Sequence record: NC_054903.1
Reading direction: 5' to 3' (one strand)
Source: Enterobacteria phage GiZh
DNA length: 64,000 nt
Part shown: positions 1 through 64,000 of the stretch, piece after piece
Numbering within the stretch: the stretch's first letter is position 1
How the letters are laid out: every line of letters starts with the position of its first letter
Made by a program: the position numbers and the translations under genes
Notes under the pieces: model-generated
What the model saw: the letters and a program-made list of their open reading frames with translations, nothing else
Told to the model about the DNA's origin: nothing
The model's database searches: none

Positions 1-400
1 GATTTAAATTATTCCATACATAATAAATAAAGTATGATAAAGCATCTTCACTCGCAATTATAAATTTATTTCCTTCATTTATTTTCCAGTCATATACTGA
101 ATCGTACGAATAAAAAGATAAAGGATTACCATTATATTGTTCTGCGCTAACATTAATGTATTCGGATTTAGTAAATGCTTCAATTGCTCTAAACGGACTA
201 TTTGGCACAGTTTCAATAATTCCGATCTTTTTAAGTTTTATTTCAACATCTTCTGGAACTGGCATTGAAACGAAATTTTCTACGAGATACATAGGGTTAC
301 AATAACCCTTATCAATCACTACGGCTACAGTAATTGGAACATCTTTAGCAAACGACATGCTATTACTGCTAATATACATTTCAAACAAAATCGCTTCCAT
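1..400 (-). CDS. hypothetical protein, 3' end beyond window edge
   Basis: ATG at 400-398 (minus) with GAGGAAAA RBS; 133 codons open to position 1 ([21 protein letters not shown]...); absent from ORF track because no stop in window. Confidence 0.5.
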
Positions 401-408
401 AATTTTCC

Positions 409-750
409 TCAATCACAAGATGTAGATGAACAACTAGAATCACAAGAACTTCCACATGAATCACCTGCCCATACATGAACAGGAACATTGGTGTCATATG
501 AATCAGAACTAGACTGTGTATTCTGTGCATTAGATGATGTAGTAGGTACTGACCAGCGCCAAGGATTTTTATAATATTCTTGGGCTTCTTCATAAGTCAT
601 AGTAACTGCTTCTACTGTTCCATCTCCCATATAAACATATTCAACTACAGTTAAAGGAAGATAGTCATTTGAAATAGGAACTACACCTTCTCCCGGAGTT
701 GTAGAGAAAAAATCTGTAAAGAAATTTTTAAACCAATTAAAGATAAACAT
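409..750 (-). CDS. hypothetical protein with Ser/Cys-rich C-terminal tail
   Basis: 113-aa ORF, stop abuts next gene start; C-terminus [17 protein letters not shown]. Confidence 0.5.
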
Positions 751-962
751 TACAAAAAGCCTCTTTGAAATTCGACTCTTTGAAATCCACCCCAGTCAGT
801 ATATCGCATTTCAGCATTGAACTCGACTGAACCATCTGCATGCATCATGAATGAATGCGTGACGACATCACAATCCCAGCTTTTCATACCCCATTTATCA
901 GAGATAGCTTTATCAAGAACCTTCTGAAGGTCTTCATTTGGTTTAATCCAACGATTTAACAT
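750..962 (-). CDS. hypothetical protein
   Basis: 70-aa ORF, ATGA-type junction with downstream ORF in same-strand operon. Confidence 0.45.
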   Translation of the reverse strand: MLNRWIKPNEDLQKVLDKAISDKWGMKSWDCDVVTHSFMMHADGSVEFNAEMRYTDWGGFQRVEFQRGFL

Positions 963-1060
963 AGTGTTCTCCTCTATAAGATATTTTTATTATACCACAC
1001 TCATTTTGACATGTAAACCATAAAATGAAAAAAGGAATCCCGAAGGATTCCTTAAATTAT

Positions 1061-1318
1061 TTAACCACCTACACCAGGTGTAGGTGTAACAGTCCAAAGA
1101 CCTTCATTAGCAGTGATCCATTCAGTACGCTGATTTTCTTCATATACTGTAGAATATGCTGCTTTTTCAGAAGGGAATGTCTGATAATGAGCACCAGAAA
1201 TTTTGTGAACATCAGAATAAAGAGGGAAAGCTACAGAAATTTCTTTACCCTGAATTGTACCACCATCAACTGCTTGGTCAAATGTTTTGATATTAACATA
1301 ACCGCGAGTACTAGCCAT
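1061..1318 (-). CDS. soc: small outer capsid protein Soc
   Basis: MASTRGYVNIKTF...ISVAFPLYSDVHKISGAHYQTFPSEKAAYSTVYEENQRTEW matches recalled T4 Soc; ATG verified at 1318-1316. Confidence 0.9.
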   Translation of the reverse strand: MASTRGYVNIKTFDQAVDGGTIQGKEISVAFPLYSDVHKISGAHYQTFPSEKAAYSTVYEENQRTEWITANEGLWTVTPTPGVGG

Positions 1319-1334
1319 GTAATTCTCCTTTTAT

Positions 1335-1544
1335 TTAAATTACATGATTATTTATAATAAATTCTCGCGGAACGTTAAAATACCCGATTTTAGTTAATAT
1401 AACAACATCGCCGTTAATAATTACCGGAGAATAATCTTCTGGAGCATTAAATTTCCAATGGGCTCTAATATTATATCCATCAGAACCAAATGCTCGCGTA
1501 GCTGGTCTCCCAGCTTTTTGCCATGCGTAGAAATCAAATTTCAT
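1335..1544 (-). CDS. hypothetical protein (soc.1 position)
   Basis: 69-aa ORF between soc and gene 56; this interval holds soc.1/soc.2 in T2-type phages (segF in T4). Confidence 0.5.
   Translation of the reverse strand: MKFDFYAWQKAGRPATRAFGSDGYNIRAHWKFNAPEDYSPVIINGDVVILTKIGYFNVPREFIINNHVI
1349..1356 (-). promoter_or_regulatory. T4-type late promoter (TATAAATA on minus strand) upstream of soc
   Basis: plus-strand tatttata about 30 nt upstream of soc ATG; soc is a late gene in T4. Confidence 0.55.
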
Positions 1545-1735
1545 TTTGAATGCTCTATAATTAATTTTAAAGCTTCTTCACTGACAAAAATTTCGTCAGG
1601 ACCTTCTATAACTTCAACCATACGAAGTTGATTAGTTAAGAGCTCACATACGAGCTCCTTGTTATAATCTTTAAATAGCTGGTCAATACGTTTCTTATGG
1701 GCTTTCTTGAGCTGACGCTTATTTAAACGAGCCAT
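1541..1735 (-). CDS. hypothetical protein (soc.2 position)
   Basis: 64-aa ORF, overlapping stop/start junctions with neighbours. Confidence 0.5.
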   Translation of the reverse strand: MARLNKRQLKKAHKKRIDQLFKDYNKELVCELLTNQLRMVEVIEGPDEIFVSEEALKLIIEHSK

Positions 1736-2253
1736 TAATAACCTCGGTCTTGACGAGCGAAGTTTTCAGCATTTTTCAGATAATAAAGTTTAAATATTTC
1801 TTCAGCTGACATTCCAAGAGCAATGAATTTATTCATGAAAAAGTGAAATTGATCAATCAGTTCAAATTTAATTTCAAGCTGATCTTCAGGAGATAAATCT
1901 TGAATTTTCTTGGATTGCATTTCAGAATAACGTTTCTTCCAAGGTTTCCATACAGCAGAAGCTTCTTTTTCGCCATTACTCATACCACCGAGAGAAGTAT
2001 ATAGCTCGCGAGTTTCGTCTGCGATATAATCGTCTTGGTTTCGCAACCAAGCAAGAACTTCTCCCGCAGTTTCAAGTGAATCAGGATGACGATTTGTTTC
2101 TGGTTTATCATTAGCCAAACGAATCTGTAAATGCCGCTGCATGTCAAGCATAACCTGCAGTGGGTCAATATTGTGCATAATATTCTCAGCATATGCACGA
2201 TTTGCTTTATCAACACCTTCGATCAAATGAGCACATTCATTAAAGTAAGCCAT
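1735..2253 (-). CDS. 56: dCTP pyrophosphatase (dCTPase/dUTPase) gp56
   Basis: From internal ATG at 2253-2251 (RBS AAAGGAAA): MAYFNECAHLIEGVD...KNAENFARQDRGY, 172 aa, matches recalled T4 gp56; track N-terminal extension judged artifact. Confidence 0.85.
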   Translation of the reverse strand: MAYFNECAHLIEGVDKANRAYAENIMHNIDPLQVMLDMQRHLQIRLANDKPETNRHPDSLETAGEVLAWLRNQDDYIADETRELYTSLGGMSNGEKEASAVWKPWKKRYSEMQSKKIQDLSPEDQLEIKFELIDQFHFFMNKFIALGMSAEEIFKLYYLKNAENFARQDRGY

Positions 2254-2287
2254 TATTTTTCCTTTCAATTCATGGGTTAGTAGATTA

Positions 2288-2312
2288 ATTATACAATAAA
2301 TATATAAAGCAA
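2288..2312 (-). promoter_or_regulatory. candidate MotA-dependent middle promoter for gene 56
   Basis: minus-strand TTGCTTTA (MotA box) then ~11 nt then TATAAT, about 35 nt upstream of gene 56 ATG. Confidence 0.4.
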
Positions 2313-2324
2313 TAAGGAGGACAT

Positions 2325-2525
2325 ATGGTACAAAAATTAATGGCACTTGTTAATGCCATCAAAGGTAATAAGAAACGTATAGCTTTTACTATTTCTGCTA
2401 TGGTAGGAATTTTACTCTGGAACTTTATTTTATCACCAATTGCAATTGCACATGGTGTTAATATTCCAGTAGTTACTCTTGATACATTTGTAGATTTAGC
2501 ATTTGCTTTAGTTGGGTTAATTTAA
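2325..2525 (+). CDS. hypothetical small hydrophobic protein (opposite strand)
   Basis: ATG 2325 preceded by AAGGAGG at optimal spacing; 66 aa, hydrophobic; only plus-strand ORF with a strong RBS in the early region. Confidence 0.3.
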   Translation: MVQKLMALVNAIKGNKKRIAFTISAMVGILLWNFILSPIAIAHGVNIPVVTLDTFVDLAFALVGLI

Positions 2526-3550
2526 ATCTTAGCATATTTAGATAACCGCATTTTAGCCATCAACCCCTGGGCAATATTATTTTTCATATATTCCATAATT
2601 TGTTCAGGGGTTGCACCTTCCTTTCTAATCATATCATTAACATCTTTTGATTTCCAGGGAGATTTATCCCAAAACATAACCCTTTCTCCTGCATCAACTA
2701 ATTTAGTCATTCGCTTAATAGTGTCAGGATGACGAGGTTCATTATCTAAGACCCACACACGCCTATCTTTAAATGGAACAACTTCTAGGTCTAATTGACC
2801 ACCCGTAATAGCTATACCATTTTCAATAAAAAGTGAATCTATAGGTCCTTCTAAAACATATACATCACCATCTTTAACTCGTTCGACTCCATATATTTTT
2901 GTTGCCTCAGGATAAGCTTTGATGGTGATATATTTTTGAGGAGCATCTTTCTTTAATGCACGTCCTTGAAAAGACTCAGCTTTTCCATTAGCATTATAAA
3001 TTGGAATAACAAGACGAGGCTCAGAAATTTCCTTTTTGTATGTTCCCGGTGCTATGCTATTAACTAATTTAGGCCATTCAGTTGTAAACCAAAGATATTT
3101 CCATTTATCCTTTGGAATACAACGAGCTTTTACATATTTTATAATTGCATGGTCTTCCGCCAGTTTATCTAATCGAACACATGACGGAAGAGATTTAATT
3201 ATTTTCTTCTCAGGTTGTTTAGGAAGTTCTTTAGGTTTTTCTACTGGACGACTTTTACCTTTTTCTTTTCTTATTTCAAAGATATACTCACGATATAAAT
3301 CAGGTTCAAACTCCTTTAAATATATTCCGATTGGTGCATGATAGTTACAGTTATAACAATGAATATTTCCTTCATTATTATCACCATAATACCATCCACG
3401 AGCTTTATTCTGGTCGGTTTTTGAATCTCCACAAACAGGACATCTAAACCGTAATTTAAAAGTTGAACTATTATTTACTTGTGTGAATTTAGGTAAATGA
3501 GCTAATGCACGGTATGCAAACTCATTATCAATCCAAGGTATTGATGACAT
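2522..3550 (-). CDS. 61: DNA primase gp61
   Basis: 342 aa; MSSIPWIDNEFAYRALAHL..., zinc ribbon CPVCG...CYNC, TOPRIM-like VLDNEPRH; ATG verified at 3550-3548. Confidence 0.9.
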   Translation of the reverse strand: MSSIPWIDNEFAYRALAHLPKFTQVNNSSTFKLRFRCPVCGDSKTDQNKARGWYYGDNNEGNIHCYNCNYHAPIGIYLKEFEPDLYREYIFEIRKEKGKSRPVEKPKELPKQPEKKIIKSLPSCVRLDKLAEDHAIIKYVKARCIPKDKWKYLWFTTEWPKLVNSIAPGTYKKEISEPRLVIPIYNANGKAESFQGRALKKDAPQKYITIKAYPEATKIYGVERVKDGDVYVLEGPIDSLFIENGIAITGGQLDLEVVPFKDRRVWVLDNEPRHPDTIKRMTKLVDAGERVMFWDKSPWKSKDVNDMIRKEGATPEQIMEYMKNNIAQGLMAKMRLSKYAKI

Positions 3551-3713
3551 TTTTACTCTTCTTTTTCTTTAGATTCCTCTTTTTTTTAGGAATCTGTTCA
3601 GGACCTTTATTTACTACAGCGCCTGATGTTGTTCCAGTAGAGATATTTTCAGGATTACCACCTGAATCTCCAGCTACCATATCTTCTTTAATAAATTCTT
3701 TATATGTTTTCAT
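3528..3713 (-). CDS. small basic protein with capsid-targeting-like N-terminus
   Basis: ATG 3713-3711 with AGAGGT RBS; N-terminus MKTYKEFIKE; C-terminal KKKRNLKKKKSKN; 23-nt out-of-frame overlap with gene 61 start. Confidence 0.5.
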   Translation of the reverse strand: MKTYKEFIKEDMVAGDSGGNPENISTGTTSGAVVNKGPEQIPKKKRNLKKKKSKNVINTLD

Positions 3714-3714
3714 A

Positions 3715-4071
3715 TTAACCTCTATTCATAAAAGCATTAAAAATTTGGTCATCAATAGATGGAATAGCAACCTTTTCGGCATCATTTAGCAAATCATTAA
3801 TTTCATCAGATAGCATAACACATGTGCCTTTATTTCCTGTAATTGTTACTGCGCAATTACGAACGTTTTCTTTATCAAATTTTAGGTTAATATTTTCGTA
3901 GTGAAAATCCTTTAATGCCGAATATATCTTTAAAATGAAATTGTCTTTTACTACAATAAACCCAACCTCACTATTAAAACGCGGTTCATGGAAACTGTAA
4001 TAAACCTTTTCATCTATAAAATCGTATGAAATTTTTTCCATTTTTAAATATGAAAATTCAGAACTATACAT
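3715..4071 (-). CDS. hypothetical protein (61.1 position)
   Basis: 118 aa; ATG verified; C-terminus SIDDQIFNAFMNRG shared with next gene. Confidence 0.55.
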   Translation of the reverse strand: MYSSEFSYLKMEKISYDFIDEKVYYSFHEPRFNSEVGFIVVKDNFILKIYSALKDFHYENINLKFDKENVRNCAVTITGNKGTCVMLSDEINDLLNDAEKVAIPSIDDQIFNAFMNRG

Positions 4072-4072
4072 A

Positions 4073-4705
4073 TTAACCTTTATTCATAAAAGCATTAAAA
4101 ATTTGATCGTCAATAGAAACTTTTACTTTAGGCTGTTCTTCAAACGGTAATTCATATCCACATATTACAATTTTGTGATCGATACCAAAATACACAGAAG
4201 CAATATTATTAATATTATTTTCAGTGAAATCTAAATCAACATCAATATCTTTTTGACTAACGCTCAAAGGATAATTAATACGAATAATTCGATTATCTTT
4301 AACAAAGATTCCACCGACATACTCTGTGCTGCGTTTAAAGTTTACACGTTTCCTAAATGAAAAATATTCAGGTTCTTTATGCGCTCGACTCATAGGGCTT
4401 AAAGTGTATTCCGAATATGAAATATCAAATCCTACACCTTCAATATGAGCCAAAGTGTCATGATTAAACCAATTATAATCGTATGCCAAATCCATTAAAT
4501 TGTAATATGTGAAAGGCACCGGATTAACATCATATGTTGTACCTTTAAAATCTGCCCAGGCAACGATTTCGTTATCTTTAACAATTACAAAAATTGTGCC
4601 AATAAGATATCCACGGTTATTTTCATCAGGTGTTATATTATAACATTGTGCATCAGGAAATTTACCGTATTTAAACGGTGGATTTTTGTGCATATAATAA
4701 ATCAT
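4073..4705 (-). CDS. hypothetical protein (61.2 position), two internal repeats of a VKDN module
   Basis: 210 aa; ATG verified; GTIFVIVKDNEIV and GGIFVKDNRIIRI modules; C-terminus SIDDQIFNAFMNKG. Confidence 0.55.
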   Translation of the reverse strand: MIYYMHKNPPFKYGKFPDAQCYNITPDENNRGYLIGTIFVIVKDNEIVAWADFKGTTYDVNPVPFTYYNLMDLAYDYNWFNHDTLAHIEGVGFDISYSEYTLSPMSRAHKEPEYFSFRKRVNFKRSTEYVGGIFVKDNRIIRINYPLSVSQKDIDVDLDFTENNINNIASVYFGIDHKIVICGYELPFEEQPKVKVSIDDQIFNAFMNKG

Positions 4706-4706
4706 A

Positions 4707-5000
4707 TTATTCGCCTGTGATTTCGGTTACGATATTTTTGTTATTAAAGTTTTTATCGCAATACAGAACATAATTATACTGCATTACACCACCAGACTTA
4801 AGCTGTTTTTGTACTTCAGCTTTCATTTCAGGACGATCGCGCTCAACGATATTCATAATATCCGCTTCAATTTGAGTTTCAACTTCAGTCTGATCTGCAG
4901 TCATAGACCATTCACACAAATCTTTATCATAGCCTGCCATAGCAGGCTGAGCAGCACAAGAAGCCAAAGTAAAAATTGTAGCAAAAATAAATTTTTTCAT
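4707..5000 (-). CDS. sp: Spackle-like periplasmic protein
   Basis: 97 aa with signal peptide MKKFIFATIFTLASCAAQPAMA; size and position between 61 and dmd as in T4. Confidence 0.75.
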   Translation of the reverse strand: MKKFIFATIFTLASCAAQPAMAGYDKDLCEWSMTADQTEVETQIEADIMNIVERDRPEMKAEVQKQLKSGGVMQYNYVLYCDKNFNNKNIVTEITGE

Positions 5001-5060
5001 GATAATCTCCTCAGTAGTTTATGTTTATATAGTATCTCAATTTCCAACAAAAGTAAACAG

Positions 5061-5318
5061 CTATTTTAAAACTTCTGCGTAATCACATGTTACAAACTGT
5101 TTCTCTAGCTTAACGATTTTACGAAAATGCCTTTTACACTGACGAATCTGCCTCTTCGTAGGACGTACAACAAACTTAATAAATTCCACTCGACCAAATG
5201 GAGGACTTTCTTCTGCTGGAATATCTAACACCAATTCCCATGTATCCGCAATAAGCGCTTTGAATTGCGTATTTTTCCTGACGTTATACGGAGTAGGTTT
5301 AAATAAAACAATATGCAT
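5061..5318 (-). CDS. hypothetical protein (61.4 position)
   Basis: 85-aa ORF, ATG verified, 2-nt gap to dmd. Confidence 0.5.
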   Translation of the reverse strand: MHIVLFKPTPYNVRKNTQFKALIADTWELVLDIPAEESPPFGRVEFIKFVVRPTKRQIRQCKRHFRKIVKLEKQFVTCDYAEVLK

Positions 5319-5319
5319 A

Positions 5320-5502
5320 TTATCCTCGGCAATCTACTTCACATACTTTCTTGTCATCAATGAAAGCTTTAACTAATGCTTTATTAACTTCAGCATATTG
5401 AGTAGTAGCCCATTGAACGTCATCTTTCATCATTGTGATTTCTTTAGTAAACATGCTTTCATTCTTAAACCACCCCATAAAAACTACCTTTACCAATTCC
5501 AT
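5320..5502 (-). CDS. dmd: Dmd antitoxin-type protein (discrimination of mRNA degradation)
   Basis: 60 aa MELVKVVFMGWFKNESMFTKEITMMKDDVQWATTQYAEVNKALVKAFIDDKKVCEVDCRG; size and position match T4 Dmd. Confidence 0.8.
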   Translation of the reverse strand: MELVKVVFMGWFKNESMFTKEITMMKDDVQWATTQYAEVNKALVKAFIDDKKVCEVDCRG

Positions 5503-5531
5503 AACAATCTCCTCATTTAACCAACAAGACT

Positions 5532-5561
5532 ACTATACCATAGTCTTGTCAGCTTGTAAAC
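5532..5561 (-). promoter_or_regulatory. T4-type early promoter upstream of dmd
   Basis: minus strand: AT-rich UP, GTTTACA, 17-nt spacer, TATAGT. Confidence 0.5.
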
Positions 5562-6988
5562 TAAAATTTTAATTCATTTGCCAAAGCATCTAACTGAGCT
5601 CGAGCGGATTCGTTTCTTTGATAGCGATTCTGTTCAGCCTGAATCTGCTGTGAACCTGCTACTTCGTTCACTTCAGTTGGAGTAGAATCTTGTTCAATTT
5701 CTACCCATTTTTGATTTCCTTTTTGAACACCCATCAAAAACTTATTCCACTTATTCTTATCACCATATCGTGATTTGATTTGCTTAATAAGTTGTTGTTC
5801 AGCAGCTGCCAACTCCTCGGTTTCAATGACCGCAAGCATAAAATCGGCTGTCGCTGGAAGACCAGCAGATTCTGCGATATCACTCATGTTAACATCAGAA
5901 GAATCCCAAGCTTGTTTACCAACCTGTGCTGCAGTCCAAAGAACAGTTTCGGTTTCAACAGCAAGAGCACGCAATTCCTCTGCAATAGCTTTAACAGTTG
6001 TGTAACTATTTTCTGAATAAACTCTAATGCGGCAAGATTTACAAATACCTAGATAGTCGACAATAATGATTGTTGGAACAAAATTCTTTTTGAGCTTCAA
6101 TTCATTCAAGAGAGACCTGAATGTGTTAGCATCTGCTCCACCAGTAGGGTACTGTTTAACGATTAAACGACCAAGAGTAGATTTCTCACGCCATTTTTCC
6201 ATTTTTCCTTTATACTCAGCGTAAGAAATATGTCCATCATCAATATCGTCAAGAGAAACATCGAGCATGTTAGCATCAATACGTTTAGCACAGACTTCTT
6301 CTGCCATTTCCATGGAAATGTAAAGAACATTATGTCCGAGCTGTAAATAATCTGCTGCCAATGAACACAATCCTAATGACTTACCAACGTTAACGCCAGC
6401 CATTAAAACGTTCAGCGTTCCAGTTTCAGCTCCGCCTTTCGTAATTTTGTTTAGAATTCTGAGTTTAAATGGAACCTTACGAGCTTTATTCATATAAGAT
6501 AGCCAACGTGCTTCGTAGTCATCCATCCAATCATGACCAACGTAGCTATCAAATGAAATTGATAATGCTTGACGCATGATGTCAGGAATAGCACCAACAT
6601 CCGGCATTTTCTTATTTCGTTTTTCCGGAGGAAGCTCAGCATTAGTTTGAATTTCGATTATTTTAGACGTAGCATTAAACATCGCCCTTTGCTGAACATA
6701 TTTTTCTGTTTCTTTTACTAACCAGCTGTGGTCTTCTGGAGAATCGGCTAGTTTTGAAATAAGTGTTTTTACACCAGAATATTCCGTTTCAGTAAATGAA
6801 CTATTTTCTAATGCAACATTTAACGCATTAATAGATGGAACGCTATGATACTCATTAACATGAGATTTAATTAATTTGAATGTATTTTTAGCTGGACCAC
6901 TTTCAAAATATTCTGAATCCATATATGGCCAAACTTTTGAAAAATAAGCTTGATCAAATATGAGATGAGAAAGAATAATTTCTACCAC
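5561..6988 (-). CDS. 41: replicative DNA helicase gp41 (DnaB-like)
   Basis: 475 aa; Walker A GVNVGKS; MVEIILSHLIFDQAYF...; apparent GTG start. Confidence 0.95.
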   Translation of the reverse strand: MVEIILSHLIFDQAYFSKVWPYMDSEYFESGPAKNTFKLIKSHVNEYHSVPSINALNVALENSSFTETEYSGVKTLISKLADSPEDHSWLVKETEKYVQQRAMFNATSKIIEIQTNAELPPEKRNKKMPDVGAIPDIMRQALSISFDSYVGHDWMDDYEARWLSYMNKARKVPFKLRILNKITKGGAETGTLNVLMAGVNVGKSLGLCSLAADYLQLGHNVLYISMEMAEEVCAKRIDANMLDVSLDDIDDGHISYAEYKGKMEKWREKSTLGRLIVKQYPTGGADANTFRSLLNELKLKKNFVPTIIIVDYLGICKSCRIRVYSENSYTTVKAIAEELRALAVETETVLWTAAQVGKQAWDSSDVNMSDIAESAGLPATADFMLAVIETEELAAAEQQLIKQIKSRYGDKNKWNKFLMGVQKGNQKWVEIEQDSTPTEVNEVAGSQQIQAEQNRYQRNESARAQLDALANELKF

Positions 6989-6997
6989 ACTTACTCC

Positions 6998-7360
6998 TTA
7001 AAAGAATTTAAATTTTTTCTTTGACCTTTTATTAAATGCATCTTGTAGTTGCATTGTAATACATTTTTCTACATGAGGAGCTAACTCAGCTTTTCTTTCT
7101 TGGTCAAGAACAGCAAAGTCCATTACGACTTTTCCATCAACCCAATCTAATTTTGTCACATACACAATGTGTGTAGAACCGTCTTCTAGTTTAATGACAA
7201 TCTCCTGGATAACATTTTCCATGGCAGATTTAATTATCTTAAGAGATTCATTAAAAAGACGTTCTTTTCTTTCTTCTTCCCCCTCCGAAGAGGGGGATTC
7301 ATCGATAATTTCTAGATCTAAATCTAAATCATCTTTATTCATTAAATTCTTCCATATCAC
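6998..7360 (-). CDS. 40: gp40-like head vertex assembly chaperone
   Basis: 120-aa ORF between uvsX and 41 as in T4; acidic N-terminus DLDLDLEIIDESPSSEGEEE. Confidence 0.6.
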   Translation of the reverse strand: MIWKNLMNKDDLDLDLEIIDESPSSEGEEERKERLFNESLKIIKSAMENVIQEIVIKLEDGSTHIVYVTKLDWVDGKVVMDFAVLDQERKAELAPHVEKCITMQLQDAFNKRSKKKFKFF

Positions 7361-8516
7361 TTAACTGCTCGAGGTCAGTTTCTAAATCAGCAGCTGATTT
7401 ACTTTTACTTTCTGGAGATTTAAATTTTTCAACCTTTGAGTTAATCAATTCATCAACTTCAGCTTCAACAATTTCATTACTATCAATAGCACCTAACTGA
7501 TAAGCACGTTTAATAGCATCTCGGAATGGTTGATGCTTAAATAAAGGACCCCAGAATGTGGTGCAGTTGGTATCTTTTGCACGCCAAGATTTTTCTTCGC
7601 GAATCATCTCACCGGTTTCTTCATCAAGAAATTCACGAGCATACCAACCATTTTTAGGTTTTACCACGAATCCTAATTCTAGAGCCATATCTAACAATCC
7701 AGAATAAGGATCGATACCGCCGTCAAATTTAACATCAATAAAGAATTTACTTTTTTCTTTAACGGTACGAGATTTTTCTACATTTAGAACAAATTGATAC
7801 CCCTGAAGATCAGAACCATCTTTAATCTGGCGTTTACCGATAATGAATACAGTATCAGCCGAATACATTACGCCTGTACCACCTGTCATCACGGTTTTAC
7901 TAAACATTTCAATTGTTTCAATTGTATGGTTAACCGCAACACATGGAATATTTTTAATGCTAAAATAAGGAGTAACAATACGGAATAATGACTTCAGTGA
8001 TTTAGCACGAGTCATATCTGCCACAGATTTTTCATTCAAGGCATCTTCCGTTTCTTTCTTAGAAGCCATATTACCGATTGAGTCGATGAATACAATAACC
8101 TTTTCACCACGCTCAATAGCTTCAAGCTGATTCACCATATCAATTTTCAGCTGTTCAACTGACTGGATTGGCGTATGAATTACTCGTTCCGGGTCAACTC
8201 CCATGGATCGCAAATAAGCTGGAGTAATACCAAATTCGCTATCATAGAATAGACAAACCGCGTCAGGATATTTGTTCAAATACGCCGCAACCATAGTCAA
8301 AGACATATTTGATTTAAAGTGTTTAGAAGGACCTGCAAAAATAGTTAAACCAGACTGCATGCCGCCATCAATCGCACCAGAAATAGCAATATTAAGCATT
8401 GGAATTTTTGTACGAATTACATCCTTTTCATTAAAGAATTTAGATGTAGTCAGTTCAGCAGTCATTTTAGAAGTGGAAGCTTTAATCAAACGGGATTTTA
8501 AATCTGCAATAGACAT
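7335..8516 (-). CDS. uvsX: recombinase UvsX (RecA/Rad51 family)
   Basis: 393 aa; ATG verified; Walker A GPSKHFKS; near-identical to recalled T4 UvsX over most of its length. Confidence 0.95.
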   Translation of the reverse strand: MSIADLKSRLIKASTSKMTAELTTSKFFNEKDVIRTKIPMLNIAISGAIDGGMQSGLTIFAGPSKHFKSNMSLTMVAAYLNKYPDAVCLFYDSEFGITPAYLRSMGVDPERVIHTPIQSVEQLKIDMVNQLEAIERGEKVIVFIDSIGNMASKKETEDALNEKSVADMTRAKSLKSLFRIVTPYFSIKNIPCVAVNHTIETIEMFSKTVMTGGTGVMYSADTVFIIGKRQIKDGSDLQGYQFVLNVEKSRTVKEKSKFFIDVKFDGGIDPYSGLLDMALELGFVVKPKNGWYAREFLDEETGEMIREEKSWRAKDTNCTTFWGPLFKHQPFRDAIKRAYQLGAIDSNEIVEAEVDELINSKVEKFKSPESKSKSAADLETDLEQLSDMEEFNE

Positions 8517-8593
8517 TCATTTTTTCCATAGGCATCATTATATTTTCCTCACTGGTTAAAGATAGAGTAATTATAACACAATAAATTTAGGCA

Positions 8594-9436
8594 TTAATCA
8601 ACTGCTATTGGATGAATAGCATTAAACTTATGAAATGCTTCTGATTTTTCTTTACGCGAAACACACATGCGAAGAACCTTTAGTGGTTCATCTTCTTCAC
8701 CCAACGATTTTCGTTTTTCAATATTAGAAGTTTTCCAACGAGCTTGCTCTGGAAACTCTCTATTGATTTGCTCAAGCGCTCTATTATGTTTAGAATTACT
8801 GCGAATTGAACTGCACCCGCCAGGAGCTTGTGCTTTTCCAGATACAACCAGATATTTGAACAAGGCCAAATGCGGATAACCTTGATTAATTAAATTGAGA
8901 AATGCATACATATCTTCGCACAAATCAATTTTTCCATACCCAATTTGTTCTGTCGTAAGTTTTCCAAGGTCATACCATGTATTCGTGAATCCATATGAAT
9001 TTTCACGATAATTACCCCAAGATGAAGTAATTTTAAAAATAGGTAGACGAGCATGGCCATGATAATACCCACAATCCATGGCATCCTCAACATATTGAAT
9101 CAATTCATAGAACTGTTCACGAGTCAATTGATTGACTTTATCCACACAACGACGATCATCTCTTTTTCGCATTGAACTCATACGAATAGTAGTATCATCG
9201 TCAATCATCCAGATTCGTTGACCTGCATACATATCAGTAATTGCTTTACGAGTGCCGGCAATTCCGTTTACATCATCAGGAATAGTTACAATTTTAGCTC
9301 TAGACCCGTAAGCGTCATAATAAGCTTTTTCTTCGTGTTCACGCACTACAATATGGGGTTCATAATCAGTCGGAAACATATCAAGGGCAGAAACTGCCCC
9401 TACACGTTGATAGCTCGGAATTACGAATTGAATCAT
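8594..9436 (-). CDS. putative glycosyltransferase (occupies the T4 segA/beta-gt position)
   Basis: 280 aa from verified ATG 9436-9434 (ATGA overlap with gene 42 stop); DxD-like IDDDTT motif; does not resemble recalled T4 beta-gt. Confidence 0.45.
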   Translation of the reverse strand: MIQFVIPSYQRVGAVSALDMFPTDYEPHIVVREHEEKAYYDAYGSRAKIVTIPDDVNGIAGTRKAITDMYAGQRIWMIDDDTTIRMSSMRKRDDRRCVDKVNQLTREQFYELIQYVEDAMDCGYYHGHARLPIFKITSSWGNYRENSYGFTNTWYDLGKLTTEQIGYGKIDLCEDMYAFLNLINQGYPHLALFKYLVVSGKAQAPGGCSSIRSNSKHNRALEQINREFPEQARWKTSNIEKRKSLGEEDEPLKVLRMCVSRKEKSEAFHKFNAIHPIAVD

Positions 9437-10173
9437 TTCCACTCACCGTTATAATCTTTTTTCACAATATGAGTTTCGCCAGTATTCCACCAATGATCAA
9501 CCAAGTAAAAATGACGAGAATATACATGAAGACTTCCAACATTCCATATAATAGAACCTGCTTTATACTGACGAGTTGAATCGCCTGCATTCAAATCAGA
9601 TACTAATTTATCTAATACGTATTTTTGCCATGCATAATCATTACGGAATCCGAAGACCACGTCATTTGAGCGCATGCTTACTACTGCATTGACTTTCTTA
9701 TCACGAATCAGGTACTGTACTGTATTAGTACACATGAAATCTGACATACCATCTTTATTGTAGTCAAATTGCATGGATGGACGAGTATAAATCATGATAC
9801 CACGTCGAGAATCAGGATTTTGACCAAGTTCAGCTAAACACATATCATACTGGGCATAGTTATCTTCTGACCAAATAGCCCAACCATAATTCGAGTTAAT
9901 TTCGCCTTTAGAAGATGCTACCTGCTGCCAAATCTTTGGTGTTTCACCTGGAATATCTTTAACAAACAAGCTCTTAGATTTATACCATTCAAGTTCACGC
10001 TGAATGTATTCATCATTAAGAGCGCCAAAAATAAACGGTTCATCTGCTACAAATGATGCGCCAATAATTTCAATAGTTTTAACACCAGTTTTATCAACTA
10101 CGAAATCTTTTTCCTTTAATGCAAGCCCCAAATGAAGACGGATTTCTTCAACTGTCATAGAGTCACTAATCAT
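9433..10173 (-). CDS. 42: dCMP hydroxymethylase gp42
   Basis: 246 aa; MISDSMTVEEIRLHLGLALKEKDFVVDKTG...; ATG verified. Confidence 0.9.
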   Translation of the reverse strand: MISDSMTVEEIRLHLGLALKEKDFVVDKTGVKTIEIIGASFVADEPFIFGALNDEYIQRELEWYKSKSLFVKDIPGETPKIWQQVASSKGEINSNYGWAIWSEDNYAQYDMCLAELGQNPDSRRGIMIYTRPSMQFDYNKDGMSDFMCTNTVQYLIRDKKVNAVVSMRSNDVVFGFRNDYAWQKYVLDKLVSDLNAGDSTRQYKAGSIIWNVGSLHVYSRHFYLVDHWWNTGETHIVKKDYNGEWK

Positions 10174-10326
10174 TTAAACCTCAATTGATGCATTCATATT
10201 TAAATTGTAACAGTAATAAACCCCACCCTATGATAAGAGTTGGAATCATAGCAGGAACTGTTACGCTATAGTATATACTTATTATAACCATCAAGATTAA
10301 AAGCAACACTGTTATAATTTTGCTTT

Positions 10327-10578
10327 TCATTCTTTCTCTCTGATGATAATTACCTGATTTGGCTGTGCAGACTTTTTAGTTTCACTAGCAATTGACCAAA
10401 TAAATGTAATAAACCAACCAATAATTGACCAGTTAAACAGTAAAGACGTGAAAAAGATTCCTACTGTCGATTTTGACCCACGCATCAAGGCGATAAACCA
10501 TGGAAGCATGTATATAATAATAGCCAACACACCTGAAACTAAAACCATAAAAATTGAACCTGCTACTAAAGTTTCCAT
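10327..10578 (-). CDS. imm: Imm superinfection immunity membrane protein
   Basis: 83 aa, two hydrophobic helices (METLVAGSIFMVLVSGVLAIIIYMLPWFIALM...); ATG verified. Confidence 0.8.
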   Translation of the reverse strand: METLVAGSIFMVLVSGVLAIIIYMLPWFIALMRGSKSTVGIFFTSLLFNWSIIGWFITFIWSIASETKKSAQPNQVIIIREKE

Positions 10579-10593
10579 GTTTTCCTCACTTAG

Positions 10594-10968
10594 TCAATTT
10601 TTTTTTACACATGAATTATAAGAATTCACTACATACTCCATCGGAGCATTTTTACCAGTACGCCATTGGTAATTATTAGCCCAATTAGCCCAAATTTCGG
10701 CGCAGTAGTTTTCAATTTTTTCTTCGCGTGTAATTACATCAGAATTACGATATGCTTGAGCAGATTCATCTGGACGAATAGCTTCGTCAAAATTCGCCTG
10801 CATTTGTTCTACTGTTTGCTTTGGAGCTTCTTTATAACACTTGACATTAGGATTATAAAATTTGCTTGAACAGTTTACAATTTTTCCTACACCAGACTGA
10901 TTTACTACCGGTCCTTGAGCTACACAACCAGTAAGACCTAATGCAATAACCAAAATAGCGATTTTCAT
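10594..10968 (-). CDS. predicted lipoprotein
   Basis: 124 aa; signal peptide with lipobox MKIAILVIALGLTGC; ATG verified. Confidence 0.6.
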   Translation of the reverse strand: MKIAILVIALGLTGCVAQGPVVNQSGVGKIVNCSSKFYNPNVKCYKEAPKQTVEQMQANFDEAIRPDESAQAYRNSDVITREEKIENYCAEIWANWANNYQWRTGKNAPMEYVVNSYNSCVKKN

Positions 10969-10978
10969 AATAATTTCC

Positions 10979-11215
10979 TCAAATGCAAGTAGTAATTACT
11001 CCAGTAGTGCTTATGCAGGTATTACCCATTTGCACACCTAAAGATCCATTTGTATTCACATGAAGATTATCATCAATTTTAACTGATATTTTACCATTAG
11101 TGTGAATAACGGTGCTAGATTCAATCACAGGTTGAGTATCATTTTCAACACTAACAAATGGAACTGCTGCTAATGCAACTAAACAAACTGCTAAGCATCC
11201 CATAACAATTTTCAT
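10979..11215 (-). CDS. small secreted protein
   Basis: ATG 11215-11213 with GGAG RBS gives MKIVMGCLAVCLVALAAV... signal peptide; track start 11227 is TTG inside the promoter leader. Confidence 0.5.
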   Translation of the reverse strand: MKIVMGCLAVCLVALAAVPFVSVENDTQPVIESSTVIHTNGKISVKIDDNLHVNTNGSLGVQMGNTCISTTGVITTCI

Positions 11216-11252
11216 TTTATTCTCCAAATCTGTATCAGTAGTTGATAGTTGT

Positions 11253-11282
11253 ATAGTACCATGGAAGAACAGTCTTGTAAAC
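11253..11282 (-). promoter_or_regulatory. T4-type early promoter
   Basis: minus strand GTTTACA, 17 nt, TACTAT plus AT-rich UP; part of a 34-nt block identical to 54261-54294. Confidence 0.55.
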
Positions 11283-11369
11283 AGTTTTGTGAAAATTTTT
11301 TAGGGAATTCTAAAGGTCCAGAATCATCTGTTTTTCATAAGTATAGATTTATATTACTTGTATGAAAAA

Positions 11370-11385
11370 GGGACCCGGAGGTCCC
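11370..11385 (-). terminator. intrinsic terminator downstream of gene 43
   Basis: GGGACC-tccg-GGTCCC hairpin followed by U-run on minus strand. Confidence 0.6.
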
Positions 11386-11398
11386 TAGATTTATTCTA

Positions 11399-14095
11399 TC
11401 AGCCAAACAGGAAGTCTAACGAAGCTTTTTCTTCATAGTCCATACCAGCCGATTCACACATGCCTGCAAGCGGTTTAACAAACGATTTTTGGAACAAAGT
11501 TGAGTAGTCAATCCAAGACAATACGTCAGAACGAATTTCTTTTGGAAGTTCTGTGCCCGACGGCCAAGCAATGCACTTGTCACCAAATGGATTTCCTTCA
11601 CGCAATGGAAGAACCATTACTTTATTTCCATCCAAAATTGGAGCTACACCTAAACCGTTAACAGCTCGACGATAAGTTAGCACACCACGAATATGGAACG
11701 GGCATTTAAATCCTGGCCAACCTTTATCATCATATTTCGCTATATCGTTCGCAGTTTTTACTTCAGCGATAACTTTATAGTCAAGTTGACGATATTCTTT
11801 CTCGAAGTTCTTGTAGTATTCTTGAACAGACTCTTCACCTTCCTGAAGAATACGACGAATACTTTCTTCGAGTGCTTCTTGCACTGCTTTTGGTGTTGAA
11901 CTCTGCTGAGTTTCCATACCCATGATTTTTAGATGCGGTTCAGCAAATCGCTTATCTTCCATATCATAAACGTTCAGAGCATAACGCTTTTTCGCTTTCC
12001 AAAATCCGCCAACGCCCTTTGAACCAAGTGGAGGGCAAGAAATAGCTTCACGGTCCATATGCATCAGATGCTCGCGGTTATTCATATAATCACATAACTC
12101 ACGATATGCAACATCAATCATAGGTTCCATCTTTTTCTTACCGAATTGATTCATGAATTCAACTAAATCGTTCTGCTCTTTGAATCGGTCAAGACCAACT
12201 TTTTCAATAACTTTATCTACACAAACATATACCGAATCAGTATCACCTGCTGCGATGAAATCTTCGCCATTAGTTCCACATACTTTATTCAGATACTCAT
12301 TAATTTTACGAGCAATCCACTGAATACCAACTTGACCAAAAATTGTGATAGCAGTAGCATTTCGCAAATCATAGTAACGGAAATGAATGTTACCAAGAGC
12401 ACCATAAAGACTATTAATAAGAATTTTACGGTTCAGCTGATTTGTGTTAGCAAGTGTAGCTGCTTTTTCACATTCTTCAATCAAACTATTGAGAACAGAT
12501 TCAGTATAATTCGATAGTTCATTTAAGAAATCATCACTGAACTTAACATATCGTTCAACTTCAGGTTTAGTTGAACAAGACCCTGCGCCTTTCATAATAA
12601 TCTTTTTAATAGCTTCGGCATTCATTTCTTCAGCGAACATTTTCTTTTTCCAATCTTTACGCTGGAAAAATACTTTAGCGATTTCCTTTGGAATGATACC
12701 TTCTTGATGCTTATCGTACATCCATCCATTCGGAGAACAAGAATATTCATCACTCGGTTTAGGAGCTGTTCCTGCGATATATTCATGAATTGGATGAACT
12801 TTAAACTGCCCACGAATAGTCTCAGGACTAATGTTAACCTGACGAATAATGCTCGGATACAGAGACGTCAAGTCAAAACTCATAATATATCGACGAGCAA
12901 TTGGTTTAGGTTCAAACACAAATGCACCCGGAAAACTCTGTTTAACATGCGAACCTTGTTGAGGAATAACCTTATGTTCACCTTTCAATGAGTTAAAAAT
13001 AATAGCATCCCAGGTTTTAATAGGACTCATTACACCAGAAAAAGGCATTTTAGCGTAATAAGACATACTTAAAACTAGATCGATAAACCCGCGGATTTTA
13101 TCAATTGCTTGAACTGATTCTACGTCAATGATGTTATAACTAATGTATCGTTGATGATTAGTCTCACGAAGTTTATTAATAGGACCGTCGTATGGTAATT
13201 TACCTTTTTTGGTTTCATGCTGAGCAACTGATTCCAAAGAGAATGACGGCAAATTAGTAAATGCGAATTTCTTATACAAATCTAAATAATCAAGAATAGA
13301 TACGCCATCAATAGAATAAATTTCTTTGCTACCGTACATATTTTGGATAAGTTTAGATTTTACTCGACCGATTGGAGAGAAGCGTTTCATACTACGTTCA
13401 CCGAGAACCATTTTAACGCGATTCATGATATACGGAACGTCAAATCCCTCAATATTCCAACCAGTAAAAATAGCAGGTCGTTTCTGTTCCCAAAGATTGA
13501 TATATTCCATGAGCATATCACGCTCGTTATCGAATGGCATATAAATTACTCGGTCAAGAATTTCTTGAGGAACTTCATCACCACCTTCACAGTCAAGCTT
13601 AGCAGCTAACTTTGCATCCCATTTTGATACTGAACCGTACATTGAATTCAAAAGGTCGAAAACATAAAAACGGTCATCAATTGAATCGTAATGAGTGATA
13701 GCATCAATTTCATATTCTGCTTTCATTGGGTCAGGAAATTTATCACCAGTAACCTCAATGTCACAGTTAGCTACACGAACAAATTTTCGGTCATAAACAA
13801 TTTCTGAACCATATGTATCACTGATATAAGCGAGTTTAAAATCGTTCATACCGAGAGCTTCGAGACCGATGTCTTCCATTCGCTTCATCCAGTCTCGAGC
13901 ATCTTTCATTGATGGAAATTTTTGAGGAGCGCAATTTTTACCATAGATGTCTTTGTATTTTGACTCTTCCTTACAATGTCTAAACATAGTTGGAAGATAT
14001 TCTACTTCACGAGTACGTTCCTTTCCGTTTTCATCAATATAACGTTCAACAATGTTATTTCCGACTGTTTCAATAGAGATATAAAATTCTTTCAT
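11399..14095 (-). CDS. 43: DNA polymerase gp43 (family B, with 3'-5' exonuclease)
   Basis: 898 aa; MKEFYISIETVGNNIVERYID...; exo and polymerase motifs (DIE, YGDTDS); ATG verified. Confidence 0.97.
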   Translation of the reverse strand: MKEFYISIETVGNNIVERYIDENGKERTREVEYLPTMFRHCKEESKYKDIYGKNCAPQKFPSMKDARDWMKRMEDIGLEALGMNDFKLAYISDTYGSEIVYDRKFVRVANCDIEVTGDKFPDPMKAEYEIDAITHYDSIDDRFYVFDLLNSMYGSVSKWDAKLAAKLDCEGGDEVPQEILDRVIYMPFDNERDMLMEYINLWEQKRPAIFTGWNIEGFDVPYIMNRVKMVLGERSMKRFSPIGRVKSKLIQNMYGSKEIYSIDGVSILDYLDLYKKFAFTNLPSFSLESVAQHETKKGKLPYDGPINKLRETNHQRYISYNIIDVESVQAIDKIRGFIDLVLSMSYYAKMPFSGVMSPIKTWDAIIFNSLKGEHKVIPQQGSHVKQSFPGAFVFEPKPIARRYIMSFDLTSLYPSIIRQVNISPETIRGQFKVHPIHEYIAGTAPKPSDEYSCSPNGWMYDKHQEGIIPKEIAKVFFQRKDWKKKMFAEEMNAEAIKKIIMKGAGSCSTKPEVERYVKFSDDFLNELSNYTESVLNSLIEECEKAATLANTNQLNRKILINSLYGALGNIHFRYYDLRNATAITIFGQVGIQWIARKINEYLNKVCGTNGEDFIAAGDTDSVYVCVDKVIEKVGLDRFKEQNDLVEFMNQFGKKKMEPMIDVAYRELCDYMNNREHLMHMDREAISCPPLGSKGVGGFWKAKKRYALNVYDMEDKRFAEPHLKIMGMETQQSSTPKAVQEALEESIRRILQEGEESVQEYYKNFEKEYRQLDYKVIAEVKTANDIAKYDDKGWPGFKCPFHIRGVLTYRRAVNGLGVAPILDGNKVMVLPLREGNPFGDKCIAWPSGTELPKEIRSDVLSWIDYSTLFQKSFVKPLAGMCESAGMDYEEKASLDFLFG

Positions 14096-14155
14096 AGATA
14101 TTCCTTAGTTTATAGCCCGAGTTATTAGGCTCTTGATATATTATACTCCAAATAA

Positions 14156-14169
14156 GGGGCCGAAGCCCC
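14156..14169 (-). terminator. UUCG-tetraloop hairpin / terminator upstream of gene 43
   Basis: minus strand GGGGC-UUCG-GCCCC followed by U-rich tract. Confidence 0.55.
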
Positions 14170-14173
14170 TTGC

Positions 14174-14437
14174 TTAAATTAGTACTATTTGTCGGTGAAA
14201 AATTGTCATTCCATCTGCATTAATTGACTTAACGACTGCAGTAAAGTGTTTTTGTTCTGGGTGAATTAATTTTTGAAATTCTACCTGAAATTTTAGTTGA
14301 AGGTTTTCTGGTAAATCGAAAAGTGTTTCTGTTGCAGAAAGATTATATTTTTCTTTAAGAGACGCCATGTATTCTTGTGGAGTTATAGCAGTCATATTAA
14401 TTACCAATCGTATATTTAGGAACGAGTTTCCATTCAT
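14174..14437 (-). CDS. hypothetical protein between regA and 43
   Basis: 87-aa ORF; alternative ATGs at 14395 and 14368; start uncertain; overlaps regA 3' end. Confidence 0.4.
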   Translation of the reverse strand: MNGNSFLNIRLVINMTAITPQEYMASLKEKYNLSATETLFDLPENLQLKFQVEFQKLIHPEQKHFTAVVKSINADGMTIFHRQIVLI

Positions 14438-14765
14438 GTTTTTGTTTAAAAGAAATAACTCGGAAGTTATTAGTTAAATCTTTCATAAAAGTTCTTTGAC
14501 CAGGAACGATTTCAATCAGCCCCCAATCTTCTAACAACCATGCAATCGAATCACGACGAACTTCATCTTCTTCTGTCATTTCAACTTGACGACCATCCAT
14601 ACGAAGCATTTCTTTAAAATGAACGATATAGTATAGTCCTTTTTTCTGAAGAATATGACAGGACTGATACAGAACTTTATCTTTATTATTAGCAATTCCC
14701 ATACGAGTCAAAGTTTCTTTTACTTTCAGAAAATCTTCAGGTTTTTTAAGAGTAATTTCAATCAT
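14397..14765 (-). CDS. regA: translational repressor RegA
   Basis: 122 aa, size and position as T4 RegA; ATG verified. Confidence 0.85.
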   Translation of the reverse strand: MIEITLKKPEDFLKVKETLTRMGIANNKDKVLYQSCHILQKKGLYYIVHFKEMLRMDGRQVEMTEEDEVRRDSIAWLLEDWGLIEIVPGQRTFMKDLTNNFRVISFKQKHEWKLVPKYTIGN

Positions 14766-14766
14766 T

Positions 14767-15330
14767 TTACCATTCCAATGCTAGTTTTTTGAGTTGTTTC
14801 TGTTCTTTTACGTTCTTAGTCACTTCTTTCAAAAAATCATCCGTGACTAAACCTTTTAGTTCTTTTAATACTAAAGGAAGTTTTCCATTTTTAGTAAGAA
14901 TTGATTTATAGTTAATTGCATCATTTGTATTAACTTGATACCGCTTAGCAATTAACTTAATAATCAATACTTCGGTGGAATCTTCAACTAGTTTTGCCCA
15001 TTTACCATATCTTTTACCACGAGGAACTGCAGCCATTAGATAATTAAAATGAGCTTCATCACTTAAGCCTGATCCAATTAAATTCATAGCATATACAGCT
15101 GGCATGCACTCTGGAAATTGTGATAATGCATTTTCAACCATGAATTTTGAATAATCTTTTTGAGCAATAGAGCATTTAGTTTTATTATTAATAGCTCCAA
15201 TTATTTCAAAAAACTCATTTTCAGCTTTTTCTTTAAAAGAATCAGCAGCGGATTGGACAGCTGTCCAATCTTTTGAATACCAAGCAACTTGATGCTCGTT
15301 TAATTGAATATCATCTTCAAATAAGCTCAT
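14767..15330 (-). CDS. 62: clamp loader small subunit gp62
   Basis: 187 aa; [22 protein letters not shown]...; between regA and 44. Confidence 0.9.
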
Positions 15331-15331
15331 A

Positions 15332-16291
15332 TCACTTCCACTGCATTTCGCATGCTAATTGAATGAAAAGATATGCTAAATGTAATTCCGTATTAGCCGC
15401 AATTCCATGATACTGGTTATTTTCACCAACAATTTCATACATACGAATAATACTTTGCGGAGTTACGCGTGTATAGATTTCTTCGGCAAGTTTACCAACG
15501 AACCACGAATAATCAGCCGCATATTTTGGTGCTAAAGCTCTGAGTTGTTTAACATCTTTATTTTTGAGAGACTCAAGAACATCATCAATAGCACCACGAT
15601 CGTTAGTAACCAGTGATAAAATACCAGCATCCAAAACACCTTTAGACGAATAACTATCGAGCTCGCCAATAGTTTTACGAAAATCAGGAAAATTCTTTTT
15701 AACCAAAGCTGCTACAACTTTCATATCAGCTATAGCAATTCCTTCATGCTTACAGATTTCAGTCAATCGACGAATCATCTGCTTCATCATTTCAATTTTA
15801 TCTTCATCGGTTGGTTGACCGAACGTAATAACTCGGCAGCGTGACTGAAGTGGTTTAATAATACCATCAATATTGTTAGCAGTAATAATAATACTACAGT
15901 TTGAACTATAAGCTTCCATAAAGGAACGAAGATGTCGCTGAGACTCTGCTAACCCTGAACGGTCAAATTCATCAATAACGATTACTTTTTGACGACCATC
16001 AAATGAAGCTGCACTAGCAAAATTAGTTAAAGGACCACGAACGAAATCAATTTTACAATCTGACCCATTCACAAACATCATATCAGCATTTACATCATGA
16101 CACAATGCTTTTGCTACAGTTGTTTTACCTGTTCCTGGAGAAGGAGAATGAAGAATAATATGTGGAATCTTACCTTTACTTGTAATAGATTTAAAGGTTT
16201 CTTTATCAAAGGCGGGAAGAATACATTCATCGATAGTAGATGGACGATATTTCTGTTCAAGAATGTGTTCTTTTTCATTTACAGTAATCAT
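15332..16291 (-). CDS. 44: clamp loader ATPase gp44 (AAA+)
   Basis: From ATG 16291-16289 (RBS GAGGAAA): [18 protein letters not shown]..., Walker [11 protein letters not shown]; track start 16306 is TTG. Confidence 0.95.
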
Positions 16292-16325
16292 AATTTCCTC
16301 ATTCAAGTTTTAGTGTAAATTATAA

Positions 16326-16339
16326 AGGGCCGAAGCCCT
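16326..16339 (-). terminator. UUCG-tetraloop hairpin between genes 45 and 44
   Basis: minus strand AGGGC-UUCG-GCCCT; could attenuate or structure the 45-44 transcript. Confidence 0.5.
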
Positions 16340-16342
16340 CTA

Positions 16343-17029
16343 TTAAAAATCGTGGGTAGAATCAGCTTCAAGAGCTACTACATAATTCGCATGTTCACCT
16401 TCAAATTTAGCAGCACCTTGTTTACCTTTTGCCCAGAGCAGAAGTTTATAATTTCCTGGTTGCATTTTCATATTTGCCATATTGATAATGAAATTAAATG
16501 TATTTTCACCATCATAATCACCAAGAGTCAAAGAATATTTAACACGAGTCAAAGCAGAATCTTCTACTTTATTAAAACCGTTAATTACGATTTTACCTTC
16601 TTTTACCGTGATAGCAATTGTATCAATTTGCAGACCACGAGATACACGCAACAGTTGTTGAAGGTCTTCAGCTTTAATTTCAGTAACAACAGATGCTACC
16701 GGGAATGGAATTGGTTTATTAGGAGCAACTACTGTACTCGGATCGGCTGCTGGCCAAAAAATTGTTGAACGAGCATCAGCAATTTTAATATTTCCATCTT
16801 CTGACTGGGAAATTTCTGCATCATCATTAACTAGAGACAGAATACCAAGAAAACCGTTCAAATCGTAAATCGCTACATCAAAATCAATAGTGTCAGAAAT
16901 ATTTGCTTCTGCATAAGTTGTACCATTAACTGCGCGAGTCATAATAAATTGACCTGATTTAAGCATAATGCCAGAGTTAATAGTAGCGAAATTTTTCAAA
17001 ATATTCAGTGTGTCTTTAGATAATTTCAT
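16343..17029 (-). CDS. 45: sliding clamp gp45
   Basis: 228 aa; MKLSKDTLNILKNFATINSGIMLKSGQFIMTRAVNGTTYAEANISD...; ATG verified. Confidence 0.95.
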   Translation of the reverse strand: MKLSKDTLNILKNFATINSGIMLKSGQFIMTRAVNGTTYAEANISDTIDFDVAIYDLNGFLGILSLVNDDAEISQSEDGNIKIADARSTIFWPAADPSTVVAPNKPIPFPVASVVTEIKAEDLQQLLRVSRGLQIDTIAITVKEGKIVINGFNKVEDSALTRVKYSLTLGDYDGENTFNFIINMANMKMQPGNYKLLLWAKGKQGAAKFEGEHANYVVALEADSTHDF

Positions 17030-17913
17030 TTCAATTTCCTATTTACATAATAGTTAGACCAGGACCGTACAGCACCCTGATAAGATTCGTCGTTAAACCC
17101 ATTAGCTACTGCAATTTTACGAAATTTATTATAACTTGGTTTTCCGTAAGCATGCCATAAAGATTTTAATTCATCTTCATGTTCAATCCAAGTTCCTCTA
17201 GCTTTAGATTTTCTAAATTTTGATTTGAATTCCGGTAAATTATTTCTAACAGTTGCTTGAATTGAAGCTCTCTGTCTTCTTTCAGCATTATTCCATAATT
17301 CTTTTTGAGATTTAGAAATTTTTGATCTTACACTTTCTGAATTCATTATATCACTAAACTTTTTAGCATAACTACAATCAAGATATTTCAATTTCATCTT
17401 ATTTGAGAGTTTAAGCTTTTTCTCATCGGTCCAGTGATTCTTCATTGAATTAGATATTTTGTATTTTACTTCAGAACTATGTTTGTAACCTTTACGAATA
17501 CCGACATACTCAGGCGTAATTTCAGATTGCGAAAGCTTTACAATTTTTCCAGTTAAAACATTTTTATATGTTCCATATCCTTTAGCACCAATTAAAGTAT
17601 TTTCATCTGCGTATGCTTTATTAAAATATTTTATATTACTCTTTGCTTTAACTTTTAATTGAAAAAATCTCTCCAATTTTCTTGGATCTAATATAGTTTC
17701 AGCTAAAATTTTGACGGTATATTTAGTGGTTTTAATAAGTTCAAAATATTCATCGCTATAACTCGATGACACGCTTCCAGTATAAATCTTTCCAGCTGAA
17801 TCAATTATATTTGTTCCATCGAAAATTGCGTTAATTTTTGAACCTATATAATAACACGGAAAAATATTTTTAGCTTCCCGCTCTGGAAAGCTAATAAGAT
17901 ATACTAAATTCAT
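17026..17913 (-). mobile_element. freestanding GIY-YIG-like homing endonuclease gene (between rpbA and 45)
   Basis: 295 aa; N-terminal VYLISFP-(10)-YYIGSK (GIY-(X10)-YIG pattern); Lys-rich C-terminal half with NUMOD-like repeats; no gene sits here in recalled T4 order. Confidence 0.55.
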
Positions 17914-18299
17914 TTATTAAACTCGGCCACAATTGTTTCCGCAACAATTTGTGCAGCAACAATCAGACGTTCATCTGCATTACCGCAATAATCATCTTCA
18001 AGGCGTTCACCACATGAAGTCATAATAAATTTAGCACCGGCGTTTAGGGATTCTGTAGTATGTTTGCGCATTAGTTCAATCCATTTATTACTTACTTCAC
18101 GATCGATAGCTTCATAATACGCATGACGAGCAGGTGCAGATTTAATTTTGTTCTGAATAACTTCCATTGCGTTATCAGAAAGAGACAAAACCCATGCGCG
18201 ACGAATTTTATTTTGGTTTTGTGGATTTGATTCAGAACGCACGTGTTTTGGCTGAATATCTTTTACATCAACAGTATAATTCACAGTAATTTTAGTCAT
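17910..18299 (-). CDS. rpbA: RNA polymerase-binding protein RpbA
   Basis: 129 aa, position between 46 and 45 as in T4; ATG verified. Confidence 0.75.
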
Positions 18300-18308
18300 A
18301 ATACACCT

Positions 18309-18497
18309 TTAGTCATAATAATCAGTAACAGTCCAAGCTTCATTTCTATTGGACATTATTTTTGTATATTCTGCTTTAAATGCATTCCTAAGCATAGATT
18401 CAGTAACTATATGCTCTTCATTAGAAAAATTATTTCTCAGAATATATCGTTTTATTTCAGGAAAAGTTAATAAATGCTGTCCAGTTGAATATTCCAT
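18309..18497 (-). CDS. hypothetical protein (45.2 position)
   Basis: 62-aa ORF between gene 46 and rpbA. Confidence 0.5.
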   Translation of the reverse strand: MEYSTGQHLLTFPEIKRYILRNNFSNEEHIVTESMLRNAFKAEYTKIMSNRNEAWTVTDYYD

Positions 18498-18552
18498 GTT
18501 TTTCCTCCATAGAGATTATACTCTAATAAATTAAAGCATAATCTCTTATAAA

Positions 18553-20235
18553 TTAAACCATTACAGTAAATCGACCAACTTTCTTCATTTGAAGATGCTG
18601 ACCATATTCTTGCGGGTCATGGTCTTTATGCGAAATTATAAAAACATTAGTGTTTTTCATTGAATTTATAATATTAGCTACACCTTTAATACCTTCGGCA
18701 TCAAATGACCCATCAAACACTTCATCGAGTATTAACGTACTAATACTAACACCAGATACAATAGAAGCAATATCACGCCAAGTAAATAAAAGAGCAATAT
18801 CAATTCGTGCTTTTTCACCTTCACTAAATGAAGCATAACTAAAATCTTCACGACCACGGGATTTAATTGTCTCATTAAATTCTTCATCTAATGTAAACAC
18901 ATAATCCGCTTCCATTATTTTAAGATAATGGTTAATCTGCTTATTAAATAATGGAATGTACTTTTTAATAATAGCACCTTTAATACCAGAATCTTTGAGC
19001 ATATCAGTCAAAATTCCTCGGTGGTATTTTTCCATTACTAAATTAGTTTTTGTCTTAACAATTTTATCAAGTTCTTCTTGAAGCAGTGCTATTTCATCAG
19101 CATGGTCAATAAACTCAGAAGATGCTTTTTCTATAGCTGCTTTAACTTTTTTAGCTTTATCTACCGTCGTGATTAGAGATTGCTTTTTATTGCGAATATC
19201 ATTTGCCAACGACTGCTGGGTTTTAATATTATCTCGGTATTCATCAACAAGAACTTTTAAATTATCACGGTGCGTTGAAAGCTGTTCAAACGAATGCGTA
19301 CATTCAGAAACTTTATCTTTAATTTTAGAAACAACTTTATCGCCGGAACTTAATTGTGACAAACAGGTTGGACATAATCCACCTTCGTGATACATATTAA
19401 TGACTTTATTATACGAGTCAATTTTTGATTTAATTAAAACTGCTTCTTGACCGATTTTATTAAATGCATCAGTCGGGTCTTCATCTAAAACAATATTAAC
19501 TAATCTTTCGTTAGCTTCTTCTATTTCCGATTTTAACGTTCTAGCTTCTTTTGCCAAATCATCATACATATTTTGCAGACGAGTAAGGTTGTCACCAGAC
19601 AATTTTTTCTGGCGTTCAACATTATCATTATATATTTTAATTTGTTGGATAATACTATCTTTTTTAACATCAAGCACTTGGTTTTGTGAATTTAATTCAC
19701 GTATTAGTGCTTTATTAAGCTTATCCATTTCAGCTAATGTTCCTACCTCAAGCAGGTCTTCCACAAGCTTTCTTCGTGCAGGGGTCGACAAACCCATGAA
19801 AGGGGTATACCCTGCTGTACCAAGGACAACAATCTGCTTGAAACTGGCATATGACATTCCGATAAGCTGTTCAAATTCTGCTTGGAAATCTTTACTGCTG
19901 GCAGATTCATTAAGACGTGTACCGTTAACGGTGATTTCGAAAACGTTCGGTTTTTGTCCTCTTTTGATATAGTACTTTTTCTCATCATATTCCATCCACA
20001 ATTCAACTAAAAGTTCTTTCTTATTTGTGCTGTTTATTAATTGACCTTTCTTTACATCACGAAATGGCTTGCCAAAAAGCCCAAATGTGATGGCTTCTAA
20101 CATAGTAGACTTACCACCGCCATTTCGTCCAGTAATAAGAGTTTTTTGAACCTTATCTAATTGAATGTCAATAGGATTTCCACCTACTGACATTATATTT
20201 TGATACCTAACTCGGTTTAGTTTAAAATTCTTCAC
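18553..20235 (-). CDS. 46: recombination endonuclease subunit gp46 (Rad50/SbcC-like ATPase)
   Basis: 560 aa; Walker A GRNGGGKST, coiled-coil middle with CPTC zinc hook, signature and Walker B near C-terminus; apparent GTG start. Confidence 0.95.
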   Translation of the reverse strand: MKNFKLNRVRYQNIMSVGGNPIDIQLDKVQKTLITGRNGGGKSTMLEAITFGLFGKPFRDVKKGQLINSTNKKELLVELWMEYDEKKYYIKRGQKPNVFEITVNGTRLNESASSKDFQAEFEQLIGMSYASFKQIVVLGTAGYTPFMGLSTPARRKLVEDLLEVGTLAEMDKLNKALIRELNSQNQVLDVKKDSIIQQIKIYNDNVERQKKLSGDNLTRLQNMYDDLAKEARTLKSEIEEANERLVNIVLDEDPTDAFNKIGQEAVLIKSKIDSYNKVINMYHEGGLCPTCLSQLSSGDKVVSKIKDKVSECTHSFEQLSTHRDNLKVLVDEYRDNIKTQQSLANDIRNKKQSLITTVDKAKKVKAAIEKASSEFIDHADEIALLQEELDKIVKTKTNLVMEKYHRGILTDMLKDSGIKGAIIKKYIPLFNKQINHYLKIMEADYVFTLDEEFNETIKSRGREDFSYASFSEGEKARIDIALLFTWRDIASIVSGVSISTLILDEVFDGSFDAEGIKGVANIINSMKNTNVFIISHKDHDPQEYGQHLQMKKVGRFTVMV

Positions 20236-20495
20236 AAAAGATTCCTTTTAATGTATCTTTTAGACCATTCTATCATATCATCATAATCTAAAAAGTATTC
20301 ATCAAATTCAGCCATGCAAACAACACCTTGTGCTGTTTTTGATGTAATATAAATTATTCCAACATATCTAGAATCTTCTTCGGTATAATCAATATTTGCT
20401 ATGAATTCATCATTAATGTCAAATGTCGAAAACTTCACAGTATGCATCCTTAATACAAGATACAGCCATATCTCGTAATGATTTAGGTGTGTCAT
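20232..20495 (-). CDS. hypothetical protein (46.1/46.2 position)
   Basis: 87-aa ORF; alternative ATG at 20447; overlaps upstream ORF. Confidence 0.45.
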   Translation of the reverse strand: MTHLNHYEIWLYLVLRMHTVKFSTFDINDEFIANIDYTEEDSRYVGIIYITSKTAQGVVCMAEFDEYFLDYDDMIEWSKRYIKRNLL

Positions 20496-20682
20496 TATCT
20501 AAAATGTTGAAGTTAAAAGATACAGCCCAGTCAGTGCAGACTGTAACCTTTTTAATACAATTATCTTCAACCTCTAGCGGTTCAAACCAATATTCAATAA
20601 TTTCTTTATGTCCAATATCATCTTTTACTTCGCATTCAAAATGCTGACTCATCATAACATTTTTAAATTCATCAAAAGTCAT
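20419..20682 (-). CDS. hypothetical protein (46.1/46.2 position)
   Basis: 87-aa ORF, ATG verified, ATGA-type overlap with gene 47 stop. Confidence 0.5.
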   Translation of the reverse strand: MTFDEFKNVMMSQHFECEVKDDIGHKEIIEYWFEPLEVEDNCIKKVTVCTDWAVSFNFNILDNDTPKSLRDMAVSCIKDAYCEVFDI

Positions 20683-21698
20683 TGTGTTGCCTCTACATAT
20701 AGCTGATTTGCATATTGAATAAGTGCTTCGCGATCAGAATCAGTGATGTCTGGAATTGCATTAATGTATTCTTCCATCAATGTCTGAAGAGATTGAACTT
20801 CAACTTCTTCACTGTCATCTGACTCAACAGAGTTATCAATCTTTGACACAACTCGTAATGAATGCACAACTTTTTCTAGTTCAGATTCGAACTTCGTTAG
20901 ATTTTTGTCTACTTCAGTTACTATAACACGTACTGATAGATTTGTAAAATCTTTATAGTCAATTTTTCCTTTAAATGGATAATGAATTCTACGATGCCAT
21001 GTAGTATTGTTTGGAATAAATTCCATTCGTTCTGTTTCTGTATCAAACATCCAGAACCCGCGAGGGTCATTCTCGTCACCTGCAGTTAGTGTCCATGGTG
21101 TCCCAATATATCTGACGTTAGCAGCCTCAGAAATAGTATGGAAGTGACCAGACCACACTTCCTTATAAGTCTTAAGGAAATCAGGTTCAAGACCGTGAGA
21201 TTTCATTCCTTTATAAAAATAAAATCCGTTCAGTTCCCAGTGACCAACACAAAAAGAAGCAGAAGAAGTTTTTATGTGCTCGAGAATTTCACCAGTATTT
21301 TCTTCACACATCCAAGGAATTAAATCAATTAAACATCCGTCAAAATCTACTGTAGTAGGCTTATCATATACTTTAACATTAGGATATTTAGCCAAAAGCT
21401 CAGTAGAGGCATTTGGATGCATTACATTTTTGTAGTGGAGATCGTGATTTCCTACAATAGTATGTAATGTGATTCCAGCATCATCAAGCATTTGAACTAT
21501 TTCACGAGCAAACTCCATAGTTTTATGCGTGATTGCTTTTCGCACATCAAAAATATCACCGTATTGAATCCAGGTAGTAATTCCATTTTTCTTAGAATAT
21601 TCTATCGCTTGTTTAATTCCATCAATTTGAATACCGCGAATCCACTCATCATCAGCTTTAACGCCTAAATGCCAATCACCCAAGTTTAGTATTTTCAT
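20679..21698 (-). CDS. 47: recombination endonuclease subunit gp47 (Mre11/SbcD-like)
   Basis: 339 aa; phosphoesterase motifs GDWHLG, GDIFD, GNHD; ATG verified. Confidence 0.95.
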   Translation of the reverse strand: MKILNLGDWHLGVKADDEWIRGIQIDGIKQAIEYSKKNGITTWIQYGDIFDVRKAITHKTMEFAREIVQMLDDAGITLHTIVGNHDLHYKNVMHPNASTELLAKYPNVKVYDKPTTVDFDGCLIDLIPWMCEENTGEILEHIKTSSASFCVGHWELNGFYFYKGMKSHGLEPDFLKTYKEVWSGHFHTISEAANVRYIGTPWTLTAGDENDPRGFWMFDTETERMEFIPNNTTWHRRIHYPFKGKIDYKDFTNLSVRVIVTEVDKNLTKFESELEKVVHSLRVVSKIDNSVESDDSEEVEVQSLQTLMEEYINAIPDITDSDREALIQYANQLYVEATQ

Positions 21699-22299
21699 GG
21701 TGTCTTTTCCATCCTAATTTAGCTGCTTTTGAAACCAGTTCTTTAATTTTTCCTTTTGTCCATTCAGGACCAGGAGGTTCATGACATAACATTTGCTTAA
21801 CTCCGTTATTATACCATTTTTTACCTTTATTATGTGATGAAGCTTTAAATTTATTTGACCTTCCTTTTACATAACCTTCTGGAATATAAGGTAAAAATGC
21901 AGATTTTCCTGTTAATGGATCATGTGAATGTATATTTCCTTTACAATTATGAGAACCATATAATGGATGATTTTTTCCTTTAATATCTCTTCCAAATGAA
22001 CCTTTTGGAGCAGCATATGACATATTAAAGAATAATGGATTTTTAACTGCATCATGCAATCGTTGATAATATAACTCGCATTTAATAGCTTCTTCACGCG
22101 TATCAAATTCAGCTAAAATGCATGAATCAAATAAGTGAGGATTATCTGAAAGCTCTTTATTATAAATTTTCTTATACTTTTTAGATAAAACTGAACCATG
22201 ATATCCAGCTAAATGCCTATCTAAAGACGTAGATCCAATATAAAAAGGAGGAAGTTTATCTCCACTATATATTGTTAAATAAGTTATATATTTTTTCAT
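21676..22299 (-). mobile_element. freestanding GIY-YIG-like homing endonuclease gene (between 47 and a-gt)
   Basis: 207 aa; YLTIYSGDKLPPFYIGSTS, then R/H (DRHLAGYHG), E (REEAIKCE), N (KNPLFFN); basic Gly/Lys-rich C-terminus; ATG verified. Confidence 0.55.
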
Positions 22300-22460
22300 A
22301 TATCAAGAACCGTCATTGAAATGCAAAATAAAATTATTGAAATAAATCCATCTGGCGTGCTAAAGAACCCAATCCAACATGCTCTAGCAAATAGATAAAA
22401 TGCAAGAAAAAGTATCACATATCCAAGAAATATCATTATATCAAACTCCGTATAAAGCTA

Positions 22461-22477
22461 AAGGGCCGAAGCCCTTT
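22461..22477 (-). terminator. UUCG-tetraloop terminator at the end of a-gt
   Basis: minus strand AAAGGGC-UUCG-GCCCUUU followed by U/A-rich tract. Confidence 0.55.
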
Positions 22478-23678
22478 ATTTTGTAATAATGTCAAACTGT
22501 TCTTTAAAGCAGAAGCTTGAATCTTGGTGCTGATACAAAAATTCATATGCTTTTTCTCGCTCACGGTCATAAAGAGCTCGGTCAGATGACAGTTCTTTAA
22601 TACGTTCAAATGTTGATTCCATATCATTTTCATCAAACCAAATGATACCGCTATCATGCGAGGTCAAAGGAGTATTATCAACACGGAATTTTAAATTTTC
22701 GCCAGTAGATTTCCAAAATACCGGAATTGTTCCACATGCACCAAGCTCGAGATGAGTATATTCTAAAGAGCGCTGTAGATATTTTTTATCCAACTTACTC
22801 AACTGATAACCAAAACCGGATTTACTCATACGTTCAAGCATTTCGCTATTTACATAACGGTCAAGAATTTGCGTTGGCAAATTAGGAGCAATTTTAATTT
22901 GGTCTACTTGATGAAGACGATAATACTCGTATGGAATTCCTTTTTCTTTAATAGGAATGAACGCTGGAGAACGTTCCAGACCTTCCATAATAGTACTTAG
23001 TCCTGCAGGTTTAAGATGTTTTTCATGAAAATCAAACATCTGATAAAAACCTTTCCATGTAGTCGTACGACCAATCCAACGGTTGATATTCATGTTAATT
23101 TCAGAAACATCTTTCCAGTAGGTTGATCGAACCTTCGCAATATCCATAGGAGGCTGAAAGTTATATACTGTCGGTGCTTCTTCAATATCATCAAACAGAG
23201 AAACAGTTTCTGGATACCACTCTTTCATCAGAACTTTATTAAAATCACCATTATCAGAATGGCTAAAAATAACATCAGCTCGACGAACAGTTTCTTCTAA
23301 TCCCAAATTTCGACGCAAAGAAAGAGAAGAATGGTCATGCTGATAAACTACAACACGAACAGAAGGTTTAATGTTATCAATAATTTTTTTATAGTTATTA
23401 ATAGTGTCTTCTTCAACCGAAGTAGCAGGAACTGAATTGATAATTAGAATATCACAATCATTTACCAGCTTAAGTGTTTTATCGTATTCTTTTGCCAATA
23501 AAACCGGAATTGAAAATGATTTATAATCATGCGCGCAATTACGAGTAAATGATTTATCTTTAGCATAAACCAAAGTTACTTCATGACCATTTTTAATAAA
23601 CCAATCACGTTGCTCGAGTGAGAATTTTGTTACACCACAACCTTCAAGACCTCGAGCCATAAAAATACATACTTTCAT
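22476..23678 (-). CDS. agt: DNA alpha-glucosyltransferase
   Basis: 400 aa; MKVCIFMARGLEGCGVTKFSLEQRDWFIKNGHEVTLVYAKDKSF... matches recalled T4 a-gt; ATG verified. Confidence 0.9.
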   Translation of the reverse strand: MKVCIFMARGLEGCGVTKFSLEQRDWFIKNGHEVTLVYAKDKSFTRNCAHDYKSFSIPVLLAKEYDKTLKLVNDCDILIINSVPATSVEEDTINNYKKIIDNIKPSVRVVVYQHDHSSLSLRRNLGLEETVRRADVIFSHSDNGDFNKVLMKEWYPETVSLFDDIEEAPTVYNFQPPMDIAKVRSTYWKDVSEINMNINRWIGRTTTWKGFYQMFDFHEKHLKPAGLSTIMEGLERSPAFIPIKEKGIPYEYYRLHQVDQIKIAPNLPTQILDRYVNSEMLERMSKSGFGYQLSKLDKKYLQRSLEYTHLELGACGTIPVFWKSTGENLKFRVDNTPLTSHDSGIIWFDENDMESTFERIKELSSDRALYDREREKAYEFLYQHQDSSFCFKEQFDIITK

Positions 23679-23702
23679 TTAATATCCTCATTGTTTTGGT
23701 TT

Positions 23703-23727
23703 ATTTTACCAAAAATTTATAAAGCAA
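23703..23727 (-). promoter_or_regulatory. candidate MotA-dependent middle promoter for a-gt
   Basis: minus strand TTGCTTTA box, ~11 nt, TAAAAT, about 25 nt upstream of a-gt ATG. Confidence 0.4.
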
Positions 23728-23729
23728 TA

Positions 23730-23747
23730 TAGGAGCCGAAGCTCCTA
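23730..23747 (-). terminator. UUCG-tetraloop hairpin
   Basis: minus strand UAGGAGC-UUCG-GCUCCUA. Confidence 0.45.
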
Positions 23748-23921
23748 TCCGCATAATACACCGTATAGAGGCTCATTAGAGCTTCTAAATTTTATACGCT
23801 TATATGTTATAGTTCCTTCTGCTTTAGCTTTATCATGAGACTCTTTAAAGCGTCTCATCATTTCCTCTTTAGAGGAACGAATTTTATTATAATCTATTTC
23901 AGAAGTCTGGGTGTTCATCTT

Positions 23922-24128
23922 TCATAGTTGCCACCATTTTTTGACTTGATAGGAATCAACCCACACTTTCATATTAGGGTCTGCTCTTACAATAGGAGGA
24001 TTAACTTCTTTAATTGAACTATCATGGTATTCTTTTTCAGAAATTTTCACACAAAGATGACCATTCAAAGATTCAGTAAATCCTGCATTAATTTTAAGAC
24101 GCTTGAATTTTACGTGTGTAAGCATCAA
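23922..24128 (-). CDS. hypothetical protein
   Basis: 68-aa ORF in same-strand operon between 55 and a-gt. Confidence 0.4.
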   Translation of the reverse strand: MMLTHVKFKRLKINAGFTESLNGHLCVKISEKEYHDSSIKEVNPPIVRADPNMKVWVDSYQVKKWWQL

Positions 24129-24411
24129 TCATATCCTCAATTTGCGATCTAGTAGTCTTCCAAAGAATACTGATGAGTTCATCGTTATATGGCTGTTTTA
24201 GAATATCCCGACTTTTCTTGATAGCATATTCGTATTGAGCAAAATTATTATTTTCAGCTGCGATCTGAGCGTGCTTATAAAGACGATTCAGTTCACGTTT
24301 GTTTTTAGACAATAACTTATTTGCTTTTCTTTCTGCTTCAAGACGGTTCTTTTCTTCAATAGAAGAAATAAGCTTTTCCACTTCATCATTAATTTCGGGT
24401 TTATCAGTCAT
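24094..24411 (-). CDS. hypothetical protein
   Basis: 105-aa ORF, charged/helical; overlaps neighbours. Confidence 0.45.
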   Translation of the reverse strand: MTDKPEINDEVEKLISSIEEKNRLEAERKANKLLSKNKRELNRLYKHAQIAAENNNFAQYEYAIKKSRDILKQPYNDELISILWKTTRSQIEDMIDAYTRKIQAS

Positions 24412-24412
24412 A

Positions 24413-24631
24413 TTATTTCTCTAATATAAAATAAAAATCATCATCTGTTAAATGATACCTGTAATTTAATTCTACACCATTAGATTTAAAAGCGGTATCA
24501 TACGGATTTTCTGGATCAATATCAATGTCAAGAGCTAAAACTTCCCTGAGATACATTTTAAGCAAATAGGGAATAGCTTCAACTTCAGGTATTTCTTCCA
24601 AGAATCCGGAGAGGTTAATCGTTAGCCTCAT
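24413..24631 (-). CDS. hypothetical protein
   Basis: 72-aa ORF immediately downstream of gene 55. Confidence 0.45.
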
Positions 24632-25172
24632 ATAAAAAATCCAAACTAGGAGAATCGTCTACAACACTTTTCTTTTCAGCCCCCGGTGTTCTATAGGTTG
24701 ATTCTTCGTAATGCGTCATTTTATCGTAGATGTCTTGAATAAAAGTTTCATCTACTAACGCAACCATATCGTCGTCACGACTGTCATAGACATTGTGAAC
24801 GAAGTAACTATATTTCTTTGCAACTTCCTTACGTTCTTTTTTAATACGCTGGACGAATGCATTAAAACAAGCTTGAGTTATATACGCATGTGGGTTTTTA
24901 TATTTCGTTTCATCAAAATTATGAAGCCCCTTAATAGAAGCTTCTATACCATCTGCAATCATTTCTTGTTTCCAAGACTGGGTGTATCCTGAAAAGTTGA
25001 AACGTTTAGATAAGCCTTCTGCAATAAGCATAATGGCTAATCCGATAGTATCATTCTGACGAACTACTTTATTTGGGTCTTTATTATTTGCTAATTCTGT
25101 TTTCCAATCAATAATAGCTTGTAAAAGCTCTTTATTGTTTACGTAATTATATTTAGGCTTAGTTTCTGACAT
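24615..25172 (-). CDS. 55: late-transcription sigma factor gp55
   Basis: From ATG 25172-25170: [54 protein letters not shown]..., 185 aa. Confidence 0.9.
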
Positions 25173-25250
25173 TTTCACCTCTTAGCTCAATTCATAGATC
25201 TATTATATCATAATATTTGAAGATCTATCTTAAAGCATAGAGGATATCAG

Positions 25251-25520
25251 TTATCTAAGTAAACAGTATGCTTGGAATACTTTCTCCATCATCTTTTTAA
25301 ATTCATGAATATCTATATAATGACTAGTTAGATCAGCATGATATAAAAAGTCTAAAAACTTTTCATGTGTACTAACATATTCACTTTCATTTAATTCAGA
25401 AACATGGCTTTCCCAATATCCAACACCAGTCTTATTTGGGAAAAATGAAATTTTCATGTATTGGTCAACATAGAAAATGCCATAATTTTCAATAGTAATA
25501 GAAATATTAATAAATTTCAT
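25251..25520 (-). CDS. hypothetical protein
   Basis: 89-aa ORF upstream of 55 in same operon direction. Confidence 0.45.
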   Translation of the reverse strand: MKFINISITIENYGIFYVDQYMKISFFPNKTGVGYWESHVSELNESEYVSTHEKFLDFLYHADLTSHYIDIHEFKKMMEKVFQAYCLLR

Positions 25521-25732
25521 ACATTCATCAACTTAGCCGCTCCAAGAGCTGCATCTAGTGAATCAAATTGGTCAACATATTCAATCAATTCGCCGTAATT
25601 GGCATATAACCACCATTGGCTAAATTCATACTCAAGGATGAATCCATTTCCTTCAATTTGAGTTAAACCATTGCCGTTTGTATTTACTTCATATCCGGCA
25701 AGACGCAAATCGTTAATAAGAGCTTCGTTCAT
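25517..25732 (-). CDS. hypothetical protein
   Basis: 71-aa ORF, ATGA-type overlap. Confidence 0.45.
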   Translation of the reverse strand: MNEALINDLRLAGYEVNTNGNGLTQIEGNGFILEYEFSQWWLYANYGELIEYVDQFDSLDAALGAAKLMNV

Positions 25733-25734
25733 AA

Positions 25735-26061
25735 TTATACCTTAGTAATTTTCAGGTCTGCAAATTTTTTCTTGCGTTGATTTTTCATGCGACGAATAGT
25801 TTTATCGGAAATTTCATGCTTTTGATAAGCTTTAGATTCTACACCAAAAGCTTTAACATCAAATTCTGACAAGATATATTGAACCAACAATTCACGGACA
25901 GTATTGCGTCCAATCTTCTGATCATTCTGTTTCATCATTTGATGAAGCTCTTTTTCCCATTTATCCAAAATTTGAGGAGTTACAATATCGCCTTTTTCTA
26001 GCAAAGAAACTACTTTATCATATGCGTAAGAATTGATGGCGTTTTTAATTTGAATAGTCAT
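25735..26061 (-). CDS. hypothetical protein
   Basis: 108-aa ORF, basic C-terminus. Confidence 0.45.
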   Translation of the reverse strand: MTIQIKNAINSYAYDKVVSLLEKGDIVTPQILDKWEKELHQMMKQNDQKIGRNTVRELLVQYILSEFDVKAFGVESKAYQKHEISDKTIRRMKNQRKKKFADLKITKV

Positions 26062-26099
26062 ACATTATCCTCAATTGCATTAAAATTTTATTATCCAAA

Positions 26100-26115
26100 A
26101 AGGGCCGAAGCCCTT
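26100..26115 (-). terminator. UUCG-tetraloop hairpin / terminator
   Basis: minus strand AAGGGC-UUCG-GCCCUU directly after stop of 26114-26314 ORF. Confidence 0.5.
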
Positions 26116-26314
26116 AGCTAAACTTTTTGGCACCCTTCCAGCCTTCGTACATCATTGCGGCTGATATTAATATTGCTCCTGAGCAACTTGAATATTTGTG
26201 ATTCCAAAACCAGTTTAGAAAAACTTCATCATCAATACCTTGGGCTATCATATTTTCAAAGAACTGACGACGAGATTCGGCAATTCGTTGTGATAATTTA
26301 GATTCAGGATTCAT
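26114..26314 (-). CDS. hypothetical protein
   Basis: 66-aa ORF. Confidence 0.45.
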   Translation of the reverse strand: MNPESKLSQRIAESRRQFFENMIAQGIDDEVFLNWFWNHKYSSCSGAILISAAMMYEGWKGAKKFS

Positions 26315-26530
26315 TTAAATTTTCCAGTTACCATTTTCATCAATAAATTTAATCCAGTCATTTACTGACCACTTAGTTGTATCGCCTTTTGGAGTAACAT
26401 TTAAAGTATATAGCCCTTGCTTAAAAAGCATTCGTTTGATATTCATATTTTCCTCAGCTGTAACGATAACACTCGTTTGATTTACGTTTAGCAACTCGTT
26501 GAGAAGTATTATAATCAAAATCATCGTCAA
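26315..26530 (-). CDS. hypothetical protein
   Basis: 71-aa ORF; start probably the internal ATG near 26446 because of overlap. Confidence 0.35.
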   Translation of the reverse strand: MTMILIIILLNELLNVNQTSVIVTAEENMNIKRMLFKQGLYTLNVTPKGDTTKWSVNDWIKFIDENGNWKI

Positions 26531-26792
26531 TGTAAACTGATTTTTTCAACTTTCTTACTTCACCACGTAATTGGCGATTTAGCTCATCTTTAACTTCTGA
26601 ATCAATACCTTTCATTCTACGCCATTTATCTGAGCGAAAAATGTTTTCAACCATATCTTTATGACTTACCCCATCAGGAGCTTTACGCTTTCCGAAATAG
26701 TCATAATCACGAACTTTCAAGTCTTTACGACGATACGTTTTACCCATGGAGTTTAATTTCCTTAGCAACTGAACTAAATACAGCACGATCAC
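26454..26792 (-). CDS. hypothetical protein
   Basis: 112-aa ORF, basic. Confidence 0.45.
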   Translation of the reverse strand: MIVLYLVQLLRKLNSMGKTYRRKDLKVRDYDYFGKRKAPDGVSHKDMVENIFRSDKWRRMKGIDSEVKDELNRQLRGEVRKLKKSVYIDDDFDYNTSQRVAKRKSNECYRYS

Positions 26793-26922
26793 AAATCATG
26801 TGTTTATGTAACTTGAGTATAATATAGCAAACTTCAAAACTATTTACATGAGTAACACGAACAGCATTACCATTAATGAGATAATACTGTCCCTTTTTAA
26901 TTTCTTTATCAACCACAACCAT
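26740..26922 (-). CDS. hypothetical protein
   Basis: 60-aa ORF just downstream of an early promoter. Confidence 0.4.
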   Translation of the reverse strand: MVVVDKEIKKGQYYLINGNAVRVTHVNSFEVCYIILKLHKHMICDRAVFSSVAKEIKLHG

Positions 26923-26946
26923 ATCAATTCCTCAAAGGTAATTCAT

Positions 26947-26977
26947 GTGTTAATAATACCACAGTTTGAGCTCGTTG
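26947..26977 (-). promoter_or_regulatory. T4-type early promoter
   Basis: minus strand UP, GTTTACA, 17 nt, TATTAT. Confidence 0.5.
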
Positions 26978-27063
26978 TAAACAACTTTGTGAAAATTATT
27001 TTAGGGAATGATAAGAAGGGAACGATAGCTTAGAATGGTAATATACAGAATGTAAGAAAGAAA

Positions 27064-27076
27064 GGCCCAGAGGGCC
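27064..27076 (-). terminator. intrinsic terminator downstream of nrdH
   Basis: GGCCC-ucu-GGGCC hairpin then UUUCUUUCUU on minus strand. Confidence 0.55.
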
Positions 27077-27080
27077 CGTC

Positions 27081-27389
27081 TTAGTCTTCTATGATATCTC
27101 TATCATATCCAAGTGAAATGAGAGTTTCTTTGAAGTGTTTAATGTTCTTTTGTCTAGAATCATTAATGAAAATGACTGGATAACGAATGTTAAGAGATGT
27201 GAATCCAGCGCGTTTAGCAAGAGATACAATCAGCGGACGATCATACTCAATCTTACCATTATTTGTAAGAACTTTATAGAAAGTAAAAGGAGCATTGAGC
27301 TCCTTTAGAAGTTTTGTAACTGATTGACATCCAGGACAACGACCTACTTCATCTGGAATTCCATAAACTTCAATCTTATTTTGTTTCAC
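27081..27389 (-). CDS. nrdH: glutaredoxin-like protein NrdH
   Basis: 102 aa; redox motif CPGCQS; adjacent to nrdG/nrdD; apparent GTG start. Confidence 0.75.
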   Translation of the reverse strand: MKQNKIEVYGIPDEVGRCPGCQSVTKLLKELNAPFTFYKVLTNNGKIEYDRPLIVSLAKRAGFTSLNIRYPVIFINDSRQKNIKHFKETLISLGYDRDIIED

Positions 27390-27391
27390 AA

Positions 27392-27604
27392 CTATTCCTT
27401 ACTAAGAGCAGCATTCAGCTTGTTAGTAATTTTATCCAGACGCTTATTGAACTCACTAGAAGATAAGCCCTTTTCTGGAGAAATTAAACTAATAACGAAA
27501 AATACAACAATAAAAGGAATAAGGAAAATAGCTCCAACTGCCATGAACAAAAAGAATGTTACAGTTGTAAGAAAATCAGCTAAACCTTTACGAAATTTAT
27601 ACAT
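27392..27604 (-). CDS. small membrane protein
   Basis: 70 aa, two predicted TM helices. Confidence 0.45.
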   Translation of the reverse strand: MYKFRKGLADFLTTVTFFLFMAVGAIFLIPFIVVFFVISLISPEKGLSSSEFNKRLDKITNKLNAALSKE

Positions 27605-27719
27605 ATTTTACCCTTAATTGATTAACCAAGCATTGATAAGCACTAAACTATACTGTGAATAAAATTCTGGACCAAAATGAAAAATCATATCATTTATAGT
27701 ATCCATAATATAATTCAAT

Positions 27720-28190
27720 TTAATCATGTTTCCACACCCCATCGGTATTTGACCAAAGTCGCTGATTATCTGATCCTCGCCACAGCTTTTTGGTCGGAAG
27801 ATTTTTCTCATACTTCCCATCAATAATAACATCAACATATTTAAGCATTTCTAGTTGTTTAATATCTTCAAACTTATATCCTGTCCACAACCAAATGCTT
27901 TTACTGGGATAAAGATTTTTTACTGTTTGAACGATGCAATGAATAACATCTCGGTTATCAGGATAGAGAGGGTCTCCTCCAGTTATAGTTAATCCTTCTA
28001 TATAATCATTATTCAAACATTCAATTAATTGCTCTAGTGTTTCACCAGTGAATGGAATACCATTTCTAGCATTCCATGTTGATTTATTATAACACCCTTC
28101 ACATTTATGCAAACAACCTGTAACGAAAAGAACGACCCTGCAACCAGGGCCATTCACAAAATCACAGGGATAAAATCTATCGTAATTCAT
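27720..28190 (-). CDS. nrdG: anaerobic ribonucleotide reductase activating protein NrdG (radical SAM)
   Basis: 156 aa; N-terminal Cys cluster CDFVNGPGCRVVLFVTGCLHKCEGCYN; overlaps nrdD stop. Confidence 0.9.
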   Translation of the reverse strand: MNYDRFYPCDFVNGPGCRVVLFVTGCLHKCEGCYNKSTWNARNGIPFTGETLEQLIECLNNDYIEGLTITGGDPLYPDNRDVIHCIVQTVKNLYPSKSIWLWTGYKFEDIKQLEMLKYVDVIIDGKYEKNLPTKKLWRGSDNQRLWSNTDGVWKHD

Positions 28191-30004
28191 TGGTGTTTAA
28201 CCCTATGCATGATTTCTTTATTTTTACCGAGATTAAATCCGCGCTCGTTCGGATTTCCCAAATAACCACATGTTCTTCTTATGGTATTCATCTTTTTAGG
28301 ATCAGTTTCTCCACAAATAGAACAAACAAATCCGTTTTCAGTAGGAGTCATTTCATGGGTACTTCCACATGTAAAACATTTATCTACTGGCATATTAACA
28401 CCAAAATAATCTAAATGTTGTGCAGCATAATCCCATACGGCCTCAAGACCTTTTAAGTTATTTTTCATATCAGGAAGTTCAACATAAGAAATGTGACCAC
28501 CTGTCGCAATGAAATGATATGGCGCTTCACGAGAAATCTTTTCAAACGGAGTAATATTTTCTTCTACTGAAACATGGAAACTGTTAGTGTACCAGCCTTT
28601 ATCAGTAACATCTTTTACACTTCCATATTTTTCTGTATCAAGTTTACAGAAGCGATAACAAAGGTTTTCAGCAGGAGTCGAATATAAACTAAAAGCAAAT
28701 CCAGTTCTTTCAGTCCACTGTTTAAGATGAGCATTCATTTTAGTTAAAATTTCTCGTCCAATATCACGACCGACAAGAATATTCAATTCGTGAATACCAA
28801 TGTATCCTAAAGACACTGAACTTCTACCGTTTTTAAATAACTCAATTATGTCGTCATCAGGTTTAAGACGAACCCCGAATGCACCTTCTTGGTAAAGAAT
28901 AGGAGCAACAGTAGCTTTAACTCCTTTTAAGGAACTAATTCTACACATCAAAGCTTCAAAACACAGATCCATTCGTTCATTGAATAATTCAACAAATTTC
29001 TGTTCATTGAACTGTGTTCCAATATAAGAATCTAACGCGATGCGAGGAAGATTCAGTGTTACAACACCAAGATTATTACGTCCATCAAGAATTTCATTAC
29101 CAGTCGAATCTTTCCATACGCTCAAGAAACTACGGCAGCCCATTGGAGAAACCGGAACTGAAGAACCAGTAATAGCTTTATTATTCTTAGCTGAAATAAT
29201 ATCAGGATACATTCTTTTGCTTGCACATTCTAGAGCAAGCTGTTTAATATCATAGTTCGGATCGTCTTTATAAAGATTAACACCTTCTTCAACGAACATA
29301 ACAAGCTTAGGGAAAATAGGAGTTATCCCATCACGACCGAGACCTTTAATACGATTTTTCAGAATTGCTTTCTGAATCATTCGTTCAGTCCAGTCAGTTC
29401 CTGTACCAAATGTAATTGTTACAAAAGGTGTTTGTCCGTTTGAACTAAAGAGAGTATTTACTTCATATTCATAAGCTTGGAATGCATCGTATACGTCTTT
29501 TTCTGTTTTAGATTGAGCATAATTCAACGCATCAGCGATTTGCCATTTTTCTGCATCCTCAATATGTTTTGCATAGGTGCGTTTAACATAAGGAGAAAGT
29601 ACTTTATCTACATTCGCAAAAGTCGTTCCGCCATATTGATGGGAAGCAACTTGCGCAGTAATTTGTGCCATAATTGCAGTAGCAACGCCAATTGATTTAG
29701 GAGTTTCAATCTGTGCATTACCAAGCTTAAATCCGTTCTCAAGCATTCCTTTTAAATCTACTAAACAGCAATTAGTAAATGGAAGAGCAGGGGAATAATC
29801 AATATCATGGAAATGAATAATTCCGCTTTCATGCGCTTTCATAATAAAAGACGGGACCATATTTTTGGCAATGTGTTTAGACACAATACCAGCCATAAGG
29901 TCCCGTTGAGTTGGAAAAACACGAGAATCTTTATTAGCATTCTCGTTTAAAAGGTCTTTATTAGTTTTATGAATCAATCCTTCAATTTCTTTTTCAATTG
30001 TCAT
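28187..30004 (-). CDS. nrdD: anaerobic ribonucleoside-triphosphate reductase NrdD (glycyl radical enzyme)
   Basis: 605 aa uninterrupted; C-terminal glycyl radical motif RTCGYLGNP and Zn-ribbon CFTCGSTHE...CSICG. Confidence 0.95.
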   Translation of the reverse strand: MTIEKEIEGLIHKTNKDLLNENANKDSRVFPTQRDLMAGIVSKHIAKNMVPSFIMKAHESGIIHFHDIDYSPALPFTNCCLVDLKGMLENGFKLGNAQIETPKSIGVATAIMAQITAQVASHQYGGTTFANVDKVLSPYVKRTYAKHIEDAEKWQIADALNYAQSKTEKDVYDAFQAYEYEVNTLFSSNGQTPFVTITFGTGTDWTERMIQKAILKNRIKGLGRDGITPIFPKLVMFVEEGVNLYKDDPNYDIKQLALECASKRMYPDIISAKNNKAITGSSVPVSPMGCRSFLSVWKDSTGNEILDGRNNLGVVTLNLPRIALDSYIGTQFNEQKFVELFNERMDLCFEALMCRISSLKGVKATVAPILYQEGAFGVRLKPDDDIIELFKNGRSSVSLGYIGIHELNILVGRDIGREILTKMNAHLKQWTERTGFAFSLYSTPAENLCYRFCKLDTEKYGSVKDVTDKGWYTNSFHVSVEENITPFEKISREAPYHFIATGGHISYVELPDMKNNLKGLEAVWDYAAQHLDYFGVNMPVDKCFTCGSTHEMTPTENGFVCSICGETDPKKMNTIRRTCGYLGNPNERGFNLGKNKEIMHRVKHQ

Positions 30005-30474
30005 TTTAAACTCTTTCTAAGCTGCTTCTTAAATGAAGCTATTAATTGTGTTTTAGTGTCAGATTCATTATATTCAAATCCTCTTTGAAGCATCTCAGCC
30101 ATCATTTCCTCTTTTCCTAAACGAGAAAATTCCTTTGATTTATCTCCAACGAAGTTAGGGTGAATATTATTTTGGGTGTAATCGGATTTTAAATAAGTAA
30201 GTAAATTTTCTAGCCATTCAAGATAATCAACGCCTTGTCCCTTTAAGCCAGAACGATTAAATTTATGCTTCATTTGACCTTCCGCAGCATTGCAGAGATT
30301 ACAGAGCAATCCACGTACCTTTCCTGCTTTTGGTCCATTTAATTCATGGTCATGGTCAAGGTGATTAGCTTGAACATCAGGATTTAGTTCTCGTTGGCAA
30401 ATTAAGCATTTACCGTTTTGTGCATTATAAAATTTTTGTTTTTCTTCTTTATATAATTTGCCAGTCAATAACAT
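30001..30474 (-). CDS. 49: endonuclease VII (Holliday junction resolvase) gp49
   Basis: 157 aa; MLLTGKLYKEEKQKFYNAQNGKCLICQ...HLDHDHELNG matches recalled T4 gp49. Confidence 0.95.
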   Translation of the reverse strand: MLLTGKLYKEEKQKFYNAQNGKCLICQRELNPDVQANHLDHDHELNGPKAGKVRGLLCNLCNAAEGQMKHKFNRSGLKGQGVDYLEWLENLLTYLKSDYTQNNIHPNFVGDKSKEFSRLGKEEMMAEMLQRGFEYNESDTKTQLIASFKKQLRKSLK

Positions 30475-30523
30475 AATAAAACCCTTACCTTAAATAGATA
30501 AGGGTATTTATTATTTTCAAGTA

Positions 30524-30988
30524 TTAAAACGCTCGGTCAGAAAAAGAAATTTGAGTTTCAAGCCATTCAATATATTCTGCCGCGGCTTGCATTAAATTTC
30601 CTTCATAATCATCAATATCTTTTTTCAACGCCGATTTAGATAATGCATATGAAATTCGTTCACCCTGAAATCCAGCTTTAGGTTTATGAAGAACTTGATC
30701 AATTCGTTCTACAACTTCTTCAATTTCGCCATTTTCTGCGGATTCAGTATTCCACAAGCACCAATACGTAATTGGCTTATCATAGATGTTAATAATCTTT
30801 CCATCAGAAAGTTCAATTTCAATAATTCCAGTATCAGGTTCTATATCATCTTCGCATTCTTTTGCAAGTTCACGAACTTTAAAGACAGTACCTGCACTAA
30901 GTTCCGGCCAGTAATTACACAGCCCTTTATCAGCACGATTAATTCTAAACCACTTATCTACTGCAATCATGTCCCATCTCCATATCAA
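30524..30988 (-). CDS. hypothetical protein (possible pin position)
   Basis: 154-aa ORF immediately downstream of gene 49; synteny only. Confidence 0.45.
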   Translation of the reverse strand: MIWRWDMIAVDKWFRINRADKGLCNYWPELSAGTVFKVRELAKECEDDIEPDTGIIEIELSDGKIINIYDKPITYWCLWNTESAENGEIEEVVERIDQVLHKPKAGFQGERISYALSKSALKKDIDDYEGNLMQAAAEYIEWLETQISFSDRAF

Positions 30989-31093
30989 TTAAGTCATTTA
31001 TTGTTGGTTCATTATATACTGTTTCTTCATCAGTGTAAACCGGTTCTTCCGGCTCTGGCTCTACAGTTTCCCATCTAGCCGCCCACCAAGGTT

Positions 31094-31414
31094 TTATAGC
31101 GTAATCCATTCTCGTACTGTCTGAGTTACTACACGTTCATGGGGCTCGACTAGTTCAACAGTCGGAACTGCATAATACCAGTCAGAATGATAAGAACCTG
31201 ACCGAGATTCATTTACAGCCACATGTACATTATGTTTTGGACTAAAGTAAACACACTGACGATATTGACATTTACCATCTTGCACCCAGTCTTCTATTTC
31301 GACAGGTTTAAGATAATCGGAAAAATCGAAATCATAGTTTTCCGAAAATGCATCATGGTCTTCAATGATTTCGCTCAGAACTGCATCAACATCTAATTTA
31401 TTTTCAATAGTCAT
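31094..31414 (-). CDS. hypothetical protein
   Basis: 106-aa acidic ORF. Confidence 0.45.
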   Translation of the reverse strand: MTIENKLDVDAVLSEIIEDHDAFSENYDFDFSDYLKPVEIEDWVQDGKCQYRQCVYFSPKHNVHVAVNESRSGSYHSDWYYAVPTVELVEPHERVVTQTVREWITL

Positions 31415-31597
31415 TTTTCACCAATTAATTTCGCAATTTATTAAGTTCTTCATCATCAATCCAGGATTCTAGTCCTGATGGCAGGGCACATTCAATTTCC
31501 CAAAGAAGTTCTTCAATTTTCTGAAGACGTTCTAGTTCTTCGGCTGGAATAGCAACCATTGACGGAGCTCGTGATACATTAATATCGTAAATCATAT

Positions 31598-31813
31598 TTA
31601 CCCCAATTTAACCATACAATCGCCGTATTTCCACTTAGAAATAGACTTTTCACCATTAGAATAATAAACTTCGAGTTTAGCACGATTATTTTTAATTTGA
31701 ATAACCTTTGCTGTCATCAAAGTTCCATACCCATAATAAACTGCAACTTCATCACCTACATATACCGCGCTTCCACGATAATCATGGATATAATCAGTTC
31801 CTTCGAGCATCAT
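31598..31813 (-). CDS. hypothetical protein
   Basis: 71-aa ORF, ATGA overlap with nrdC stop. Confidence 0.45.
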   Translation of the reverse strand: MMLEGTDYIHDYRGSAVYVGDEVAVYYGYGTLMTAKVIQIKNNRAKLEVYYSNGEKSISKWKYGDCMVKLG

Positions 31814-32073
31814 TTAAAGTATTCTCGCAGTTGGTCAAATCCACCAATATGACTTCCATCAGGAGCAAATACCTGAGGCATTGTCAAGCCGATTTGAGTA
31901 TCACGACCTAGTTTAGTCAGAAGCTCAGCGATTTTCTCATCATCAAAAACACCTTTTTCCGGCATAATGTTGATAAATTCAAACGGCTGTTTCTTCACAG
32001 TCAAAAGACGTTTTGCATTATCGCAATACACGCATTTATGAATGTTGCTATCATAACCATATACTTTAAACAT
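31810..32073 (-). CDS. nrdC: thioredoxin/glutaredoxin NrdC
   Basis: 87 aa MFKVYGYDSNIHKCVYCDNAKRLL... with CVYC redox motif. Confidence 0.9.
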   Translation of the reverse strand: MFKVYGYDSNIHKCVYCDNAKRLLTVKKQPFEFINIMPEKGVFDDEKIAELLTKLGRDTQIGLTMPQVFAPDGSHIGGFDQLREYFK

Positions 32074-32074
32074 A

Positions 32075-32317
32075 TTATTCCTTAATTCCTAGTACTTGTT
32101 TAAAAGTCTCGTCGTAATCAAGACTTTGGCCCGTTTGTTCTTTATGTTTGTATATAATATCACTTACTTCTGATAGCATATTTTTATATGAACGAGTTAA
32201 AGCAGATTTAAGCACGCTGTATCTATCAGGAAATTTACCATGTTCATTATAATAAGCTATTGCTAATTCACGGACTGCCTTTTCAGCAGTCTCCATATAT
32301 TCTTTACGCTTGGTCAT
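32075..32317 (-). CDS. hypothetical protein
   Basis: ATG verified at 32317-32315 ([18 protein letters not shown]...); track extension overlaps upstream gene. Confidence 0.45.
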
Positions 32318-32621
32318 TTTCTTCTCGGTCAAATCGGTGTTTACAATGGCGACATTTATAACGAAGATTATTAGTCTGCCAATGGACCAATTGCACCTGT
32401 TCAGTTCCACATTCAGGGCAATTAGGAACGTTTTTAGAAGCCCTTTCGCGACGTTCAACCATAGCCATAATAGCATCCCATGCTGGAGGTTTAAAGTCTA
32501 AATCATCACAACCATGAATCTTTCCACGCATTTCCAGATCGTCTTCTTCACCAGCCATAATAATTTTAATTAGACTGGAATTACTTGAAGCTGCAATATC
32601 TTCTAATAGACGCTTTTTCAT
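32304..32621 (-). CDS. zinc-ribbon protein
   Basis: 105 aa; CPECG...CRHCKH four-Cys motif. Confidence 0.5.
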
Positions 32622-33547
32622 TTCAATACCTCAATAGCATTACGTAAACCATTTGCTTTTGCATTAAGAGCTTTTAACAATTTGGTGTGTTCGGCAATCT
32701 GGGCTTCAACTTCAATCAAACGGGCATTGAGATATTCACGTTCTTCACTCAGATTATCAACCTTTTCTACTTTAGGTTCTTTTACAACTGTCTTATATGT
32801 ATTAGGGTTCTTCAGTTTAATTAGAATGCGTGAACTGTATAACATTGAACCATTATCTTCGGTTTCGTCATACATTTCCACTACGTCCATAATTTTTAAC
32901 ATCATGCGGAGTTTATAAGACAACGAACGAATAGTTTTGTTGTGCTTATTAATTTCTTTAGCTGTCATGGTGCCAAGATTACGTGAGTAATAATAAGGAA
33001 CCTGGATATTAATTAATACTGATGAACCACCTGGCTTGTGTGTTACTTCATCAGCAATAACCCAGTCCTTAACATGAACTGTATTTGTACGGTCATCGCC
33101 CGCGGTAAATAGTTTGCGAGCATGCTTAAAAAGCATATTCACTTGGTCATTGAATTGACAAGCAAATTTATCAGCAAATTTAGTTTCAGGAATGGTAGAT
33201 AACCAATCAGCCAAATGAGTCTTTTTAACATCGTTAACAATAGTAAATTCAACCAAATCGGTTATAGATGTCTCAGATTTAATAAAGCTCGGCTTCATAA
33301 AGTTTTTAATGTTATCGTGAGCTACAGTAGAAGATAACATACGAGAACGTTTAAACCATTCAAGCAAATTACCTAACGAATGAGAATAAGCGTTTTGAGT
33401 ATCTTTACAGATATGATTTTCCTGGCCAACATATTGAAGGAAATCACGAAGAATATTATTGATTACTGCTCTGTGTCCGATCTGATAATTACGATGTTTA
33501 GTAATAAGACTGTCAAAATAATCAATGTAATGTTTACGAGTTTTCAT
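32618..33547 (-). CDS. hypothetical protein with C-terminal coiled coil
   Basis: 309 aa; N-terminus MKTRKHY; C-terminal heptad-like helix [37 protein letters not shown]. Confidence 0.55.
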   Translation of the reverse strand: MKTRKHYIDYFDSLITKHRNYQIGHRAVINNILRDFLQYVGQENHICKDTQNAYSHSLGNLLEWFKRSRMLSSTVAHDNIKNFMKPSFIKSETSITDLVEFTIVNDVKKTHLADWLSTIPETKFADKFACQFNDQVNMLFKHARKLFTAGDDRTNTVHVKDWVIADEVTHKPGGSSVLINIQVPYYYSRNLGTMTAKEINKHNKTIRSLSYKLRMMLKIMDVVEMYDETEDNGSMLYSSRILIKLKNPNTYKTVVKEPKVEKVDNLSEEREYLNARLIEVEAQIAEHTKLLKALNAKANGLRNAIEVLK

Positions 33548-33599
33548 GTTCTTCTCACTTGGTTAATGATTTATGCTCCGAGCCATCCTTGGCTTTAAA

Positions 33600-34601
33600 T
33601 TACTTAATTAACTGTAAAGCTTGTTCAAGACGATCCAAGCGATTGACAGATTCTTCCCAAATCTTTTTAGCCTGCTCATATTCTTTCTGCGCTTTATTAG
33701 AAATTTCTAGAACTTCTTTATAAGCTTTTTCTAATGCAATAACTTCTGGACGAATTTCTGCCGGTTCAGGCGAATCATCAAGATTATCCATTAGTTCCTC
33801 AAGGGTAGTTTCTTCTTTAGGAGTATTCACAATTTCCTCACATTTTTGTTGATAAATTTCTTTATCAGTAGGTGAATAAGCACATTTCACTTCACGAAGA
33901 CTAATTACAATTTTATATCCTTCCCATCCGCATATATTCTTAAAAGGATATGTATGAATATTTTCTACTGTTTCCATACAAAGTAATGCAGTCTCTAACT
34001 GACGAGTTATAGTGCTAGCAATTGAGAAAAATTTATTAATATTCTTTTGGTTAGCGTTTGGTGTAAAAAATCCATAATTCACAAAAATAGCTACTTTATT
34101 TTCATCAAGCTCATATTCTTTTACGATAATCATATCAGAAGCCAAAGGATGAATTTGACGATAATCGCCATAACATAATTTAGAAGCTGATTTTAGAATT
34201 TGTCCTTTGAAAAGTCTGAAATTACTAATCCAACGACGAGTAAAAATATTCTCAGGGTCTTCTTTATTATTAAGATGATAAGAATTAACATCACCGAACC
34301 AATTATATCCTACTACATCTTTGGTTCGTTTAATTTCTTTCCCAAAATTACCAAGAATATCCCGATTAACCAAATATGAAAGAAGACGAGACTCTTTAAA
34401 AGTTTTCTTGATAACATCTTTATCTACACGGCTAGAAATTTTACGAATTTCATGAATAAATTTAGTAGAAGAAACAATACTTGCATCAACACTATTGAGC
34501 CATTGATTGATAATAGAAAGAACGATATTTTGACCAAACATCGGTATAGCTTTATCATCAATAACGCTATTGAATGATTTGATATATTCGTTACGAGTCA
34601 T
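33600..34601 (-). CDS. hypothetical protein with C-terminal coiled coil
   Basis: ATG 34601-34599 with GAGGAGA RBS (MTRNEYIKSF...); track N-terminal extension covers the early promoter; C-terminal amphipathic helix. Confidence 0.55.
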   Translation of the reverse strand: MTRNEYIKSFNSVIDDKAIPMFGQNIVLSIINQWLNSVDASIVSSTKFIHEIRKISSRVDKDVIKKTFKESRLLSYLVNRDILGNFGKEIKRTKDVVGYNWFGDVNSYHLNNKEDPENIFTRRWISNFRLFKGQILKSASKLCYGDYRQIHPLASDMIIVKEYELDENKVAIFVNYGFFTPNANQKNINKFFSIASTITRQLETALLCMETVENIHTYPFKNICGWEGYKIVISLREVKCAYSPTDKEIYQQKCEEIVNTPKEETTLEELMDNLDDSPEPAEIRPEVIALEKAYKEVLEISNKAQKEYEQAKKIWEESVNRLDRLEQALQLIK

Positions 34602-34629
34602 ATTAATCTCCTCAGTAGAAAGTAAGAAC

Positions 34630-34659
34630 ATTATACCACATCCTTGTGGCAAAGTAAAC
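34630..34659 (-). promoter_or_regulatory. T4-type early promoter
   Basis: minus strand GTTTACT, 17 nt, TATAAT. Confidence 0.5.
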
Positions 34660-35663
34660 TAGTTCAGTGCATTTAGTGCATTGTTCAGTTTAGAACGTTG
34701 CTTCGTGAGATTTTTGACTTTTTCTTGTGCTTTTTCTAGCATCTTTTCAGCTTCTAACACTTCATTGGTCGCTTTAACGAGTTCATCATCTACTGCCTTG
34801 ATGGACTTCTCAATCGCATCCGCGTGCCATTTTTCAACAGGTTTAAGACTCGGATTTTCAACAGGAAGAAAATTCACTTTATTAAATTTCCATGCATCTT
34901 TATTACCTGAACTATACATCCAAAATTTAGGATCGTTTGATGAGTAATTAGTTTGGGGTTCAGGTTTTTTCTCTTGTGTAACTTCGTCCTTTCTCAAAAA
35001 ATCATATTTAAATGAAACGATCATATCAAGTTCATATGTTGTCGTATCTAATTTAAATCGTTCGAAATGCTGCGAAATCTTAGATTGAACAGCAGCAACA
35101 ACATCCATATACTTAAATGCTTCTGTCAGCTGTGATTTAAGACATTCACAAATTGAAAGAGAATTTTTTGTATTAGGTTTAAAGCTAATTCGTGCAGTTC
35201 TATTATTTTCTTTAGATGGTCTTACTTCCATTTGAAGAGTATAACCATCAAATTTCAGATTCTTTAAGTTAATATCAGAACCTTTTAATCGACTAGCAGT
35301 AGACAAAATTTGCTTTAATTGTTTACGGAATAGAGCAATAAATCTCCATTCAAGACGATAATGATTTGGATTGAAAAATCCAGATGATAAATCGACCTTA
35401 CTCTGACCGACGCCTTGAACAAATAGAGGATTTTTATAATCAATAGTTTTACAGAAATCGGTGAGCTGCTCACGAGCAGTCATTTGTGTAATATATCCCG
35501 CTTTACTAAAATGACGTAACCATTCACTGCTATTCATATATTTAAAGTGAATATCACGATTAACTTTATCAGGGTCTAAATTATTTTGGCACAAAAATGT
35601 CATAACATTACGGGTATAGCTGGCATTACGAACCATATCTTCAATTTGAGAACGAGTTTTCAT
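34659..35663 (-). CDS. hypothetical protein with C-terminal coiled coil
   Basis: 334 aa; N-terminus MKTRSQI; C-terminus KMLEKAQEKVKNLTKQRSKLNNALNALN. Confidence 0.55.
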   Translation of the reverse strand: MKTRSQIEDMVRNASYTRNVMTFLCQNNLDPDKVNRDIHFKYMNSSEWLRHFSKAGYITQMTAREQLTDFCKTIDYKNPLFVQGVGQSKVDLSSGFFNPNHYRLEWRFIALFRKQLKQILSTASRLKGSDINLKNLKFDGYTLQMEVRPSKENNRTARISFKPNTKNSLSICECLKSQLTEAFKYMDVVAAVQSKISQHFERFKLDTTTYELDMIVSFKYDFLRKDEVTQEKKPEPQTNYSSNDPKFWMYSSGNKDAWKFNKVNFLPVENPSLKPVEKWHADAIEKSIKAVDDELVKATNEVLEAEKMLEKAQEKVKNLTKQRSKLNNALNALN

Positions 35664-35671
35664 AGTGTTCC

Positions 35672-36580
35672 TTAAGATTTAAGTAAATCAACAATTTTAA
35701 TTAATTTTTCACGCTCAGATTTAGCTTTACTACTCAATCCAGATAGTCTGAAAATTTCATCGTCATACTGTTGAATAGAAATATTCAGCTCTTCAATTTG
35801 CTTATTAAAATAATCAATTTGTTCAGAATGTTTTTCGTTACTACGAACTGGTACAGGTTTTGTAGGCAATTTAGTTGAACTGGATTCATCCGGGCGATAA
35901 ATTAAAATACAACTTGAACCAATTGGACATTTTGCACCAGATGAATATTCTAACGTTCCAGCTTCTTTTAAAACTTCAAAAGCTAAACAGAGATGATGCC
36001 CCATATTAACATAATCTGTAGAGCGAGCTCTGACGTAATAATCATCGCCGCGAATACTAAATTTAAAGCATTTAAGGTCTTCTGTATTATTGGTCTTAAA
36101 AATCATTTGTTTATCTAGACCTTTAGCTAATCGAGCGCCTAATGCTAATAATCGTCGTTGATTTTCCCACAAATCTGCGATCATTTGGTCAAATGATAAT
36201 TTCGGCATTAGTCGACCATAAAGGTCATATCCTTTATTATAATTACGAAGAATTTCACTCGCGTTAATACGAGACAATGCTCCAATTTTATTAAGGGCTT
36301 TCATAATGCGATTAGATAAACCCATTCCAGACCCGTTTGTTCGCTGTAAATGTTTTTCTAATCCAAATCCAATATCAACTTTAAACTTATCTAAAATTTC
36401 TGCATGAACATCTCTGTCAATAACATTCAAATCCAAAGTTGGGTTAAATCTATGAAAAAATTTATCTGGCTCTCCACGACGAAGTATAGTCCATTCATTC
36501 AATTTTTTATTAACTAAAGATTTAATTACTGCATTGACATTATTAATTACTACTGACATATTTTCCTCACTCAATTTCAA
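35672..36580 (-). CDS. hypothetical protein with C-terminal coiled coil
   Basis: 302 aa; C-terminus QIEELNISIQQYDDEIFRLSGLSSKAKSEREKLIKIVDLLKS. Confidence 0.55.
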   Translation of the reverse strand: MKLSEENMSVVINNVNAVIKSLVNKKLNEWTILRRGEPDKFFHRFNPTLDLNVIDRDVHAEILDKFKVDIGFGLEKHLQRTNGSGMGLSNRIMKALNKIGALSRINASEILRNYNKGYDLYGRLMPKLSFDQMIADLWENQRRLLALGARLAKGLDKQMIFKTNNTEDLKCFKFSIRGDDYYVRARSTDYVNMGHHLCLAFEVLKEAGTLEYSSGAKCPIGSSCILIYRPDESSSTKLPTKPVPVRSNEKHSEQIDYFNKQIEELNISIQQYDDEIFRLSGLSSKAKSEREKLIKIVDLLKS

Positions 36581-36974
36581 TTTTACTAAATATACAGAAT
36601 ATGATGGAAAAGACTATATAAGCACCACACACAGATTGAACTAATACCATTCCAAAGAACCAAACAATATTATCAAACAATGTCTGTTTTACGTCGAAAG
36701 GACGTAAACTTACAGTAATATTATCACCTTTTTCTATTGAAGAATACATCTCCGGTGAAATATATTCGCTAAATCTATAACCGTCTTTAAGTTCATATAC
36801 GGCAATAAACGATAAACTAGACCCCTTTCCTTGAGTTCCTGTAAGGGTATTAACTACAGTAACATCATAATCTTTATAATGCATATAATCATTAATAGCA
36901 TAATAACCATATGCAATTACTATACATAAACAACATATCAATAAATTCAATCTTTTAATTATCAACTGTTTCAT
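36567..36974 (-). CDS. membrane protein
   Basis: 135 aa with N- and C-terminal hydrophobic helices. Confidence 0.5.
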   Translation of the reverse strand: MKQLIIKRLNLLICCLCIVIAYGYYAINDYMHYKDYDVTVVNTLTGTQGKGSSLSFIAVYELKDGYRFSEYISPEMYSSIEKGDNITVSLRPFDVKQTLFDNIVWFFGMVLVQSVCGAYIVFSIIFCIFSKIEIE

Positions 36975-37029
36975 AATAATCTCAGTTAAAAGGGCTTAGA
37001 ACCATTATACCATCCTTGGTATAAAGCGG

Positions 37030-37557
37030 TTATGCGAGTACCGTCTTTAACCGTTCTTCAAACTTCCGAAGAGTATTCTGGCGTTCAGCTCTTTGCTTTT
37101 TGTAAGTTTCAATACGCTCTGAAATGAGAGTGTATCGTTCATTTACTGATTCTTTCATAAAATCAGGAATTTCACGAGAAGCTTTAATCTCGTCAAATTT
37201 ATCAATAACTGCTTGCTCTTCAGCAATTAAGTTATCATACATCAAAATATCTTTCTTGATGAACTCAATATCTTCTTGAGTTACACGAGATAATTTAGAT
37301 GCTTTATCCTTTTTGTACTGTTCGTTAGTATCACGAGACCAGTGTAATGTACGATTTTTATTCGTATTCTTGTAAATTTCTACAATACCAATCTCATCGA
37401 TAATAATGATCCAATTCCAACGGGATTTGTAAATTTGTCCTCCATCAACCGTGATTTCACCTCCAATTGAGATGTCATTAAAGAACTTGCTTTGTGCTTC
37501 AGATTTAAATTTACCATCGTTGTAATTTACCAAGTTAAAAATATCTTTAGCATTCAT
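37030..37557 (-). CDS. hypothetical protein with C-terminal coiled coil
   Basis: 175-aa ORF just downstream of an early promoter; helical charged C-terminal half. Confidence 0.5.
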   Translation of the reverse strand: MNAKDIFNLVNYNDGKFKSEAQSKFFNDISIGGEITVDGGQIYKSRWNWIIIIDEIGIVEIYKNTNKNRTLHWSRDTNEQYKKDKASKLSRVTQEDIEFIKKDILMYDNLIAEEQAVIDKFDEIKASREIPDFMKESVNERYTLISERIETYKKQRAERQNTLRKFEERLKTVLA

Positions 37558-37584
37558 TTTTGTTCCTCCGTAGTTGATAGTTGT

Positions 37585-37615
37585 ATAGTACCACAGAGGA
37601 ACGGTCTTGTAAACA
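37585..37615 (-). promoter_or_regulatory. T4-type early promoter
   Basis: minus strand GTTTACA, 17 nt, TACTAT; contains the conserved agttgatagttgtatagtacca block. Confidence 0.55.
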
Positions 37616-37616
37616 A

Positions 37617-37931
37617 CTAAAAGAAACTTCTTTCACAATTTTTTCCACTGAACCATGCGCTCACTGCTTTCTTAGTCTCAGGAGCGGTGTTATCCATAAA
37701 CCATTCAAATGCAGCCTTTTTATGATTCTGGAGGGCTTCTCGGGCTTTAATCTGCTCACGGTCTATTAACACTAACATATGAGCCTTTCTTGTCACCAAG
37801 GGCTTCTTATGATTTTTTGAATATTCCCAATCATTTGTCCAACGCATTGTCGTTGCGAACTGAAATACTGCTTCTTTAATTTTAGTTTCGTAAATTTCAC
37901 GAGCCTTTGAGTATAACATCACTACCTCCAT
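37617..37931 (-). CDS. hypothetical protein
   Basis: 104-aa ORF. Confidence 0.45.
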   Translation of the reverse strand: MEVVMLYSKAREIYETKIKEAVFQFATTMRWTNDWEYSKNHKKPLVTRKAHMLVLIDREQIKAREALQNHKKAAFEWFMDNTAPETKKAVSAWFSGKNCERSFF

Positions 37932-38020
37932 TTACCAGTTTAATTCTAGTCATCTTTTTGATGGCAGTCCATATAATCTATTTCTGAACTGCCTTTTTGT
38001 CTTAGAAGTCCTCTTATGAA

Positions 38021-39001
38021 TTATTTCAGAAGAGTAACCTCAGCAATTTCTTCCCAACCATTTTTGTCGGTCATAATAAAGTCAGCAAGATAAAGAGCAG
38101 TACGCAGTGAAACATTGCGTAAACGATTAACATTGACTTTCATCCATGATAATGCTTTATAAGTTTCTTCATCAGAAAGACCACGCTTTTGCATCATGTC
38201 GGTTGAAAGAATAACATCTTCAACCCTGACCATAATTTCTTCATTAGTGTGAACACCCAAATCTAAATAAACTGAGCGGGACACTAATGCTTGTAAGTGT
38301 GGAGCAAGTTTAGTACCACGGTCTAATTCGCGGTCAATGTCAACGTTTGTGATAAAAACAATCGTTCCTTTAAATTCAAACTCACGGTCAATGCCTTTTT
38401 CTTCTAAGTAAGAAGACGCAGTGCTCCAGCAGACTTTACGGGTCTCTCCAGTGTCCAGAGCAGCTTTTAGAAGATTAAGAATGTCCATATCAGAGAAAAC
38501 ATCCACATCATCAATCAAAAGGACAGAATTCTCTTCACGATTATTCCAAAGCTGCTCATAAAGACCAATACCAGAGATTTTACCATTAATGCTTTTATAT
38601 TCAATGTATCCAATATCATTTGCTTTATTTAAAGCTTTATCTAAAGAATACGTTTTACCAATACCTGCTGCGCCGGAGATAATTAATGAACGAATATTTC
38701 CATTAATAATACCATTCGTCATCATTCCCATAACATTAAATCTTTTATTAATGCGGGTTTTCATATCTTCATATGATTCTTTAACTTCTTCAACTTTTAC
38801 ACCATCATATGAAATATCTGATTTGTAAACCCAAACACCGCGACGTTTACCGTCAATTTCAACAAAAACTTTACCATCTCCTTGTGCATCTACCGGAGCA
38901 TTATCTGGGAACCATTCGCCTAAGAGCTCAAAAGTTCCAGAGATTTCTTTACCGAAGTAGATACCCTTATTGATAGTTACAGTTTTCATTTTATTCTCCA
39001 A
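38021..39001 (-). CDS. P-loop NTPase (AAA-like)
   Basis: 326 aa; Walker A GAAGIGKT, Walker B VLLIDDVD. Confidence 0.6.
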   Translation of the reverse strand: MENKMKTVTINKGIYFGKEISGTFELLGEWFPDNAPVDAQGDGKVFVEIDGKRRGVWVYKSDISYDGVKVEEVKESYEDMKTRINKRFNVMGMMTNGIINGNIRSLIISGAAGIGKTYSLDKALNKANDIGYIEYKSINGKISGIGLYEQLWNNREENSVLLIDDVDVFSDMDILNLLKAALDTGETRKVCWSTASSYLEEKGIDREFEFKGTIVFITNVDIDRELDRGTKLAPHLQALVSRSVYLDLGVHTNEEIMVRVEDVILSTDMMQKRGLSDEETYKALSWMKVNVNRLRNVSLRTALYLADFIMTDKNGWEEIAEVTLLK

Positions 39002-39023
39002 ATCCGTATCAGTTGATAGTTGT

Positions 39024-39054
39024 ATAGTACCATAAAGCTTTATGCTTGTAAACC
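39024..39054 (-). promoter_or_regulatory. T4-type early promoter
   Basis: minus strand GTTTACA, 17 nt, TACTAT, AT-rich UP; conserved block copy. Confidence 0.55.
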
Positions 39055-39086
39055 GTTTTGTGAAAAATTTTTGAAATAAAAAAAAA

Positions 39087-39104
39087 GGGAGCCCGAAGGC
39101 TCCC
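39087..39104 (-). terminator. intrinsic terminator
   Basis: minus strand GGGAGCC-UUCG-GGCUCCC followed by nine U. Confidence 0.7.
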
Positions 39105-39106
39105 TA

Positions 39107-40120
39107 TCATTTATAATAACTTCGGTGGTTTTCAAGATAGACCTTCTCAAGGAAGTCATCCCAGAAACTCATGTCTACTGTTTTAGGCATACCGTTCTTA
39201 GAAGCTTCAGTAGATGCTGCTTCTACTTGATCGACCACATCTTCCAAAAACTCTTGAACTGTTTTAAATGGATGTTTACCCAACTTCACGTCGAGAATAA
39301 ATGGAGCATCTTGAAGTGGATAGACTAAGTCACCAGTTTTGTAAATTTCCAATAGTTGGAGTCCACCACGACAAGCATGACTCAAAGCTTTCCAGTCAAT
39401 ACCTTCATTGGCTTCGGCCTTACGAGCACGTTCACCATATTCAGCATCTAATTTGTTCAGTGACTGCTTAAGCTCAATAAGAGAAAGCGTTGTCTGATAT
39501 TTACGACCCAACACAGTGTAGAACGTTTGTGGGCCTGTTTTCTCATGATTATGGAACACCCATTCACAGAATTCGTTTTCTGGAAGACGATGCTTAATAT
39601 CTTCAACTTTAGTGCGACGCTGCTTAATAGAACCATCTTCTTGGTAATCAATCCACTGCTCAGGGATTTGATTAACTACTTTCAATACATCACGTAATGC
39701 AGCCAAACGAGAACCTTTGACACCGTATTTAGAAGCTTGCTTGCGGACATATCCTAAATATGATTTCATGTTAGTCGTATAAAAACGAGAACGGTTGTCT
39801 TGAATAAACTTCCACACATCAGGCAAATCAGATTTAACCACTAGTTCAGGTGGAGTGTGAAGCATATCTAATGCTACGGTTTCACCATCTGCTGCTAATT
39901 TAAAGAAATATTTAAGACTGTATAGTTCATGGTCAATATCATCTTTAGTGTTTTTAGATGATGTGTTGTTAGTGTTTTTACTCATATGCTCTTTAACATT
40001 TCCGATAAGAATATCGCGAGCAGGAGGAACAAAGATTTCTTTAAAATCTACATCAGATTCTGGAGTAGAAGTTCCATAAAGATGACTACCAAAATAGCTT
40101 TTCATTACTGTTTTCATCAT
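39107..40120 (-). CDS. hypothetical protein
   Basis: 337-aa ORF; stop directly followed by strong terminator. Confidence 0.55.
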   Translation of the reverse strand: MMKTVMKSYFGSHLYGTSTPESDVDFKEIFVPPARDILIGNVKEHMSKNTNNTSSKNTKDDIDHELYSLKYFFKLAADGETVALDMLHTPPELVVKSDLPDVWKFIQDNRSRFYTTNMKSYLGYVRKQASKYGVKGSRLAALRDVLKVVNQIPEQWIDYQEDGSIKQRRTKVEDIKHRLPENEFCEWVFHNHEKTGPQTFYTVLGRKYQTTLSLIELKQSLNKLDAEYGERARKAEANEGIDWKALSHACRGGLQLLEIYKTGDLVYPLQDAPFILDVKLGKHPFKTVQEFLEDVVDQVEAASTEASKNGMPKTVDMSFWDDFLEKVYLENHRSYYK

Positions 40121-40578
40121 TCAGCCTTATATTCAATAACAGGACATACTTTAGCTTTACGCGCTTTTAAAAATTCGACGATAACCGATTTCTTGGGTTG
40201 AATAGGAGGTAAACCTTTATACGCCCTATCAATATTTTCTACGTGTAAAGCATAATCCTTTTTCCATTTATAATCTTTATATTTTTCACGCAAATGTGCA
40301 GGAATAACAAATGAACCGATAATAAGTAAAACAACCAAAAGCGCAAGTATAAATGCCGATGGAAGAAGAGTCCATAAACTACCGAAAATAAGCCAACGTT
40401 GTAGGCTTTCTGCACAAATAATTGTTAGCCCTACGAGTATAGCACATCCAAAAATAGAAACGAAAAATGTAGGAATGGCAATAGACCAAAAATATGCGCA
40501 TAGTGTCTTAGGTCGTTGCCATTCATCGTTAAACAATTTGAATAATTTATAATGCCAAGAGTTTTCATTAATAATCAT
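40117..40578 (-). CDS. membrane protein
   Basis: 153 aa, two or three predicted TM helices. Confidence 0.5.
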   Translation of the reverse strand: MIINENSWHYKLFKLFNDEWQRPKTLCAYFWSIAIPTFFVSIFGCAILVGLTIICAESLQRWLIFGSLWTLLPSAFILALLVVLLIIGSFVIPAHLREKYKDYKWKKDYALHVENIDRAYKGLPPIQPKKSVIVEFLKARKAKVCPVIEYKAE

Positions 40579-40580
40579 AA

Positions 40581-41102
40581 TTATCCTTTCATTGAAGGTG
40601 TAACAGTTGTTAAATACTTAATCATAGCCTCAGCTTCTGATTTTGATAGTGAAATTTCTTCACCGTTTTGGCGAATAGAAACAAAATCTGGATGACGATC
40701 ACCACCAGCTTTTAAAACACACATATAAGTATCAGCTTCGCCTTCAATATTTGAAATGATTGAAGCAGTTCCACACGAATGTGGTTTTTGATAAATCAAT
40801 ACAGCTTTTCTTCCACCATTTGACTGTTCATAGGCTTTTAATACATCAAACAAATCAGTTCTTTTATCAATAGCTAAAATGTTATTTTCATCTTCAATGT
40901 TAAATCCTTCGGATACTTCATAAAGCGTTACCCATAAATCACCAATGTCAATAACAGCATTTACTTTTCCACGGCTTTCAAGAGTATGACAAATTTTCTT
41001 GATTTCGTCATAACTCATTTTAATAATATCATCTCCTTGAATAAGAAAGATGTCATTTTTAAATTCAACACGAATTAAACCACTTTCACTTGAAATAAAC
41101 AT
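40581..41102 (-). CDS. hypothetical protein (paralog of 41109-41480)
   Basis: 173 aa; C-terminus KSEAEAMIKYLTTVTPSMKG parallels the neighbour's KDEAIALKTYLDSVIPTMISK. Confidence 0.5.
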   Translation of the reverse strand: MFISSESGLIRVEFKNDIFLIQGDDIIKMSYDEIKKICHTLESRGKVNAVIDIGDLWVTLYEVSEGFNIEDENNILAIDKRTDLFDVLKAYEQSNGGRKAVLIYQKPHSCGTASIISNIEGEADTYMCVLKAGGDRHPDFVSIRQNGEEISLSKSEAEAMIKYLTTVTPSMKG

Positions 41103-41108
41103 ATTTCC

Positions 41109-41480
41109 TCACTTTGAAATCATAGTTGGAATGACAGAATCAAGATAAGTCTTTAGTGCAATAGCTTCGTCTTTGGTAAATGTGACAATATGTGCTCGAG
41201 AATCATCATTTTGGCGAACAAGTACGACATCGCCATCTTCATAAGAAGTCTTGACATCCAAAGTCGTAGTATAGTTTGCAGCTACTGGATTAATAATGTT
41301 AGCACCGCGATCTTTAGCCCATTGAAGTTTAGCCTTTTCGGGTGTTTCGGCTGTTTCAGATTCTAAGAATTCTTTCACCTTGGCAACGAATGTTGCCCAA
41401 TTGTTGATAGAAAGACACATAAATTCAGTTTCAAATATTACCGCCGTAAAGGCCACGATAAAAACGAACTTGGAGGTCAC
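41109..41480 (-). CDS. hypothetical protein (paralog of 40581-41102)
   Basis: 123 aa; shared C-terminal motif with neighbour. Confidence 0.5.
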   Translation of the reverse strand: MTSKFVFIVAFTAVIFETEFMCLSINNWATFVAKVKEFLESETAETPEKAKLQWAKDRGANIINPVAANYTTTLDVKTSYEDGDVVLVRQNDDSRAHIVTFTKDEAIALKTYLDSVIPTMISK

Positions 41481-41664
41481 CTGTAATATTAGTTACACCG
41501 GTAACTCCTGAGGGAGCATAAGATAAAATCGCAGCCAGTTCCATAGGAAGAATAGTAATACTATCGTCTTCCTGCGTCAGAACGTATACATTACCGCGTT
41601 TTTCGATAACTAGGTCACCGAACAAATCAGTTGTTTCAATTACAGCTTTCATATTATTTACCAA
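41431..41664 (-). CDS. hypothetical protein
   Basis: 77-aa ORF overlapping neighbours; start uncertain. Confidence 0.4.
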   Translation of the reverse strand: MVNNMKAVIETTDLFGDLVIEKRGNVYVLTQEDDSITILPMELAAILSYAPSGVTGVTNITGDLQVRFYRGLYGGNI

Positions 41665-41839
41665 TTAAAGTTTCAATATAAGAATCAAGATTTACTTTAG
41701 CTTCTTCCATAAGAGTTTTGTATTTAATCTTGTTAGCATGTCCGGAGAAAGCTGATTCATCAATAATTGTTGATGTATGAACAGCTTTACTATACGTCTC
41801 AATTAATTCTCTTAATTTAAAAGCCTGCTCACTTGTCAT
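41654..41839 (-). CDS. hypothetical protein
   Basis: 61-aa ORF, first gene downstream of early promoter at 41972-42002. Confidence 0.45.
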   Translation of the reverse strand: MTSEQAFKLRELIETYSKAVHTSTIIDESAFSGHANKIKYKTLMEEAKVNLDSYIETLIGK

Positions 41840-41971
41840 TACATACTCCTCTGAATCATATCAATAATGTTGTTTACCAAATTATAAGTAAACATTGGGT
41901 AATTATATTGAATCATCACATACACAACAAACAAAACTTTCATTCTCTTCTCCTTGGCAGTTGACAAGATT

Positions 41972-42002
41972 ACTATACCATAACCTTGCCAACTTGTAAA
42001 CC
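41972..42002 (-). promoter_or_regulatory. T4-type early promoter
   Basis: minus strand GTTTACA, 17 nt, TATAGT. Confidence 0.5.
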
Positions 42003-42003
42003 A

Positions 42004-42177
42004 TTAAATGACGTTTTCAATAAAATTCTGAAGCTTTGTGTGAGCATCAACCATGATTTTCATTTCTTCTTTGGCGAAAGCTGTACCTCTTTCCCGAGCA
42101 GAATACTCATAGTCAGAAACTGCATTAGCATATTCTTCAATTAGCTTCATTAAAAACATCTGCTTTTCAGTTTTCAT
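42004..42177 (-). CDS. small hypothetical protein (57 aa, below ORF-track cutoff)
   Basis: ATG 42177-42175, MKTEKQMFLMKLIEEYANAVSDYEYSARERG..., stop at 42004; ATGA-type junction with upstream ORF. Confidence 0.4.
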   Translation of the reverse strand: MKTEKQMFLMKLIEEYANAVSDYEYSARERGTAFAKEEMKIMVDAHTKLQNFIENVI

Positions 42178-42361
42178 TATTCCACCTAATCATTTCAAGA
42201 TATTGAACTAATTTAGCTTTAGATTTGTCCAAATCCTTTTTAGCTGCTTCTATACCGTCGTATGAATATCCTTCACAATGCTCAACTGCTAATTGGTATG
42301 AATCTATTTCAATATCATGCGCTAATTTAATGATTTTTTCAAACTGTTCGCGTGTTAGCAT
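42167..42361 (-). CDS. hypothetical protein
   Basis: 64-aa ORF. Confidence 0.45.
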   Translation of the reverse strand: MLTREQFEKIIKLAHDIEIDSYQLAVEHCEGYSYDGIEAAKKDLDKSKAKLVQYLEMIRWNNEN

Positions 42362-42363
42362 AA

Positions 42364-42603
42364 TTAAACTCTCGTATTATGATCGATAATTTCATCAAGA
42401 AACATATCTAACGCTTCTAAAGCATTATCAACTTTAGCTTCAAGTTCATCAATACCTTTATTTGCAATGCCTGACGAAAACCAAGCAAAGTCACTAAGTT
42501 CCTCGTCTGCTTTACGAATTAAAGCTACCAATTCTTTAATCTTATCCGCTTGCTCTATACTAATCATTATTCCACCACATATGACAGAGAGAATATTGCA
42601 CAC
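42364..42603 (-). CDS. hypothetical protein
   Basis: 79-aa acidic helical ORF. Confidence 0.45.
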
Positions 42604-42800
42604 GCCATGTGAGTTGCAACTTCATCACACATATTATAACGTTTCTTAAGAAATTCTACAAGTTCTTCACTAGTAACTTCATCCATGTCGACGAAAAAAT
42701 CACCATTAATGATGACGTAGATATTTCCTTCTTGATTGAGTGCTTCAATTTTCATGATGTTCTCCTCTTTATCCGATAGTTGTATAGTATCACAGCTCAA
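42567..42800 (-). CDS. hypothetical protein
   Basis: 77-aa ORF downstream of early promoter. Confidence 0.4.
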
Positions 42801-42814
42801 ACGGAAAGTAAACC
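42784..42814 (-). promoter_or_regulatory. T4-type early promoter
   Basis: minus strand GTTTACT, 17 nt, TACTAT. Confidence 0.5.
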
Positions 42815-42829
42815 GGTAAAATGAAAAAA

Positions 42830-42845
42830 GTCTCCCGAAGGAGAC
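42830..42845 (-). terminator. intrinsic terminator
   Basis: minus strand GUCUCC-UUCG-GGAGAC followed by UUUUUU. Confidence 0.65.
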
Positions 42846-42850
42846 TAATG

Positions 42851-43237
42851 TTATTCGAGGGAAAGAAGATACTTACTCTGGTAAAACATTCCAGTAATAT
42901 CATCTATCGTGCTTTGGATGGCTGGAGGCATTTCTTTATAAATGCTGTTAGATTGGTCTAGTATGTGATCAATCATTTTAATTGTGTCGGTAGGAAGTTT
43001 ACTGGCATCTGGAATTGAAGGCGTGTATTTTCTACCAGAATACCCCAAATATTGCTCACCAAATTTATCAATCAAATCTGGCAACTCGGAGAAAATAAAA
43101 TCGTATGCTTTGTGTCTAGCATAACTTTTAGTTTCAAAATGTGCAGAATGAAAATAAGCTTGTGCAGCCATTAATAAACCTAAGTATTCATCTGCCTTTG
43201 AAGGTTTTCCACTTTGTGAAAAGTCGCTGAATTTCAT
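42851..43237 (-). CDS. hypothetical protein
   Basis: 128-aa ORF, stop just upstream of terminator. Confidence 0.5.
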
Positions 43238-43527
43238 TCAGTCTCCAATTTAATGTTCATAATTCTAGCGTATGATTGTGCCATCTCCGCGCCTCGTTCT
43301 ATACATTCAAAATCAGAAGAGCACGGGTCATTTTTATAGGTCGTTCTCATAAAACTATAGAATTGTTCAGACGATTCTACGCTTTTATTTTCAAAAAGTG
43401 TATAAACGTGCCTAATACCAGATTCCATAAATTTATCAAAATGAGGATCGACATTCGCTTCAATCGATGGAGATAAAACAAATGACAATCCTAGCATGGC
43501 AAAAAGTGCCGTTGCTTTTAAGGCCAT
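43234..43527 (-). CDS. secreted protein
   Basis: 97 aa with signal peptide MALKATALFAMLGLSFVLSPSIEA. Confidence 0.5.
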   Translation of the reverse strand: MALKATALFAMLGLSFVLSPSIEANVDPHFDKFMESGIRHVYTLFENKSVESSEQFYSFMRTTYKNDPCSSDFECIERGAEMAQSYARIMNIKLETE

Positions 43528-43539
43528 AAAGGCCTCCTA

Positions 43540-43752
43540 TCATTTTTGTCCTGTATTTACTTTATGCCGATGCACGGCCTTAACTTTATCAAGGTATTTT
43601 TCAAAATTTCGCAATCTAGTATAGTCTGCCGGAGATTGGTTGAGTGATACTTCTCGACGCAAAGCTGAAATGATATTTCCAACTTCCCTACGAATTTCAT
43701 CTAATTGAAGAACAGTAAGATTGCGAAGTTGCTTTTCAGTTAATTGTAGCAT
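43540..43752 (-). CDS. hypothetical protein
   Basis: 70-aa basic ORF. Confidence 0.45.
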
Positions 43753-43794
43753 ATATACCCCTTTAGTTAGATAAACCTATTTATAACTTTTGCA

Positions 43795-44376
43795 CTAACC
43801 GAGCTTTTTAGTTAATTCATTCCAATGTTTTCTGCACAAAGAAACATAAATTTCATCACCAATACAGATTTGATTACCTTCTTTAACTGGTGTTCCATCT
43901 TCCATTAATCGAGCTGTCATAATCGCTTTTTTGCCGCAATGACAAACTGCCTTTAGTTCAATAAGTTTATCTGCAATCGCTAAAAGTTCTTTAGAACCTT
44001 CAAACAATTTTCCAGCGAAATCAGTCCTTAATCCATAAGCCATAACAGGAACATTATATGTATCAACAATTCGGCTCAATTGATGCACCTGTTCAGTTTT
44101 TAAAAACTGAGCTTCATCTACAAATACGCAATGAATATCTTTTTGTGCTTCAGCCCATTTATAGAACTCGAAAATATCCATATCATCTGTAATAATATTC
44201 GCTTCCTGTTTAATTCCAATGCGAGAAACAACTTCACAGACAGAATCGCGAGTATCAATAGCAGGCTTAAGAACTAATACACTCATTCCACGTTCTTTAT
44301 AATTATGTGCAGCAGTCAAAAGAGAAGCAGATTTTCCAGCATTCATTGCTGCATAAGTAAAAATTAAACTCGCCAT
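43795..44376 (-). CDS. tk: thymidine kinase
   Basis: 193 aa; Walker A AAMNAGKS; C-terminal Zn motif CHCGKK...C; ATG verified. Confidence 0.9.
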   Translation of the reverse strand: MASLIFTYAAMNAGKSASLLTAAHNYKERGMSVLVLKPAIDTRDSVCEVVSRIGIKQEANIITDDMDIFEFYKWAEAQKDIHCVFVDEAQFLKTEQVHQLSRIVDTYNVPVMAYGLRTDFAGKLFEGSKELLAIADKLIELKAVCHCGKKAIMTARLMEDGTPVKEGNQICIGDEIYVSLCRKHWNELTKKLG

Positions 44377-44385
44377 ATCACCTTC

Positions 44386-44571
44386 TTAAAGCGTATTCAC
44401 ATAAGCTATTAATTCATTTTCTTTCTTATCAAACCGATCAGCAAATTCTTCCTGCTGTTCTGGAGATAGCGGGCCGTATTCATCATAAAAGGTGTTTGCT
44501 TCTATATGCTCATCTAGAAGTTCATGGATAAGCTCAAACAATTTATCTTTTTGTTCTTTGCTTAGACTCAC
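44386..44571 (-). CDS. hypothetical protein
   Basis: 61-aa acidic ORF upstream of tk. Confidence 0.45.
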   Translation of the reverse strand: MSLSKEQKDKLFELIHELLDEHIEANTFYDEYGPLSPEQQEEFADRFDKKENELIAYVNTL

Positions 44572-44740
44572 AGTATGTCAATCCCCAAAAGTTTTAAAAT
44601 GACTCGTTTCTGATTCATAACCGCTACGATTGAATGACCGTTGGGGTCTTTTTGACCTGATCCAATTATAAATCCTTTTTGCGCAGAAAGTTCAATCAAA
44701 ACATCAAGTTCACGTAATAATTGATATTTTAAATCATCAT

Positions 44741-44968
44741 TCATTTTGGTTTACCTTCTTTAACGAAATCAGGATAAGGATAAAATCCTGAATAAAATCC
44801 TTCACCTTTATGATTGATGCATCCTTTATTAGAACAATAGCACCAATAATCGAAATCACAAGCCATTTCATCGTTGCATAAAGCAAAAACAACCGGCCAC
44901 TTACACTTTTCACAGTGGGCATTTTTAAGAATACTAGTTTGGCTCATAACCATGTAACCTTTAAGCAA
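44741..44968 (-). CDS. Cys-rich small protein (putative zinc-binding)
   Basis: 75 aa with CEKC...C..C and C..C.C...C..H patterns; competing overlapping frame 44737-44922 not preferred. Confidence 0.4.
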   Translation of the reverse strand: MLKGYMVMSQTSILKNAHCEKCKWPVVFALCNDEMACDFDYWCYCSNKGCINHKGEGFYSGFYPYPDFVKEGKPK

Positions 44969-45156
44969 TATTCTTCTACATGTTGTTTACGACCTTTCTT
45001 ATCAATAAAGGTATATTCAACGAATGTTCCAATGTAGTCTTTATCTACATCATGTGGACTATTAATTGGACATTTAGTACGGCAAATGCGTTCCCATTGA
45101 CGAATAATTACTGCTTTGTTTTTAGGATCAAACGGATGCGGGTAATGTACTTTCAT
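44944..45156 (-). CDS. hypothetical protein
   Basis: 70-aa ORF. Confidence 0.4.
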   Translation of the reverse strand: MKVHYPHPFDPKNKAVIIRQWERICRTKCPINSPHDVDKDYIGTFVEYTFIDKKGRKQHVEEYCLKVTWL

Positions 45157-45607
45157 AATCCACCACTATTAAATCAATATCAGGAGTAAACATGTCGATT
45201 AATTTAGAAACCTTATCCCAATCGCCGCCAGCAATACCACAACCTATGCGTGGAATGTAAATTACCGGTTTAAACAAAAGGGTTTCTGCCTGTAGATTTA
45301 ATTCTATCATGCAGTTTACTAAAGCACCATAATCAAGATTAGGACCTGGTTCGTATTGCGTATACAAGTTATAACATATGCCAAAACCATTAGGTTTATG
45401 TTTAAAAACAATAGACATATCGCCTAATTTATCACGAGAACCGTACTCAGTAGTGGTTTTATCTATTTCTAAAATTTTGGGATAGGCTCTTGCTAATTGA
45501 CCCGCTACACCTGAACCCATAGTATGAAAACAATTGCACCCGTGCGCAATAATATTACCTTGAAGAAATAGGGCGACAATATCGCCCTTGATATATTTTG
45601 CAATCAT
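45128..45607 (-). CDS. macro domain protein (ADP-ribose binding/processing)
   Basis: 159 aa; Gly-rich motifs NCFHTMGSGVAGQL and IGCGIAGGDW typical of macro domains. Confidence 0.6.
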   Translation of the reverse strand: MIAKYIKGDIVALFLQGNIIAHGCNCFHTMGSGVAGQLARAYPKILEIDKTTTEYGSRDKLGDMSIVFKHKPNGFGICYNLYTQYEPGPNLDYGALVNCMIELNLQAETLLFKPVIYIPRIGCGIAGGDWDKVSKLIDMFTPDIDLIVVDYESTLPASV

Positions 45608-45945
45608 CTAGTACTCAATCCTCGATTATAAGAATCTACCAAACGGTCAACCATTGAATGACAAGCGGCTTTATCTTTCTCCTCCGCAACTGAACATTCT
45701 AAGGTATTCCACTTTTTAGCATATCGTTTTAATAATGTATCGTTTTTGTATCTACTTGATTTATCTCTTTCTCCGTCTTTATATGCATATATTAATTTCT
45801 GCGCAAATTCAGCTTGGCATGCTTTATTTTTCCCGCAATAATCCGCTGCAGTACGGTTTACATACTCTCTAATTTCAGTATATGATGTATCTGCTAACGC
45901 AGAAAATGAAATTAATCCTATACATAAAACCAAAATTTTAGTCAT
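45604..45945 (-). CDS. secreted Cys-containing protein
   Basis: 113 aa; signal peptide MTKILVLCIGLISFSALA. Confidence 0.5.
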   Translation of the reverse strand: MTKILVLCIGLISFSALADTSYTEIREYVNRTAADYCGKNKACQAEFAQKLIYAYKDGERDKSSRYKNDTLLKRYAKKWNTLECSVAEEKDKAACHSMVDRLVDSYNRGLSTR

Positions 45946-46483
45946 TTACTATTTCCAAAAGTTTATTATTTTTAAGGTAATTAGCCTTTTCTAGGACTTC
46001 AGAAGCATATTTAGAACCTGCTTTAACATTCCATCCCGAATTATAAGAGGATATTGCTTTTCTTATATCGCCCTTATGTATATTTAACCAATAAGAAAGT
46101 TCAATGTACGCCCAGGAAGCTGAATTGGATCGTTTATTCAACATTCTTTTTATTTCAGCATCGGTCATATTATAACCAAGTTCCTTAACTCTTGCTCGCA
46201 TAGTAGGCAAATAATTTTGGAACATTCCATAAGCGTGATGCTTTGGTTTAGATTTTAAATTAACTCCGCCAGAGCTTTCTTGCCATAAAATAGCAGCCAT
46301 TATATGACCTAATCCGCTCTTGTGGATATTTTTGTGTGTTTTATATTTTCCATCCTTAGAAAACTGTTCCCCGAATTGATACGCGTAACGCATGTTATCG
46401 AGTTGGACATTACTGAAAGTATGCTCGGAGCTATGTGCCATCATTGAAATGGCCAATAGACCAGCGAGTAGTGCTTTTCTCAT
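45938..46483 (-). CDS. putative secreted lytic transglycosylase (SLT-like)
   Basis: 181 aa; signal peptide MRKALLAGLLAISMMAHS; catalytic-type ILWQESSGG and downstream YGMFQ. Confidence 0.5.
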   Translation of the reverse strand: MRKALLAGLLAISMMAHSSEHTFSNVQLDNMRYAYQFGEQFSKDGKYKTHKNIHKSGLGHIMAAILWQESSGGVNLKSKPKHHAYGMFQNYLPTMRARVKELGYNMTDAEIKRMLNKRSNSASWAYIELSYWLNIHKGDIRKAISSYNSGWNVKAGSKYASEVLEKANYLKNNKLLEIVND

Positions 46484-46490
46484 GCTTACC

Positions 46491-46952
46491 TCATTGAGTT
46501 TTAATTACTGCTTTAGAAGCCTTTCCTGGTAAACGACGACTGTTGATAATTGCCATCCTGCATTGAAGTGACGGGTTTTTGAACTTCTCATTAGGCTTAC
46601 AAACCGTAAATCCAAGCCAAAGATTTCCATCTGTGATTTCTAAACGTCCAGGACGATATTCAACCCCATCAATAAAATCCTCGTCAATGTCAGGACGCGG
46701 AGGCATACTCAGGAATTCATTAACTTCTAAAACATGGTCTTTTATTTTATGGAATAATTCAAAAACATATGTCTCATCAATCTCCCGTTGAATTGCACGA
46801 TCAAGAAGATGCTGAGAATATTTTAGATGAAACGATGAGACCCCTGCTGCTTTTGATGCCTCACGAATCTCATTGTTAATTTGACGAAACTCCGACTCAA
46901 AATGACGACGAAGCTTATTTCGACGGATAAAAACTTCTGTGTTGATAGTCAT
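46491..46952 (-). CDS. regB: endoribonuclease RegB
   Basis: 153 aa, size and position as T4 regB; early promoter immediately upstream; ATG verified. Confidence 0.7.
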   Translation of the reverse strand: MTINTEVFIRRNKLRRHFESEFRQINNEIREASKAAGVSSFHLKYSQHLLDRAIQREIDETYVFELFHKIKDHVLEVNEFLSMPPRPDIDEDFIDGVEYRPGRLEITDGNLWLGFTVCKPNEKFKNPSLQCRMAIINSRRLPGKASKAVIKTQ

Positions 46953-46979
46953 GTTATTCTCCTCTTAACTGATAGAAAA

Positions 46980-47010
46980 ATTATACCACAGTCAAGAGGA
47001 AAAGTAAACA
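46980..47010 (-). promoter_or_regulatory. T4-type early promoter upstream of regB
   Basis: minus strand GTTTACT, 17 nt, TATAAT. Confidence 0.55.
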
Positions 47011-47011
47011 G

Positions 47012-47332
47012 TTATTCTTTAAATCTAATCAATTTATTCATAGACTTTGAAACTTCTGCACGAACCTCACGTAAGTTTTTAAGCTGTTCAAGACGCTGCT
47101 CATAGTAAGCAATTTCATCTTCTTCGAGACAGTCCTGTGAATCTTCTTTAAGATAACGTGCATAGTCCTGAAAAGCTTTACGGACTACTTCCTGAAAGTC
47201 ATCAAGACTTTGAATTTTCTTAGGAGCGGCAGATACACGACGAGGTGCAGTATAATACTCATAACCAAACCCTGCACTTAATTGAGCCATTAGTATTTTT
47301 CCTCTGGTTGGAACACTGCACGACAAGCCCAC
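47012..47332 (-). CDS. hypothetical protein (vs.3 position)
   Basis: 106-aa ORF. Confidence 0.45.
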
Positions 47333-47592
47333 ATACTGGCTTCTTTGAGTTTCGTTTTAGCAATAGTTAACTGATCGAGGCTTTCAGCGTAATTCTTCGC
47401 GAGTTCATCATCTTCACAGCTATCAAATGCTTCCCAAAATTCATCGTATAAAGCATCAAAGATAAGTCCTAAACGAACTTCAGCGTCTTTAATAGCATTT
47501 ACTTTACCGATTTTTTCGTCGGTATGCGGCTTATAACCTTTAATATCTTCAATCATATTTGACTTCCTCACCAGTGCATAAATCATATTCAA
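47290..47592 (-). CDS. hypothetical protein (vs.4 position; possible Acb2-type cyclic-nucleotide sponge)
   Basis: 100-aa ORF; call by synteny with T4 vs.4 only. Confidence 0.35.
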
Positions 47593-47770
47593 CTAAACGA
47601 ATAGGTTCATGAATGCCATATCCTTGAACAGAAATTTCTGTCGTAGGATAAATTCCATCAATATCACCCATATTCCAGGCTTCATTAAATTGCTGTTCGC
47701 CTGAATTACTAAACCACTCGGCGAAAGCATTTAGCACATCTTTAGAACCTTCAATAATTATCTTTGCCAT
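47549..47770 (-). CDS. hypothetical protein
   Basis: 73-aa ORF. Confidence 0.45.
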   Translation of the reverse strand: MAKIIIEGSKDVLNAFAEWFSNSGEQQFNEAWNMGDIDGIYPTTEISVQGYGIHEPIRLVEYDLCTGEEVKYD

Positions 47771-48132
47771 TACAAACTCTCGGTGAAGGTACGAGCGATA
47801 ACGTCGCGCTGCTGTTCCGGAGTCAGAGAATTAAAGCGAACTGCATAACCTGATACACGGATGGTCAGCTGCGGATATTTTTCCGGATGCTTAACTGCAT
47901 CTTCCAGAGTTTCACGACGCAGAACGTTAACGTTCAGGTGTTGACCACCTTCAATTTTAACTGTAGGCTGTGGTTCAATTTCAATTTCACGGGCATGCAA
48001 ACCGTAGAAAATTTCTGGGTCTACAAAAGAGTCCTCTTTAAAGGTTTTAGAGACAATAATTCGTGCTTGAATACCATCTTCAAAATAAATAGTACCTTTA
48101 TGTGTGCCTTCAAGAATTTGATATGCTTTCAT
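47770..48132 (-). CDS. autonomous glycyl radical cofactor (GrcA/YfiD-like)
   Basis: 120 aa; C-terminal glycyl radical motif [25 protein letters not shown]. Confidence 0.75.
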
Positions 48133-48138
48133 ATAACC

Positions 48139-48519
48139 TCAATTAGAAAATAAATTTATCCAAGATTGTTCTTTAATTAAAAATGGCTCAGAATCATATG
48201 CCATTAAACTTTGGGTAATTAGTCCTTTAAAAGGCCCATCAATAAATTCCATGGTAAAATATGGAATTTTATTCATTAATCTTGCATTAGGAGCAGTGCA
48301 CAAAACTCTGCATCCTTTGAATACGCCTTTTTGTAATTTGTATTGCTTGGGATAAAATTCGCTTAAAATGTTATTATTTGCCAAAATTTCAAAATGATTT
48401 ACCAATTTATTTTTAATAGTTTTTGGCGAAAAATAGAGATATTCGAAAAGCTGTGTGTCTGTCATCATTGCATTCCGATTACGAAAAACTGTGGACGAGT
48501 AATACCACCAATGCAACAT
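48139..48519 (-). CDS. hypothetical protein
   Basis: 126-aa ORF; overlaps upstream ORF by 55 nt. Confidence 0.4.
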   Translation of the reverse strand: MLHWWYYSSTVFRNRNAMMTDTQLFEYLYFSPKTIKNKLVNHFEILANNNILSEFYPKQYKLQKGVFKGCRVLCTAPNARLMNKIPYFTMEFIDGPFKGLITQSLMAYDSEPFLIKEQSWINLFSN

Positions 48520-49052
48520 TTACTATTACAGCAGTAGTGTACAGTGTCAATATGGACGCTATAAATCTTATCCATATCAGGAGATTTGACAGGCTCATCA
48601 ATTATATACAAAATTCGCGAAAGCGATAAACCTCTGAACTTGCTTCCTTTATTACCGATAAAACTACGGACAGAATCGGTAAATAAACGGAATCGAATAT
48701 CATCGCTAGAATAACGAGAAAATTCTTTTTTAATGTGGCCTGCAGAAATTTTAGCGTAAGCTGAAGTATTAGAAAGAACAATAACTGTTCCACCATCATA
48801 CAGCCAATTAGCGGCAAAGTTAGTTACTGCAGTTGATTTACCGGATTGACGTCCACCATCTATACGAAGTGTGCAGTACTGTTTAAGTAATTCTTCAAAT
48901 GGTGGGATATAATCGTTTTTACAAATTTCTTCTACTCTAGCATCAGAATGGTGTGTAAAAGCATTCATCAGGGATAGATAAGGACCAGTTAAAAATGTTC
49001 TCATTTTATTCTCTCTAAATTTGGGCCATTCCGTGGCGCATGAATTGTCCAT
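48465..49052 (-). CDS. P-loop NTPase
   Basis: 195 aa; Walker A GGRQSGKST, Walker B-like LYIIDEP; start may be internal Met. Confidence 0.5.
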   Translation of the reverse strand: MDNSCATEWPKFRENKMRTFLTGPYLSLMNAFTHHSDARVEEICKNDYIPPFEELLKQYCTLRIDGGRQSGKSTAVTNFAANWLYDGGTVIVLSNTSAYAKISAGHIKKEFSRYSSDDIRFRLFTDSVRSFIGNKGSKFRGLSLSRILYIIDEPVKSPDMDKIYSVHIDTVHYCCNSKCCIGGITRPQFFVIGMQ

Positions 49053-49145
49053 TTCTGTATTTACCCATTACCGCACTCAGGCTCGACCTTATCACAGGTT
49101 GGCGGGAATCCCTCACAGAATCATGAGGTCCAGCTTGTTCCCATA

Positions 49146-49619
49146 TTATTTGAACGATTTAACGTACTGAATAGAACCTTTACTATTCACAAAGGCAATT
49201 TTACCATTTTTATTATACATGGTAGCAGTACGTTGATAACCATAAGTTTGTTTACCAGATTGATAACCAACTAATGCGAAATTATCTTCGCCCATTTTAT
49301 TCTGTTTAGCGCGAATGCGTTCATGACCATGTGCCATAAGAACCTTAGCATCACCAGTTGCAATGGATCGACGAGTTTTTTCATCTTCAACTGTATTAAC
49401 AAAGTCGTCAAATGAATCAAATTTAGCATGAGATTTATTATACAATTTTCCATCTACTGCATAATTATATCCCTGTACATCCATCTCAACTTCTGTACCA
49501 TCATCCAATACAGCAGTGATTTTTTGACCTTTTTTAAATTTCAAAAGATCAGTAAAAGATTCAGCAATAATTTGAGAATTAATAGCTGCTTCAGTGATAA
49601 ATTCTTGATATGTTTTCAT
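49146..49619 (-). CDS. internal protein candidate (capsid-targeting-like N-terminus)
   Basis: 157 aa; N-terminus MKTYQEFITEA matches the recalled CTS of T4 internal proteins. Confidence 0.6.
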   Translation of the reverse strand: MKTYQEFITEAAINSQIIAESFTDLLKFKKGQKITAVLDDGTEVEMDVQGYNYAVDGKLYNKSHAKFDSFDDFVNTVEDEKTRRSIATGDAKVLMAHGHERIRAKQNKMGEDNFALVGYQSGKQTYGYQRTATMYNKNGKIAFVNSKGSIQYVKSFK

Positions 49620-49628
49620 ATGTTTCCT

Positions 49629-50045
49629 TTAAATGTAAATATTTTTACCGTAATACTTATACCAATGTGGTTTCATTAAAATTTTTTCATCAAGTCGTTG
49701 TTGACTCAATTTAATAGCTGATTTGCATGGATTATAATCATTTTTCCATTCTACTGGAATATCGCTGATGTCAGGAACTTCAGTATCTTTTATACTGAAC
49801 CCGCGTTTTAAGCATTCCGTTATAATGTCTAATTGACTCTTTCGCAAAAATTCTAACTTATCGTAAAAGAACGTAACATGACCAGAACCTAAAATAAACT
49901 CGGAAGATATTTTAAAATCTTTAACGCGCTTACCGTTTGCCACATGCTTACGAACTATACCAAAAACACGCGGCAATTCACGGTATTCTGCGATTAAATG
50001 TTGATCAGCAAGTTCAGATACTAAAGTCAAATTAATACGAGTCAT
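49629..50045 (-). CDS. denV: endonuclease V (pyrimidine dimer glycosylase) DenV
   Basis: 138 aa; [29 protein letters not shown]... matches recalled T4 endo V. Confidence 0.95.
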
Positions 50046-50070
50046 TTTATCCCTCCAATTAACTGTGAAT

Positions 50071-50101
50071 ATACTATCACAATTCTAGGAGAAAGTAAAC
50101 A
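50071..50101 (-). promoter_or_regulatory. T4-type early promoter upstream of denV
   Basis: minus strand GTTTACT, 17 nt, TAGTAT. Confidence 0.5.
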
Positions 50102-50104
50102 ACT

Positions 50105-50635
<531 letters not shown>

Positions 50636-51091
50636 TTAAAAGAGGCTGTTCATTATTCGGTAAAGTGAAGGACCCATCACATATTGCCACTGAGTACGAG
50701 GAATAAGAGCAAAAGCATCCATCTCTGGAATCATAACACCATCTTTATTTTCAAAATAAGACTCGCAATGGCAATTTCTAAACATCTCATGCTCTACTGG
50801 AATCGTATAATAAAACAGCTGTAAGTCTTTATTACTAGAATATTTAAATACACCTAGGTCTTCTAGAAGGTCTGGATTATAATTGCTAAAACCGGTCTCT
50901 TCTAAGCATTCTCTTCGTGCTGCATCTAGTGCGCTCAAATCAGAATTTTCTACACGGCCTTTTGGAATATCCCAACGATGTGCCATCATTCCAGGCTTAC
51001 GAGAACCAGTAACCCGTCCCATGAATAAATCTTTATCTTCTGTCATAAAGATAATACCAGCTGATAATGTTTTCATTTTAATTTCCTGCAT
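50636..51091 (-). CDS. nudE: Nudix hydrolase NudE
   Basis: 151 aa; Nudix box GRVENSDLSALDAARRECLEETG. Confidence 0.85.
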   Translation of the reverse strand: MQEIKMKTLSAGIIFMTEDKDLFMGRVTGSRKPGMMAHRWDIPKGRVENSDLSALDAARRECLEETGFSNYNPDLLEDLGVFKYSSNKDLQLFYYTIPVEHEMFRNCHCESYFENKDGVMIPEMDAFALIPRTQWQYVMGPSLYRIMNSLF

Positions 51092-51561
51092 TCGGTGATA
51101 AAATTATTTAAATTTTGAGTGTATTTCTTTTCATCAAAAATCTTTTGCTGCCTACGTAAACGCCATGGCATTTCAATGAACACGCACCATATTCCTGATA
51201 GTACTGCTGCTGTAAAAATATTAACAAGTATAATTAAAAGAATCCAATCTTCCGTTCTGCCTACTGGACTTTCTCCAAAGAAGCAAAATACAAATGATGT
51301 CACAGGAAAACTAATAATATACCACAGAATAACCTTCTTATCTGTGAACCAATCAGCGTTCGTTAACTTAGCACGACCATTTTGAATACACACGAATTTA
51401 TCATCTGTTACAGTAGATGGCTTAACTGCTTGATATCCCATTCTAAACTCCCTAATTAATCGTTTCTTTGTATCTTCAGAACAGCCGCTCCAGTCAACTC
51501 TATCGACTGAAATGCCATCGTCCCCATCATCTAAATCATACCAGCGAGTTTTTAAAATCAT
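51073..51561 (-). CDS. membrane protein
   Basis: 162 aa, several hydrophobic helices. Confidence 0.5.
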   Translation of the reverse strand: MILKTRWYDLDDGDDGISVDRVDWSGCSEDTKKRLIREFRMGYQAVKPSTVTDDKFVCIQNGRAKLTNADWFTDKKVILWYIISFPVTSFVFCFFGESPVGRTEDWILLIILVNIFTAAVLSGIWCVFIEMPWRLRRQQKIFDEKKYTQNLNNFITECRKLK

Positions 51562-51932
51562 TTGATTTTCCTACAATCATTCACGAATTCTTTCATTGAT
51601 TCATTTTCAATATAAGACATGTAGTTATTATATTCTTTTAATTGTATTTTGTAATCCTTTTTTCTTTGCCAATTTATTTTAAAATTATCATAATGAAAAT
51701 ATAAAATAATACCAAAGAATGAAAATAATGAAATCGCTATAGTATAATGAAGTTCACTCCAAACTTCTATTATATCTACTATACCGCTGACATTACTGCG
51801 GATGTTTAAAATAATACAGTCAATCATTAATCCAATAAGACTACCAGCAAGAGCTGCAGCCAACGCCACAGCAAAAATTAAAAATGACTCAGAAAAAGAA
51901 TATTTGTCTTTATTTAGTTTTGGCTTTTGCAT
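51558..51932 (-). CDS. membrane protein
   Basis: 124 aa, hydrophobic helices. Confidence 0.5.
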   Translation of the reverse strand: MQKPKLNKDKYSFSESFLIFAVALAAALAGSLIGLMIDCIILNIRSNVSGIVDIIEVWSELHYTIAISLFSFFGIILYFHYDNFKINWQRKKDYKIQLKEYNNYMSYIENESMKEFVNDCRKIK

Positions 51933-52306
51933 CGTGATTCCTTAACAAATTTCATAATTTCGTTAAATTCATGCATATCTAATTTAAGCTGGTGTTCCTT
52001 TTTAATCTTTTTACACTGAGCTTTCCATTCACGTACACGTTTACGATAATGCCTTCCTTGATACCAATATCCTACCCAATTTACAGGTACCAATAAAAAT
52101 GGAACTACTAATGGAAGAATTAGTGTTGCTCCAAATATTGCACCAGATTCAATATCAGTCATAACGTCTATAACTATTCCAGCAATCAACAGAATCACAA
52201 ATGATACGGCTACCACAGGACCTATTAACACATCAGTAGAAATTATCTGACGCTTTAATTCATACTTTAAGGGTTTACTTGGAAGATACATTGATGGCTT
52301 TGACAT
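51914..52306 (-). CDS. membrane protein
   Basis: 130 aa, two TM helices. Confidence 0.5.
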   Translation of the reverse strand: MSKPSMYLPSKPLKYELKRQIISTDVLIGPVVAVSFVILLIAGIVIDVMTDIESGAIFGATLILPLVVPFLLVPVNWVGYWYQGRHYRKRVREWKAQCKKIKKEHQLKLDMHEFNEIMKFVKESRCKSQN

Positions 52307-52880
52307 ATTCTCTGCATTCCTTCACAAATTTTTCTAATAATAAATCGCTTTCAAAATTGGGATTTTCTACGAATTTATCAAAAAGATTATCGACAATAGT
52401 TAAGATATTCTTTTTACTAAGAATACGTTTATTTTCATGCTTCGTTTCAGAATCAACTATAAGAGTAAAGAAATATTTCTTGCCCTGAAATTTTACAGTA
52501 GTATCAATATAGAATAAATTTGACTTTTGTAAATTACGTTTAAACCATGCATCACTTAAACTATAAACGCCAAGATAATCATAATCGTCGTTTAAATAAC
52601 AGACCGTCCATTCAGGAGAAACAAAATCAGTAAATTCAACGTCAAAATCGCATGTTAATAAATGAATTGATTCAATACTGTTAATAAGTATTCCAGGACG
52701 TATTAAAGACTTTTTACCTTTATAAAATCCAGAAAGACTTTCATCAGTTTCATATGAAGAACCCCAATAATAATTACGTCCTTCTGCCATACGTTTAAGA
52801 GCATTTAATAATTGGTCTGGAACATCAACCTGTCTTTGGAACTCTTCAAACATTGAATTGAAATCACTTTGCATTTTCAT
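52275..52880 (-). CDS. hypothetical protein
   Basis: 201-aa ORF. Confidence 0.5.
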   Translation of the reverse strand: MKMQSDFNSMFEEFQRQVDVPDQLLNALKRMAEGRNYYWGSSYETDESLSGFYKGKKSLIRPGILINSIESIHLLTCDFDVEFTDFVSPEWTVCYLNDDYDYLGVYSLSDAWFKRNLQKSNLFYIDTTVKFQGKKYFFTLIVDSETKHENKRILSKKNILTIVDNLFDKFVENPNFESDLLLEKFVKECREYVKAINVSSK

Positions 52881-52900
52881 TCCTACTTACTCCAAGTAAT

Positions 52901-52916
52901 AGGGGCCGAAGCCCCT
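52901..52916 (-). terminator. UUCG-tetraloop terminator
   Basis: minus strand AGGGGC-UUCG-GCCCCU then U-rich. Confidence 0.55.
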
Positions 52917-52921
52917 TATCA

Positions 52922-53515
52922 TTATTTCAGAGAATTAATGTATTCCTGAACATCGGCAGAGGTAGTTTCAACCCCAGAAATATTGCCATTAAAGGTTTCA
53001 ACTCGAGCAAGAGTATCTTCAATATCAACCTTAGTCAGTGCTGCAATTTCAACTACATCATCAGCAGTACTAATTCCGAGGGCATTCGCGGCGCGAGTTT
53101 CACGGATATATTCCAATTTAACTGCAAGTTCTTGGCGAGCATCATCTAACTCAACTACTTTCTTGGCAATTTCAATTCGCATTTCAGCATAACCATCAGC
53201 TTTAGTAGTCAACTGCTCAGCTGTTCGACGATATAGTAAACCGAGTTTAGCATGCATTGTTACATCTTGACCTTCAGAAAGAAGCTTGCGAATTTCACGC
53301 TCTTTTGATTCGGCCTGCTTATTCTTTTCGACAATAAGTTCACGAATACGCTTTTCTTCATTAATAGATTTAACAGAAGCAGTTTTTAGATCTTTAATCT
53401 TATCAAGTAGTTTTGCTGCCGCAGCAGTATACTGTTCTTCAACAGATAGATTTTTAGCCATAGCAGAACCAAGTTTAGTGCGAATAAACTCAACAATTTT
53501 CTTCAGCATGTTCAT
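52922..53515 (-). CDS. coiled-coil protein (PspA/IM30-like architecture)
   Basis: 197 aa, long heptad-rich helices; first gene after early promoter at 53560-53590. Confidence 0.45.
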
Positions 53516-53559
53516 AGCATTTCCTTTAGTTAATTAAGGGTTTTATAATCCGTGGGAGT

Positions 53560-53590
53560 ATTATACTCTACTCCCAAGAGTTTGTAAACT
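53560..53590 (-). promoter_or_regulatory. T4-type early promoter
   Basis: minus strand GTTTACA, 17 nt, TATAAT. Confidence 0.5.
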
Positions 53591-53919
53591 TATTCTTCGT
53601 CCAATTCATCAATAAATTTATCGATACTACTATTAATAGACTCATCGATGATTAACAAAGCATCATCTATAATATTAATATTTTCTAAAGCATCAATATA
53701 AGCTTGATTGACTATAGACCATGCCCTTTGAAAATATGGGGCTTCATCATCAGGACTGAACCAACGTACACCTTCAAAGATACGTTTAGCATAATCCAAC
53801 ACCCATTGTACAGGCATGTTTTGAGAGCGTTCATTAAACTCTTCAAAGTCCTTAGATTCAAAAAGCTCTTCAGGATAATAATTTCTATTACAAAAAGCTT
53901 TACTAAAGTTACGTTTCAT
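53590..53919 (-). CDS. hypothetical protein
   Basis: 109-aa acidic ORF. Confidence 0.45.
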   Translation of the reverse strand: MKRNFSKAFCNRNYYPEELFESKDFEEFNERSQNMPVQWVLDYAKRIFEGVRWFSPDDEAPYFQRAWSIVNQAYIDALENINIIDDALLIIDESINSSIDKFIDELDEE

Positions 53920-53975
53920 AATGTTCTCCTCAAAGTTATAGGCTCATAATATCTCAATCATGAGCCTGTGTAAAC

Positions 53976-54239
53976 TTATTTCATATTATTGAAATATTCT
54001 TCAGCAATTTCATCATTATCATGATAAACTTTAGAAGACAGTTTAACATAACTTTCAGCAGTGAACATGTTAATCACAACCTTTACAGTATACCACTGAC
54101 CATCTTCATTACCCATTACTGCGTAAGTTTCAAACAACGGATGATCAGGACCGATAACTTTAATATCATTCACTGTACGACCGAAATCTTCTGAAACACA
54201 TTTCATAAAGAAGTTGAACAGCTCACCGTAATTATCCAT
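53976..54239 (-). CDS. hypothetical protein
   Basis: ATG 54239-54237 with GGAGAA RBS (MDNYGELFNFF...); track start 54302 lies upstream of the promoter -10. Confidence 0.5.
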   Translation of the reverse strand: MDNYGELFNFFMKCVSEDFGRTVNDIKVIGPDHPLFETYAVMGNEDGQWYTVKVVINMFTAESYVKLSSKVYHDNDEIAEEYFNNMK

Positions 54240-54282
54240 TTCATTCTCCAAGTTATTTTCTGTATCAGTAGTTGATAGTTGT

Positions 54283-54313
54283 ATAGTACCATGGAAGGAC
54301 AAGGATGTAAACC
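54283..54313 (-). promoter_or_regulatory. T4-type early promoter
   Basis: minus strand GTTTACA, 17 nt, TACTAT; 34-nt block 54261-54294 identical to 11231-11264. Confidence 0.55.
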
Positions 54314-54445
54314 GTTTTGTGAAAAAATTTTTAAAAAGTTTTGGGGAATTCTAGGGCAGGGAGGGGAAATCAAAGGATAGGATAATATATTATAAAGGGT
54401 AGAAACTAAATGATGTCTAGAGAGGCCTGGAAAGGCCTAGATACC

Positions 54446-54475
54446 AAAAAGCCCCAACCTTTCGGCTAGGGCTAA
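54446..54475 (-). terminator. intrinsic terminator downstream of internal-protein gene
   Basis: GC-rich hairpin with GAAA loop and UUUUU on minus strand; near-duplicate of 55001-55027. Confidence 0.6.
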
Positions 54476-54480
54476 GAATG

Positions 54481-54954
54481 TTATTTGATTTGTTTAGCAG
54501 ACCAAATGCGGTCTTTAATAATTTTTTGGATGTCTTCAACATATTCAAGAGAGTGAACATGTGGGTTATCTTTGAAACTATAAGCACGAGCTAGCTTTTG
54601 GCCTTCAGTTTTAATTACTAAAAGCTCTTTAAGGATAGCTTCATATTTGGAGATAATTCCTTTAACAATATTTTTCTCTTGTGCGACTTTAGGATCTGCT
54701 TTAGGAGCAGGTTTACCTGAAGCCTTTGCAAAAGCAGCTCCAGTAGCAACTAAACTTTTCCAGGCCATACTAACTGCATTTCCCGTAAATCCTTCCGCTT
54801 TCATATCGCGAGCAAATTGGAATCGTGACTCATCGGAAGCATCTTTATAGGAATATTTACCCGCGGCAATGGCAGCTTTTGCAACAGCTTGAATTTCAGT
54901 GCTAGATGCTTCATTTAACACCGCTTCATTTAAAAATTGAGCATATGATTTCAT
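54481..54954 (-). CDS. internal protein candidate (capsid-targeting-like N-terminus)
   Basis: 157 aa; N-terminus MKSYAQFLNEA; Ala/Lys-rich; own late promoter and terminators on both sides. Confidence 0.55.
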   Translation of the reverse strand: MKSYAQFLNEAVLNEASSTEIQAVAKAAIAAGKYSYKDASDESRFQFARDMKAEGFTGNAVSMAWKSLVATGAAFAKASGKPAPKADPKVAQEKNIVKGIISKYEAILKELLVIKTEGQKLARAYSFKDNPHVHSLEYVEDIQKIIKDRIWSAKQIK

Positions 54955-54990
54955 CTTATTTCCTGTTTTAATTTGTAGATTTAATATACT

Positions 54991-54998
54991 TATTTATA
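54991..54998 (-). promoter_or_regulatory. late promoter (TATAAATA)
   Basis: plus tatttata about 40 nt upstream of ATG at 54954. Confidence 0.5.
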
Positions 54999-55000
54999 CT

Positions 55001-55027
55001 AAAAAGCCCCAACCTTTCGGTCGGGGC
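55001..55027 (-). terminator. intrinsic terminator at the end of the tRNA/stable-RNA transcript
   Basis: GCCCCGACC-gaaa-GGUUGGGGC plus UUUUU on minus strand. Confidence 0.65.
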
Positions 55028-55030
55028 TAA

Positions 55031-55344
55031 GCCTTGCGGCAACCTTGTCGGGGTTCCACCTGCTAAGGCAAGTGTTTGTACGAAACGCCGGGATTCGAAC
55101 CCGGTTATTAAGTAGTTGACGCTACTCAATATTTTTAAAAGGCCATATCTCGACCATATCCGAACGTTCCGTCAAAAACGCTACTCGGCTTACGGCAAAG
55201 ATATTTCCTCGAATCGATAATTCGGTGCGCCGTTTCTGCTGTGATGTAAGGGGGCATTAACCGATCGTAAAGATTTGTTAATGCCAGTCCTTACCCAGGG
55301 AACATCAGTCCGACGACTTACCGGTAGCGACCCGGTTTCTTGTT
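55031..55344 (-). ncRNA. candidate small stable RNA region (T4 rnaC/rnaD-like) with tRNA-like 3' domain
   Basis: no credible ORF on either strand; minus-strand T-arm-like CCGGGTTCGAATCCCGG at 55088-55103 followed by acceptor-like strand; a complete cloverleaf could not be closed. Confidence 0.35.
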
Positions 55345-55420
55345 TGGTCGAGGCAGTAGGGATCGAACCTACGACCTAGGACTTAGAAGGTCCTTGCTCT
55401 TCCTTCTGAGCTATGCCTCG
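55345..55420 (-). tRNA. tRNA-Arg (anticodon UCU)
   Basis: cloverleaf folded by hand: acceptor CGAGGCA/TGCCTCG, anticodon loop CTTCTAA, T-arm GGTTCGATCC, 3' ACCA. Confidence 0.85.
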
Positions 55421-55424
55421 GATT

Positions 55425-55499
55425 TGGCGGACGTGATAGGATTCGAACCTATAACCAATCGCTTAACAGGCGATCGCTCTGCCATTGAGCTACACATCC
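55425..55499 (-). tRNA. tRNA-Asn (anticodon GUU)
   Basis: acceptor GGATGTG/CACGTCC, anticodon loop CTGTTAA, T-arm GGTTCGAATCC, 3' GCCA. Confidence 0.85.
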
Positions 55500-55503
55500 A
55501 AAT

Positions 55504-55590
55504 TGGTGGGGAGTGATGGAGTCGAACCACCCGAGTCGCAATGACAATGGATTTACAGTCCACACCGCTACCTCTACGGGATAACTCCCC
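55504..55590 (-). tRNA. tRNA-Tyr (anticodon GUA)
   Basis: acceptor GGGGAGT/ACTCCCC, anticodon loop CTGTAAA, long variable arm, T-arm GGTTCGACTCC, 3' ACCA. Confidence 0.85.
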
Positions 55591-55602
55591 TAATTCATAA
55601 TT

Positions 55603-55677
55603 TGGTGGCCCTGGGTGGAATTGAACCACCATCTGGCGATTATGAGTCGCTTGCTTGAACCTTCCAGCTACAGGGCC
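55603..55677 (-). tRNA. tRNA with anticodon CAU (Ile2 lysidine-type or Met)
   Basis: acceptor GGCCCTG/CAGGGCC, anticodon loop CTCATAA, T-arm GGTTCAATTCC, 3' ACCA. Confidence 0.8.
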
Positions 55678-55678
55678 T

Positions 55679-55754
55679 TGGTGCTGATTGACGGAATCGA
55701 ACCGCCGACCTTCTCATTACAAGTGAGTTGCTCTACCTACTGAGCTAAATCAGC
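55679..55754 (-). tRNA. tRNA-Thr (anticodon UGU)
   Basis: acceptor GCTGATT/AATCAGC, anticodon loop CTTGTAA, T-arm GGTTCGATTCC, 3' ACCA. Confidence 0.85.
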
Positions 55755-55759
55755 AAAAC

Positions 55760-55849
55760 TGGCGGAGGCGATAGGATTTGAACCTATGAGTCGCCGGAGC
55801 GACTGCCGGTTTTCAAGACCGGTGCATTAAACCACTCTGCCACGCCTCC
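55760..55849 (-). tRNA. tRNA-Ser (anticodon UGA)
   Basis: acceptor GGAGGCG/CGCCTCC, anticodon loop CTTGAAA, long variable arm, T-arm GGTTCAAATCC, 3' GCCA. Confidence 0.85.
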
Positions 55850-55851
55850 AG

Positions 55852-55925
55852 TCTCCATACAAGGATTTGAACCTTGGACCTCCTGATCCCAAATCAGGCG
55901 CTCTACCAAACTGAGCTACACGGAG
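55852..55925 (-). tRNA. tRNA-Pro (anticodon UGG)
   Basis: anticodon loop TTTGGGA, T-arm GGTTCAAATCC; CCA not encoded. Confidence 0.8.
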
Positions 55926-55935
55926 TAAATTAAAT

Positions 55936-56009
<74 letters not shown>

Positions 56010-56013
56010 AAAT

Positions 56014-56101
56014 TTGGTGCGAGAAGTGGGACTCGAACCCACAAGGAAATCATTCCGCAGCATTTTAAGTGCTGTACCTTTACCAATTTGACCATTCTCG
56101 C
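56014..56101 (-). tRNA. tRNA-Leu (anticodon UAA)
   Basis: acceptor GCGAGAA/TTCTCGC, anticodon loop CTTAAAA, long variable arm, T-arm GGTTCGAGTCC, 3' ACCA. Confidence 0.85.
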
Positions 56102-56102
56102 G

Positions 56103-56175
56103 CTGGGAATAAAGGACTCGAACCTTTGCATCCTGGAATCAAAATCCAGTGCCTTACCAACTTGGCTAATTCCCA
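56103..56175 (-). tRNA. tRNA-Gln (anticodon UUG)
   Basis: acceptor TGGGAAT/ATTCCCA, anticodon loop TTTTGAT, T-arm GGTTCGAGTCC; CCA not encoded. Confidence 0.85.
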
Positions 56176-56272
56176 ATTATTAACAAAGGCTCTTAAGCAA
56201 GAACCCTTGATGATAGAGGGTATTAATCAGTGCGATATGAGTTAATAATAACAAATAATTCTTAAAGCATAT

Positions 56273-56566
56273 TTACCATTTATGATAATACATATTTACG
56301 ATGCATTCAAGACCCAAAGGATTCTTGAAAATATCATATTCAAGAGGACCTTTTTCTGTTTCAATAAAGAAATCAAAATTTACTGTATTAAATTTACGGT
56401 CTTCCTTTACTAATTTAACTTGTGAAGATGAACGGTCAATGTAAACCTTTTCAACTTCAAAATATGTTAAAATGCCATAATCATCAATCAAGGCTTTAGC
56501 CGCGTCTTGATCATATTTATATCCATTTTCAATGGACGATACTTTCGCATAAAGAATCATTATCAA
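56273..56566 (-). CDS. hypothetical protein
   Basis: 97-aa ORF just upstream of the tRNA cluster. Confidence 0.45.
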   Translation of the reverse strand: MIMILYAKVSSIENGYKYDQDAAKALIDDYGILTYFEVEKVYIDRSSSQVKLVKEDRKFNTVNFDFFIETEKGPLEYDIFKNPLGLECIVNMYYHKW

Positions 56567-56943
56567 CCTTCATCAACAATAGTATGCGTATTGGCATTTA
56601 CAATTTGCCACCAATCAAAGCGATTGGAACCATAATCTGGTTTGTTTTCATTTTCTTTGATAATGTCACGGAGTTCATCTTCAGTGGCGGCTTTCGCGAT
56701 TAAATCAGCATATCCACCACGAGGATAATAATTATCACCTGCAAAAAGTAAAAAGTTTGGTTTAATGTTATTGAACTCTTCAAGAGTAATAACCTTTCCT
56801 GACGGTTGAACAATCTCTACATATTTATATCCCAATTTTTGAGCAGCATCTACTGCTTCAAGCAAAGTATCATGAGCCCATCCAATTTGACAACCTGGCT
56901 TTTCAGATGGATTAGCCTGATAATCCGCATACACTTTGTACAT
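56563..56943 (-). CDS. hypothetical protein
   Basis: ATG verified at 56943-56941 (MYKVYADYQANPSEKPG...); track extension overlaps upstream ORF. Confidence 0.5.
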   Translation of the reverse strand: MYKVYADYQANPSEKPGCQIGWAHDTLLEAVDAAQKLGYKYVEIVQPSGKVITLEEFNNIKPNFLLFAGDNYYPRGGYADLIAKAATEDELRDIIKENENKPDYGSNRFDWWQIVNANTHTIVDEG

Positions 56944-56944
56944 T

Positions 56945-57130
56945 CTATTCACCTTTAGAAATTTTATCCATAACGATAGCAATTAAACCAATTAAAAATG
57001 CTACTACAAGTGAAAACACATTTTCTGCTGTAGTCAATAATCCGCATATAAATCCAACAAACATTGAAAAACTAAAAGCAGAAGCAGAAATTGCAATAGC
57101 AACATTTCGAATTAATTCACAACGTTTCAT
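56945..57130 (-). CDS. small membrane protein
   Basis: 61 aa; ATG 57130-57128 with GAGGAGAA RBS; two hydrophobic segments; directly after early promoter. Confidence 0.5.
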   Translation of the reverse strand: MKRCELIRNVAIAISASAFSFSMFVGFICGLLTTAENVFSLVVAFLIGLIAIVMDKISKGE

Positions 57131-57158
57131 TTTATTCTCCTCGGTAGTTGATAGGGTA

Positions 57159-57189
57159 ATAGTATCACTACCCTATCTAAAAGTAAACT
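57159..57189 (-). promoter_or_regulatory. T4-type early promoter
   Basis: minus strand GTTTACT, 17 nt, TACTAT. Confidence 0.5.
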
Positions 57190-57422
57190 TATTTTTTACG
57201 AAAAATTGATTTATTTTCTGCTGCCCATTTTTCAATAACTGCAGCAGGACCAGTAACAACAATTTTATCACCGTAATCTTCTGCGGCGAGTTGACCGAAA
57301 TTATCTAATGCATCACGAAGAACTCCATGAGGCATTTCACCCATTTTATCTTTCTTGCCGGTGTAAATAAACTCAACTTTTACATCAGAAGATTCAGCGA
57401 TAAACTCTTTGAAAGTTTTCAT
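57189..57422 (-). CDS. internal protein I-like (capsid-targeting N-terminus)
   Basis: ATG 57422-57420 gives MKTFKEFIAESSDVKVEF... (77 aa); track start 57488 is TTG inside the promoter -35; position upstream of 57B/57A as T4 ipI. Confidence 0.6.
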   Translation of the reverse strand: MKTFKEFIAESSDVKVEFIYTGKKDKMGEMPHGVLRDALDNFGQLAAEDYGDKIVVTGPAAVIEKWAAENKSIFRKK

Positions 57423-57456
57423 TTTGATTTCCATTTGGTTTTGTTTTGATAGAGTA

Positions 57457-57487
57457 ATAGTATCACTACTAAAACCCTGTGTAAACA
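57457..57487 (-). promoter_or_regulatory. T4-type early promoter
   Basis: minus strand GTTTACA, about 18 nt, TACTAT. Confidence 0.5.
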
Positions 57488-57498
57488 ACTTTGTGAAA

Positions 57499-57756
57499 TT
57501 ATTTTAAATCTTCTAATCGTTTCTTCATCTTAGAACCATTTTTAGCAATTTCTCCTGCATCTGAGCATAATGCTAAAAGCGCTTTAACTTTAGTTTGGTC
57601 TCCTTTAAAAGATGAAGGATCGACTGCAGCAGCAAGTTCTTTAATACGAGAGAAAAGACGCTCAGCTTCAGCTAAAGCCATTCCAAGCTTTACTTCCATA
57701 CCGTGGGAAGATTCGGTGATAGTAGTTTTTGTAGCAAACTCTTTGAAAGTTTTCAT
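57499..57756 (-). CDS. internal protein candidate (capsid-targeting-like N-terminus)
   Basis: 85 aa; N-terminus MKTFKEFATKT; ATG verified; own early promoter. Confidence 0.55.
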   Translation of the reverse strand: MKTFKEFATKTTITESSHGMEVKLGMALAEAERLFSRIKELAAAVDPSSFKGDQTKVKALLALCSDAGEIAKNGSKMKKRLEDLK

Positions 57757-57786
57757 TTTATTTTCCTAATTAATTTTGATGAGATA

Positions 57787-57817
57787 ATAGTATCACTACC
57801 TCATCAACGTGTAAACA
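57787..57817 (-). promoter_or_regulatory. T4-type early promoter
   Basis: minus strand GTTTACA, 17 nt, TACTAT. Confidence 0.5.
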
Positions 57818-57828
57818 ACTTTGTGAAA

Positions 57829-58525
<697 letters not shown>

Positions 58526-58526
<1 letters not shown>

Positions 58527-59239
58527 TATAGTACCTTTAGTGTATTTTTAATTTTAGAAAAAAGTTCTTCAAGAGAACCATCGTTTGTAATTACTAAATC
58601 GCCATCACGAATTGGCAATCCAGCTTCTGTAATATGAGTATCATTGGATTTTTGACCAGGACGAACTACATGAATTACTGTAGCACCCATCTCCCTAGCC
58701 GCATCCATTTCATGATCTTGACGAGTATCAGGAACGATATAATAATCATAACCTGAGTTAAATTTATCAAGATAATCTAAAGCAAATAATTTTACCCAAT
58801 ACATGCGGTCGAAGTTATTAACAATCAAATCCGTACCTAGGGCTTGCATCAGACGACGGACTGACCATTGATCTTCAATATTATTTATAACGTCAGCAAT
58901 CTTATTAAATGCTACGAAATTAACTGCGTCATCAAAAACAAACACACCTTTAATTGGGCTTTTACTATTAAGATAGCAAAATGCTTGTTCCATAATCGTA
59001 ATTACTTCTAATTTAGTCAGATTTAAATTAGTCTCACGATCATAGTCAATTCCTTCAAACTCTTTACGAGTTAAGCAAGGATAGTCAGTGTTTTCTGCAA
59101 ATACGCCCCATGCATAAGCTAATGCATCTTTAATAGGACCAGCAAGTTGATATTTAACTGCAGAATAATTATTCATGATAAAATCTGCAGTAGTATCTTT
59201 TCCACTACGCTTTACACCGCTTAAAAAGATTAGTTTCAT
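58526..59239 (-). CDS. 1: deoxynucleoside monophosphate kinase gp1
   Basis: ATG 59239-59237 with GAGGAGAAACAC RBS: MKLIFLSGVKRSGKDTTADFI... (P-loop); track N-terminal extension rejected. Confidence 0.9.
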
Positions 59240-59288
59240 GTGTTTCTCCTCAAATTTAATTAAGATTATAACACACAAAACTGAAGCA

Positions 59289-59819
59289 TTAAACTTCTGC
59301 TATAATTTTACCATCTTTTTCTACTTGAAAATAGGTGTAAGGAATCGTTGCAGTACATACTAAAGCCGGGTCTGAATCTTCTGTGTAGCTAAATTCTACT
59401 TCAGACAGGTCAGAAACCCAAGGCTTATAAAAATTTATTGACATCACGATTTCAGTTTTGCTATTATCTAAGATGTAAAGCGTAATGTATTCAGGACCTG
59501 TTTTTTGAGCAGTATTTTCACCTGTAAGATAGTTGCTAGTTCCTAGCATCCATTCATACATTCCTATCCACGACTTAAGTTCTTCATCAACTATAAATCT
59601 CACAATGAGTGGATCATACTCGAATGTAACACCTGGACGTTGTGCTCGGCCCAGTCCAAACGGCCCAGTCACGGTATCAGTAACAGGTATTCTAATTCCT
59701 GGAATAGGAACTGACTGAGCATTTAAAGTAAAAGCAGATGTAGTATTACTATGTGGTATTGATACTACAAAGTTAGTTGTATTTGCTTGGTTAAAAATTT
59801 GTTGCAGAGCTTGCGACAT
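59289..59819 (-). CDS. 3: tail completion / sheath stabilizer gp3
   Basis: ATG verified at 59819-59817 (MSQALQQIFNQANTTNF..., 176 aa). Confidence 0.8.
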   Translation of the reverse strand: MSQALQQIFNQANTTNFVVSIPHSNTTSAFTLNAQSVPIPGIRIPVTDTVTGPFGLGRAQRPGVTFEYDPLIVRFIVDEELKSWIGMYEWMLGTSNYLTGENTAQKTGPEYITLYILDNSKTEIVMSINFYKPWVSDLSEVEFSYTEDSDPALVCTATIPYTYFQVEKDGKIIAEV

Positions 59820-59925
59820 ATATTCCTCATAATGCTTTATAACTGTTGGTGGTATAATGGGTCTAAGTCCCTTCCATTCAATTCCATTTAGAACAAACAA
59901 CAGAAAAGAATGGAAGATAATAGAA

Positions 59926-60750
59926 TTAGATATTTGACCAGACTTTGTTTGCAGAGAAACGTTTTCCTTTTGAAACGAACTGCTGAAGTGGCATCAACAC
60001 AACGTTCGCCCAATCTTTCGGGGCGATTTCAACAAGGCTACCCATAATATTACCAGGTATATATGCCTTAATCATTTGGTCTGCACCCCTAAATCCTTTC
60101 ACTTGACTCCAATCAATTTTTAATTTCGTTTTATTAGTAATAGTAGGTGTATTTGAATATTGCTTTAAAAGCTCTTCTAGAAATTGCTGACGAGCTTTAG
60201 GTGGAATATAGTGCAAGTTTAATCCGTACATTAAATTATGCTTACCTAAACCAAGGTAAATTATCAAAGGAAATTTATCCCAGTAAGGAAGAGTTTCCTT
60301 GTGTTTAGCATCATAAGCAAAAGCATATATTCGTCCCGGCTGCGGGCGAACAACTTTATGTCCTTTTACTTGCTTAATAGTTTCAGCAAACCACTTTCTG
60401 GTTTTATTATTAATTGCTGCGCCTTCATTACGAATTTTATCACGCAATGTTTGCCTGAATGAATTTATCATAAGCAGTTGTCTTTCTTGCTTATTGAGTT
60501 TATTCATTGGTTTTGATTCAAGCTTTTGAATCTTTTCAGCCGTTTTAATTCCTGAAGCATATTTTGACATTGCCGAAGTAAACGTAGAGTATTTGATTCC
60601 TCTTTCTTCAGCAAATTGTTTTCCTGTCATTCCTTTTGCTTTGGCCTTTTTATATTCAAGACCTATTTGAATCCATTTCTTTTCGTTTAATGATTGCTTA
60701 ACCTTTGGAACTTGGGGAGTGCTTTCATTAATTATTTGAAAAATAGCCAT
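59926..60750 (-). CDS. 2: DNA end protector protein gp2
   Basis: 274 aa basic protein; size and position as T4 gp2; ATG verified. Confidence 0.8.
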
Positions 60751-61202
60751 TATGCCCCCTTAAAGCCAAGAGCTCGTAATCCATCTTCTGTTAGAATTCT
60801 AAATTTTATTCCACGCTTTTCAGCTAAAGACTGTGCTGCTTTCCATTTGTCAGTATTAACAGAATATGTATAAATTTCATTCATAAATCTTTTCTTCGCT
60901 GCGGTTGTTAGATGTGCTGGTTTAACTGGTGGTTGTGTTTCTTTTTTAGGTTTTATTTCAATAAAAAATTCTTGTCCAGAAGAATCTTTCATCCAAATAT
61001 CCATGAAGTATCTACGTTTTTTCCCTTCTGCATTACAAAAATAAGGAATTACTGCTGTTTCACTACCCCATGCAATAATTTCTGGATTTTTATCTAACCA
61101 TTCAAAAAAGAATTTTTCCCAATTTGATCTATACGTAATTTTTTTAGGGTCACCTCTATACTTTGATATATTTTTAGGAACCCATTTTCCAGAATATGCC
61201 AT
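60750..61202 (-). CDS. 4: head completion protein gp4
   Basis: 150 aa; size and position as T4 gp4; ATG verified. Confidence 0.8.
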
Positions 61203-61213
61203 TGGATTCTCCT

Positions 61214-61221
61214 TATAAATA
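61214..61221 (+). promoter_or_regulatory. late promoter (TATAAATA) for gene 53
   Basis: tataaata about 30 nt upstream of gene 53 ATG. Confidence 0.6.
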
Positions 61222-61230
61222 GATAATATA

Positions 61231-61238
61231 TTTATAAA
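61231..61238 (-). promoter_or_regulatory. divergent late promoter (TATAAATA on minus strand) for gene 4
   Basis: plus tatttata about 30 nt upstream of gene 4 ATG. Confidence 0.55.
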
Positions 61239-61249
61239 CAGGAGGGCCC

Positions 61250-61840
61250 ATGCTCTTTACATTTTTTGATCCGATTGAATATGCGGCCAAAACGGTGAAT
61301 AAAAACGCGCCGACTATTCCTATGACAGATATTTTTAGAAACTATAAAGACTATTTTAAACGCGCTCTTGCGGGATACCGCTTACGTACTTATTATATTA
61401 AAGGTTCACCACGCCCGGAAGAATTAGCAAATGCTATATATGGAAATCCACAGCTGTATTGGGTTTTATTGATGTGTAATGATAATTATGATCCGTATTA
61501 TGGATGGATTACTTCGCAAGAAGCTGCTTATCAAGCATCTATACAAAAATACAAAAACGTAGGTGGAGACCAAATAGTATATCATGTGAATGAAAACGGT
61601 GAAAAATTTTATAATTTAGTATCATATGATGATAATCCATATGTTTGGTATGATAAAGGCGATAAAGCTAAAAAATATCCTCAATATGAAGGAGCGCTTG
61701 CTGCGGTCGATACGTATGAAGCTGCTGTTCTTGAAAATGAAAAACTTCGTCAAATAAAAATAATAGCAAAATCAGACATCAATTCATTTATGAACGACCT
61801 TATACGTATAATGGAGAAATCTTATGGAAATGATAAGTAA
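61250..61840 (+). CDS. 53: baseplate wedge protein gp53
   Basis: 196 aa; ATG 61250 with AGGAGGG RBS; MLFTFFDPIEYAAKTVNKNAPTIPMTDIF... Confidence 0.9.
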   Translation: MLFTFFDPIEYAAKTVNKNAPTIPMTDIFRNYKDYFKRALAGYRLRTYYIKGSPRPEELANAIYGNPQLYWVLLMCNDNYDPYYGWITSQEAAYQASIQKYKNVGGDQIVYHVNENGEKFYNLVSYDDNPYVWYDKGDKAKKYPQYEGALAAVDTYEAAVLENEKLRQIKIIAKSDINSFMNDLIRIMEKSYGNDK

Positions 61841-63551
61841 TAACCTCAATTGGTTTGTTGGTGTTGTTGAAGATAGAATGGACCCATTAAAATTAGGTCG
61901 TGTTCGTGTTCGTGTTGTTGGTCTGCATCCACCTCAAAGAGCACAAGGTGATGTAATGGGTATTCCAACTGAAAAATTACCATGGATGTCAGTTATTCAA
62001 CCTATAACTTCTGCAGCAATGTCAGGAATTGGAGGCTCCGTTACTGGTCCGGTAGAAGGAACTAGAGTTTATGGTCATTTTTTAGACAAATGGAAAACTA
62101 ACGGAATTGTCCTTGGCACGTATGGTGGAATAGTTCGCGAAAAACCGAATAGACTTGAAGGATTTTCTGACCCAACTGGGCAGTATCCTAGACGTTTAGG
62201 AAATGATACGAACGTATTAAACCAAGGCGGAGAAGTAGGATATGATTCGTCTTCTAATATTATCCAAGATAGCAATCTAGATACTGCGATAAATCCCGAT
62301 GATAGACCGCTATCAGAAATTCCAACTGATGATAATCCAAATATGTCAATGGCTGAAATGCTTCGCCGTGATGAAGGATTAAGACTAAAAGTTTATTGGG
62401 ATACTGAAGGATATCCGACAATTGGTATTGGTCATCTTATCATGAAGCAGCCAGTTCGTGATATGACTCAAATTAATAAAGTTTTATCAAAACAAGTTGG
62501 TCGTGAAATTACCGGAAATCCAGGTTCTATTACAATGGAAGAAGCGGTAGCTTTATTTGAACGTGATTTGGCTGATATGCAACGTGACATTAAATCACAT
62601 TCTAAAGTTGGCCCAGTTTGGCAAGCAGTTAATCGTTCTCGTCAAATGGCATTAGAAAATATGGCATTTCAGATGGGTGTTGGCGGTGTAGCTAAATTTA
62701 ACACAATGTTAACTGCTATGTTAGCCGGAGATTGGGAAAAGGCATATAAAGCTGGTCGTGATTCATTGTGGTATCAACAAACAAAAGGCCGTGCATCCCG
62801 TGTTACCATGATTATTCTTACGGGAAATTTAGAATCATATGGCGTTGAAGTGAAAACCCCAGCTAGGTCTCTATCAGCAATGGCTGCTACTGTAGCTAAA
62901 TCTTCTGACCCTGCTGACCCTCCTATTCCAAATGACTCGAGAATTTTATTCAAAGAACCAGTTTCTTCATATAAAGGTGAATATCCTTATGTGCATACAA
63001 TGGAAACTGAAAGTGGACATATTCAGGAATTTGATGATACCCCTGGGCAAGAACGATATAGATTAGTTCATCCAACTGGGACTTATGAAGAAGTATCACC
63101 GTCAGGGAGAAGAACAAGAAAAACTGTTGATAATTTGTATGATATAACCAACGCTGATGGTAATTTTTTGGTAGCTGGCGATAAAAAGACTAACGTCGGT
63201 GGGTCAGAAATTTATTACAACATGGATAATCGTCTCCACCAAATAGATGGAAGCAATACAATATTTGTGCGTGGCGATGAAACTAAGACGGTTGAAGGTA
63301 ATGGAACTATCCTAGTTAAAGGTAATGTTACTATTGTAGTTGAAGGTAATGCTGACATTACAGTTAAAGGAGATGCTACCACTTTAGTTGAAGGAAATCA
63401 GACTAATACAGTAAATGGAAATCTTTCTTGGAAAGTTGCTGGGACAGTTGATTGGGACGTTGGTGGTGATTGGACAGAAAAAATGGCATCTATGAGTTCT
63501 ATTTCATCTGGTCAATACACAATTGATGGATCGAGGATTGACATTGGCTAA
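61824..63551 (+). CDS. 5: baseplate hub / tail lysozyme gp5
   Basis: 575 aa; MEMISNNLNWFVGVVEDRMDPLKLGRVRVRVVGLHPP, central lysozyme domain, C-terminal beta-helix VEGN repeats. Confidence 0.97.
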   Translation: MEMISNNLNWFVGVVEDRMDPLKLGRVRVRVVGLHPPQRAQGDVMGIPTEKLPWMSVIQPITSAAMSGIGGSVTGPVEGTRVYGHFLDKWKTNGIVLGTYGGIVREKPNRLEGFSDPTGQYPRRLGNDTNVLNQGGEVGYDSSSNIIQDSNLDTAINPDDRPLSEIPTDDNPNMSMAEMLRRDEGLRLKVYWDTEGYPTIGIGHLIMKQPVRDMTQINKVLSKQVGREITGNPGSITMEEAVALFERDLADMQRDIKSHSKVGPVWQAVNRSRQMALENMAFQMGVGGVAKFNTMLTAMLAGDWEKAYKAGRDSLWYQQTKGRASRVTMIILTGNLESYGVEVKTPARSLSAMAATVAKSSDPADPPIPNDSRILFKEPVSSYKGEYPYVHTMETESGHIQEFDDTPGQERYRLVHPTGTYEEVSPSGRRTRKTVDNLYDITNADGNFLVAGDKKTNVGGSEIYYNMDNRLHQIDGSNTIFVRGDETKTVEGNGTILVKGNVTIVVEGNADITVKGDATTLVEGNQTNTVNGNLSWKVAGTVDWDVGGDWTEKMASMSSISSGQYTIDGSRIDIG

Positions 63552-63561
63552 TATACTTCCA

Positions 63562-64000
63562 ATGAGCGCTGATTTAGGAGAATCCATGGAAGGTTCTTCT
63601 ATCGACGTCACCTTTACCGCTCAATTAGAAACAGGTGAAACGTTAGTATCTATAAATATAACTAGTTACGAAGAAACTCCTGGGGTTTTAGTAGAAGAAA
63701 ATCGCTTATACGGAACGTATGAATCTGTATTTGGTTTTGGAAATGACGCGTTGAAATATCGTTTAGGTGATGAATTTAAAACTGCTGCTTCATGGGAAGA
63801 ACTTCCTACTGATTCTGACACTCAGTTGTATTTGTGGAAAGCTCCTCAAAATCTCCAGAAGACATTCACTTACGAAGTAACATTAATATATGACTACCAA
63901 GAACAAAGTGAATCTGGAGGTTCTGGCAGTAATTCTAGGTCATCTTCTGATACTACTGAACCGACGGATCCTCCTGCTCCAGTAAGAAAAACTCTAGTTA
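63562..64000 (+). CDS. hypothetical protein (5.1 position), 3' end beyond window edge
   Basis: ATG 63562 (MSADLGESMEGSSIDVTFTAQLETG...) open to end of window; Ser/Gly/Pro-rich segment near 63900. Confidence 0.5.
   Translation, partial: MSADLGESMEGSSIDVTFTAQLETGETLVSINITSYEETPGVLVEENRLYGTYESVFGFGNDALKYRLGDEFKTAASWEELPTDSDTQLYLWKAPQNLQKTFTYEVTLIYDYQEQSESGGSGSNSRSSSDTTEPTDPPAPVRKTLV

Follow-up and report, generated by a model that had tools for sequence, protein, structure and literature searches.

Organization of the tk-regB block

The window, i.e., the whole 64,000-nucleotide stretch of Enterobacteria phage GiZh DNA analysed here, carries a tk.4-like gene between the genes for thymidine kinase (tk) and RegB (Table 1). 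Read along the minus strand, the gene order is regB, vs.1, vs, the tk.4-like gene, tk.3, small ORFs and tk, and the interval between tk and RegB holds tk.1-tk.3-like ORFs, the tk.4-like ORF, vs and vs.1. The order tk.3/tk.4/vs/vs.1/regB is identical in T4, where tk.4 itself holds the slot. A first-pass annotation of this DNA had placed a macro domain gene in a “tk-regB block”, and this context is correct, with tk and RegB flanking the gene on its own strand in the T4 gene order. The 3-kb stretch around the gene is 99.2% identical to Shigella phage A2, a Tequatrovirus, and phage records give 462 matches to it of nearly full length; the window can be assigned to a T4-like phage. No darT adjoins the tk.4-like gene, the neighbours of which are vs and tk.3. 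A promoter scan of 43700-47100 returned 10 sites against 13.6 expected and thus carries no information, and an Rfam search of 43000-48000 at E ≤ 1 gave no match.

Table 1. Features of the tk.4-like gene and its surroundings (positions in the window).
Feature	Position	Strand	Basis or remark
Thymidine kinase	43795-44376	-	same strand as tk.4-like gene
69-aa ORF overlapping the tk.4-like gene	44980-45189	+	one of several plus-strand ORFs there
Island divergent from T4 (C-terminal three quarters of gene)	45121-45480		per-bin identity
tk.4/adfM-like gene, stand-alone macro domain protein, 159 aa	45128-45607	-	ATG-to-stop ORF
29-nt overlap, tk.4-like 3' end with tk.3-like ORF start	45128-45156	-	ORF coordinates; DNA alignment with T4
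Gly-rich loop 2, phosphate-binding, P119 to W130, PRIGCGIAGGDW	45218-45253	-	P119, G122, G124, W130 invariant
N80-L-Y-T-Q84 strand end	45356-45370	-	N80, Y82, Q84 invariant in 64/64 homologues
Gly-rich loop 1, M30 to G36 (MGSGVAG)	45500-45520	-	M30, G31, G33, A35 invariant or nearly so
H22-G23-C24-N25-C26 motif	45530-45544	-	H22, G23, N25, C26 invariant in 64 homologues
ATGA overlap, vs stop with tk.4-like start codon	45604-45607	-	sequence read and ORF coordinates
RegB	46491-46952	-	same strand as tk.4-like gene

The tk.4-like ORF runs complete from ATG to stop, and the macro-domain gene is real and intact. Its coordinates are exactly those of the first-pass annotation, which had given no strand; the gene lies on the minus strand. 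This minus-strand gene accounts for the region, the plus-strand ORFs notwithstanding. The ATGA shared by the vs stop and the tk.4-like start codon is likewise there in T4, and it would couple the translation of the two genes as in T4. At the opposite end, the overlap with the tk.3-like ORF exists because of a 13-nt deletion relative to T4 (columns 959-971 of the pairwise DNA alignment), with four residues added at the C-terminus.

As for the neighbouring Vs.1 (181 aa, 45938-46483, minus strand), its N-terminus is signal-peptide-like, and tail and endolysin PHROGs of the lytic transglycosylase type match it weakly. It is annotated as an SLT domain protein in Shigella phage A2 and as “hypothetical” in T4.

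The tk.4-like protein is an ALC1/TARG1-like macro domain

Among macro domains, the tk.4-like protein falls into the ALC1/TARG1-like class. The Pfam Macro profile (PF01661) matches it with 33.1 bits (E = 6e-8) over profile positions 2-117 of 118, above the curated cut-off of 22, and PHROG 335, the same PHROG as that of T4 Tk.4, matches with E = 1e-70. An AlphaFold2 model computed with 64 homologues is confident (pLDDT 93.4, pTM 0.88) and displays a three-layer alpha/beta/alpha fold with a mixed central beta-sheet. The profile match and the predicted fold thus bear out the macro domain proposed in the first-pass annotation, and the two Gly-rich motifs that it had pointed to are both present and conserved across the 64 homologues.

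Sequence and profile searches of the PDB returned BT1257 (4e-20), human TARG1 (1.5e-16), SCO6735 (2.7e-15), yeast Poa1p (3e-15) and DarG (1e-11), and the top Foldseek match is human TARG1/OARD1 (E = 9e-10, TM 0.72-0.82). The closest neighbours are therefore TARG1, DarG and SCO6735/BT1257, not MacroD, PARG or viral macro domains. The macro-domain match is far beyond chance: at E ≤ 1e-5, homologues are encoded in 2767 of 50,697 phage records, and 771 protein clusters pass the same threshold. The hosts of these phages include Escherichia, Klebsiella, Salmonella, Pseudomonas, Vibrio and Acinetobacter, besides those of other phages, and bacteria encode homologues too. In the one bacterial case checked, a Pelagimonas homologue (P0088), no DarT or other defence gene lies near, so that genomic context provides no independent link to DarT. 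One Microbacterium phage carries a 30%-identical Tk.4 homologue under a gene annotated “ADP-ribosyltransferase”, which is either a mis-annotated macro domain or a writer-eraser fusion.

Conserved motifs and a glutamine at the catalytic position

In the alignment of the 64 homologues, 14 positions are invariant (H22, G23, N25, C26, G33, A35, D49, N80, Y82, Q84, P119, G122, G124 and W130), and all 14 are present in the window allele. Within the N-terminal H-G-C-N-C motif, N25 is the conserved active-site Asn, which pairs with that of “TVNCVG” in DarG and is equivalent to SCO6735 Asn27 and PhiKZ AdfM N23. The motif as a whole is most like that of Poa1p, for which an H23A mutant structure exists, and we take H22 to correspond to Poa1p His23. 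Gly-rich loop 1, opposite which TARG1 has MGAGIA and DarG has MGKGIA, is predicted to be the first ADP-ribose/diphosphate-binding loop of macro domains. Gly-rich loop 2 represents the family consensus and, reading PRIGCGIAGG here, is near-identical to PRIGCGLAGG of BT1257 (2FG1) and SCO6735 (5E3B). The two loops (residues 30-36 and 119-130) would grip ADP-ribose at its diphosphate and its distal ribose.

Q84 sits where DarG (K80) and TARG1 (K84) have their catalytic Lys. The HMMER profile alignment to TARG1 places T83-Q84 opposite T-K, and hhalign against a four-sequence DarG-type profile places T83-Q84 opposite the T-K of PTKK, with Q84-Y85 opposite K-K. In addition, Q84 aligns with the Gln of the BT1257 “IGQH”, and its SCO6735 equivalent is Gln85. 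Residues 80-92 include neither Lys nor Arg, so none can be brought to this position in any alignment register, and the catalytic lysine is absent from the Tk.4 family. In loop 2, A126 lies opposite TARG1 Asp125, the Asp of GCGLD in the TARG1 loop PRIGCGLDRLQW.

The catalytic register was taken from the HMMER/TARG1 alignment and the hhalign alignment to the DarG-type profile, which agree on Q84. When the family profile was aligned by hhalign to the single PhiKZ gp104 sequence, Y82 came to lie opposite the Lys, a two-residue shift within a low-confidence stretch, and a seven-sequence MAFFT alignment has a gap at the catalytic position; neither of these two alignments was relied on. The DarG sequences in the MAFFT alignment and in the DarG-type profile were rebuilt from printed pairwise alignments, and we infer that a tag offsets the DarG PDB chains by 10 residues. 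For TARG1, the full-length sequence in the MAFFT alignment and the K84/D125 numbering are consistent with the published residues (PMC9411070).

Comparison with related macro domain proteins

SCO6735 of Streptomyces coelicolor (5E3B) and BT1257 (2FG1/2AFC), two Gln-type ALC1-like proteins that are 54% identical to each other (PMC9411070), have the Gln, the Asn and the PRIGCG[IL]AGG loop in common with the window protein, yet they are bacterial and only 26-29% identical to this phage protein. SCO6735 removes DarT-made thymidine-ADP-ribose from DNA, faster than DarG or TARG1 does; its Q85A mutant is inactive and N27S nearly so, and a water-mediated mechanism has been proposed in which the catalytic water is held by the Val25 backbone and Asn27 positions Gln85 (PMC9411070). 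The equivalent of SCO6735 Gly128 in the window protein is the invariant G124. However, the mobile loop of SCO6735, five residues longer than in DarG and TARG1 and bearing the DNA-binding Lys89 and Lys93, is missing here; BT1257 likewise has a six-residue insertion relative to the Tk.4 family profile, whereas the window loop, YEPGPNLD, is without Lys. Moreover, Val25 of SCO6735 (Ile in BT1257), two residues before the Asn, is the invariant Gly23 in the window protein. Because the role proposed for Val25 uses the backbone, Gly23 does not exclude a SCO6735-type mechanism.

The catalytic residues are Lys84/Asp125 in TARG1 and Lys80 in Thermus aquaticus DarG, and the macro domain of ALC1, too, typically has Gln where these two have their catalytic Lys (PMC9411070). 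DarG, the antitoxin of DarTG2 (5M3I, 5M31, 7OMU), thus has Lys80 where the window protein has Gln84. The NCBIfam DarG model (NF048014) scores the window protein at 27.1 bits against a cut-off of 250, over positions 3-142 of 338, and the PADLOC DarG model gives 27.1 bits compared with 132.9 for PhiKZ gp104; the DarG models match the macro part only, and the C-terminal DarT-binding domain is absent. Having no DarT-binding domain, no darT neighbour and a low DarG score, the window protein is not a DarG family member. Human TARG1/OARD1 (4J5R/4J5S) has the same loop length after the catalytic position and aligns without a gap, but its Lys84/Asp125 dyad is replaced by Gln84/Ala126 in the window protein. 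TARG1 is likewise reported to reverse DarT thymidine ADP-ribosylation (PMC8501950).

Yeast Poa1p (6LFQ-6LFU) is an ADP-ribose-1''-phosphate phosphatase, the substrate of which is a metabolite and not DNA, and its alignment to the window protein splits in two. Where Gln follows the conserved Thr in the window protein, Poa1p presumably has Ser, and it would also carry a long insertion ahead of its second Gly-rich loop.

The gene is a divergent allele of T4 tk.4

The window protein is 57% identical to T4 Tk.4 (NP_049723) over 155 aa (E = 4e-69), the two being 159 and 155 aa long, and all family-invariant residues, including H22, N25 and Q84, are common to both. The gene is a divergent allele, the allelic counterpart of T4 tk.4. 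Within the divergence island, identity to T4 amounts to 38-73% per 60-nt bin, whereas the flanks (tk.3 on one side, vs/vs.1/regB on the other) are 93-100% identical, and megablast aligns the gene to T4 over its 5' 146 nt only (~85% identical). Judged by the DNA alignment, the island represents an allele replacement with sharp borders. The phosphate-binding loop is among the differences, with GCGIAGGDW, the family consensus, in the window allele and GAGIGKGNW in T4.

The window allele is at least as frequent as that of T4 in sequenced T4-like phages. Approximately 311 phage records have it at ≥90% protein identity and a further 109 have a protein 60-80% identical to it, compared with 221 records for the T4 allele (≥95%) and 159 with a protein 80-90% identical to that of T4. 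The alleles seem to form at least two groups, perhaps four, namely the window and T4 types and two further ones, ~84% identical to T4 and ~75% identical to the window type, respectively. From its sequence, there is no reason to think the window allele less functional than its T4 counterpart. The tk.4 locus is a local allele-exchange hot spot in T4-like phages, as would be expected of an arms-race gene.

Two further observations concern the DNA in and beside the gene. A terminator-like hairpin, GGGCGAUAUUGUCGCCC, with a U-rich tract after it, lies at 45570-45588 on the minus (coding) strand, 20-40 nt into the tk.4-like coding sequence and within the part of the gene that is conserved in DNA between the alleles; its stem is identical in T4, a “terminator” under the tk.4-like gene is annotated in some GenBank records, and the fold of the 61-nt stretch (-14.3 kcal/mol, z = -2.06) is only modestly better than that of shuffled sequences. 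The tk.1/tk.2 slot (44377-44942), directly beside the tk.4 allele swap, also differs from T4 and forms a second mosaic module: the region of the tk.1-like ORF is ~68% identical, and 44571-44942 gives no alignment to T4 whatsoever. The latter stretch holds two ORFs to which no function is assigned, one of 58 aa (phrog_3452) and a Cys-rich one of 75 aa at 44741-44968 (phrog_2306) that displays C-x2-C and C-x-C patterns.

Proposed function in countering DarT2

T-even phages were earlier shown to be DarTG2-resistant through an unidentified factor (PMC11257639). In a T4 transposon library grown on a DarTG2 host, tk.4 was the single significant hit, a clean tk.4 knockout was sensitised to DarTG2, and the gene was named adfM; removal of ADP-ribose from DNA was proposed in the same 2025 preprint, the evidence being genetic (bioRxiv 10.1101/2025.11.20.689424). 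The first-pass annotation had suggested a candidate counter-defence function, possibly the reversal of ADP-ribosylation-based defences. The T4 gene in the same slot provides just such a case, and because of the tk.4 preprint the macro-domain and counter-defence reading is both supported and already known. The finding itself is an ordinary one: hundreds of GenBank phage records already annotate the gene as a macro domain protein or “phosphatase”, and genetic work has characterised its T4 counterpart.

We propose that the window protein is most likely, with a probability of roughly 68%, a thymidine DNA ADP-ribosylglycohydrolase that counters DarT2 in the manner of an orphan antitoxin and whose active site would rely on Gln instead of Lys. 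On this proposal, the gene would be expressed from the same leftward transcription unit as vs, its start coupled to the vs stop. Host DarT2 would ADP-ribosylate thymidines in single-stranded phage DNA and thereby block replication; the tk.4-like protein would hold the ADP-ribose between its two Gly-rich loops and hydrolyse the thymidine-ribose bond, restoring replicable DNA and acting as an “orphan antitoxin”. As in the mechanism put forward for SCO6735, Gln84, held by Asn25, may orient the distal ribose so that an activated water can attack it; since the catalytic lysine is lacking, the chemistry is probably not that of DarG. By analogy with T4, we infer the same target and catalysis for the 57%-identical window allele.

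Several points count against this proposal. The window allele is only 57% identical to the genetically tested T4 protein, for which a preprint provides the evidence, all of it genetic. The family has neither the Lys (Q84) nor the Asp (A126) of TARG1 and DarG, and the long mobile loop and Val25 of SCO6735, tied to its mechanism and its high activity on DNA, are absent. The Gln at this site is shared with the ALC1 macro domain, which binds poly-ADP-ribose without hydrolysing it. Finally, the DarG models give 27 bits against 250, and no DarT lies beside the bacterial homologue.

The protein might instead neutralise DarT2 without catalysis, either as an inhibitor that binds the toxin or through attachment to ADP-ribosylated DNA, which we regard as improbable. 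The catalytically dead mutants SCO6735 Q85A, DarG K80A and TARG1 K84A do inhibit DarT by interaction, SCO6735 most of all (PMC9411070), the Tk.4 family is without the Lys/Asp catalytic residues and shares its Gln with ALC1 homologues, and a sharp allele replacement would fit co-evolution with a protein partner. Yet the family counterparts of the residues on which SCO6735 hydrolysis depends (Q84 for Gln85, N25 for Asn27 and G124 for Gly128) are all invariant, the protein ends at 159 aa with no DarT-binding C-terminal domain, and mere binding of the modified DNA would leave replication blocked. Removal of ADP-ribose from protein or RNA, where the marks would come from the phage's own Alt, ModA and ModB or from other ADP-ribosylating defence toxins, is to be given a similarly low probability. 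SCO6735 and TARG1 also remove Glu/Asp-linked mono-ADP-ribose from protein (PMC9411070). The near-identical Shigella phage A2 carries a ModB-like ADP-ribosyltransferase that, seen in A2 only, projects to approximately the start of the window. However, the only recorded tk.4 phenotype concerns DarTG2, a modifier of thymidine in DNA. The Alt and Mod enzymes of T4 modify arginine, and ALC1-like macro domains are, to our knowledge, not known to cleave arginine ADP-ribose.

A purely metabolic enzyme, acting on ADP-ribose-1''-phosphate or O-acetyl-ADP-ribose with no part in defence, would accord with the historical “A1pp phosphatase” label, but we consider it quite improbable. In T4, the gene occupying the slot shows a specific phenotype with DarTG2, and such side activities in vitro are common among macro domains and do not amount to a physiological role. 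T4 RNA repair leaves no 2'-phosphate junction, and we know of no phage pathway that makes ADP-ribose-1''-phosphate. Destruction or sequestration of an ADP-ribose-derived immune signal, such as the gcADPR of Thoeris, is most improbable: the sequence and structure searches gave no closer similarity to any signal-binding protein, the nearest neighbours all being glycohydrolases or phosphatases, and the tk.4/DarT literature covered describes no such tk.4 phenotype. Accordingly, the removal of signalling nucleotides, which the first-pass annotation had also put forward, finds no support.

The Tk.4 family may constitute a third mechanistic type in the ALC1-like class, defined by the Gln, the short loop and Gly23, with its alleles as specificity variants, although we hold this to be speculative and on balance unlikely. 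If true, selection would maintain the sharply bounded alleles, which circulate together in T4-like phages that are otherwise near-identical, as a match to different host DarT2 toxins or to other nucleic-acid ADP-ribosyltransferases, and the tk.4 slot would be a swappable counter-defence cassette, not a fixed housekeeping function.

Two phage proteins named AdfM, and gene nomenclature

PhiKZ gp104 was independently named AdfM in a 2026 paper; it strips DarT2-made ADP-ribose off DNA in vitro, and its N23A mutant has reduced activity (PMC13309987). PhiKZ gp104 keeps FPTK and matches Mycobacterium tuberculosis DarG at E = 9e-25, and the DarG model scores it at 133 bits as against 27-36 bits for T4 Tk.4. 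Judging from these comparisons, T4 Tk.4 (Gln-type) and PhiKZ gp104 (DarG-type), both called AdfM, belong to different subfamilies. The collision of names could mislead annotation, and because Gln replaces the DarG catalytic Lys, the chemistry of the T4-type AdfM needs a study of its own. In GenBank, tk.4-like genes go by “macro domain containing protein”, “phosphatase” or “hypothetical protein”, and the T4 tk.4 record carries the note “contains A1pp phosphatase motif”. The label “phosphatase” is probably misleading, and “AdfM-like anti-DarT2 macro domain” fits better.

Other genes in the window

The ORF at 47290-47592 (minus strand) is the counterpart of T4 vs.4, in a region 82-100% identical in nucleotides per 60-nt bin. 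Vs.4 we take to be Acb2, the anti-CBASS cyclic-nucleotide sponge; if so, the tk-regB-vs block would hold at least two counter-defence genes. Elsewhere in the window, a 210-aa ORF at 4073-4705 (minus strand), starting with MIYYMHKNPPFK, resembles the anti-DarT1 factor 61.2/AdfA of T4; MHKNAPFK is encoded by the primer used to clone RB69 adfA. If this ORF is indeed AdfA-like, the window would counter both DarTG1 and DarTG2. It is adjoined by a 118-aa ORF at 3715-4071 (minus strand) that looks like a partial paralogue, the C-terminal SIDDQIFNAFMN[RK]G being common to both.

Follow-up and report, generated by a model that had tools for sequence, protein, structure and literature searches.

Early gene vs.1 of a T4-type phage encodes a predicted exported lytic transglycosylase of the SLT family

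Why would a T4-type phage that carries two lysozymes also make what looks like a further cell wall enzyme, predicted to go to the periplasm? An open reading frame of Enterobacteria phage GiZh (NC_054903.1) raises this question, which we addressed computationally in a 64,000-nucleotide stretch of that genome, hereafter the window. The frame occupies 45938..46483 on the minus strand, exactly where the first-pass annotation had placed it; it begins with ATG, includes its stop codon in these coordinates, and encodes a precursor of 181 aa with a computed mass of 20.7 kDa. The translation is 100% identical to T4 ORF 61.4 (gene vs.1) and is assigned to PHROG 600, and the gene is flanked by regB and vs within the synteny regB-vs.1-vs-tk.4; by sequence, we identify the frame as the vs.1 gene of a Tequatrovirus, a T4-type phage, and we refer to its predicted product as Vs.1.

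The gene is located in the early regB cluster and adjoins neither e nor t. Its Shine-Dalgarno sequence, read from the sequence as GAGG at 46489..46492 on the minus strand, 5 nt upstream of the ATG, overlaps the regB stop codon (46491..46493) and corresponds to the potential rRNA binding site annotated in X04567. The plus strand beneath vs.1 holds only ORFs of 33-46 aa, none with supporting evidence; around the gene, a promoter scan returned 20 promoter-like sites, no excess over the 21.3 expected from shuffles, and a terminator scan returned 7 sites against 2.9 in shuffles, a modest excess with no site informative for vs.1. Lysozyme e (endolysin, 164 aa; 50105..50599, minus strand; Pfam Phage_lysozyme PF00959, E=1.4e-13) and the tail-associated lysozyme gp5 (575 aa; 61824..63551, plus strand; Pfam Gp5_OB, Phage_lysozyme PF00959 and Gp5_C) both lie in the window, so Vs.1 would be a third wall enzyme beside them, as had been supposed.

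Pfam SLT (PF01464) scored residues 61-154 of Vs.1 at 25.1 bits, above its gathering score of 21.3 (E=1.4e-5), and 24 of 26 relatives matched SLT by themselves (E<=0.01), the best at E=1.3e-7; a search of NCBIfam gave no family for Vs.1 and none for the downstream gene product, Vs. Because the Pfam match exceeds its cut-off, nearly all relatives match too, the sequence is identical to that of T4 and the protein has been detected, we do not regard the resemblance as chance.

The QESSGG...YGMFQ pattern from which the first-pass annotation argued is present as W67-Q-E-S-S-G-G73 (46265..46285, minus strand) and A84-Y-G-M-F-Q-N-Y91 (46211..46234, minus strand), and beyond its list we found a further SLT motif, S146-Y-N-S-G150 (46034..46048, minus strand), and a conserved C-terminal stretch that may be another, G156-S-K-Y159-A-S-E-V163 (45995..46018, minus strand). 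The first motif contains the predicted catalytic Glu69, whose codon we checked by hand at 46277..46279. When the Vs.1 family was aligned with the catalytic domains of Slt70, EmtA, MltD and MltC by hhalign (E=0.0019, 'probability' 14%), the register set QE69S on the ES motif, G86-M-F-Q89, 20 residues beyond E69, on the E. coli GLMQ motif, and SYNSG on AYNAG; E69 itself was paired with the catalytic Glu of each enzyme: E505 in the Slt70 precursor, E64 in EmtA, E125 in MltD and E217 in MltC. The Slt70, EmtA, MltC and MltD domains also share an invariant Tyr near their end, of which the Y159 stretch is a possible counterpart, placed by position, with hhalign ending at residue 150.

These positions are strongly conserved. 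E69 is kept in 26/26 close relatives and in all 135 representatives of the wider family (sequences sharing 50% identity or less), position 70 is S or T in 135/135, and the close family shows no variation at G86, F88 or Q89. Across the representatives, 130/135 have G86, and 120/135 have Q (72) or H (48) at position 89; motif III retains Y147 in 133/135, N148 in 114/135 and G150 in 134/135, and the C-terminal stretch retains Y159 in 134/135 and V or I at position 163 in 130/135. An inert peptidoglycan-binding or decoy protein that has merely retained a lysozyme-like fold would suit the divergent sequence, the weak similarity to characterised enzymes and an activity that is predicted only; with the catalytic Glu and all substrate-groove motifs invariant or nearly so in the 135 representatives, a pseudo-enzyme is not expected, and we judge that reading highly improbable.

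The predicted structure agrees with the motifs. An AlphaFold (AF2) model of Vs.1 (pLDDT 88.6, pTM 0.82) was compared with the PDB by Foldseek, and the roughly 20 top matches were all GH23 or lysozyme-like (probability ~1, TM 0.44-0.54, E 0.008-0.2), among them MltD, g-type lysozyme, GH23 chitinase, Slt, LtgA, phi6 P5 and T7 gp16; in the viral library BFVD, the structural matches were all SLT or LT_GEWL proteins. The weak Foldseek E-values and the hhalign 'probability' of 14% mark Vs.1 as a divergent family member. Searching PDB chain sequences with Vs.1 alone (phmmer) or with the family profile yielded no lytic transglycosylase and only chance-level matches; g-type lysozyme was the sole wall enzyme in the profile search, and a weak match (E=0.45).

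That lysozyme bears on chemistry, since GH23 holds both hydrolytic enzymes and lytic transglycosylases. Atlantic cod g-type lysozyme (3gxk) also ranked second among the PDB structural matches (E=0.01, TM 0.50), as would fit a hydrolytic muramidase of the goose type. The accessory acids of GEWL are an Asp before and another Asp just after the GLMQ motif; in the Vs.1 family no acidic residue is conserved in the E69-G86 loop, and none after Q89, which is followed by Asn90 in every close relative. The Pfam match, moreover, is to SLT, and the ES, GxxQ and YNxG set is that of family-1 lytic transglycosylases, leaving a hydrolytic Vs.1 unlikely. The SLT-like murein-cleaving enzyme proposed at first is thus favoured by the Pfam score, the hhalign register, the GH23-only Foldseek matches and the invariant Glu, and from fold and motifs in silico Vs.1 is most likely a family-1 lytic transglycosylase of GH23.

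At the N-terminus of Vs.1, a rule-based scan, rather than a trained predictor, called a Sec signal peptide, MRKALLAGLLAISMMAHS, at codons 1-18 (46430..46483, minus strand), laid out as MRK, then ALLAGLLAISMMA, then the cleavage site AHS before S; it has 2 basic residues, a 13-residue hydrophobic core, a Kyte-Doolittle mean of 2.4 over a 10-residue window and an A-H-S site at residues 16-18 (-3/-1). Signal peptidase I is predicted to cut between S18 and S19, that is, after MRKALLAGLLAISMMAHS and before SEH, leaving a mature protein computed at 163 aa, 18.8 kDa and pI 9.65. AF2 rendered the signal peptide with low confidence as a detached helix at residues 3-14. The pattern recurs in all 26 close relatives and in 117 of 134 distant representatives, and in one distant homologue annotated without a signal peptide it was restored from the correct upstream ATG; the hosts named among the matches are all Gram-negative. 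Vs.1 is accordingly predicted to be exported via the Sec pathway with a cleavable type I signal peptide. The first-pass annotation would have yielded its case to a missing SLT fold or a missing signal peptide, and both are present in these predictions. We considered and rejected a lipoprotein with an L-x-x-C lipobox of the MltA-E type: Vs.1 has zero Cys, and a lipobox-like string occurs in only 2/134 relatives.

Immediately downstream lies vs (45604..45945, minus strand; 113 aa), which overlaps the vs.1 stop by 8 nt (AATGACTAA). Vs has its own predicted signal peptide, MTKILVLCIGLISFSALA followed by DTS, and four Cys in its mature part. In 47/47 T4-like loci vs directly adjoins a vs.1 homologue, and across these loci Vs always has a signal peptide, in some cases with a lipobox, and nearly always the four Cys. 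Its predicted structure is a four-helix fold (pLDDT 79) for which no significant match was found among PDB structures, a DUF1311 entry appearing at E ~7, and we therefore make no claim of an inhibitor fold. Vs is, judging from these loci, a probable exported partner of Vs.1. We can go further only speculatively, in a joint claim with three parts. It is conceivable, if rather doubtful, that vs.1 and vs form one exported module, in which a periplasmic lytic transglycosylase is paired with a small disulfide-bonded four-helix regulator, inhibitor or targeting partner; such a module would resemble the control of gp5 by Spackle and of lysozymes by Ivy, MliC and PliG. We regard as similarly tentative the idea that the decades-old label of Vs as a cytoplasmic 'valyl-tRNA synthetase modifier' reflects a locus misassigned to this frame, or is incomplete, and, at the same low level of belief, that the recently reported minimal-medium (M9-type) defect of vs mutants might be an envelope rather than a translation phenotype. 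The conserved coupling of vs.1 to an exported Vs gives testable ground on which to re-examine the classic vs product.

What does the phage use Vs.1 for? During T4 infection, vs.1 RNA is early and the protein is detected and placed in the middle class (PMC9697503). We rejected Vs.1 as a virion protein on its signal peptide and early timing. In the 2025 HIDEN-SEQ preprint (10.1101/2025.11.20.689424), vs.1 is non-essential, with 46/52 TA sites hit; its mean insertion counts were 15-23 against 180-650 in neighbour genes, low figures that could come partly from polarity on the translationally coupled downstream vs or from local insertion bias. Between K-12 and UPEC CFE299, vs.1 insertions changed by a log2FC of -1.20 (adjusted p=0.015), and between LB and M9 by -0.87 (p=0.0055, adjusted p=0.155) in the same preprint, which suggests that insertions cost fitness, significantly so on the uropathogenic host. 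The gene is dispensable for plaques on K-12 in rich medium, and its loss lowers competitive fitness, more on the uropathogenic host.

These data also bear on lysis. Other phages produce exported wall enzymes before lysis, namely SAR and signal-peptide endolysins, and Vs.1 might be an accessory endolysin of this kind that takes a direct part in lysis, restrained by a SAR-type tether or by Vs until the holin fires. The tightly coupled exported partner would suit such a role, as would Felixounavirus HY02, in which the Vs.1 homologue follows rIIA-rIIB and precedes the spanin genes by about 1.2 kb. We reject the tether, because the uncharged N-terminal run of Vs.1 is 16 aa (the family median; at least 22 in only 8%), too short for a SAR segment of about 20 or more, and because the AHS cleavage site is present. 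T4 e mutants are known to fail at lysis, so Vs.1 cannot replace the endolysin, and the gene lies in the early regB cluster, apart from e and t. Nor does its transposon profile resemble those of lysis genes, with zero insertions in t (holin) and nearly zero in pseT.3 and pseT.2, which encode the spanins (10.1101/2025.11.20.689424), against a non-essential vs.1. We consider an accessory endolysin decidedly improbable.

The first-pass annotation had also raised superinfection exclusion and cell wall remodelling, and we found nothing that singles out either. Vs.1 could act in exclusion or in resistance to lysis from without, beside Imm and Spackle, a role that we think improbable; in its specific form, an early change to the sacculus would make it harder for T-even phages arriving later to penetrate, which appears improbable too. 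Vs.1 shares timing and predicted compartment with Spackle, an early periplasmic protein (PMC7677548), and vs.1 insertion mutants are under-represented in competitive liquid culture, where superinfection occurs. Glycan-strand cutting, however, should help the tail tube through rather than block it, the Vs.1 family extends to Kuttervirus and Felixounavirus, and our literature search found no paper connecting vs.1 with exclusion. Insertions in sp (spackle) were not depleted in the same screen (counts 184-211; 10.1101/2025.11.20.689424), so the assay seems not to select for exclusion.

The reading that we favour, and hold to be likely overall, is that Vs.1 is an early-made, exported GH23 lytic transglycosylase accessory to infection. 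The gene is transcribed early with regB, and the protein builds up in the middle period. By sequence rules, the 18-residue signal peptide would lead it into the Sec pathway, and signal peptidase I would cut after Ala-His-Ser18, freeing into the infected cell's periplasm a basic mature form of 163 residues that lacks cysteine. There, this putative minimal single-domain family-1 enzyme would use Glu69 as the single acid/base catalyst to cut the MurNAc-GlcNAc bond of peptidoglycan and, going by its family, would most likely do so non-hydrolytically, leaving 1,6-anhydro-MurNAc ends. Lacking a lipid anchor, a LysM and a superhelical domain, it is expected to have a diffuse action, comparable to that of MltE's bare catalytic core. 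The conserved gene coupling leads us to think that Vs.1 and its co-translated exported partner Vs probably cooperate. We suggest that Vs.1 is an accessory and not the lysis enzyme, its most likely role being to remodel or pre-nick the sacculus of the infected cell for efficient infection and release.

How new is this? The first-pass annotation called such an enzyme unusual, and that was an overstatement. The gene is T4 vs.1, whose SLT similarity was noted in a comparative-genomics paper of 2006 (PMC1524935), which also cites earlier PSI-BLAST matches for T4 vs.1. We found relatives in 2,012 phage records from at least three groups of virulent myoviruses; beyond T4-type phages, the family occurs in Kuttervirus and Felixounavirus. 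The similarity was in print in 2003 and again in 2006, and about 2,000 phage genomes carry relatives, so the finding was known before and is no rarity. What our result adds is small: a T4 gene already catalogued has been identified again, together with a domain prediction already in print. Our literature search found no biochemical assay of Vs.1, only that 2006 mention (PMC1524935). Should experiment confirm the prediction, T4 would gain a third wall-active enzyme, periplasmic and present long before lysis, and its early wall-active function would belong to a class without a described role; the contribution to fitness that the transposon data suggest, most of all with a clinical E. coli isolate as host, is relevant to host range and to phage therapy.

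The closest comparison is with the host's own enzymes. Slt70, MltC, MltD and MltE/EmtA of E. coli share with Vs.1 the ES, GxxQ and YNxG motifs in the same order and spacing, the distance from catalytic E to Q being 20 residues in Vs.1 and 18 in Slt70, as well as an all-helical lysozyme-like fold and periplasmic export, which for Vs.1 is predicted. Unlike them, Vs.1 is encoded by a phage, is made early and consists of nothing but a catalytic domain behind a signal peptide predicted to be cleaved: MltC, MltD and MltE are lipoproteins, MltD carries LysM and Slt70 a superhelical ring, and Vs.1 has none of the three. Its second motif is GMFQ followed by a family-specific N-Y-L-P, unlike the E. coli GLMQ, and its sequence similarity to these enzymes is marginal (hhalign E=0.0019, no phmmer match). 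Goose-type lysozyme has the same fold, and its one catalytic Glu likewise sits in an ES-like sequence; its accessory Asp residues have no conserved counterparts in Vs.1, whose Pfam family is SLT.

Architecturally, Vs.1 may resemble VirB1, IpgF/IagB, P19 of plasmid R1 and EtgA, each a Sec signal peptide with one SLT domain of about 150-170 residues. Specialised transglycosylases of the VirB1 type locally open the sacculus, from the periplasm, for a trans-envelope process; we know of no envelope-spanning machine assembled in early T4 infection. A tblastn search of Vs.1 against 72,556 plasmids returned nothing at E<=1, and we therefore see no close kinship with the conjugation-type enzymes.

Among phage proteins, the T7 core protein gp16 (9jyy_I, 7eyb_I), with its transglycosylase in the N-terminal domain, and the phi6 lysin P5 (4dq5) have the GH23 fold in common with Vs.1 as PDB matches, SLT domains of internal virion and tape-measure proteins are among its viral-library matches, and its weak PHROG matches include lytic tail and internal virion proteins. 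Virion-borne transglycosylases form part of large structural proteins that come in from outside at entry; Vs.1, by contrast, is small and stand-alone, has a predicted signal peptide and is made in the infected cell from early transcripts, and T4 already has an entry enzyme in gp5. Within T4, Spackle (sp) and Imm have the same timing, compartment and non-essential accessory standing as Vs.1 (PMC7677548), but their folds and activities are unrelated to its own: Spackle inhibits the gp5 lysozyme, whereas Vs.1 is predicted to cut the wall.

The first-pass annotation had read the gene discussed here as encoding a secreted SLT-like murein hydrolase. It is a single minus-strand ORF (45938..46483) that starts with ATG and runs for 181 codons, and its product is 100% identical to that of gene vs.1 (T4p112, UniProt P13311), listed as ORF 61.4 in the 1986 T4 sequence (X04567). 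The surrounding DNA is 99.0-99.4% identical to the best 25 of many Tequatrovirus (T4-type) genomes, and GiZh is a close T4 relative, not the reference strain; Vs has 113 aa here versus 115 aa in T4, and Tk.4 159 aa versus 155 aa in reference T4. Also on the minus strand lie regB (46491..46952; Pfam REGB_T4, E=5.9e-69), vs (45604..45945), which adjoins vs.1, and the macro-domain gene tk.4 (45128..45607; Pfam Macro E=6e-8), whose T4 product was named AdfM, an anti-DarTG2 factor, in the 2025 HIDEN-SEQ transposon preprint (10.1101/2025.11.20.689424). The vs.1 Shine-Dalgarno GAGG overlaps the regB TGA stop (aaTGAGGt, 46489..46493) and the ATG of vs lies in the 3' end of vs.1, giving an 8-nt overlap (AATGACTAA); spacings of 7, -8 and -4 nt for regB/vs.1, vs.1/vs and vs/tk.4 suggest that the four genes form one translationally coupled early unit. 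The minus-strand vs.6 (47770..48132), a 120-aa ORF whose relatives are annotated as a GrcA-like autonomous glycyl-radical cofactor, has been reported as a Gly_radical match (PMC1524935).

The QESSGG and YGMFQ strings behind the original call are both present, within W67-Q-E-S-S-G-G73 and A84-Y-G-M-F-Q-N-Y91, and two further stretches, S146-Y-N-S-G150 and G156-S-K-Y-A-S-E-V163, are conserved. Pfam SLT (PF01464) scored Vs.1 at 25.1 bits (curated cut-off 21.3; E=1.4e-5) and was matched independently by 24 of 26 close relatives (best E=1.3e-7), so the pattern is not a chance one. Plain sequence searches of PDB chains returned nothing useful, and we therefore regard Vs.1 as a divergent member. Profile-profile alignment of the 26-member family with the catalytic domains of Slt70, EmtA/MltE, MltD and MltC, taken from the E. 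coli MG1655 genome, came out in the expected register (E=0.0019): QE69S is paired with the catalytic ES motif, GMFQ with GLMQ and SYNSG with AYNAG.

An AlphaFold2 model of Vs.1 (pLDDT 88.6, pTM 0.82) had low confidence only in the signal peptide and last residues; its best PDB matches were Pseudomonas MltD, cod g-type lysozyme and Ralstonia GH23 chitinase, with Slt, LtgA, phi6 lysin and T7 gp16 also among them. No PDB match fell outside the lysozyme-like superfamily until scores became meaningless, and matches among predicted viral structures were named SLT or LT_GEWL. When 1.84 billion representatives were scanned in full with HMMER (E<=0.001), 423 Vs.1-family clusters emerged, mostly of 160-190 aa. 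Across 134 of these 423 representatives aligned with the T4 protein (n=135), Glu69 and Ser/Thr70 are each present in 135/135, Gly86 in 130, Tyr147 in 133, and Gly150 and Tyr159 in 134 each; this retention of motifs and of catalytic and groove residues is not expected of a pseudo-enzyme, a reading that we rejected on the invariant Glu69. Profile alignment, structure and conservation are three independent lines that agree, and with the Pfam match they support the SLT-like interpretation. In goose-type lysozymes, accessory Asp residues flank the GxxQ motif; neither the 26- nor the 135-sequence alignment has a second conserved acidic residue beside it, which favours a predicted lytic-transglycosylase chemistry over goose-type-lysozyme hydrolysis.

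The N-terminus of Vs.1, MRKALLAGLLAISMMAHS followed by SEH, combines two basic residues with a hydrophobic core, whose best 10-residue window has a Kyte-Doolittle mean of 2.4, and a small-residue -3/-1 site (Ala16 and Ser18); consistent with the signal peptide originally proposed, a rule-based scan found this n/h/c pattern in 26/26 close relatives despite differing residues. A hydrophobic N-terminal segment occurs in 117 of 134 full-length distant representatives, most of the exceptions resembling truncated gene calls. The homologue in Cronobacter phage vB_CsaM_leE (NC_048646.1; L010 2270..2938), annotated as 170 aa from an internal ATG, lacks a signal peptide as annotated; an upstream ATG at 2291 restores MKKIIFAASIFLCSFSGNA, so this exception is an annotation error. 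Vs.1 has an uncharged N-terminal stretch of 16 residues, equal to the family median (>=22 in 8% only), a length that fits a cleavable signal peptide rather than a membrane anchor or the longer SAR domain. Vs.1 contains no cysteine and therefore no lipobox, which excludes a lipoprotein. By these rules we infer export by signal peptide, with a predicted mature protein of 163 aa (18.8 kDa, pI 9.65).

The neighbouring Vs also appears to be exported. In 47/47 T4-like IMG/VR loci (L011-L057), a vs-type ORF of 105-122 aa (two truncated) starts -8 to +3 nt from the stop of the vs.1 homologue, and it is kept down to 43% Vs.1 identity, even where Vs can hardly be recognised. All encode an N-terminal signal peptide, and nearly always four cysteines spaced C-x5-6-C … C-x8-11-C; for Vs of the window the Sec signal peptide is predicted as MTKILVLCIGLISFSALA (followed by DTS), with four conserved Cys and a predicted mature form of 95 aa (11.0 kDa), and one lineage (L041, L042, L045 and L056) carries a lipoprotein signal (…ALSGC). 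The T4-type Vs model is four-helix (pLDDT 79), and a structural search with it found no significant relative. Records annotate Vs as 'valyl-tRNA synthetase modifier', the 1986 X04567 record giving 'ORF 60.9' only; predicted export, disulfides and the lipobox variant would be hard to reconcile with binding to cytoplasmic valyl-tRNA synthetase. In phage leE, vs lies ~1 kb downstream of the Vs.1 homologue, not adjacent. Outside Straboviridae, Vs.1 homologues occur without a vs-type neighbour, and the enzyme can therefore do without this partner; no vs-like neighbour accompanies the homologues of Felixounavirus HY02 (L008 2501..3049; with signal peptide, directly after rIIA-rIIB and ~1.2 kb upstream of spanin genes) or Kuttervirus SenALZ1 (L007 2453..3070; 205 aa, with signal peptide, in a hypothetical-gene neighbourhood).

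In the vs.1 entries of a T4 time-course omics supplement (PMC9697503), the gene is classed as early RNA and middle protein; the protein is therefore made. The text of the HIDEN-SEQ preprint passes over vs.1, whose data stand only in its tables (10.1101/2025.11.20.689424). In K-12 in LB, vs.1 (46/52 TA sites with insertions) and vs are both non-essential. Mean reads in liquid competition controls were 15-23 for vs.1 and 27-34 for vs, against 179 for regB, 290 for tk.4, 265 for vs.4 and 650 for vs.3, a deficit of roughly 5-40-fold below flanking genes (Extended Data Table 6) that possibly reflects local insertion bias. Between K-12 and the UPEC isolate CFE299, log2FC was -1.20 for vs.1 (adj. p=0.015, among 11 significant genes) and -1.04 for vs (not significant); between LB and M9-glucose it was -0.87 for vs.1 (p=0.0055, adj. 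p=0.155) and -2.19 for vs (adj. p about 0, the top hit), and a clean vs knockout plated poorly on minimal medium (10.1101/2025.11.20.689424). Throughout these data, insertions in vs.1 may be polar on vs. Taken as they stand, the tables show vs.1 as an accessory gene that makes a real, host-dependent contribution to fitness and resembles vs in behaviour.

As the most likely mechanism, we propose that vs.1 is transcribed early along with regB and that Vs.1 is exported through Sec and its precursor cut after Ser18. The basic GH23 domain thus set free in the periplasm would use Glu69 to cut glycan strands, probably leaving 1,6-anhydro ends. A role as the lysis enzyme was rejected because T4 e mutants do not lyse and because vs.1 is non-essential, unlike t, where insertions were absent, and pseT.3 and pseT.2, the spanin genes, which took hardly any. 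Superinfection exclusion, raised in the first-pass annotation, is a possible role that nothing supports specifically, and spackle insertions were not depleted in the HIDEN-SEQ screen (10.1101/2025.11.20.689424). Most economically, Vs.1 would remodel or pre-nick the sacculus of the infected cell to aid productive infection or release, with a larger effect on some hosts and media than on others.

Calling Vs.1 a third wall enzyme is literally correct, since the window also contains lysozyme e (50105..50599) and gp5 (61824..63551), each with a Phage_lysozyme domain unrelated to the SLT domain of Vs.1; calling it unusual does not hold. A search of 50,697 phage records returned homologues in 2,012, including Straboviridae, Ackermannviridae (Kuttervirus SenALZ1) and Felixounavirus HY02; every host that its output names is Gram-negative. 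Some GenBank/UniProt homologue entries are already named 'Transglycosylase SLT domain-containing protein'. Other GenBank/UniRef labels for homologues include 'endoribonuclease', 'site-specific RNA endonuclease' and 'C-type lysozyme/alpha-lactalbumin family protein', and public records labelling vs 'valyl-tRNA synthetase' also exist; such labels look like names slipped from the neighbour regB, or over-shortened names. Our literature searches on Vs.1 turned up neither biochemical work nor targeted genetics; a passage in Nolan et al. (PMC1524935) treats SLT similarity as corroborating earlier PSI-BLAST lysozyme matches for T4 vs.1. The enzyme is thus neither new nor unusual: both the gene and its domain prediction were already on record, and the family is widespread; the value of the locus lies in its unexplained biology, the recent fitness data and the putatively exported vs.1-vs pair, the only part that we would call a fresh lead.

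Follow-up and report, generated by a model that had tools for sequence, protein, structure and literature searches.

We analysed a 64,000-nt stretch of the genome of Enterobacteria phage GiZh (NC_054903.1; hereafter the window), which is a segment of a Tequatrovirus (T4-like) genome; by megablast the region studied here matches Tequatrovirus phages at 95-99.5% identity. Using T4 proteins as tblastn queries (90-100% identity), we found that the T4 gene order vs.1, regB, vs.3, vs.4, vs.5, vs.6, vs.7, vs.8 is kept on the minus strand. The ORF studied here occupies the T4 vs.4 position, between vs.5 and vs.3 and adjoining regB on the same strand, as judged from the T4 map and the annotation of Escherichia phage JLBYU22. 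The genes of the locus are as follows:

46491..46952, minus strand: regB endoribonuclease (Pfam PF10715 REGB_T4, 231 bits; 99% identical to T4 RegB)
47012..47290, minus strand: vs.3, 92 aa (T4 Vs.3, 96% over 92 aa at 47290..47015; PHROG 2037)
47290..47556, minus strand: vs.4/acb2, 88 aa (PDB 7UQ2, Pfam PF24729, PHROG 717, tblastn)
47549..47770, minus strand: vs.5, 73 aa (PHROG 1986 over its full length, E = 1.3e-43; tblastn with T4 Vs.5; DNA alignment)
47770..48132, minus strand: vs.6, GrcA-like (Pfam Gly_radical, 66.8 bits; 99% identical to T4)
48139..48519, minus strand: vs.7 (tblastn with the T4 protein)
48465..49052, minus strand: vs.8 (tblastn with the T4 protein)

The initial annotation had described a 100-aa ORF at 47290-47592 as the second ORF downstream of regB. 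This minus-strand ORF does exist, with a TTG start at 47592 (ORF listing of the window), but the true vs.4/acb2 gene is 47290..47556 on the minus strand, comprising 88 codons plus a stop and beginning with the ATG at 47556. Likewise, the gene is second in map order, after vs.3, but all of these genes lie on the minus strand, which places it upstream of regB in the direction of transcription. We placed the start at the ATG because homology, the Shine-Dalgarno sequence and the T4 and JLBYU22 annotations agree on it. Homology to T4 Vs.4 starts at residue 13 of the 100-aa ORF (phmmer against PDB sequences), a T4 Vs.4 query maps to 47556..47293 in the window (tblastn), and MIEDIKGY forms the first residues in the T4 annotation, the JLBYU22 annotation and the crystallised construct (residues 1-88). 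In our alignment of 35 homologues, 35 of 35 start at this motif or one residue before it. Two further features lie just ahead of the ATG:

47565..47569, minus strand: Shine-Dalgarno-like GAGGA, read from the sequence ...GGTGAGGAAGTCAAATATGATTGAAG..., within the 3' end of vs.5
47557..47592, minus strand: the 12 extra codons of the TTG-started ORF, outside vs.4 and inside vs.5

The GAGGA stands on the upstream side of the ATG with an 8-nt spacer, and the 12 extra codons are vs.5 coding sequence in another frame, with no counterpart in T4 Vs.4, 7UQ2 or any of the 35 aligned homologues. We see very little chance that the product is instead a 100-aa protein with a 12-residue N-terminal extension ahead of the Acb2 core. 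A mechanical ORF call does reach the TTG at 47592, but a product started there would require a 44-nt overlap with vs.5, and it is at odds with the position of the GAGGA, with the unmatched extension and with the ATG used in both the T4 and JLBYU22 annotations; moreover, Y8 near the N-terminus forms the ligand pocket, so that an extension would be structurally awkward. The TTG-started product was dropped on the grounds of homology, Shine-Dalgarno position and existing annotations.

The 88-aa gene is closely packed with its neighbors. At the vs.5 stop codon and the vs.4 start, the two genes share 8 nt (ATGATTGA), which suggests translational coupling, the vs.4 stop and the vs.3 ATG overlap by 1 nt (TAATG), and the vs.6 stop and vs.5 start also overlap by 1 nt. 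Given these overlapping starts and stops, and since no terminator-like hairpin was found on the minus strand from 48132 to 47012, the block from vs.6 to vs.3 looks like one tightly coupled translational unit. The product of vs.6, a gene two positions upstream of acb2 with vs.5 in between, is an autonomous glycyl-radical cofactor of the GrcA/YfiD-like kind. T4 vs.4 likewise sits between vs.5 and vs.3, beside regB. Owing to a 1-nt indel, however, the T4 reference has a vs.5 of 58 aa that terminates 37 nt ahead of vs.4, in place of the 73-aa vs.5 found here, which runs into the vs.4 start. The form of vs.5 in JLBYU22 is 73 aa as well, and PHROG 1986 is matched over its full length. Relative to this 73-aa form, the T4 reference (L001 4382..4558) carries a 1-nt deletion (ttcg-cgagt versus ttcgccgagt) that shifts the frame and yields the annotated 58-aa Vs.5; because of this deletion, the annotated T4 vs.5 may be a frameshifted form.

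We did not identify a promoter specific to vs.4, as a sigma-70 scan returned 20 matches compared to 19.2 in shuffled sequence, and the only notable minus-strand sites were one upstream of vs.7 (48550..48522) and one upstream of regB (47008..46980). Because promoter-like matches were no commoner than in shuffled sequence, the timing of vs.4 expression is presumed by analogy to be that of T4. In the whole window, a MotA-box-like middle-promoter pattern (TGCTTNA-N11-13-TANNNT) had 21 matches where 4.6 were expected, a count that none of 100 shuffles reached. Most of the matches were on the minus strand; none of these lay between 47556 and 53669.

We are highly confident that 47290..47556 is the orthologue, in this T4-like (Tequatrovirus) phage, of the cGAMP sponge gene vs.4 (acb2) of phage T4. 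Its product has the same length as T4 Vs.4/Acb2 (NP_049728; PDB 7UQ2; PMC10097602), with 83 of 88 residues identical (94%) by pairwise alignment, and matched the PDB 7UQ2 entry 'Vs.4' over the full length (E = 3.6e-53; phmmer against PDB sequences). The same search returned a weak match to the Acb2 of phage PaMx33 (8H2J, 8IXZ; E ~0.04), also aligned over the full length, in which Y8 and K23 align with Y11 and K26, the key residues for cGAMP in the PaMx33 protein. Sequence similarity places the protein in the Acb2/Vs.4 family, with a score of 70.5 bits against Pfam PF24729 Acb2_Tad1_hairpin (cutoff 27) and a match to PHROG 717 (E = 3.4e-33), the group used by Jenson et al. to gather Vs.4 homologues (PMC10097602). 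It is identical (88/88) to the annotated vs.4 product of JLBYU22. At the DNA level, 248 of 267 positions match T4 vs.4, and the codon differences comprise 11 synonymous and 5 non-synonymous changes, a pattern consistent with purifying selection. The orthology, the retention of published functional residues, the fold, the synteny and purifying selection are all supported here. The initial annotation had assigned an Acb2-type sponge at the vs.4 position from gene order, and had taken an absence of similarity to Acb2 as the outcome that would count against it. T4 synteny bears out the position beside regB, the 7UQ2, PF24729 and PHROG 717 matches and the predicted fold bear out the family, and the alignment with T4 Vs.4/Acb2 contradicts any absence of similarity. 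The positional inference is thus supported as correct, with only the start codon and the orientation relative to regB in need of mending.

Work on T4 Vs.4 has shown that it binds 3',3'-cGAMP (Kd ~30 nM) as a hexamer with three cGAMP at the dimer interfaces, that Y8 and F82 stack on the bases while H11, K23, and R79 provide hydrogen bonds or salt bridges, that mutations at Y8, F82, L29, A66, A73, A77, T12, and S74 abolish CapV inhibition, and that F33A destabilises the hexamer (Jenson et al., 2023, PMC10097602). By pairwise alignment, the ligand-contact residues Y8, H11, K23, S74, R79, and F82 are all as in T4, T12 is identical as well, and the hexamer-interface residues L29, F33, A66, A73, and A77 are all retained. 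Across the 35 homologues, which extend down to 53% identity, the published functional residues either do not vary or are conserved to at least 90%. The five differences from T4 Vs.4 (E13D, L44F, N46S, C50D, and F52L) all fall in family-variable columns, at residue 13, where D is the family majority in the 35-homologue alignment, and at the hairpin tip, residues 44-52, which lie inside a hypervariable central segment (columns ~34-65 of the same alignment). Residues 44-52 account for four of the five substitutions, among them C50D, which turns the T4 motif C47-x-x-C50 into C47-x-x-D50 through loss of its second cysteine; an effect of these tip substitutions on stability or specificity is formally conceivable.

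The AlphaFold model of the protein, a monomer built from an input alignment without the T4 sequence, had a pLDDT of 87.3 and two helices (13-45 and 50-81) with residues 44-52 as the hairpin tip. The predicted fold is like that of T4 Vs.4, and the top Foldseek matches in the PDB were 7UQ2 chains (TM 0.78, E ~1e-10), followed by PaMx33 Acb2 (8H2J/8H2X, TM 0.72-0.75). The protein has the features of the Acb2 family, namely a two-helix hairpin protomer of ~90 aa and the residues of the cyclic-dinucleotide pocket.

Homologues of the 88-aa protein were found in 1241 phage records (tblastn). Identity was 99% or higher in 58 of these, 95-99% in 194 and 90-95% in 235, and the T4-type allele belongs to this 90-95% class. 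The closest cluster in a collection of 5.8 billion proteins, at 98% identity, has 373 member sequences. The allele carried here is common among sequenced Tequatroviruses, although most GenBank records still name the gene 'hypothetical protein'. Because homologues occur in 1241 phage records and synonymous changes exceed non-synonymous changes relative to T4, 11 to 5, this comparative record indicates that the ORF at 47290..47556 is not a chance ORF.

By analogy with the T4 protein, the product is most likely a hexameric sponge for 3',3'-cGAMP and related cyclic dinucleotides. The two-helix hairpin would assemble into an interlocked hexamer with three dimer interfaces, each providing one pocket for one cyclic dinucleotide, in which Y8 and F82 would stack the bases and H11, K23, S74, and R79 would contact the ligand. 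Upon infection, host CD-NTases would make 3',3'-cGAMP and related cyclic dinucleotides, which Acb2 would sequester without degrading them; CBASS effectors such as CapV would then stay inactive, and the phage would replicate. The same nucleotide binding would also expose the phage to the decoy-based Panoptes system.

The likely ligand spectrum can be framed by comparison with known Acb2 proteins. T4-Acb2 binds cyclic dinucleotides, with a Kd of ~84 nM for 3',3'-cGAMP, but does not bind cA3 or cAAG (Cao et al., PMC10312549). The Acb2 of Pseudomonas phage PaMx33 (p26; 8H2J, 8H2X, 8IXZ, 8J8O) shares the PF24729 family and the fold with the window protein, but is only ~22-25% identical to it and has a second pocket, with R67 and T74, in which cyclic trinucleotides are bound as well (PMC10312549). 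In contrast, in T4-type Acb2 the position of PaMx33 R67 is occupied by D61, the pocket is smaller and cA3 is not bound (PMC10312549), and the window protein is in the T4 state. Cao et al. attributed the lack of cA3 and cAAG binding to D61 in place of PaMx33 R67 and to an unkinked helix, whose Y37, A57, L60, D61, and T64 would clash with cA3; a D61R mutant of T4-Acb2 still did not bind cA3 (PMC10312549). Judged by sequence, the PaMx33-type trinucleotide pocket, marked by an Arg at the R67 position plus a Thr at T74 and by an enlarged pocket for cA3/cAAG, was not found in the window protein, which has D61 and T68 at these positions. Because Y37, A57, L60, D61, T64, and T68 are the same as in T4 by pairwise alignment, we infer a T4-type, dinucleotide-only Acb2 that probably shares with T4 Acb2 the lack of cyclic-trinucleotide binding.

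T4 Acb2 also binds the Panoptes decoy 2',3'-c-di-AMP (Kd ~62 nM), this binding triggers OptE toxicity, and T4 escapers of Panoptes are loss-of-function mutants or mutants in the pocket (F82C), not loop variants (PMC12657218). Because F82 and Y8 are kept, the phage should be sensitive to Panoptes.

We considered whether the changes in the protein could mean something other than an ordinary T4-type sponge. A remnant in decay or without function, kept only through its linkage in the vs cluster, has a probability close to nil: the reading frame is unbroken over its full length, all functional residues are conserved, the excess of synonymous differences from T4 speaks for constraint, and the identical protein recurs in dozens of independently isolated phages. 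The clustering of T4 differences in one region raises the alternative of a hairpin-tip variant (L44F, N46S, C50D, F52L) whose ligand spectrum or affinity is shifted relative to T4 Acb2, for example by discriminating against the decoy 2',3'-c-di-AMP or by gaining a signal such as 3'cADPR. There is precedent in the family for such shifts, since the ligand spectrum varies among Acb2 homologues (PMC10312549) and some of them bind 3'cADPR instead of cGAMP (PMC12393519). Nevertheless, we consider a shift very unlikely, given that the known pocket residues are all identical to T4, that the segment 34-65 is hypervariable family-wide and without reported dinucleotide contact (PMC10097602), and that the Panoptes escapers of T4 did not arise in the loop (PMC12657218).

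Specificity for 3'cADPR fits no better. In the Thoeris-inhibiting Acb2_43, both termini carry additional beta-strands and the pocket is built from other residues (PMC12393519), and neither these strands nor these pocket residues were evident in the window protein, whose termini are identical to T4. A Thoeris-type specificity was dropped, as termini and pocket are T4-identical and lack the Acb2_43 features. A related idea, that F44/S46/D50/L52, the common natural allele, which lacks the second loop cysteine of T4, tunes Acb2 stability or ligand discrimination, is a long shot; such tuning might, for example, lower the affinity for the decoy 2',3'-c-di-AMP while keeping cGAMP binding. If true, hairpin-tip tuning would represent a natural 'anti-anti-anti-defence' polymorphism. 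The preferred reading is that of an ordinary, intact copy of vs.4/acb2, a gene that is already characterised, and it holds no new biology.

The Pfam hairpin domain of the protein is shared with Tad1 (Thoeris anti-defence 1), another small sponge that forms oligomers and captures immune nucleotides. However, Tad1 sequesters gcADPR (as well as CDNs and CTNs) and has additional structure; by description it stands apart from the window protein, an Acb2 orthologue. The window also contains a second anti-CBASS gene:

57832..58287, minus strand: acb1 (gene 57B), 99% identical to T4 57B (Pfam PF23474 Acb1, 202.7 bits)

Acb1 (T4 57B) serves the same goal, removal of the CBASS signal, but belongs to an unrelated family (PF23474) and is an enzyme that degrades cyclic nucleotides, whereas Acb2 sequesters them without cleaving (PMC10312549, PMC12657218). 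acb1 is a functional partner of vs.4 that lies physically outside the vs.4 locus. Like T4 (PMC10312549 for T4), the phage has the two known anti-CBASS genes, one for a sponge (acb2) and one for a nuclease (acb1), and the two together predict broad evasion of cyclic-dinucleotide CBASS along with Panoptes sensitivity. The assignment is of use for the annotation of records labelled 'hypothetical protein' and for host-range reasoning in phage therapy.

Several loci around the vs genes differed from T4. Compared to T4, vs.8 has an 8-nt indel near its 5' end (window 48465..49116, minus strand), and the first 35 residues of T4 Vs.8 (219 aa in T4) map to 49116..49012 in another frame than the 195-aa ORF; JLBYU22 annotates a short vs.8, oddly as a 'putative large terminase subunit'. 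Between vs.8 and denV, 49146..49619 (minus strand) encodes a 157-aa DUF7412 protein (PF24183, 319 bits; 'Ip4' in the JLBYU22 annotation) whose N-terminus, MKTYQEFITEA, has a weak likeness to T4 IpII (33% over 79 aa). The T4 genes ipII and ipIII are absent between denV and e, where the gap is only ~60 nt here, and the 49146..49619 region looks like a variable internal-protein locus.

Identity to T4 drops to 57% for the tk.4 macro-domain protein (45128..45607, minus strand; compared with T4 Tk.4) and to 77% for denV (49629..50045, minus strand), against 99-100% for their neighbors vs.1, regB, vs.6, and vs.7. This mosaic divergence of tk.4 and denV suggests allele replacement. Further along the window, ten tRNA genes lie at 55345..56175 on the minus strand (Arg, Asn, Tyr, Met(cat), Thr, Ser, Pro, Gly, Leu, and Gln); the T4 cluster has eight annotated tRNA genes, without Asn or Tyr, and an inserted segB, for which there is no apparent room here.

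Follow-up and report, generated by a model that had tools for sequence, protein, structure and literature searches.

In the window, by which we mean the whole 64-kb stretch of DNA analyzed and which is a segment of a T4-like (Tequatrovirus) genome, the vs.6 gene is an intact open reading frame running from ATG to TAA (Table 1). Having its own start, stop, and Shine-Dalgarno sequence, it encodes a stand-alone small protein of the ~14-kDa class. The TGA stop of vs.7 overlaps the GAGG of vs.6, and the TAA stop of vs.6 in turn overlaps the ATG of the next gene; the junction between the vs.7 stop and the vs.6 Shine-Dalgarno sequence, TTGAGGTTATATG, is also present in T4, JK45, and mar005P1. The gene order, vs.8-vs.7-vs.6-vs.5-vs.4(Acb2)-vs.3-regB, is as in T4. 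PHROG 1209 was matched at 1.2e-62 over residues 1 to 120, i.e., the full length of the protein, and the neighbors belong to PHROG 2049 (vs.7) and PHROG 1986 (vs.5); this full-length similarity and the position between vs.7 and vs.5 place the gene in the T4 vs.6 orthologous group. A promoter and terminator scan of 46900..49700 gave counts not above those of shuffled sequence, and no dedicated promoter could be inferred.

Table 1. Features in the window and, in the last four rows, in other records
Feature	Coordinates	Strand	Basis or remark
vs.6 (grcA-like) CDS, 120 aa, 13.8 kDa, autonomous glycyl radical cofactor	47770..48132	-	ORF listing; PHROG 1209; T4 comparison
GAGG Shine-Dalgarno sequence of vs.6	48137..48140	-	Direct reading of sequence; 4 nt upstream of ATG
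TGA stop of vs.7	48139..48141		
Phage-type 5' half (gene nt 1-178, residues 1-59)	47955..48132	-	GC, codon alignment, HMMER alignment, AF2
Glycyl radical domain 3' half (gene nt 179-363, residues 60-120)	47770..47954	-	Identity to E. coli grcA, GC, tree
Codon of Gly95, predicted radical-bearing glycine (= GrcA G102, PflB G734)	47848..47850	-	Alignments to 6OWR, PflB 1H16/1CM5
nrdG, radical-SAM activase of NrdD	27720..28190	-	Pfam Fer4_12 4.7e-48, Radical_SAM 2.7e-07
nrdD, class III ribonucleotide reductase, without intron	28187..30004	-	Pfam NRDD 2.1e-171
vs.4 homolog	47290..47592	-	Pfam Acb2_Tad1_hairpin 1.4e-19
Internal virion protein gene	49146..49619	-	PHROG 3155, 6e-102
denV	49629..50045	-	
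Lysozyme e	50105..50599	-	
vs.6 homolog inside nrdD-nrdG(-nrdC-nrdH) cluster	L003 3525-4378; L092 3501-4384; L004 2177-4824; L091 1958-5131		Aeromonas T4-like and Asteriusvirus-type jumbo phages
vs.6 homolog of Morganella phage vB_Mm5	L088 2237-2890		CDS of 654 nt
vs.6 homologs of ATCCa and Ra_O-2	L144 67-429; L146 67-429		Raoultella-type tract; mosaic tract
grcA on Klebsiella sp. WOUb02 plasmid unnamed4	L028 601-981		Full length

Judged by its sequence, the gene is the orthologue of T4 vs.6 (Y06I; NP_049730; UniProt P13316, GRCA_BPT4). The two proteins share a length of 120 aa and 119 of 120 residues, T4 having H73 where the window protein has R73, the residue of E. coli GrcA. At the DNA level the identity is 97 to 98%, with a few synonymous changes at the 3' end, and the neighbors are shared as well (vs.7 upstream; vs.5 and vs.4 downstream). 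In RefSeq, T4 vs.6 bears the name "autonomous glycyl radical cofactor GrcA." Public collections already contain the exact window protein, on 187 contigs; the gene was found in 755 phage records by megablast, and tblastn detected homologs in 1,590. Straboviridae, T5-like Demerecviridae, and Asteriusvirus-type jumbo phages are the three phage groups in which the gene occurs. Both the gene and its function are thus already known, from RefSeq and UniProt annotation and from biochemistry published in 2001, and the identification by itself adds nothing.

Public annotation of this family is uneven. Phage records label the 120-aa protein "pyruvate formate-lyase," "2-ketobutyrate formate-lyase," "formate acetyltransferase," "ribonucleotide reductase subunit," or "hypothetical protein"; none of the enzyme names is correct for a radical-domain protein of 14 kDa. 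Assignment to pyruvate formate-lyase (PFL) itself, an enzyme of ~760 aa (TIGR01255), was rejected, as the score was 88.9 bits against a cutoff of 994 and only residues 56 to 120 aligned, to profile positions 680 to 744. Some database entries named E. coli, Salmonella enterica, or Enterococcus faecalis also contain the phage protein, on contigs of ~166 to 169 kb or on fragments; such entries probably represent either phage genomes or contaminating sequence in assemblies of bacteria. In Morganella phage vB_Mm5, the annotated 5' end lies ~290 nt beyond that of all other homologs, and the alignment places an internal ATG at the usual start, so the annotation is either overextended or reflects a true N-terminal fusion.

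The sequence-only reading had recognized a YfiD/GrcA-type glycyl radical motif at the C terminus, in 25 residues that correspond to residues 92 to 116 of vs.6, and every comparison bore this out. Pfam Gly_radical (PF01228) was matched at an E value of 2.8e-18 (66.8 bits against a cutoff of 22.2) and the structure of E. coli YfiD/GrcA (PDB 6OWR) at 8.6e-42, values that chance matches would not approach. An alignment with E. coli GrcA and the T4 homolog had been proposed as the check, with loss of the conserved glycine as the outcome that would speak against the motif; the glycine is present, as G95. Residues 61 to 120 are identical to GrcA (P68066) residues 68 to 127 at 60 of 60 positions, including the RVSGYAVRF loop and the C-terminal helix. 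PflB residues 697 to 759 aligned to residues 58 to 120 at an E value of 5e-26, with ~85% identity over 63 residues as counted from the HMMER alignment, and the radical glycine of PflB (PDB 1H16), G734, falls on G95. This glycine is invariant among 60 aligned phage and bacterial sequences, an alignment in which it is numbered G94 because M1 was omitted. The RVSGY loop together with the conserved glycine makes this a radical domain of the PFL type. When the AlphaFold2 (AF2) model was compared with experimental structures of glycyl radical enzymes, its C-terminal part superposed on their radical domains at 0.8 to 1.5 Å over 41 to 45 residues. The phage protein lacks the 690-residue catalytic barrel of PflB with Cys418/Cys419; like E. 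coli GrcA, it is a small stand-alone protein, 7 residues shorter than its bacterial counterpart. Unlike E. coli grcA, the phage gene lies in an AT-rich phage context without the FNR/acid-regulated host promoter.

The two halves of the gene have different histories. The 5' half (178 nt) has a GC content of 0.34 and a GC3 of 0.20 and, when aligned by codons, shares ~40% of its nucleotides with E. coli grcA; the 3' half (185 nt) has a GC content of 0.48 and a GC3 of 0.43 and matches the grcA of 5,335 E. coli records at 96.8% identity. Within the 3' half, mismatches to E. coli grcA occur only at gene nt 303, 348, 351, 354, 357, and 358. The host-derived (Escherichia grcA) tract covers gene nt ~181 to 345-347, and the final ~15 nt, where the ribosome-binding site of vs.5 and its start are found, are phage type. 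When the 3' 180 nt were placed in a neighbor-joining tree together with bacterial grcA genes from 80 species representatives, the window and T4 sequences nested inside Escherichia. The junction between phage-type and host-type sequence is common to the window, T4, JK45, and Mosigvirus mar005P1. Protein constraint alone was rejected as the cause of the DNA identity, since these 60 residues are also encoded, all of them unchanged, in Slopekvirus 150040 and Citrobacter phage Margaery, whose nucleotide identity is only 83 to 84%. The gene is a chimera in which a phage-type N-terminal half is joined to host-derived radical domain DNA.

The N-terminal half is far more divergent. The first ~20 residues do not align to E. 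coli GrcA, and identity to GrcA residues 28 to 67 is ~33% (a hand count from the HMMER alignment). A pattern of Q-I, AR-IV-K, ED, and RE is nevertheless kept across the 60 phage and bacterial sequences, and by this measure the half is distantly homologous to its GrcA counterpart. Against the NCBIfam GrcA model (TIGR04365), with residues 20 to 120 aligned, the protein scored 153.3 bits, below the equivalog cutoff of 170, because its N-terminal half has diverged. AF2 predicts that the N-terminal 50 residues form a small four-strand beta domain (pLDDT 86 to 89), followed by a linker with a pLDDT of <50. A Foldseek search of the model against the PDB matched the radical domain alone and returned no significant fold match for the beta domain; its KOW/ribosomal-protein matches (probability 0.1 to 0.2) were treated as noise. 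In E. coli YfiD, residues 1 to 60 are disordered by NMR and are required for binding of cleaved PFL and for efficient radical installation (PMC8683613). The bacterial half is thus reported to lack order in solution, whereas its phage counterpart is predicted to be folded. The recombination junction, at phage residues 60/61 and GrcA residues 67/68, adjoins the YfiD N-terminal domain boundary.

What such a protein may do is suggested by work on its near twin. T4 Y06I and E. coli YfiD are described as ~14-kDa spare-part proteins (Wagner et al. 2001, as cited in PMC8683613 and PMC13450708). According to the same report, as it is cited in PMC8683613, Y06I, like YfiD, takes up a glycyl radical from the PFL activase; in both citing reviews, of which PMC13450708 dates from 2026, it is credited with restoring in vitro the activity of oxygen-cleaved PFL as YfiD does. 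By these accounts, YfiD and Y06I still count as the only validated examples. This biochemistry reaches us via secondary citations and is transferred from a protein that differs at one residue. With this analogy in hand, we consider it very probable that the vs.6 product is a GrcA/YfiD-type spare part for oxygen-damaged host PFL, with a host-derived radical domain. The earlier suggestion of a spare-part role is upheld to the extent that it concerned host PFL, for which both the reported Y06I activity and the GrcA/PflB-type domain speak. The searchable literature yielded no in vivo phenotype for a vs.6 mutant.

By analogy with the near-identical T4 protein, PflA, the host PFL activase, would generate the radical at G95, the conserved glycine. 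The vs.6 protein would then dock on a PflB that oxygen has cleaved at G734 and so deprived of its own radical domain, with the phage-type N-terminal half as the counterpart of the YfiD half that mediates binding to cleaved PFL, and the docked protein would restore the conversion of pyruvate to acetyl-CoA and formate. As T4 shuts down host gene expression, an infected cell may be left without new GrcA, which the phage would supply. Under microaerobic conditions, the benefit could lie in continued production of ATP and acetyl-CoA and in a supply of formate.

The divergence of the N-terminal half allows a different role. Through this half, the phage protein could interact with PflB, intact or cleaved, or with TdcE in another way than the host protein does, or the phage protein could sequester PflA; it would then act mainly as a competitor or modulator that reroutes host fermentation instead of preserving it. 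The half that governs binding of cleaved PFL in YfiD is the one that is only ~33% identical to the host's, it is kept as a distinct phage type across phage families, and the beta domain predicted by AF2 stands against the disorder of YfiD residues 1 to 60. Because of this divergence, seen also in the TIGR04365 score (153.3 bits versus 170), the binding behavior of the phage protein could differ from that of host GrcA. Yet T4 Y06I is reported, in the accounts cited above, to restore PFL activity like YfiD, and the radical glycine and every other residue of the domain have been retained, which would be needless in a mere binder. We therefore regard a modulator as unlikely.

The sequence-only reading had also pointed to the anaerobic ribonucleotide reductase NrdD and its activase NrdG, and both are indeed encoded in the window (Table 1). 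It had placed vs.6 in the same region as nrdD, which is true only in the loose sense that the genes share the 64-kb window: they are 17.8 kb and, by analogy with the T4 map, ~35 genes apart. The window NrdD is 100% identical to T4 NrdD over residues 181 to 605 and 99.4% identical over residues 1 to 179 and carries C79, M288/C290, and G580 as the T4 enzyme does. In the window nrdD overlaps nrdG by 4 nt (27720..30004). In T4, a group I intron (I-TevII) interrupts nrdD, and a homing endonuclease gene, mobC, separates nrdD from nrdG; both are lacking here.

One rival reading makes vs.6 a spare part for the phage's own NrdD, whose C-terminal radical domain it would replace after cleavage by oxygen at G580, with NrdG as activase. 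Elsewhere a vs.6 homolog does lie between nrdD and nrdG or directly after them, with 4-nt overlaps with nrdG; reviews allow that glycyl radical enzymes besides PFL may have spare parts (PMC8683613, PMC13450708); and Nolan et al. (2006; PMC1524935), who found vs.6 kept in 6 of 6 T4-like genomes, speculated on a role in nucleotide metabolism. The proteins themselves argue otherwise. A BLASTP comparison of the vs.6 protein with the window NrdD gave no significant similarity (E value of 2.7), and the radical site was not aligned. In NrdD the site reads RRTCGYLGNP (G580) and is preceded by the Cys-rich CFTCGS...CSICGE; vs.6 has RVSGYAVRF and shows no RxCGY loop after a Cys-rich motif as in an NrdD-type domain. 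Since the domain is 100% GrcA type, ~85% PflB type, and without significant similarity to NrdD, we take vs.6 as a part for PflB and not for NrdD, and since its DNA was copied from host grcA and its sequence is 100% identical to GrcA, its specificity is expected to be tied to PflB and PflA. Direct repair of NrdD, the portion of the earlier proposal that did not stand, is rejected on these grounds and has very little probability left.

A spare part for PFL may still serve nucleotide synthesis at one remove. The reductant of T4 NrdD is formate, and PFL is the fermentative source of formate (PMC4390871). Because the window NrdD is nearly the same as the formate-using T4 enzyme, from which we infer that it too is formate dependent, and because PFL makes formate, an indirect contribution of vs.6 to anaerobic dNTP synthesis is plausible: formate from repaired PFL would be the reductant of the phage's own class III enzyme. 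In Aeromonas phages phiAS5 and AsFcp_4, the gene order is nrdD-nrdG-vs.6-nrdC-nrdH, and nrdG and vs.6 overlap by 4 nt; in the jumbo phages PHA46 and UE-S1, the orders are nrdD-vs.6-nrdG and nrdD-vs.6-orf-nrdG, respectively. The radical domains of these cluster-embedded homologs are diverged PFL-type domains (43 to 69% identical to the window protein), not NrdD-type ones, and the synteny fits an indirect link via formate. At the level of lineages, NrdD was found in 2,912 phage records, including T5, and the vs.6-bearing groups detected (Straboviridae, T5-like, and Asteriusvirus-type jumbo phages) are all among NrdD-bearing phages. The formate rationale draws on the synteny in other phages and on pathway logic, vs.6 in the window not being beside nrdD and nrdG.

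With a 3' half that shares 97% of its DNA sequence with E. coli grcA and is host-like in GC, vs.6 might be no more than a recently captured fragment without selected function, but this is hardly credible for an intact, full-length reading frame that occupies the same position in hundreds of T-even genomes, has an old, phage-typical 5' half, occurs in all three phage groups named above, and, in lineages without a recent host tract, keeps 60 of 60 residues at 16 to 17% nucleotide divergence. In Slopekvirus 150040 and Margaery only 33 to 34 of the 60 codons behind these residues are identical, a sign of purifying selection.

Identities of the radical domain tract to bacterial grcA alleles were computed over gene nt 190 to 338 (149 nt; Table 2). 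A DNA-pattern scan of metagenome contigs yielded 43 bacterial grcA contigs and 3 Jiaodavirus-type phage contigs, and bacterial alleles were assigned by exact-protein lookup to the K. pneumoniae complex (GRCA_KLEP7), Raoultella ornithinolytica, and the K. oxytoca group. K. pneumoniae grcA was absent from the 80 GTDB loci and from the top 120 protein matches and was taken from the metagenome contigs. For L100 and L104, which are metagenome assembled, an assembly chimera with host reads is conceivable, and the comparison was repeated on isolate genomes; Roth01, ATCCa, pzk-kv6-1, KMI13, PSE-D1, and Ra_O-2 gave the same allele classes as the metagenome contigs.

Table 2. Best-matching grcA alleles of the radical domain tract (identical positions of 149)
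Phage or contig	Best allele	Identity
Window	E. coli	148/149; <=132 to any other allele
T4	E. coli	147/149; <=132 to any other allele
Contig L104	K. pneumoniae type	149/149
Isolates Roth01, PSE-D1	K. pneumoniae type	146/149
Isolate KMI13	Second K. pneumoniae-like allele (L102)	147/149
Contig L100	Raoultella type	149/149; 137 to K. pneumoniae type
Isolate ATCCa	Raoultella type	148/149; 136 to K. pneumoniae type
Isolate pzk-kv6-1	Raoultella type	145/149; 137 to K. pneumoniae type
Ra_O-2, Roth20	Mosaic or unsampled donors	Best 142-143/149

The Escherichia-type tract occurs in Tequatrovirus and Mosigvirus, and K. pneumoniae- or Raoultella-type tracts occur in Jiaodavirus isolates whose 5' halves are 97 to 100% identical. 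Among the Jiaodavirus genes, the 5' halves are mutually identical at 172 to 178 of 178 positions and the tracts at 135 to 148 of 149. Both ends of the tract fall in conserved anchors, one where GAAGGYGGTCA begins and the other near nt 339 to 348. The transfer ran from the bacteria to the phages, since the grcA alleles of the bacteria follow species and show bacterial codon usage. Taken together, this allele comparison indicates recurrent host-to-phage gene conversion of the radical domain tract, in which homologous recombination, with the conserved stretches as anchors, has again and again put the grcA sequence of whatever enterobacterium was the host in place of the DNA of the tract. As the E. 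coli-type and Klebsiella-type domains differ by two residues only (E77L and K81E), the conversions may be largely neutral consequences of homology and not adaptation. Phage ATCCa was isolated on K. pneumoniae and has a Raoultella-type tract (148/149), and Ra_O-2 was isolated on Raoultella and has a mosaic tract; the tract may record earlier hosts, the donor not always being the isolation host.

The conversion and the formate link can be joined into a single reading. In it, the tract is repeatedly overwritten by the grcA of the current host, which makes it a readout of host-to-T-even recombination and of host history and keeps the part matched to PflB and PflA, and the value of the gene lies in PFL-made formate for the formate-dependent NrdD, which would explain the placement with nrdD and nrdG elsewhere. 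In our judgment the case for this joint reading is evenly balanced. The searchable literature contained no description of the host-derived mosaic or of the formate rationale in T4-like phages, an absence that is no proof of novelty, and only the converted tract and the nrdD-nrdG synteny in other phages might be new.

The mosaics of psbA in cyanophages are a precedent for a host-derived metabolic gene with exchange between host and phage. As in vs.6, a lytic phage carries a host-derived metabolic gene with intragenic tracts that match the allele of the current host. Unlike in the psbA mosaics, the vs.6 tract is ~160 nt long and confined to the conserved radical domain, the phages are T-even phages of enterobacteria, and the donors are resolved to the species level (E. 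coli, K. pneumoniae complex, and Raoultella). The gene offers a compact case from nature, simple to score, of recombination between lytic T-even phages and the chromosome of the host. Donor-resolved tracts of ~160 nt could mark recent host history and could be used to measure the frequency of natural host-to-phage homologous exchange. On the bacterial side, one full-length grcA was found on a large plasmid, the 275,668-bp plasmid unnamed4 of Klebsiella sp. WOUb02 (Table 1).

Two other features of the window deserve mention. The vs.4 homolog, two genes downstream of vs.6, corresponds to the anti-CBASS cyclic-nucleotide sponge Acb2. Lysozyme gene e adjoins denV, after which lies a single internal virion protein gene; in T4, ipIII and ipII lie between e and denV, and the internal-protein cassette of the window (49146..50599) is arranged differently.
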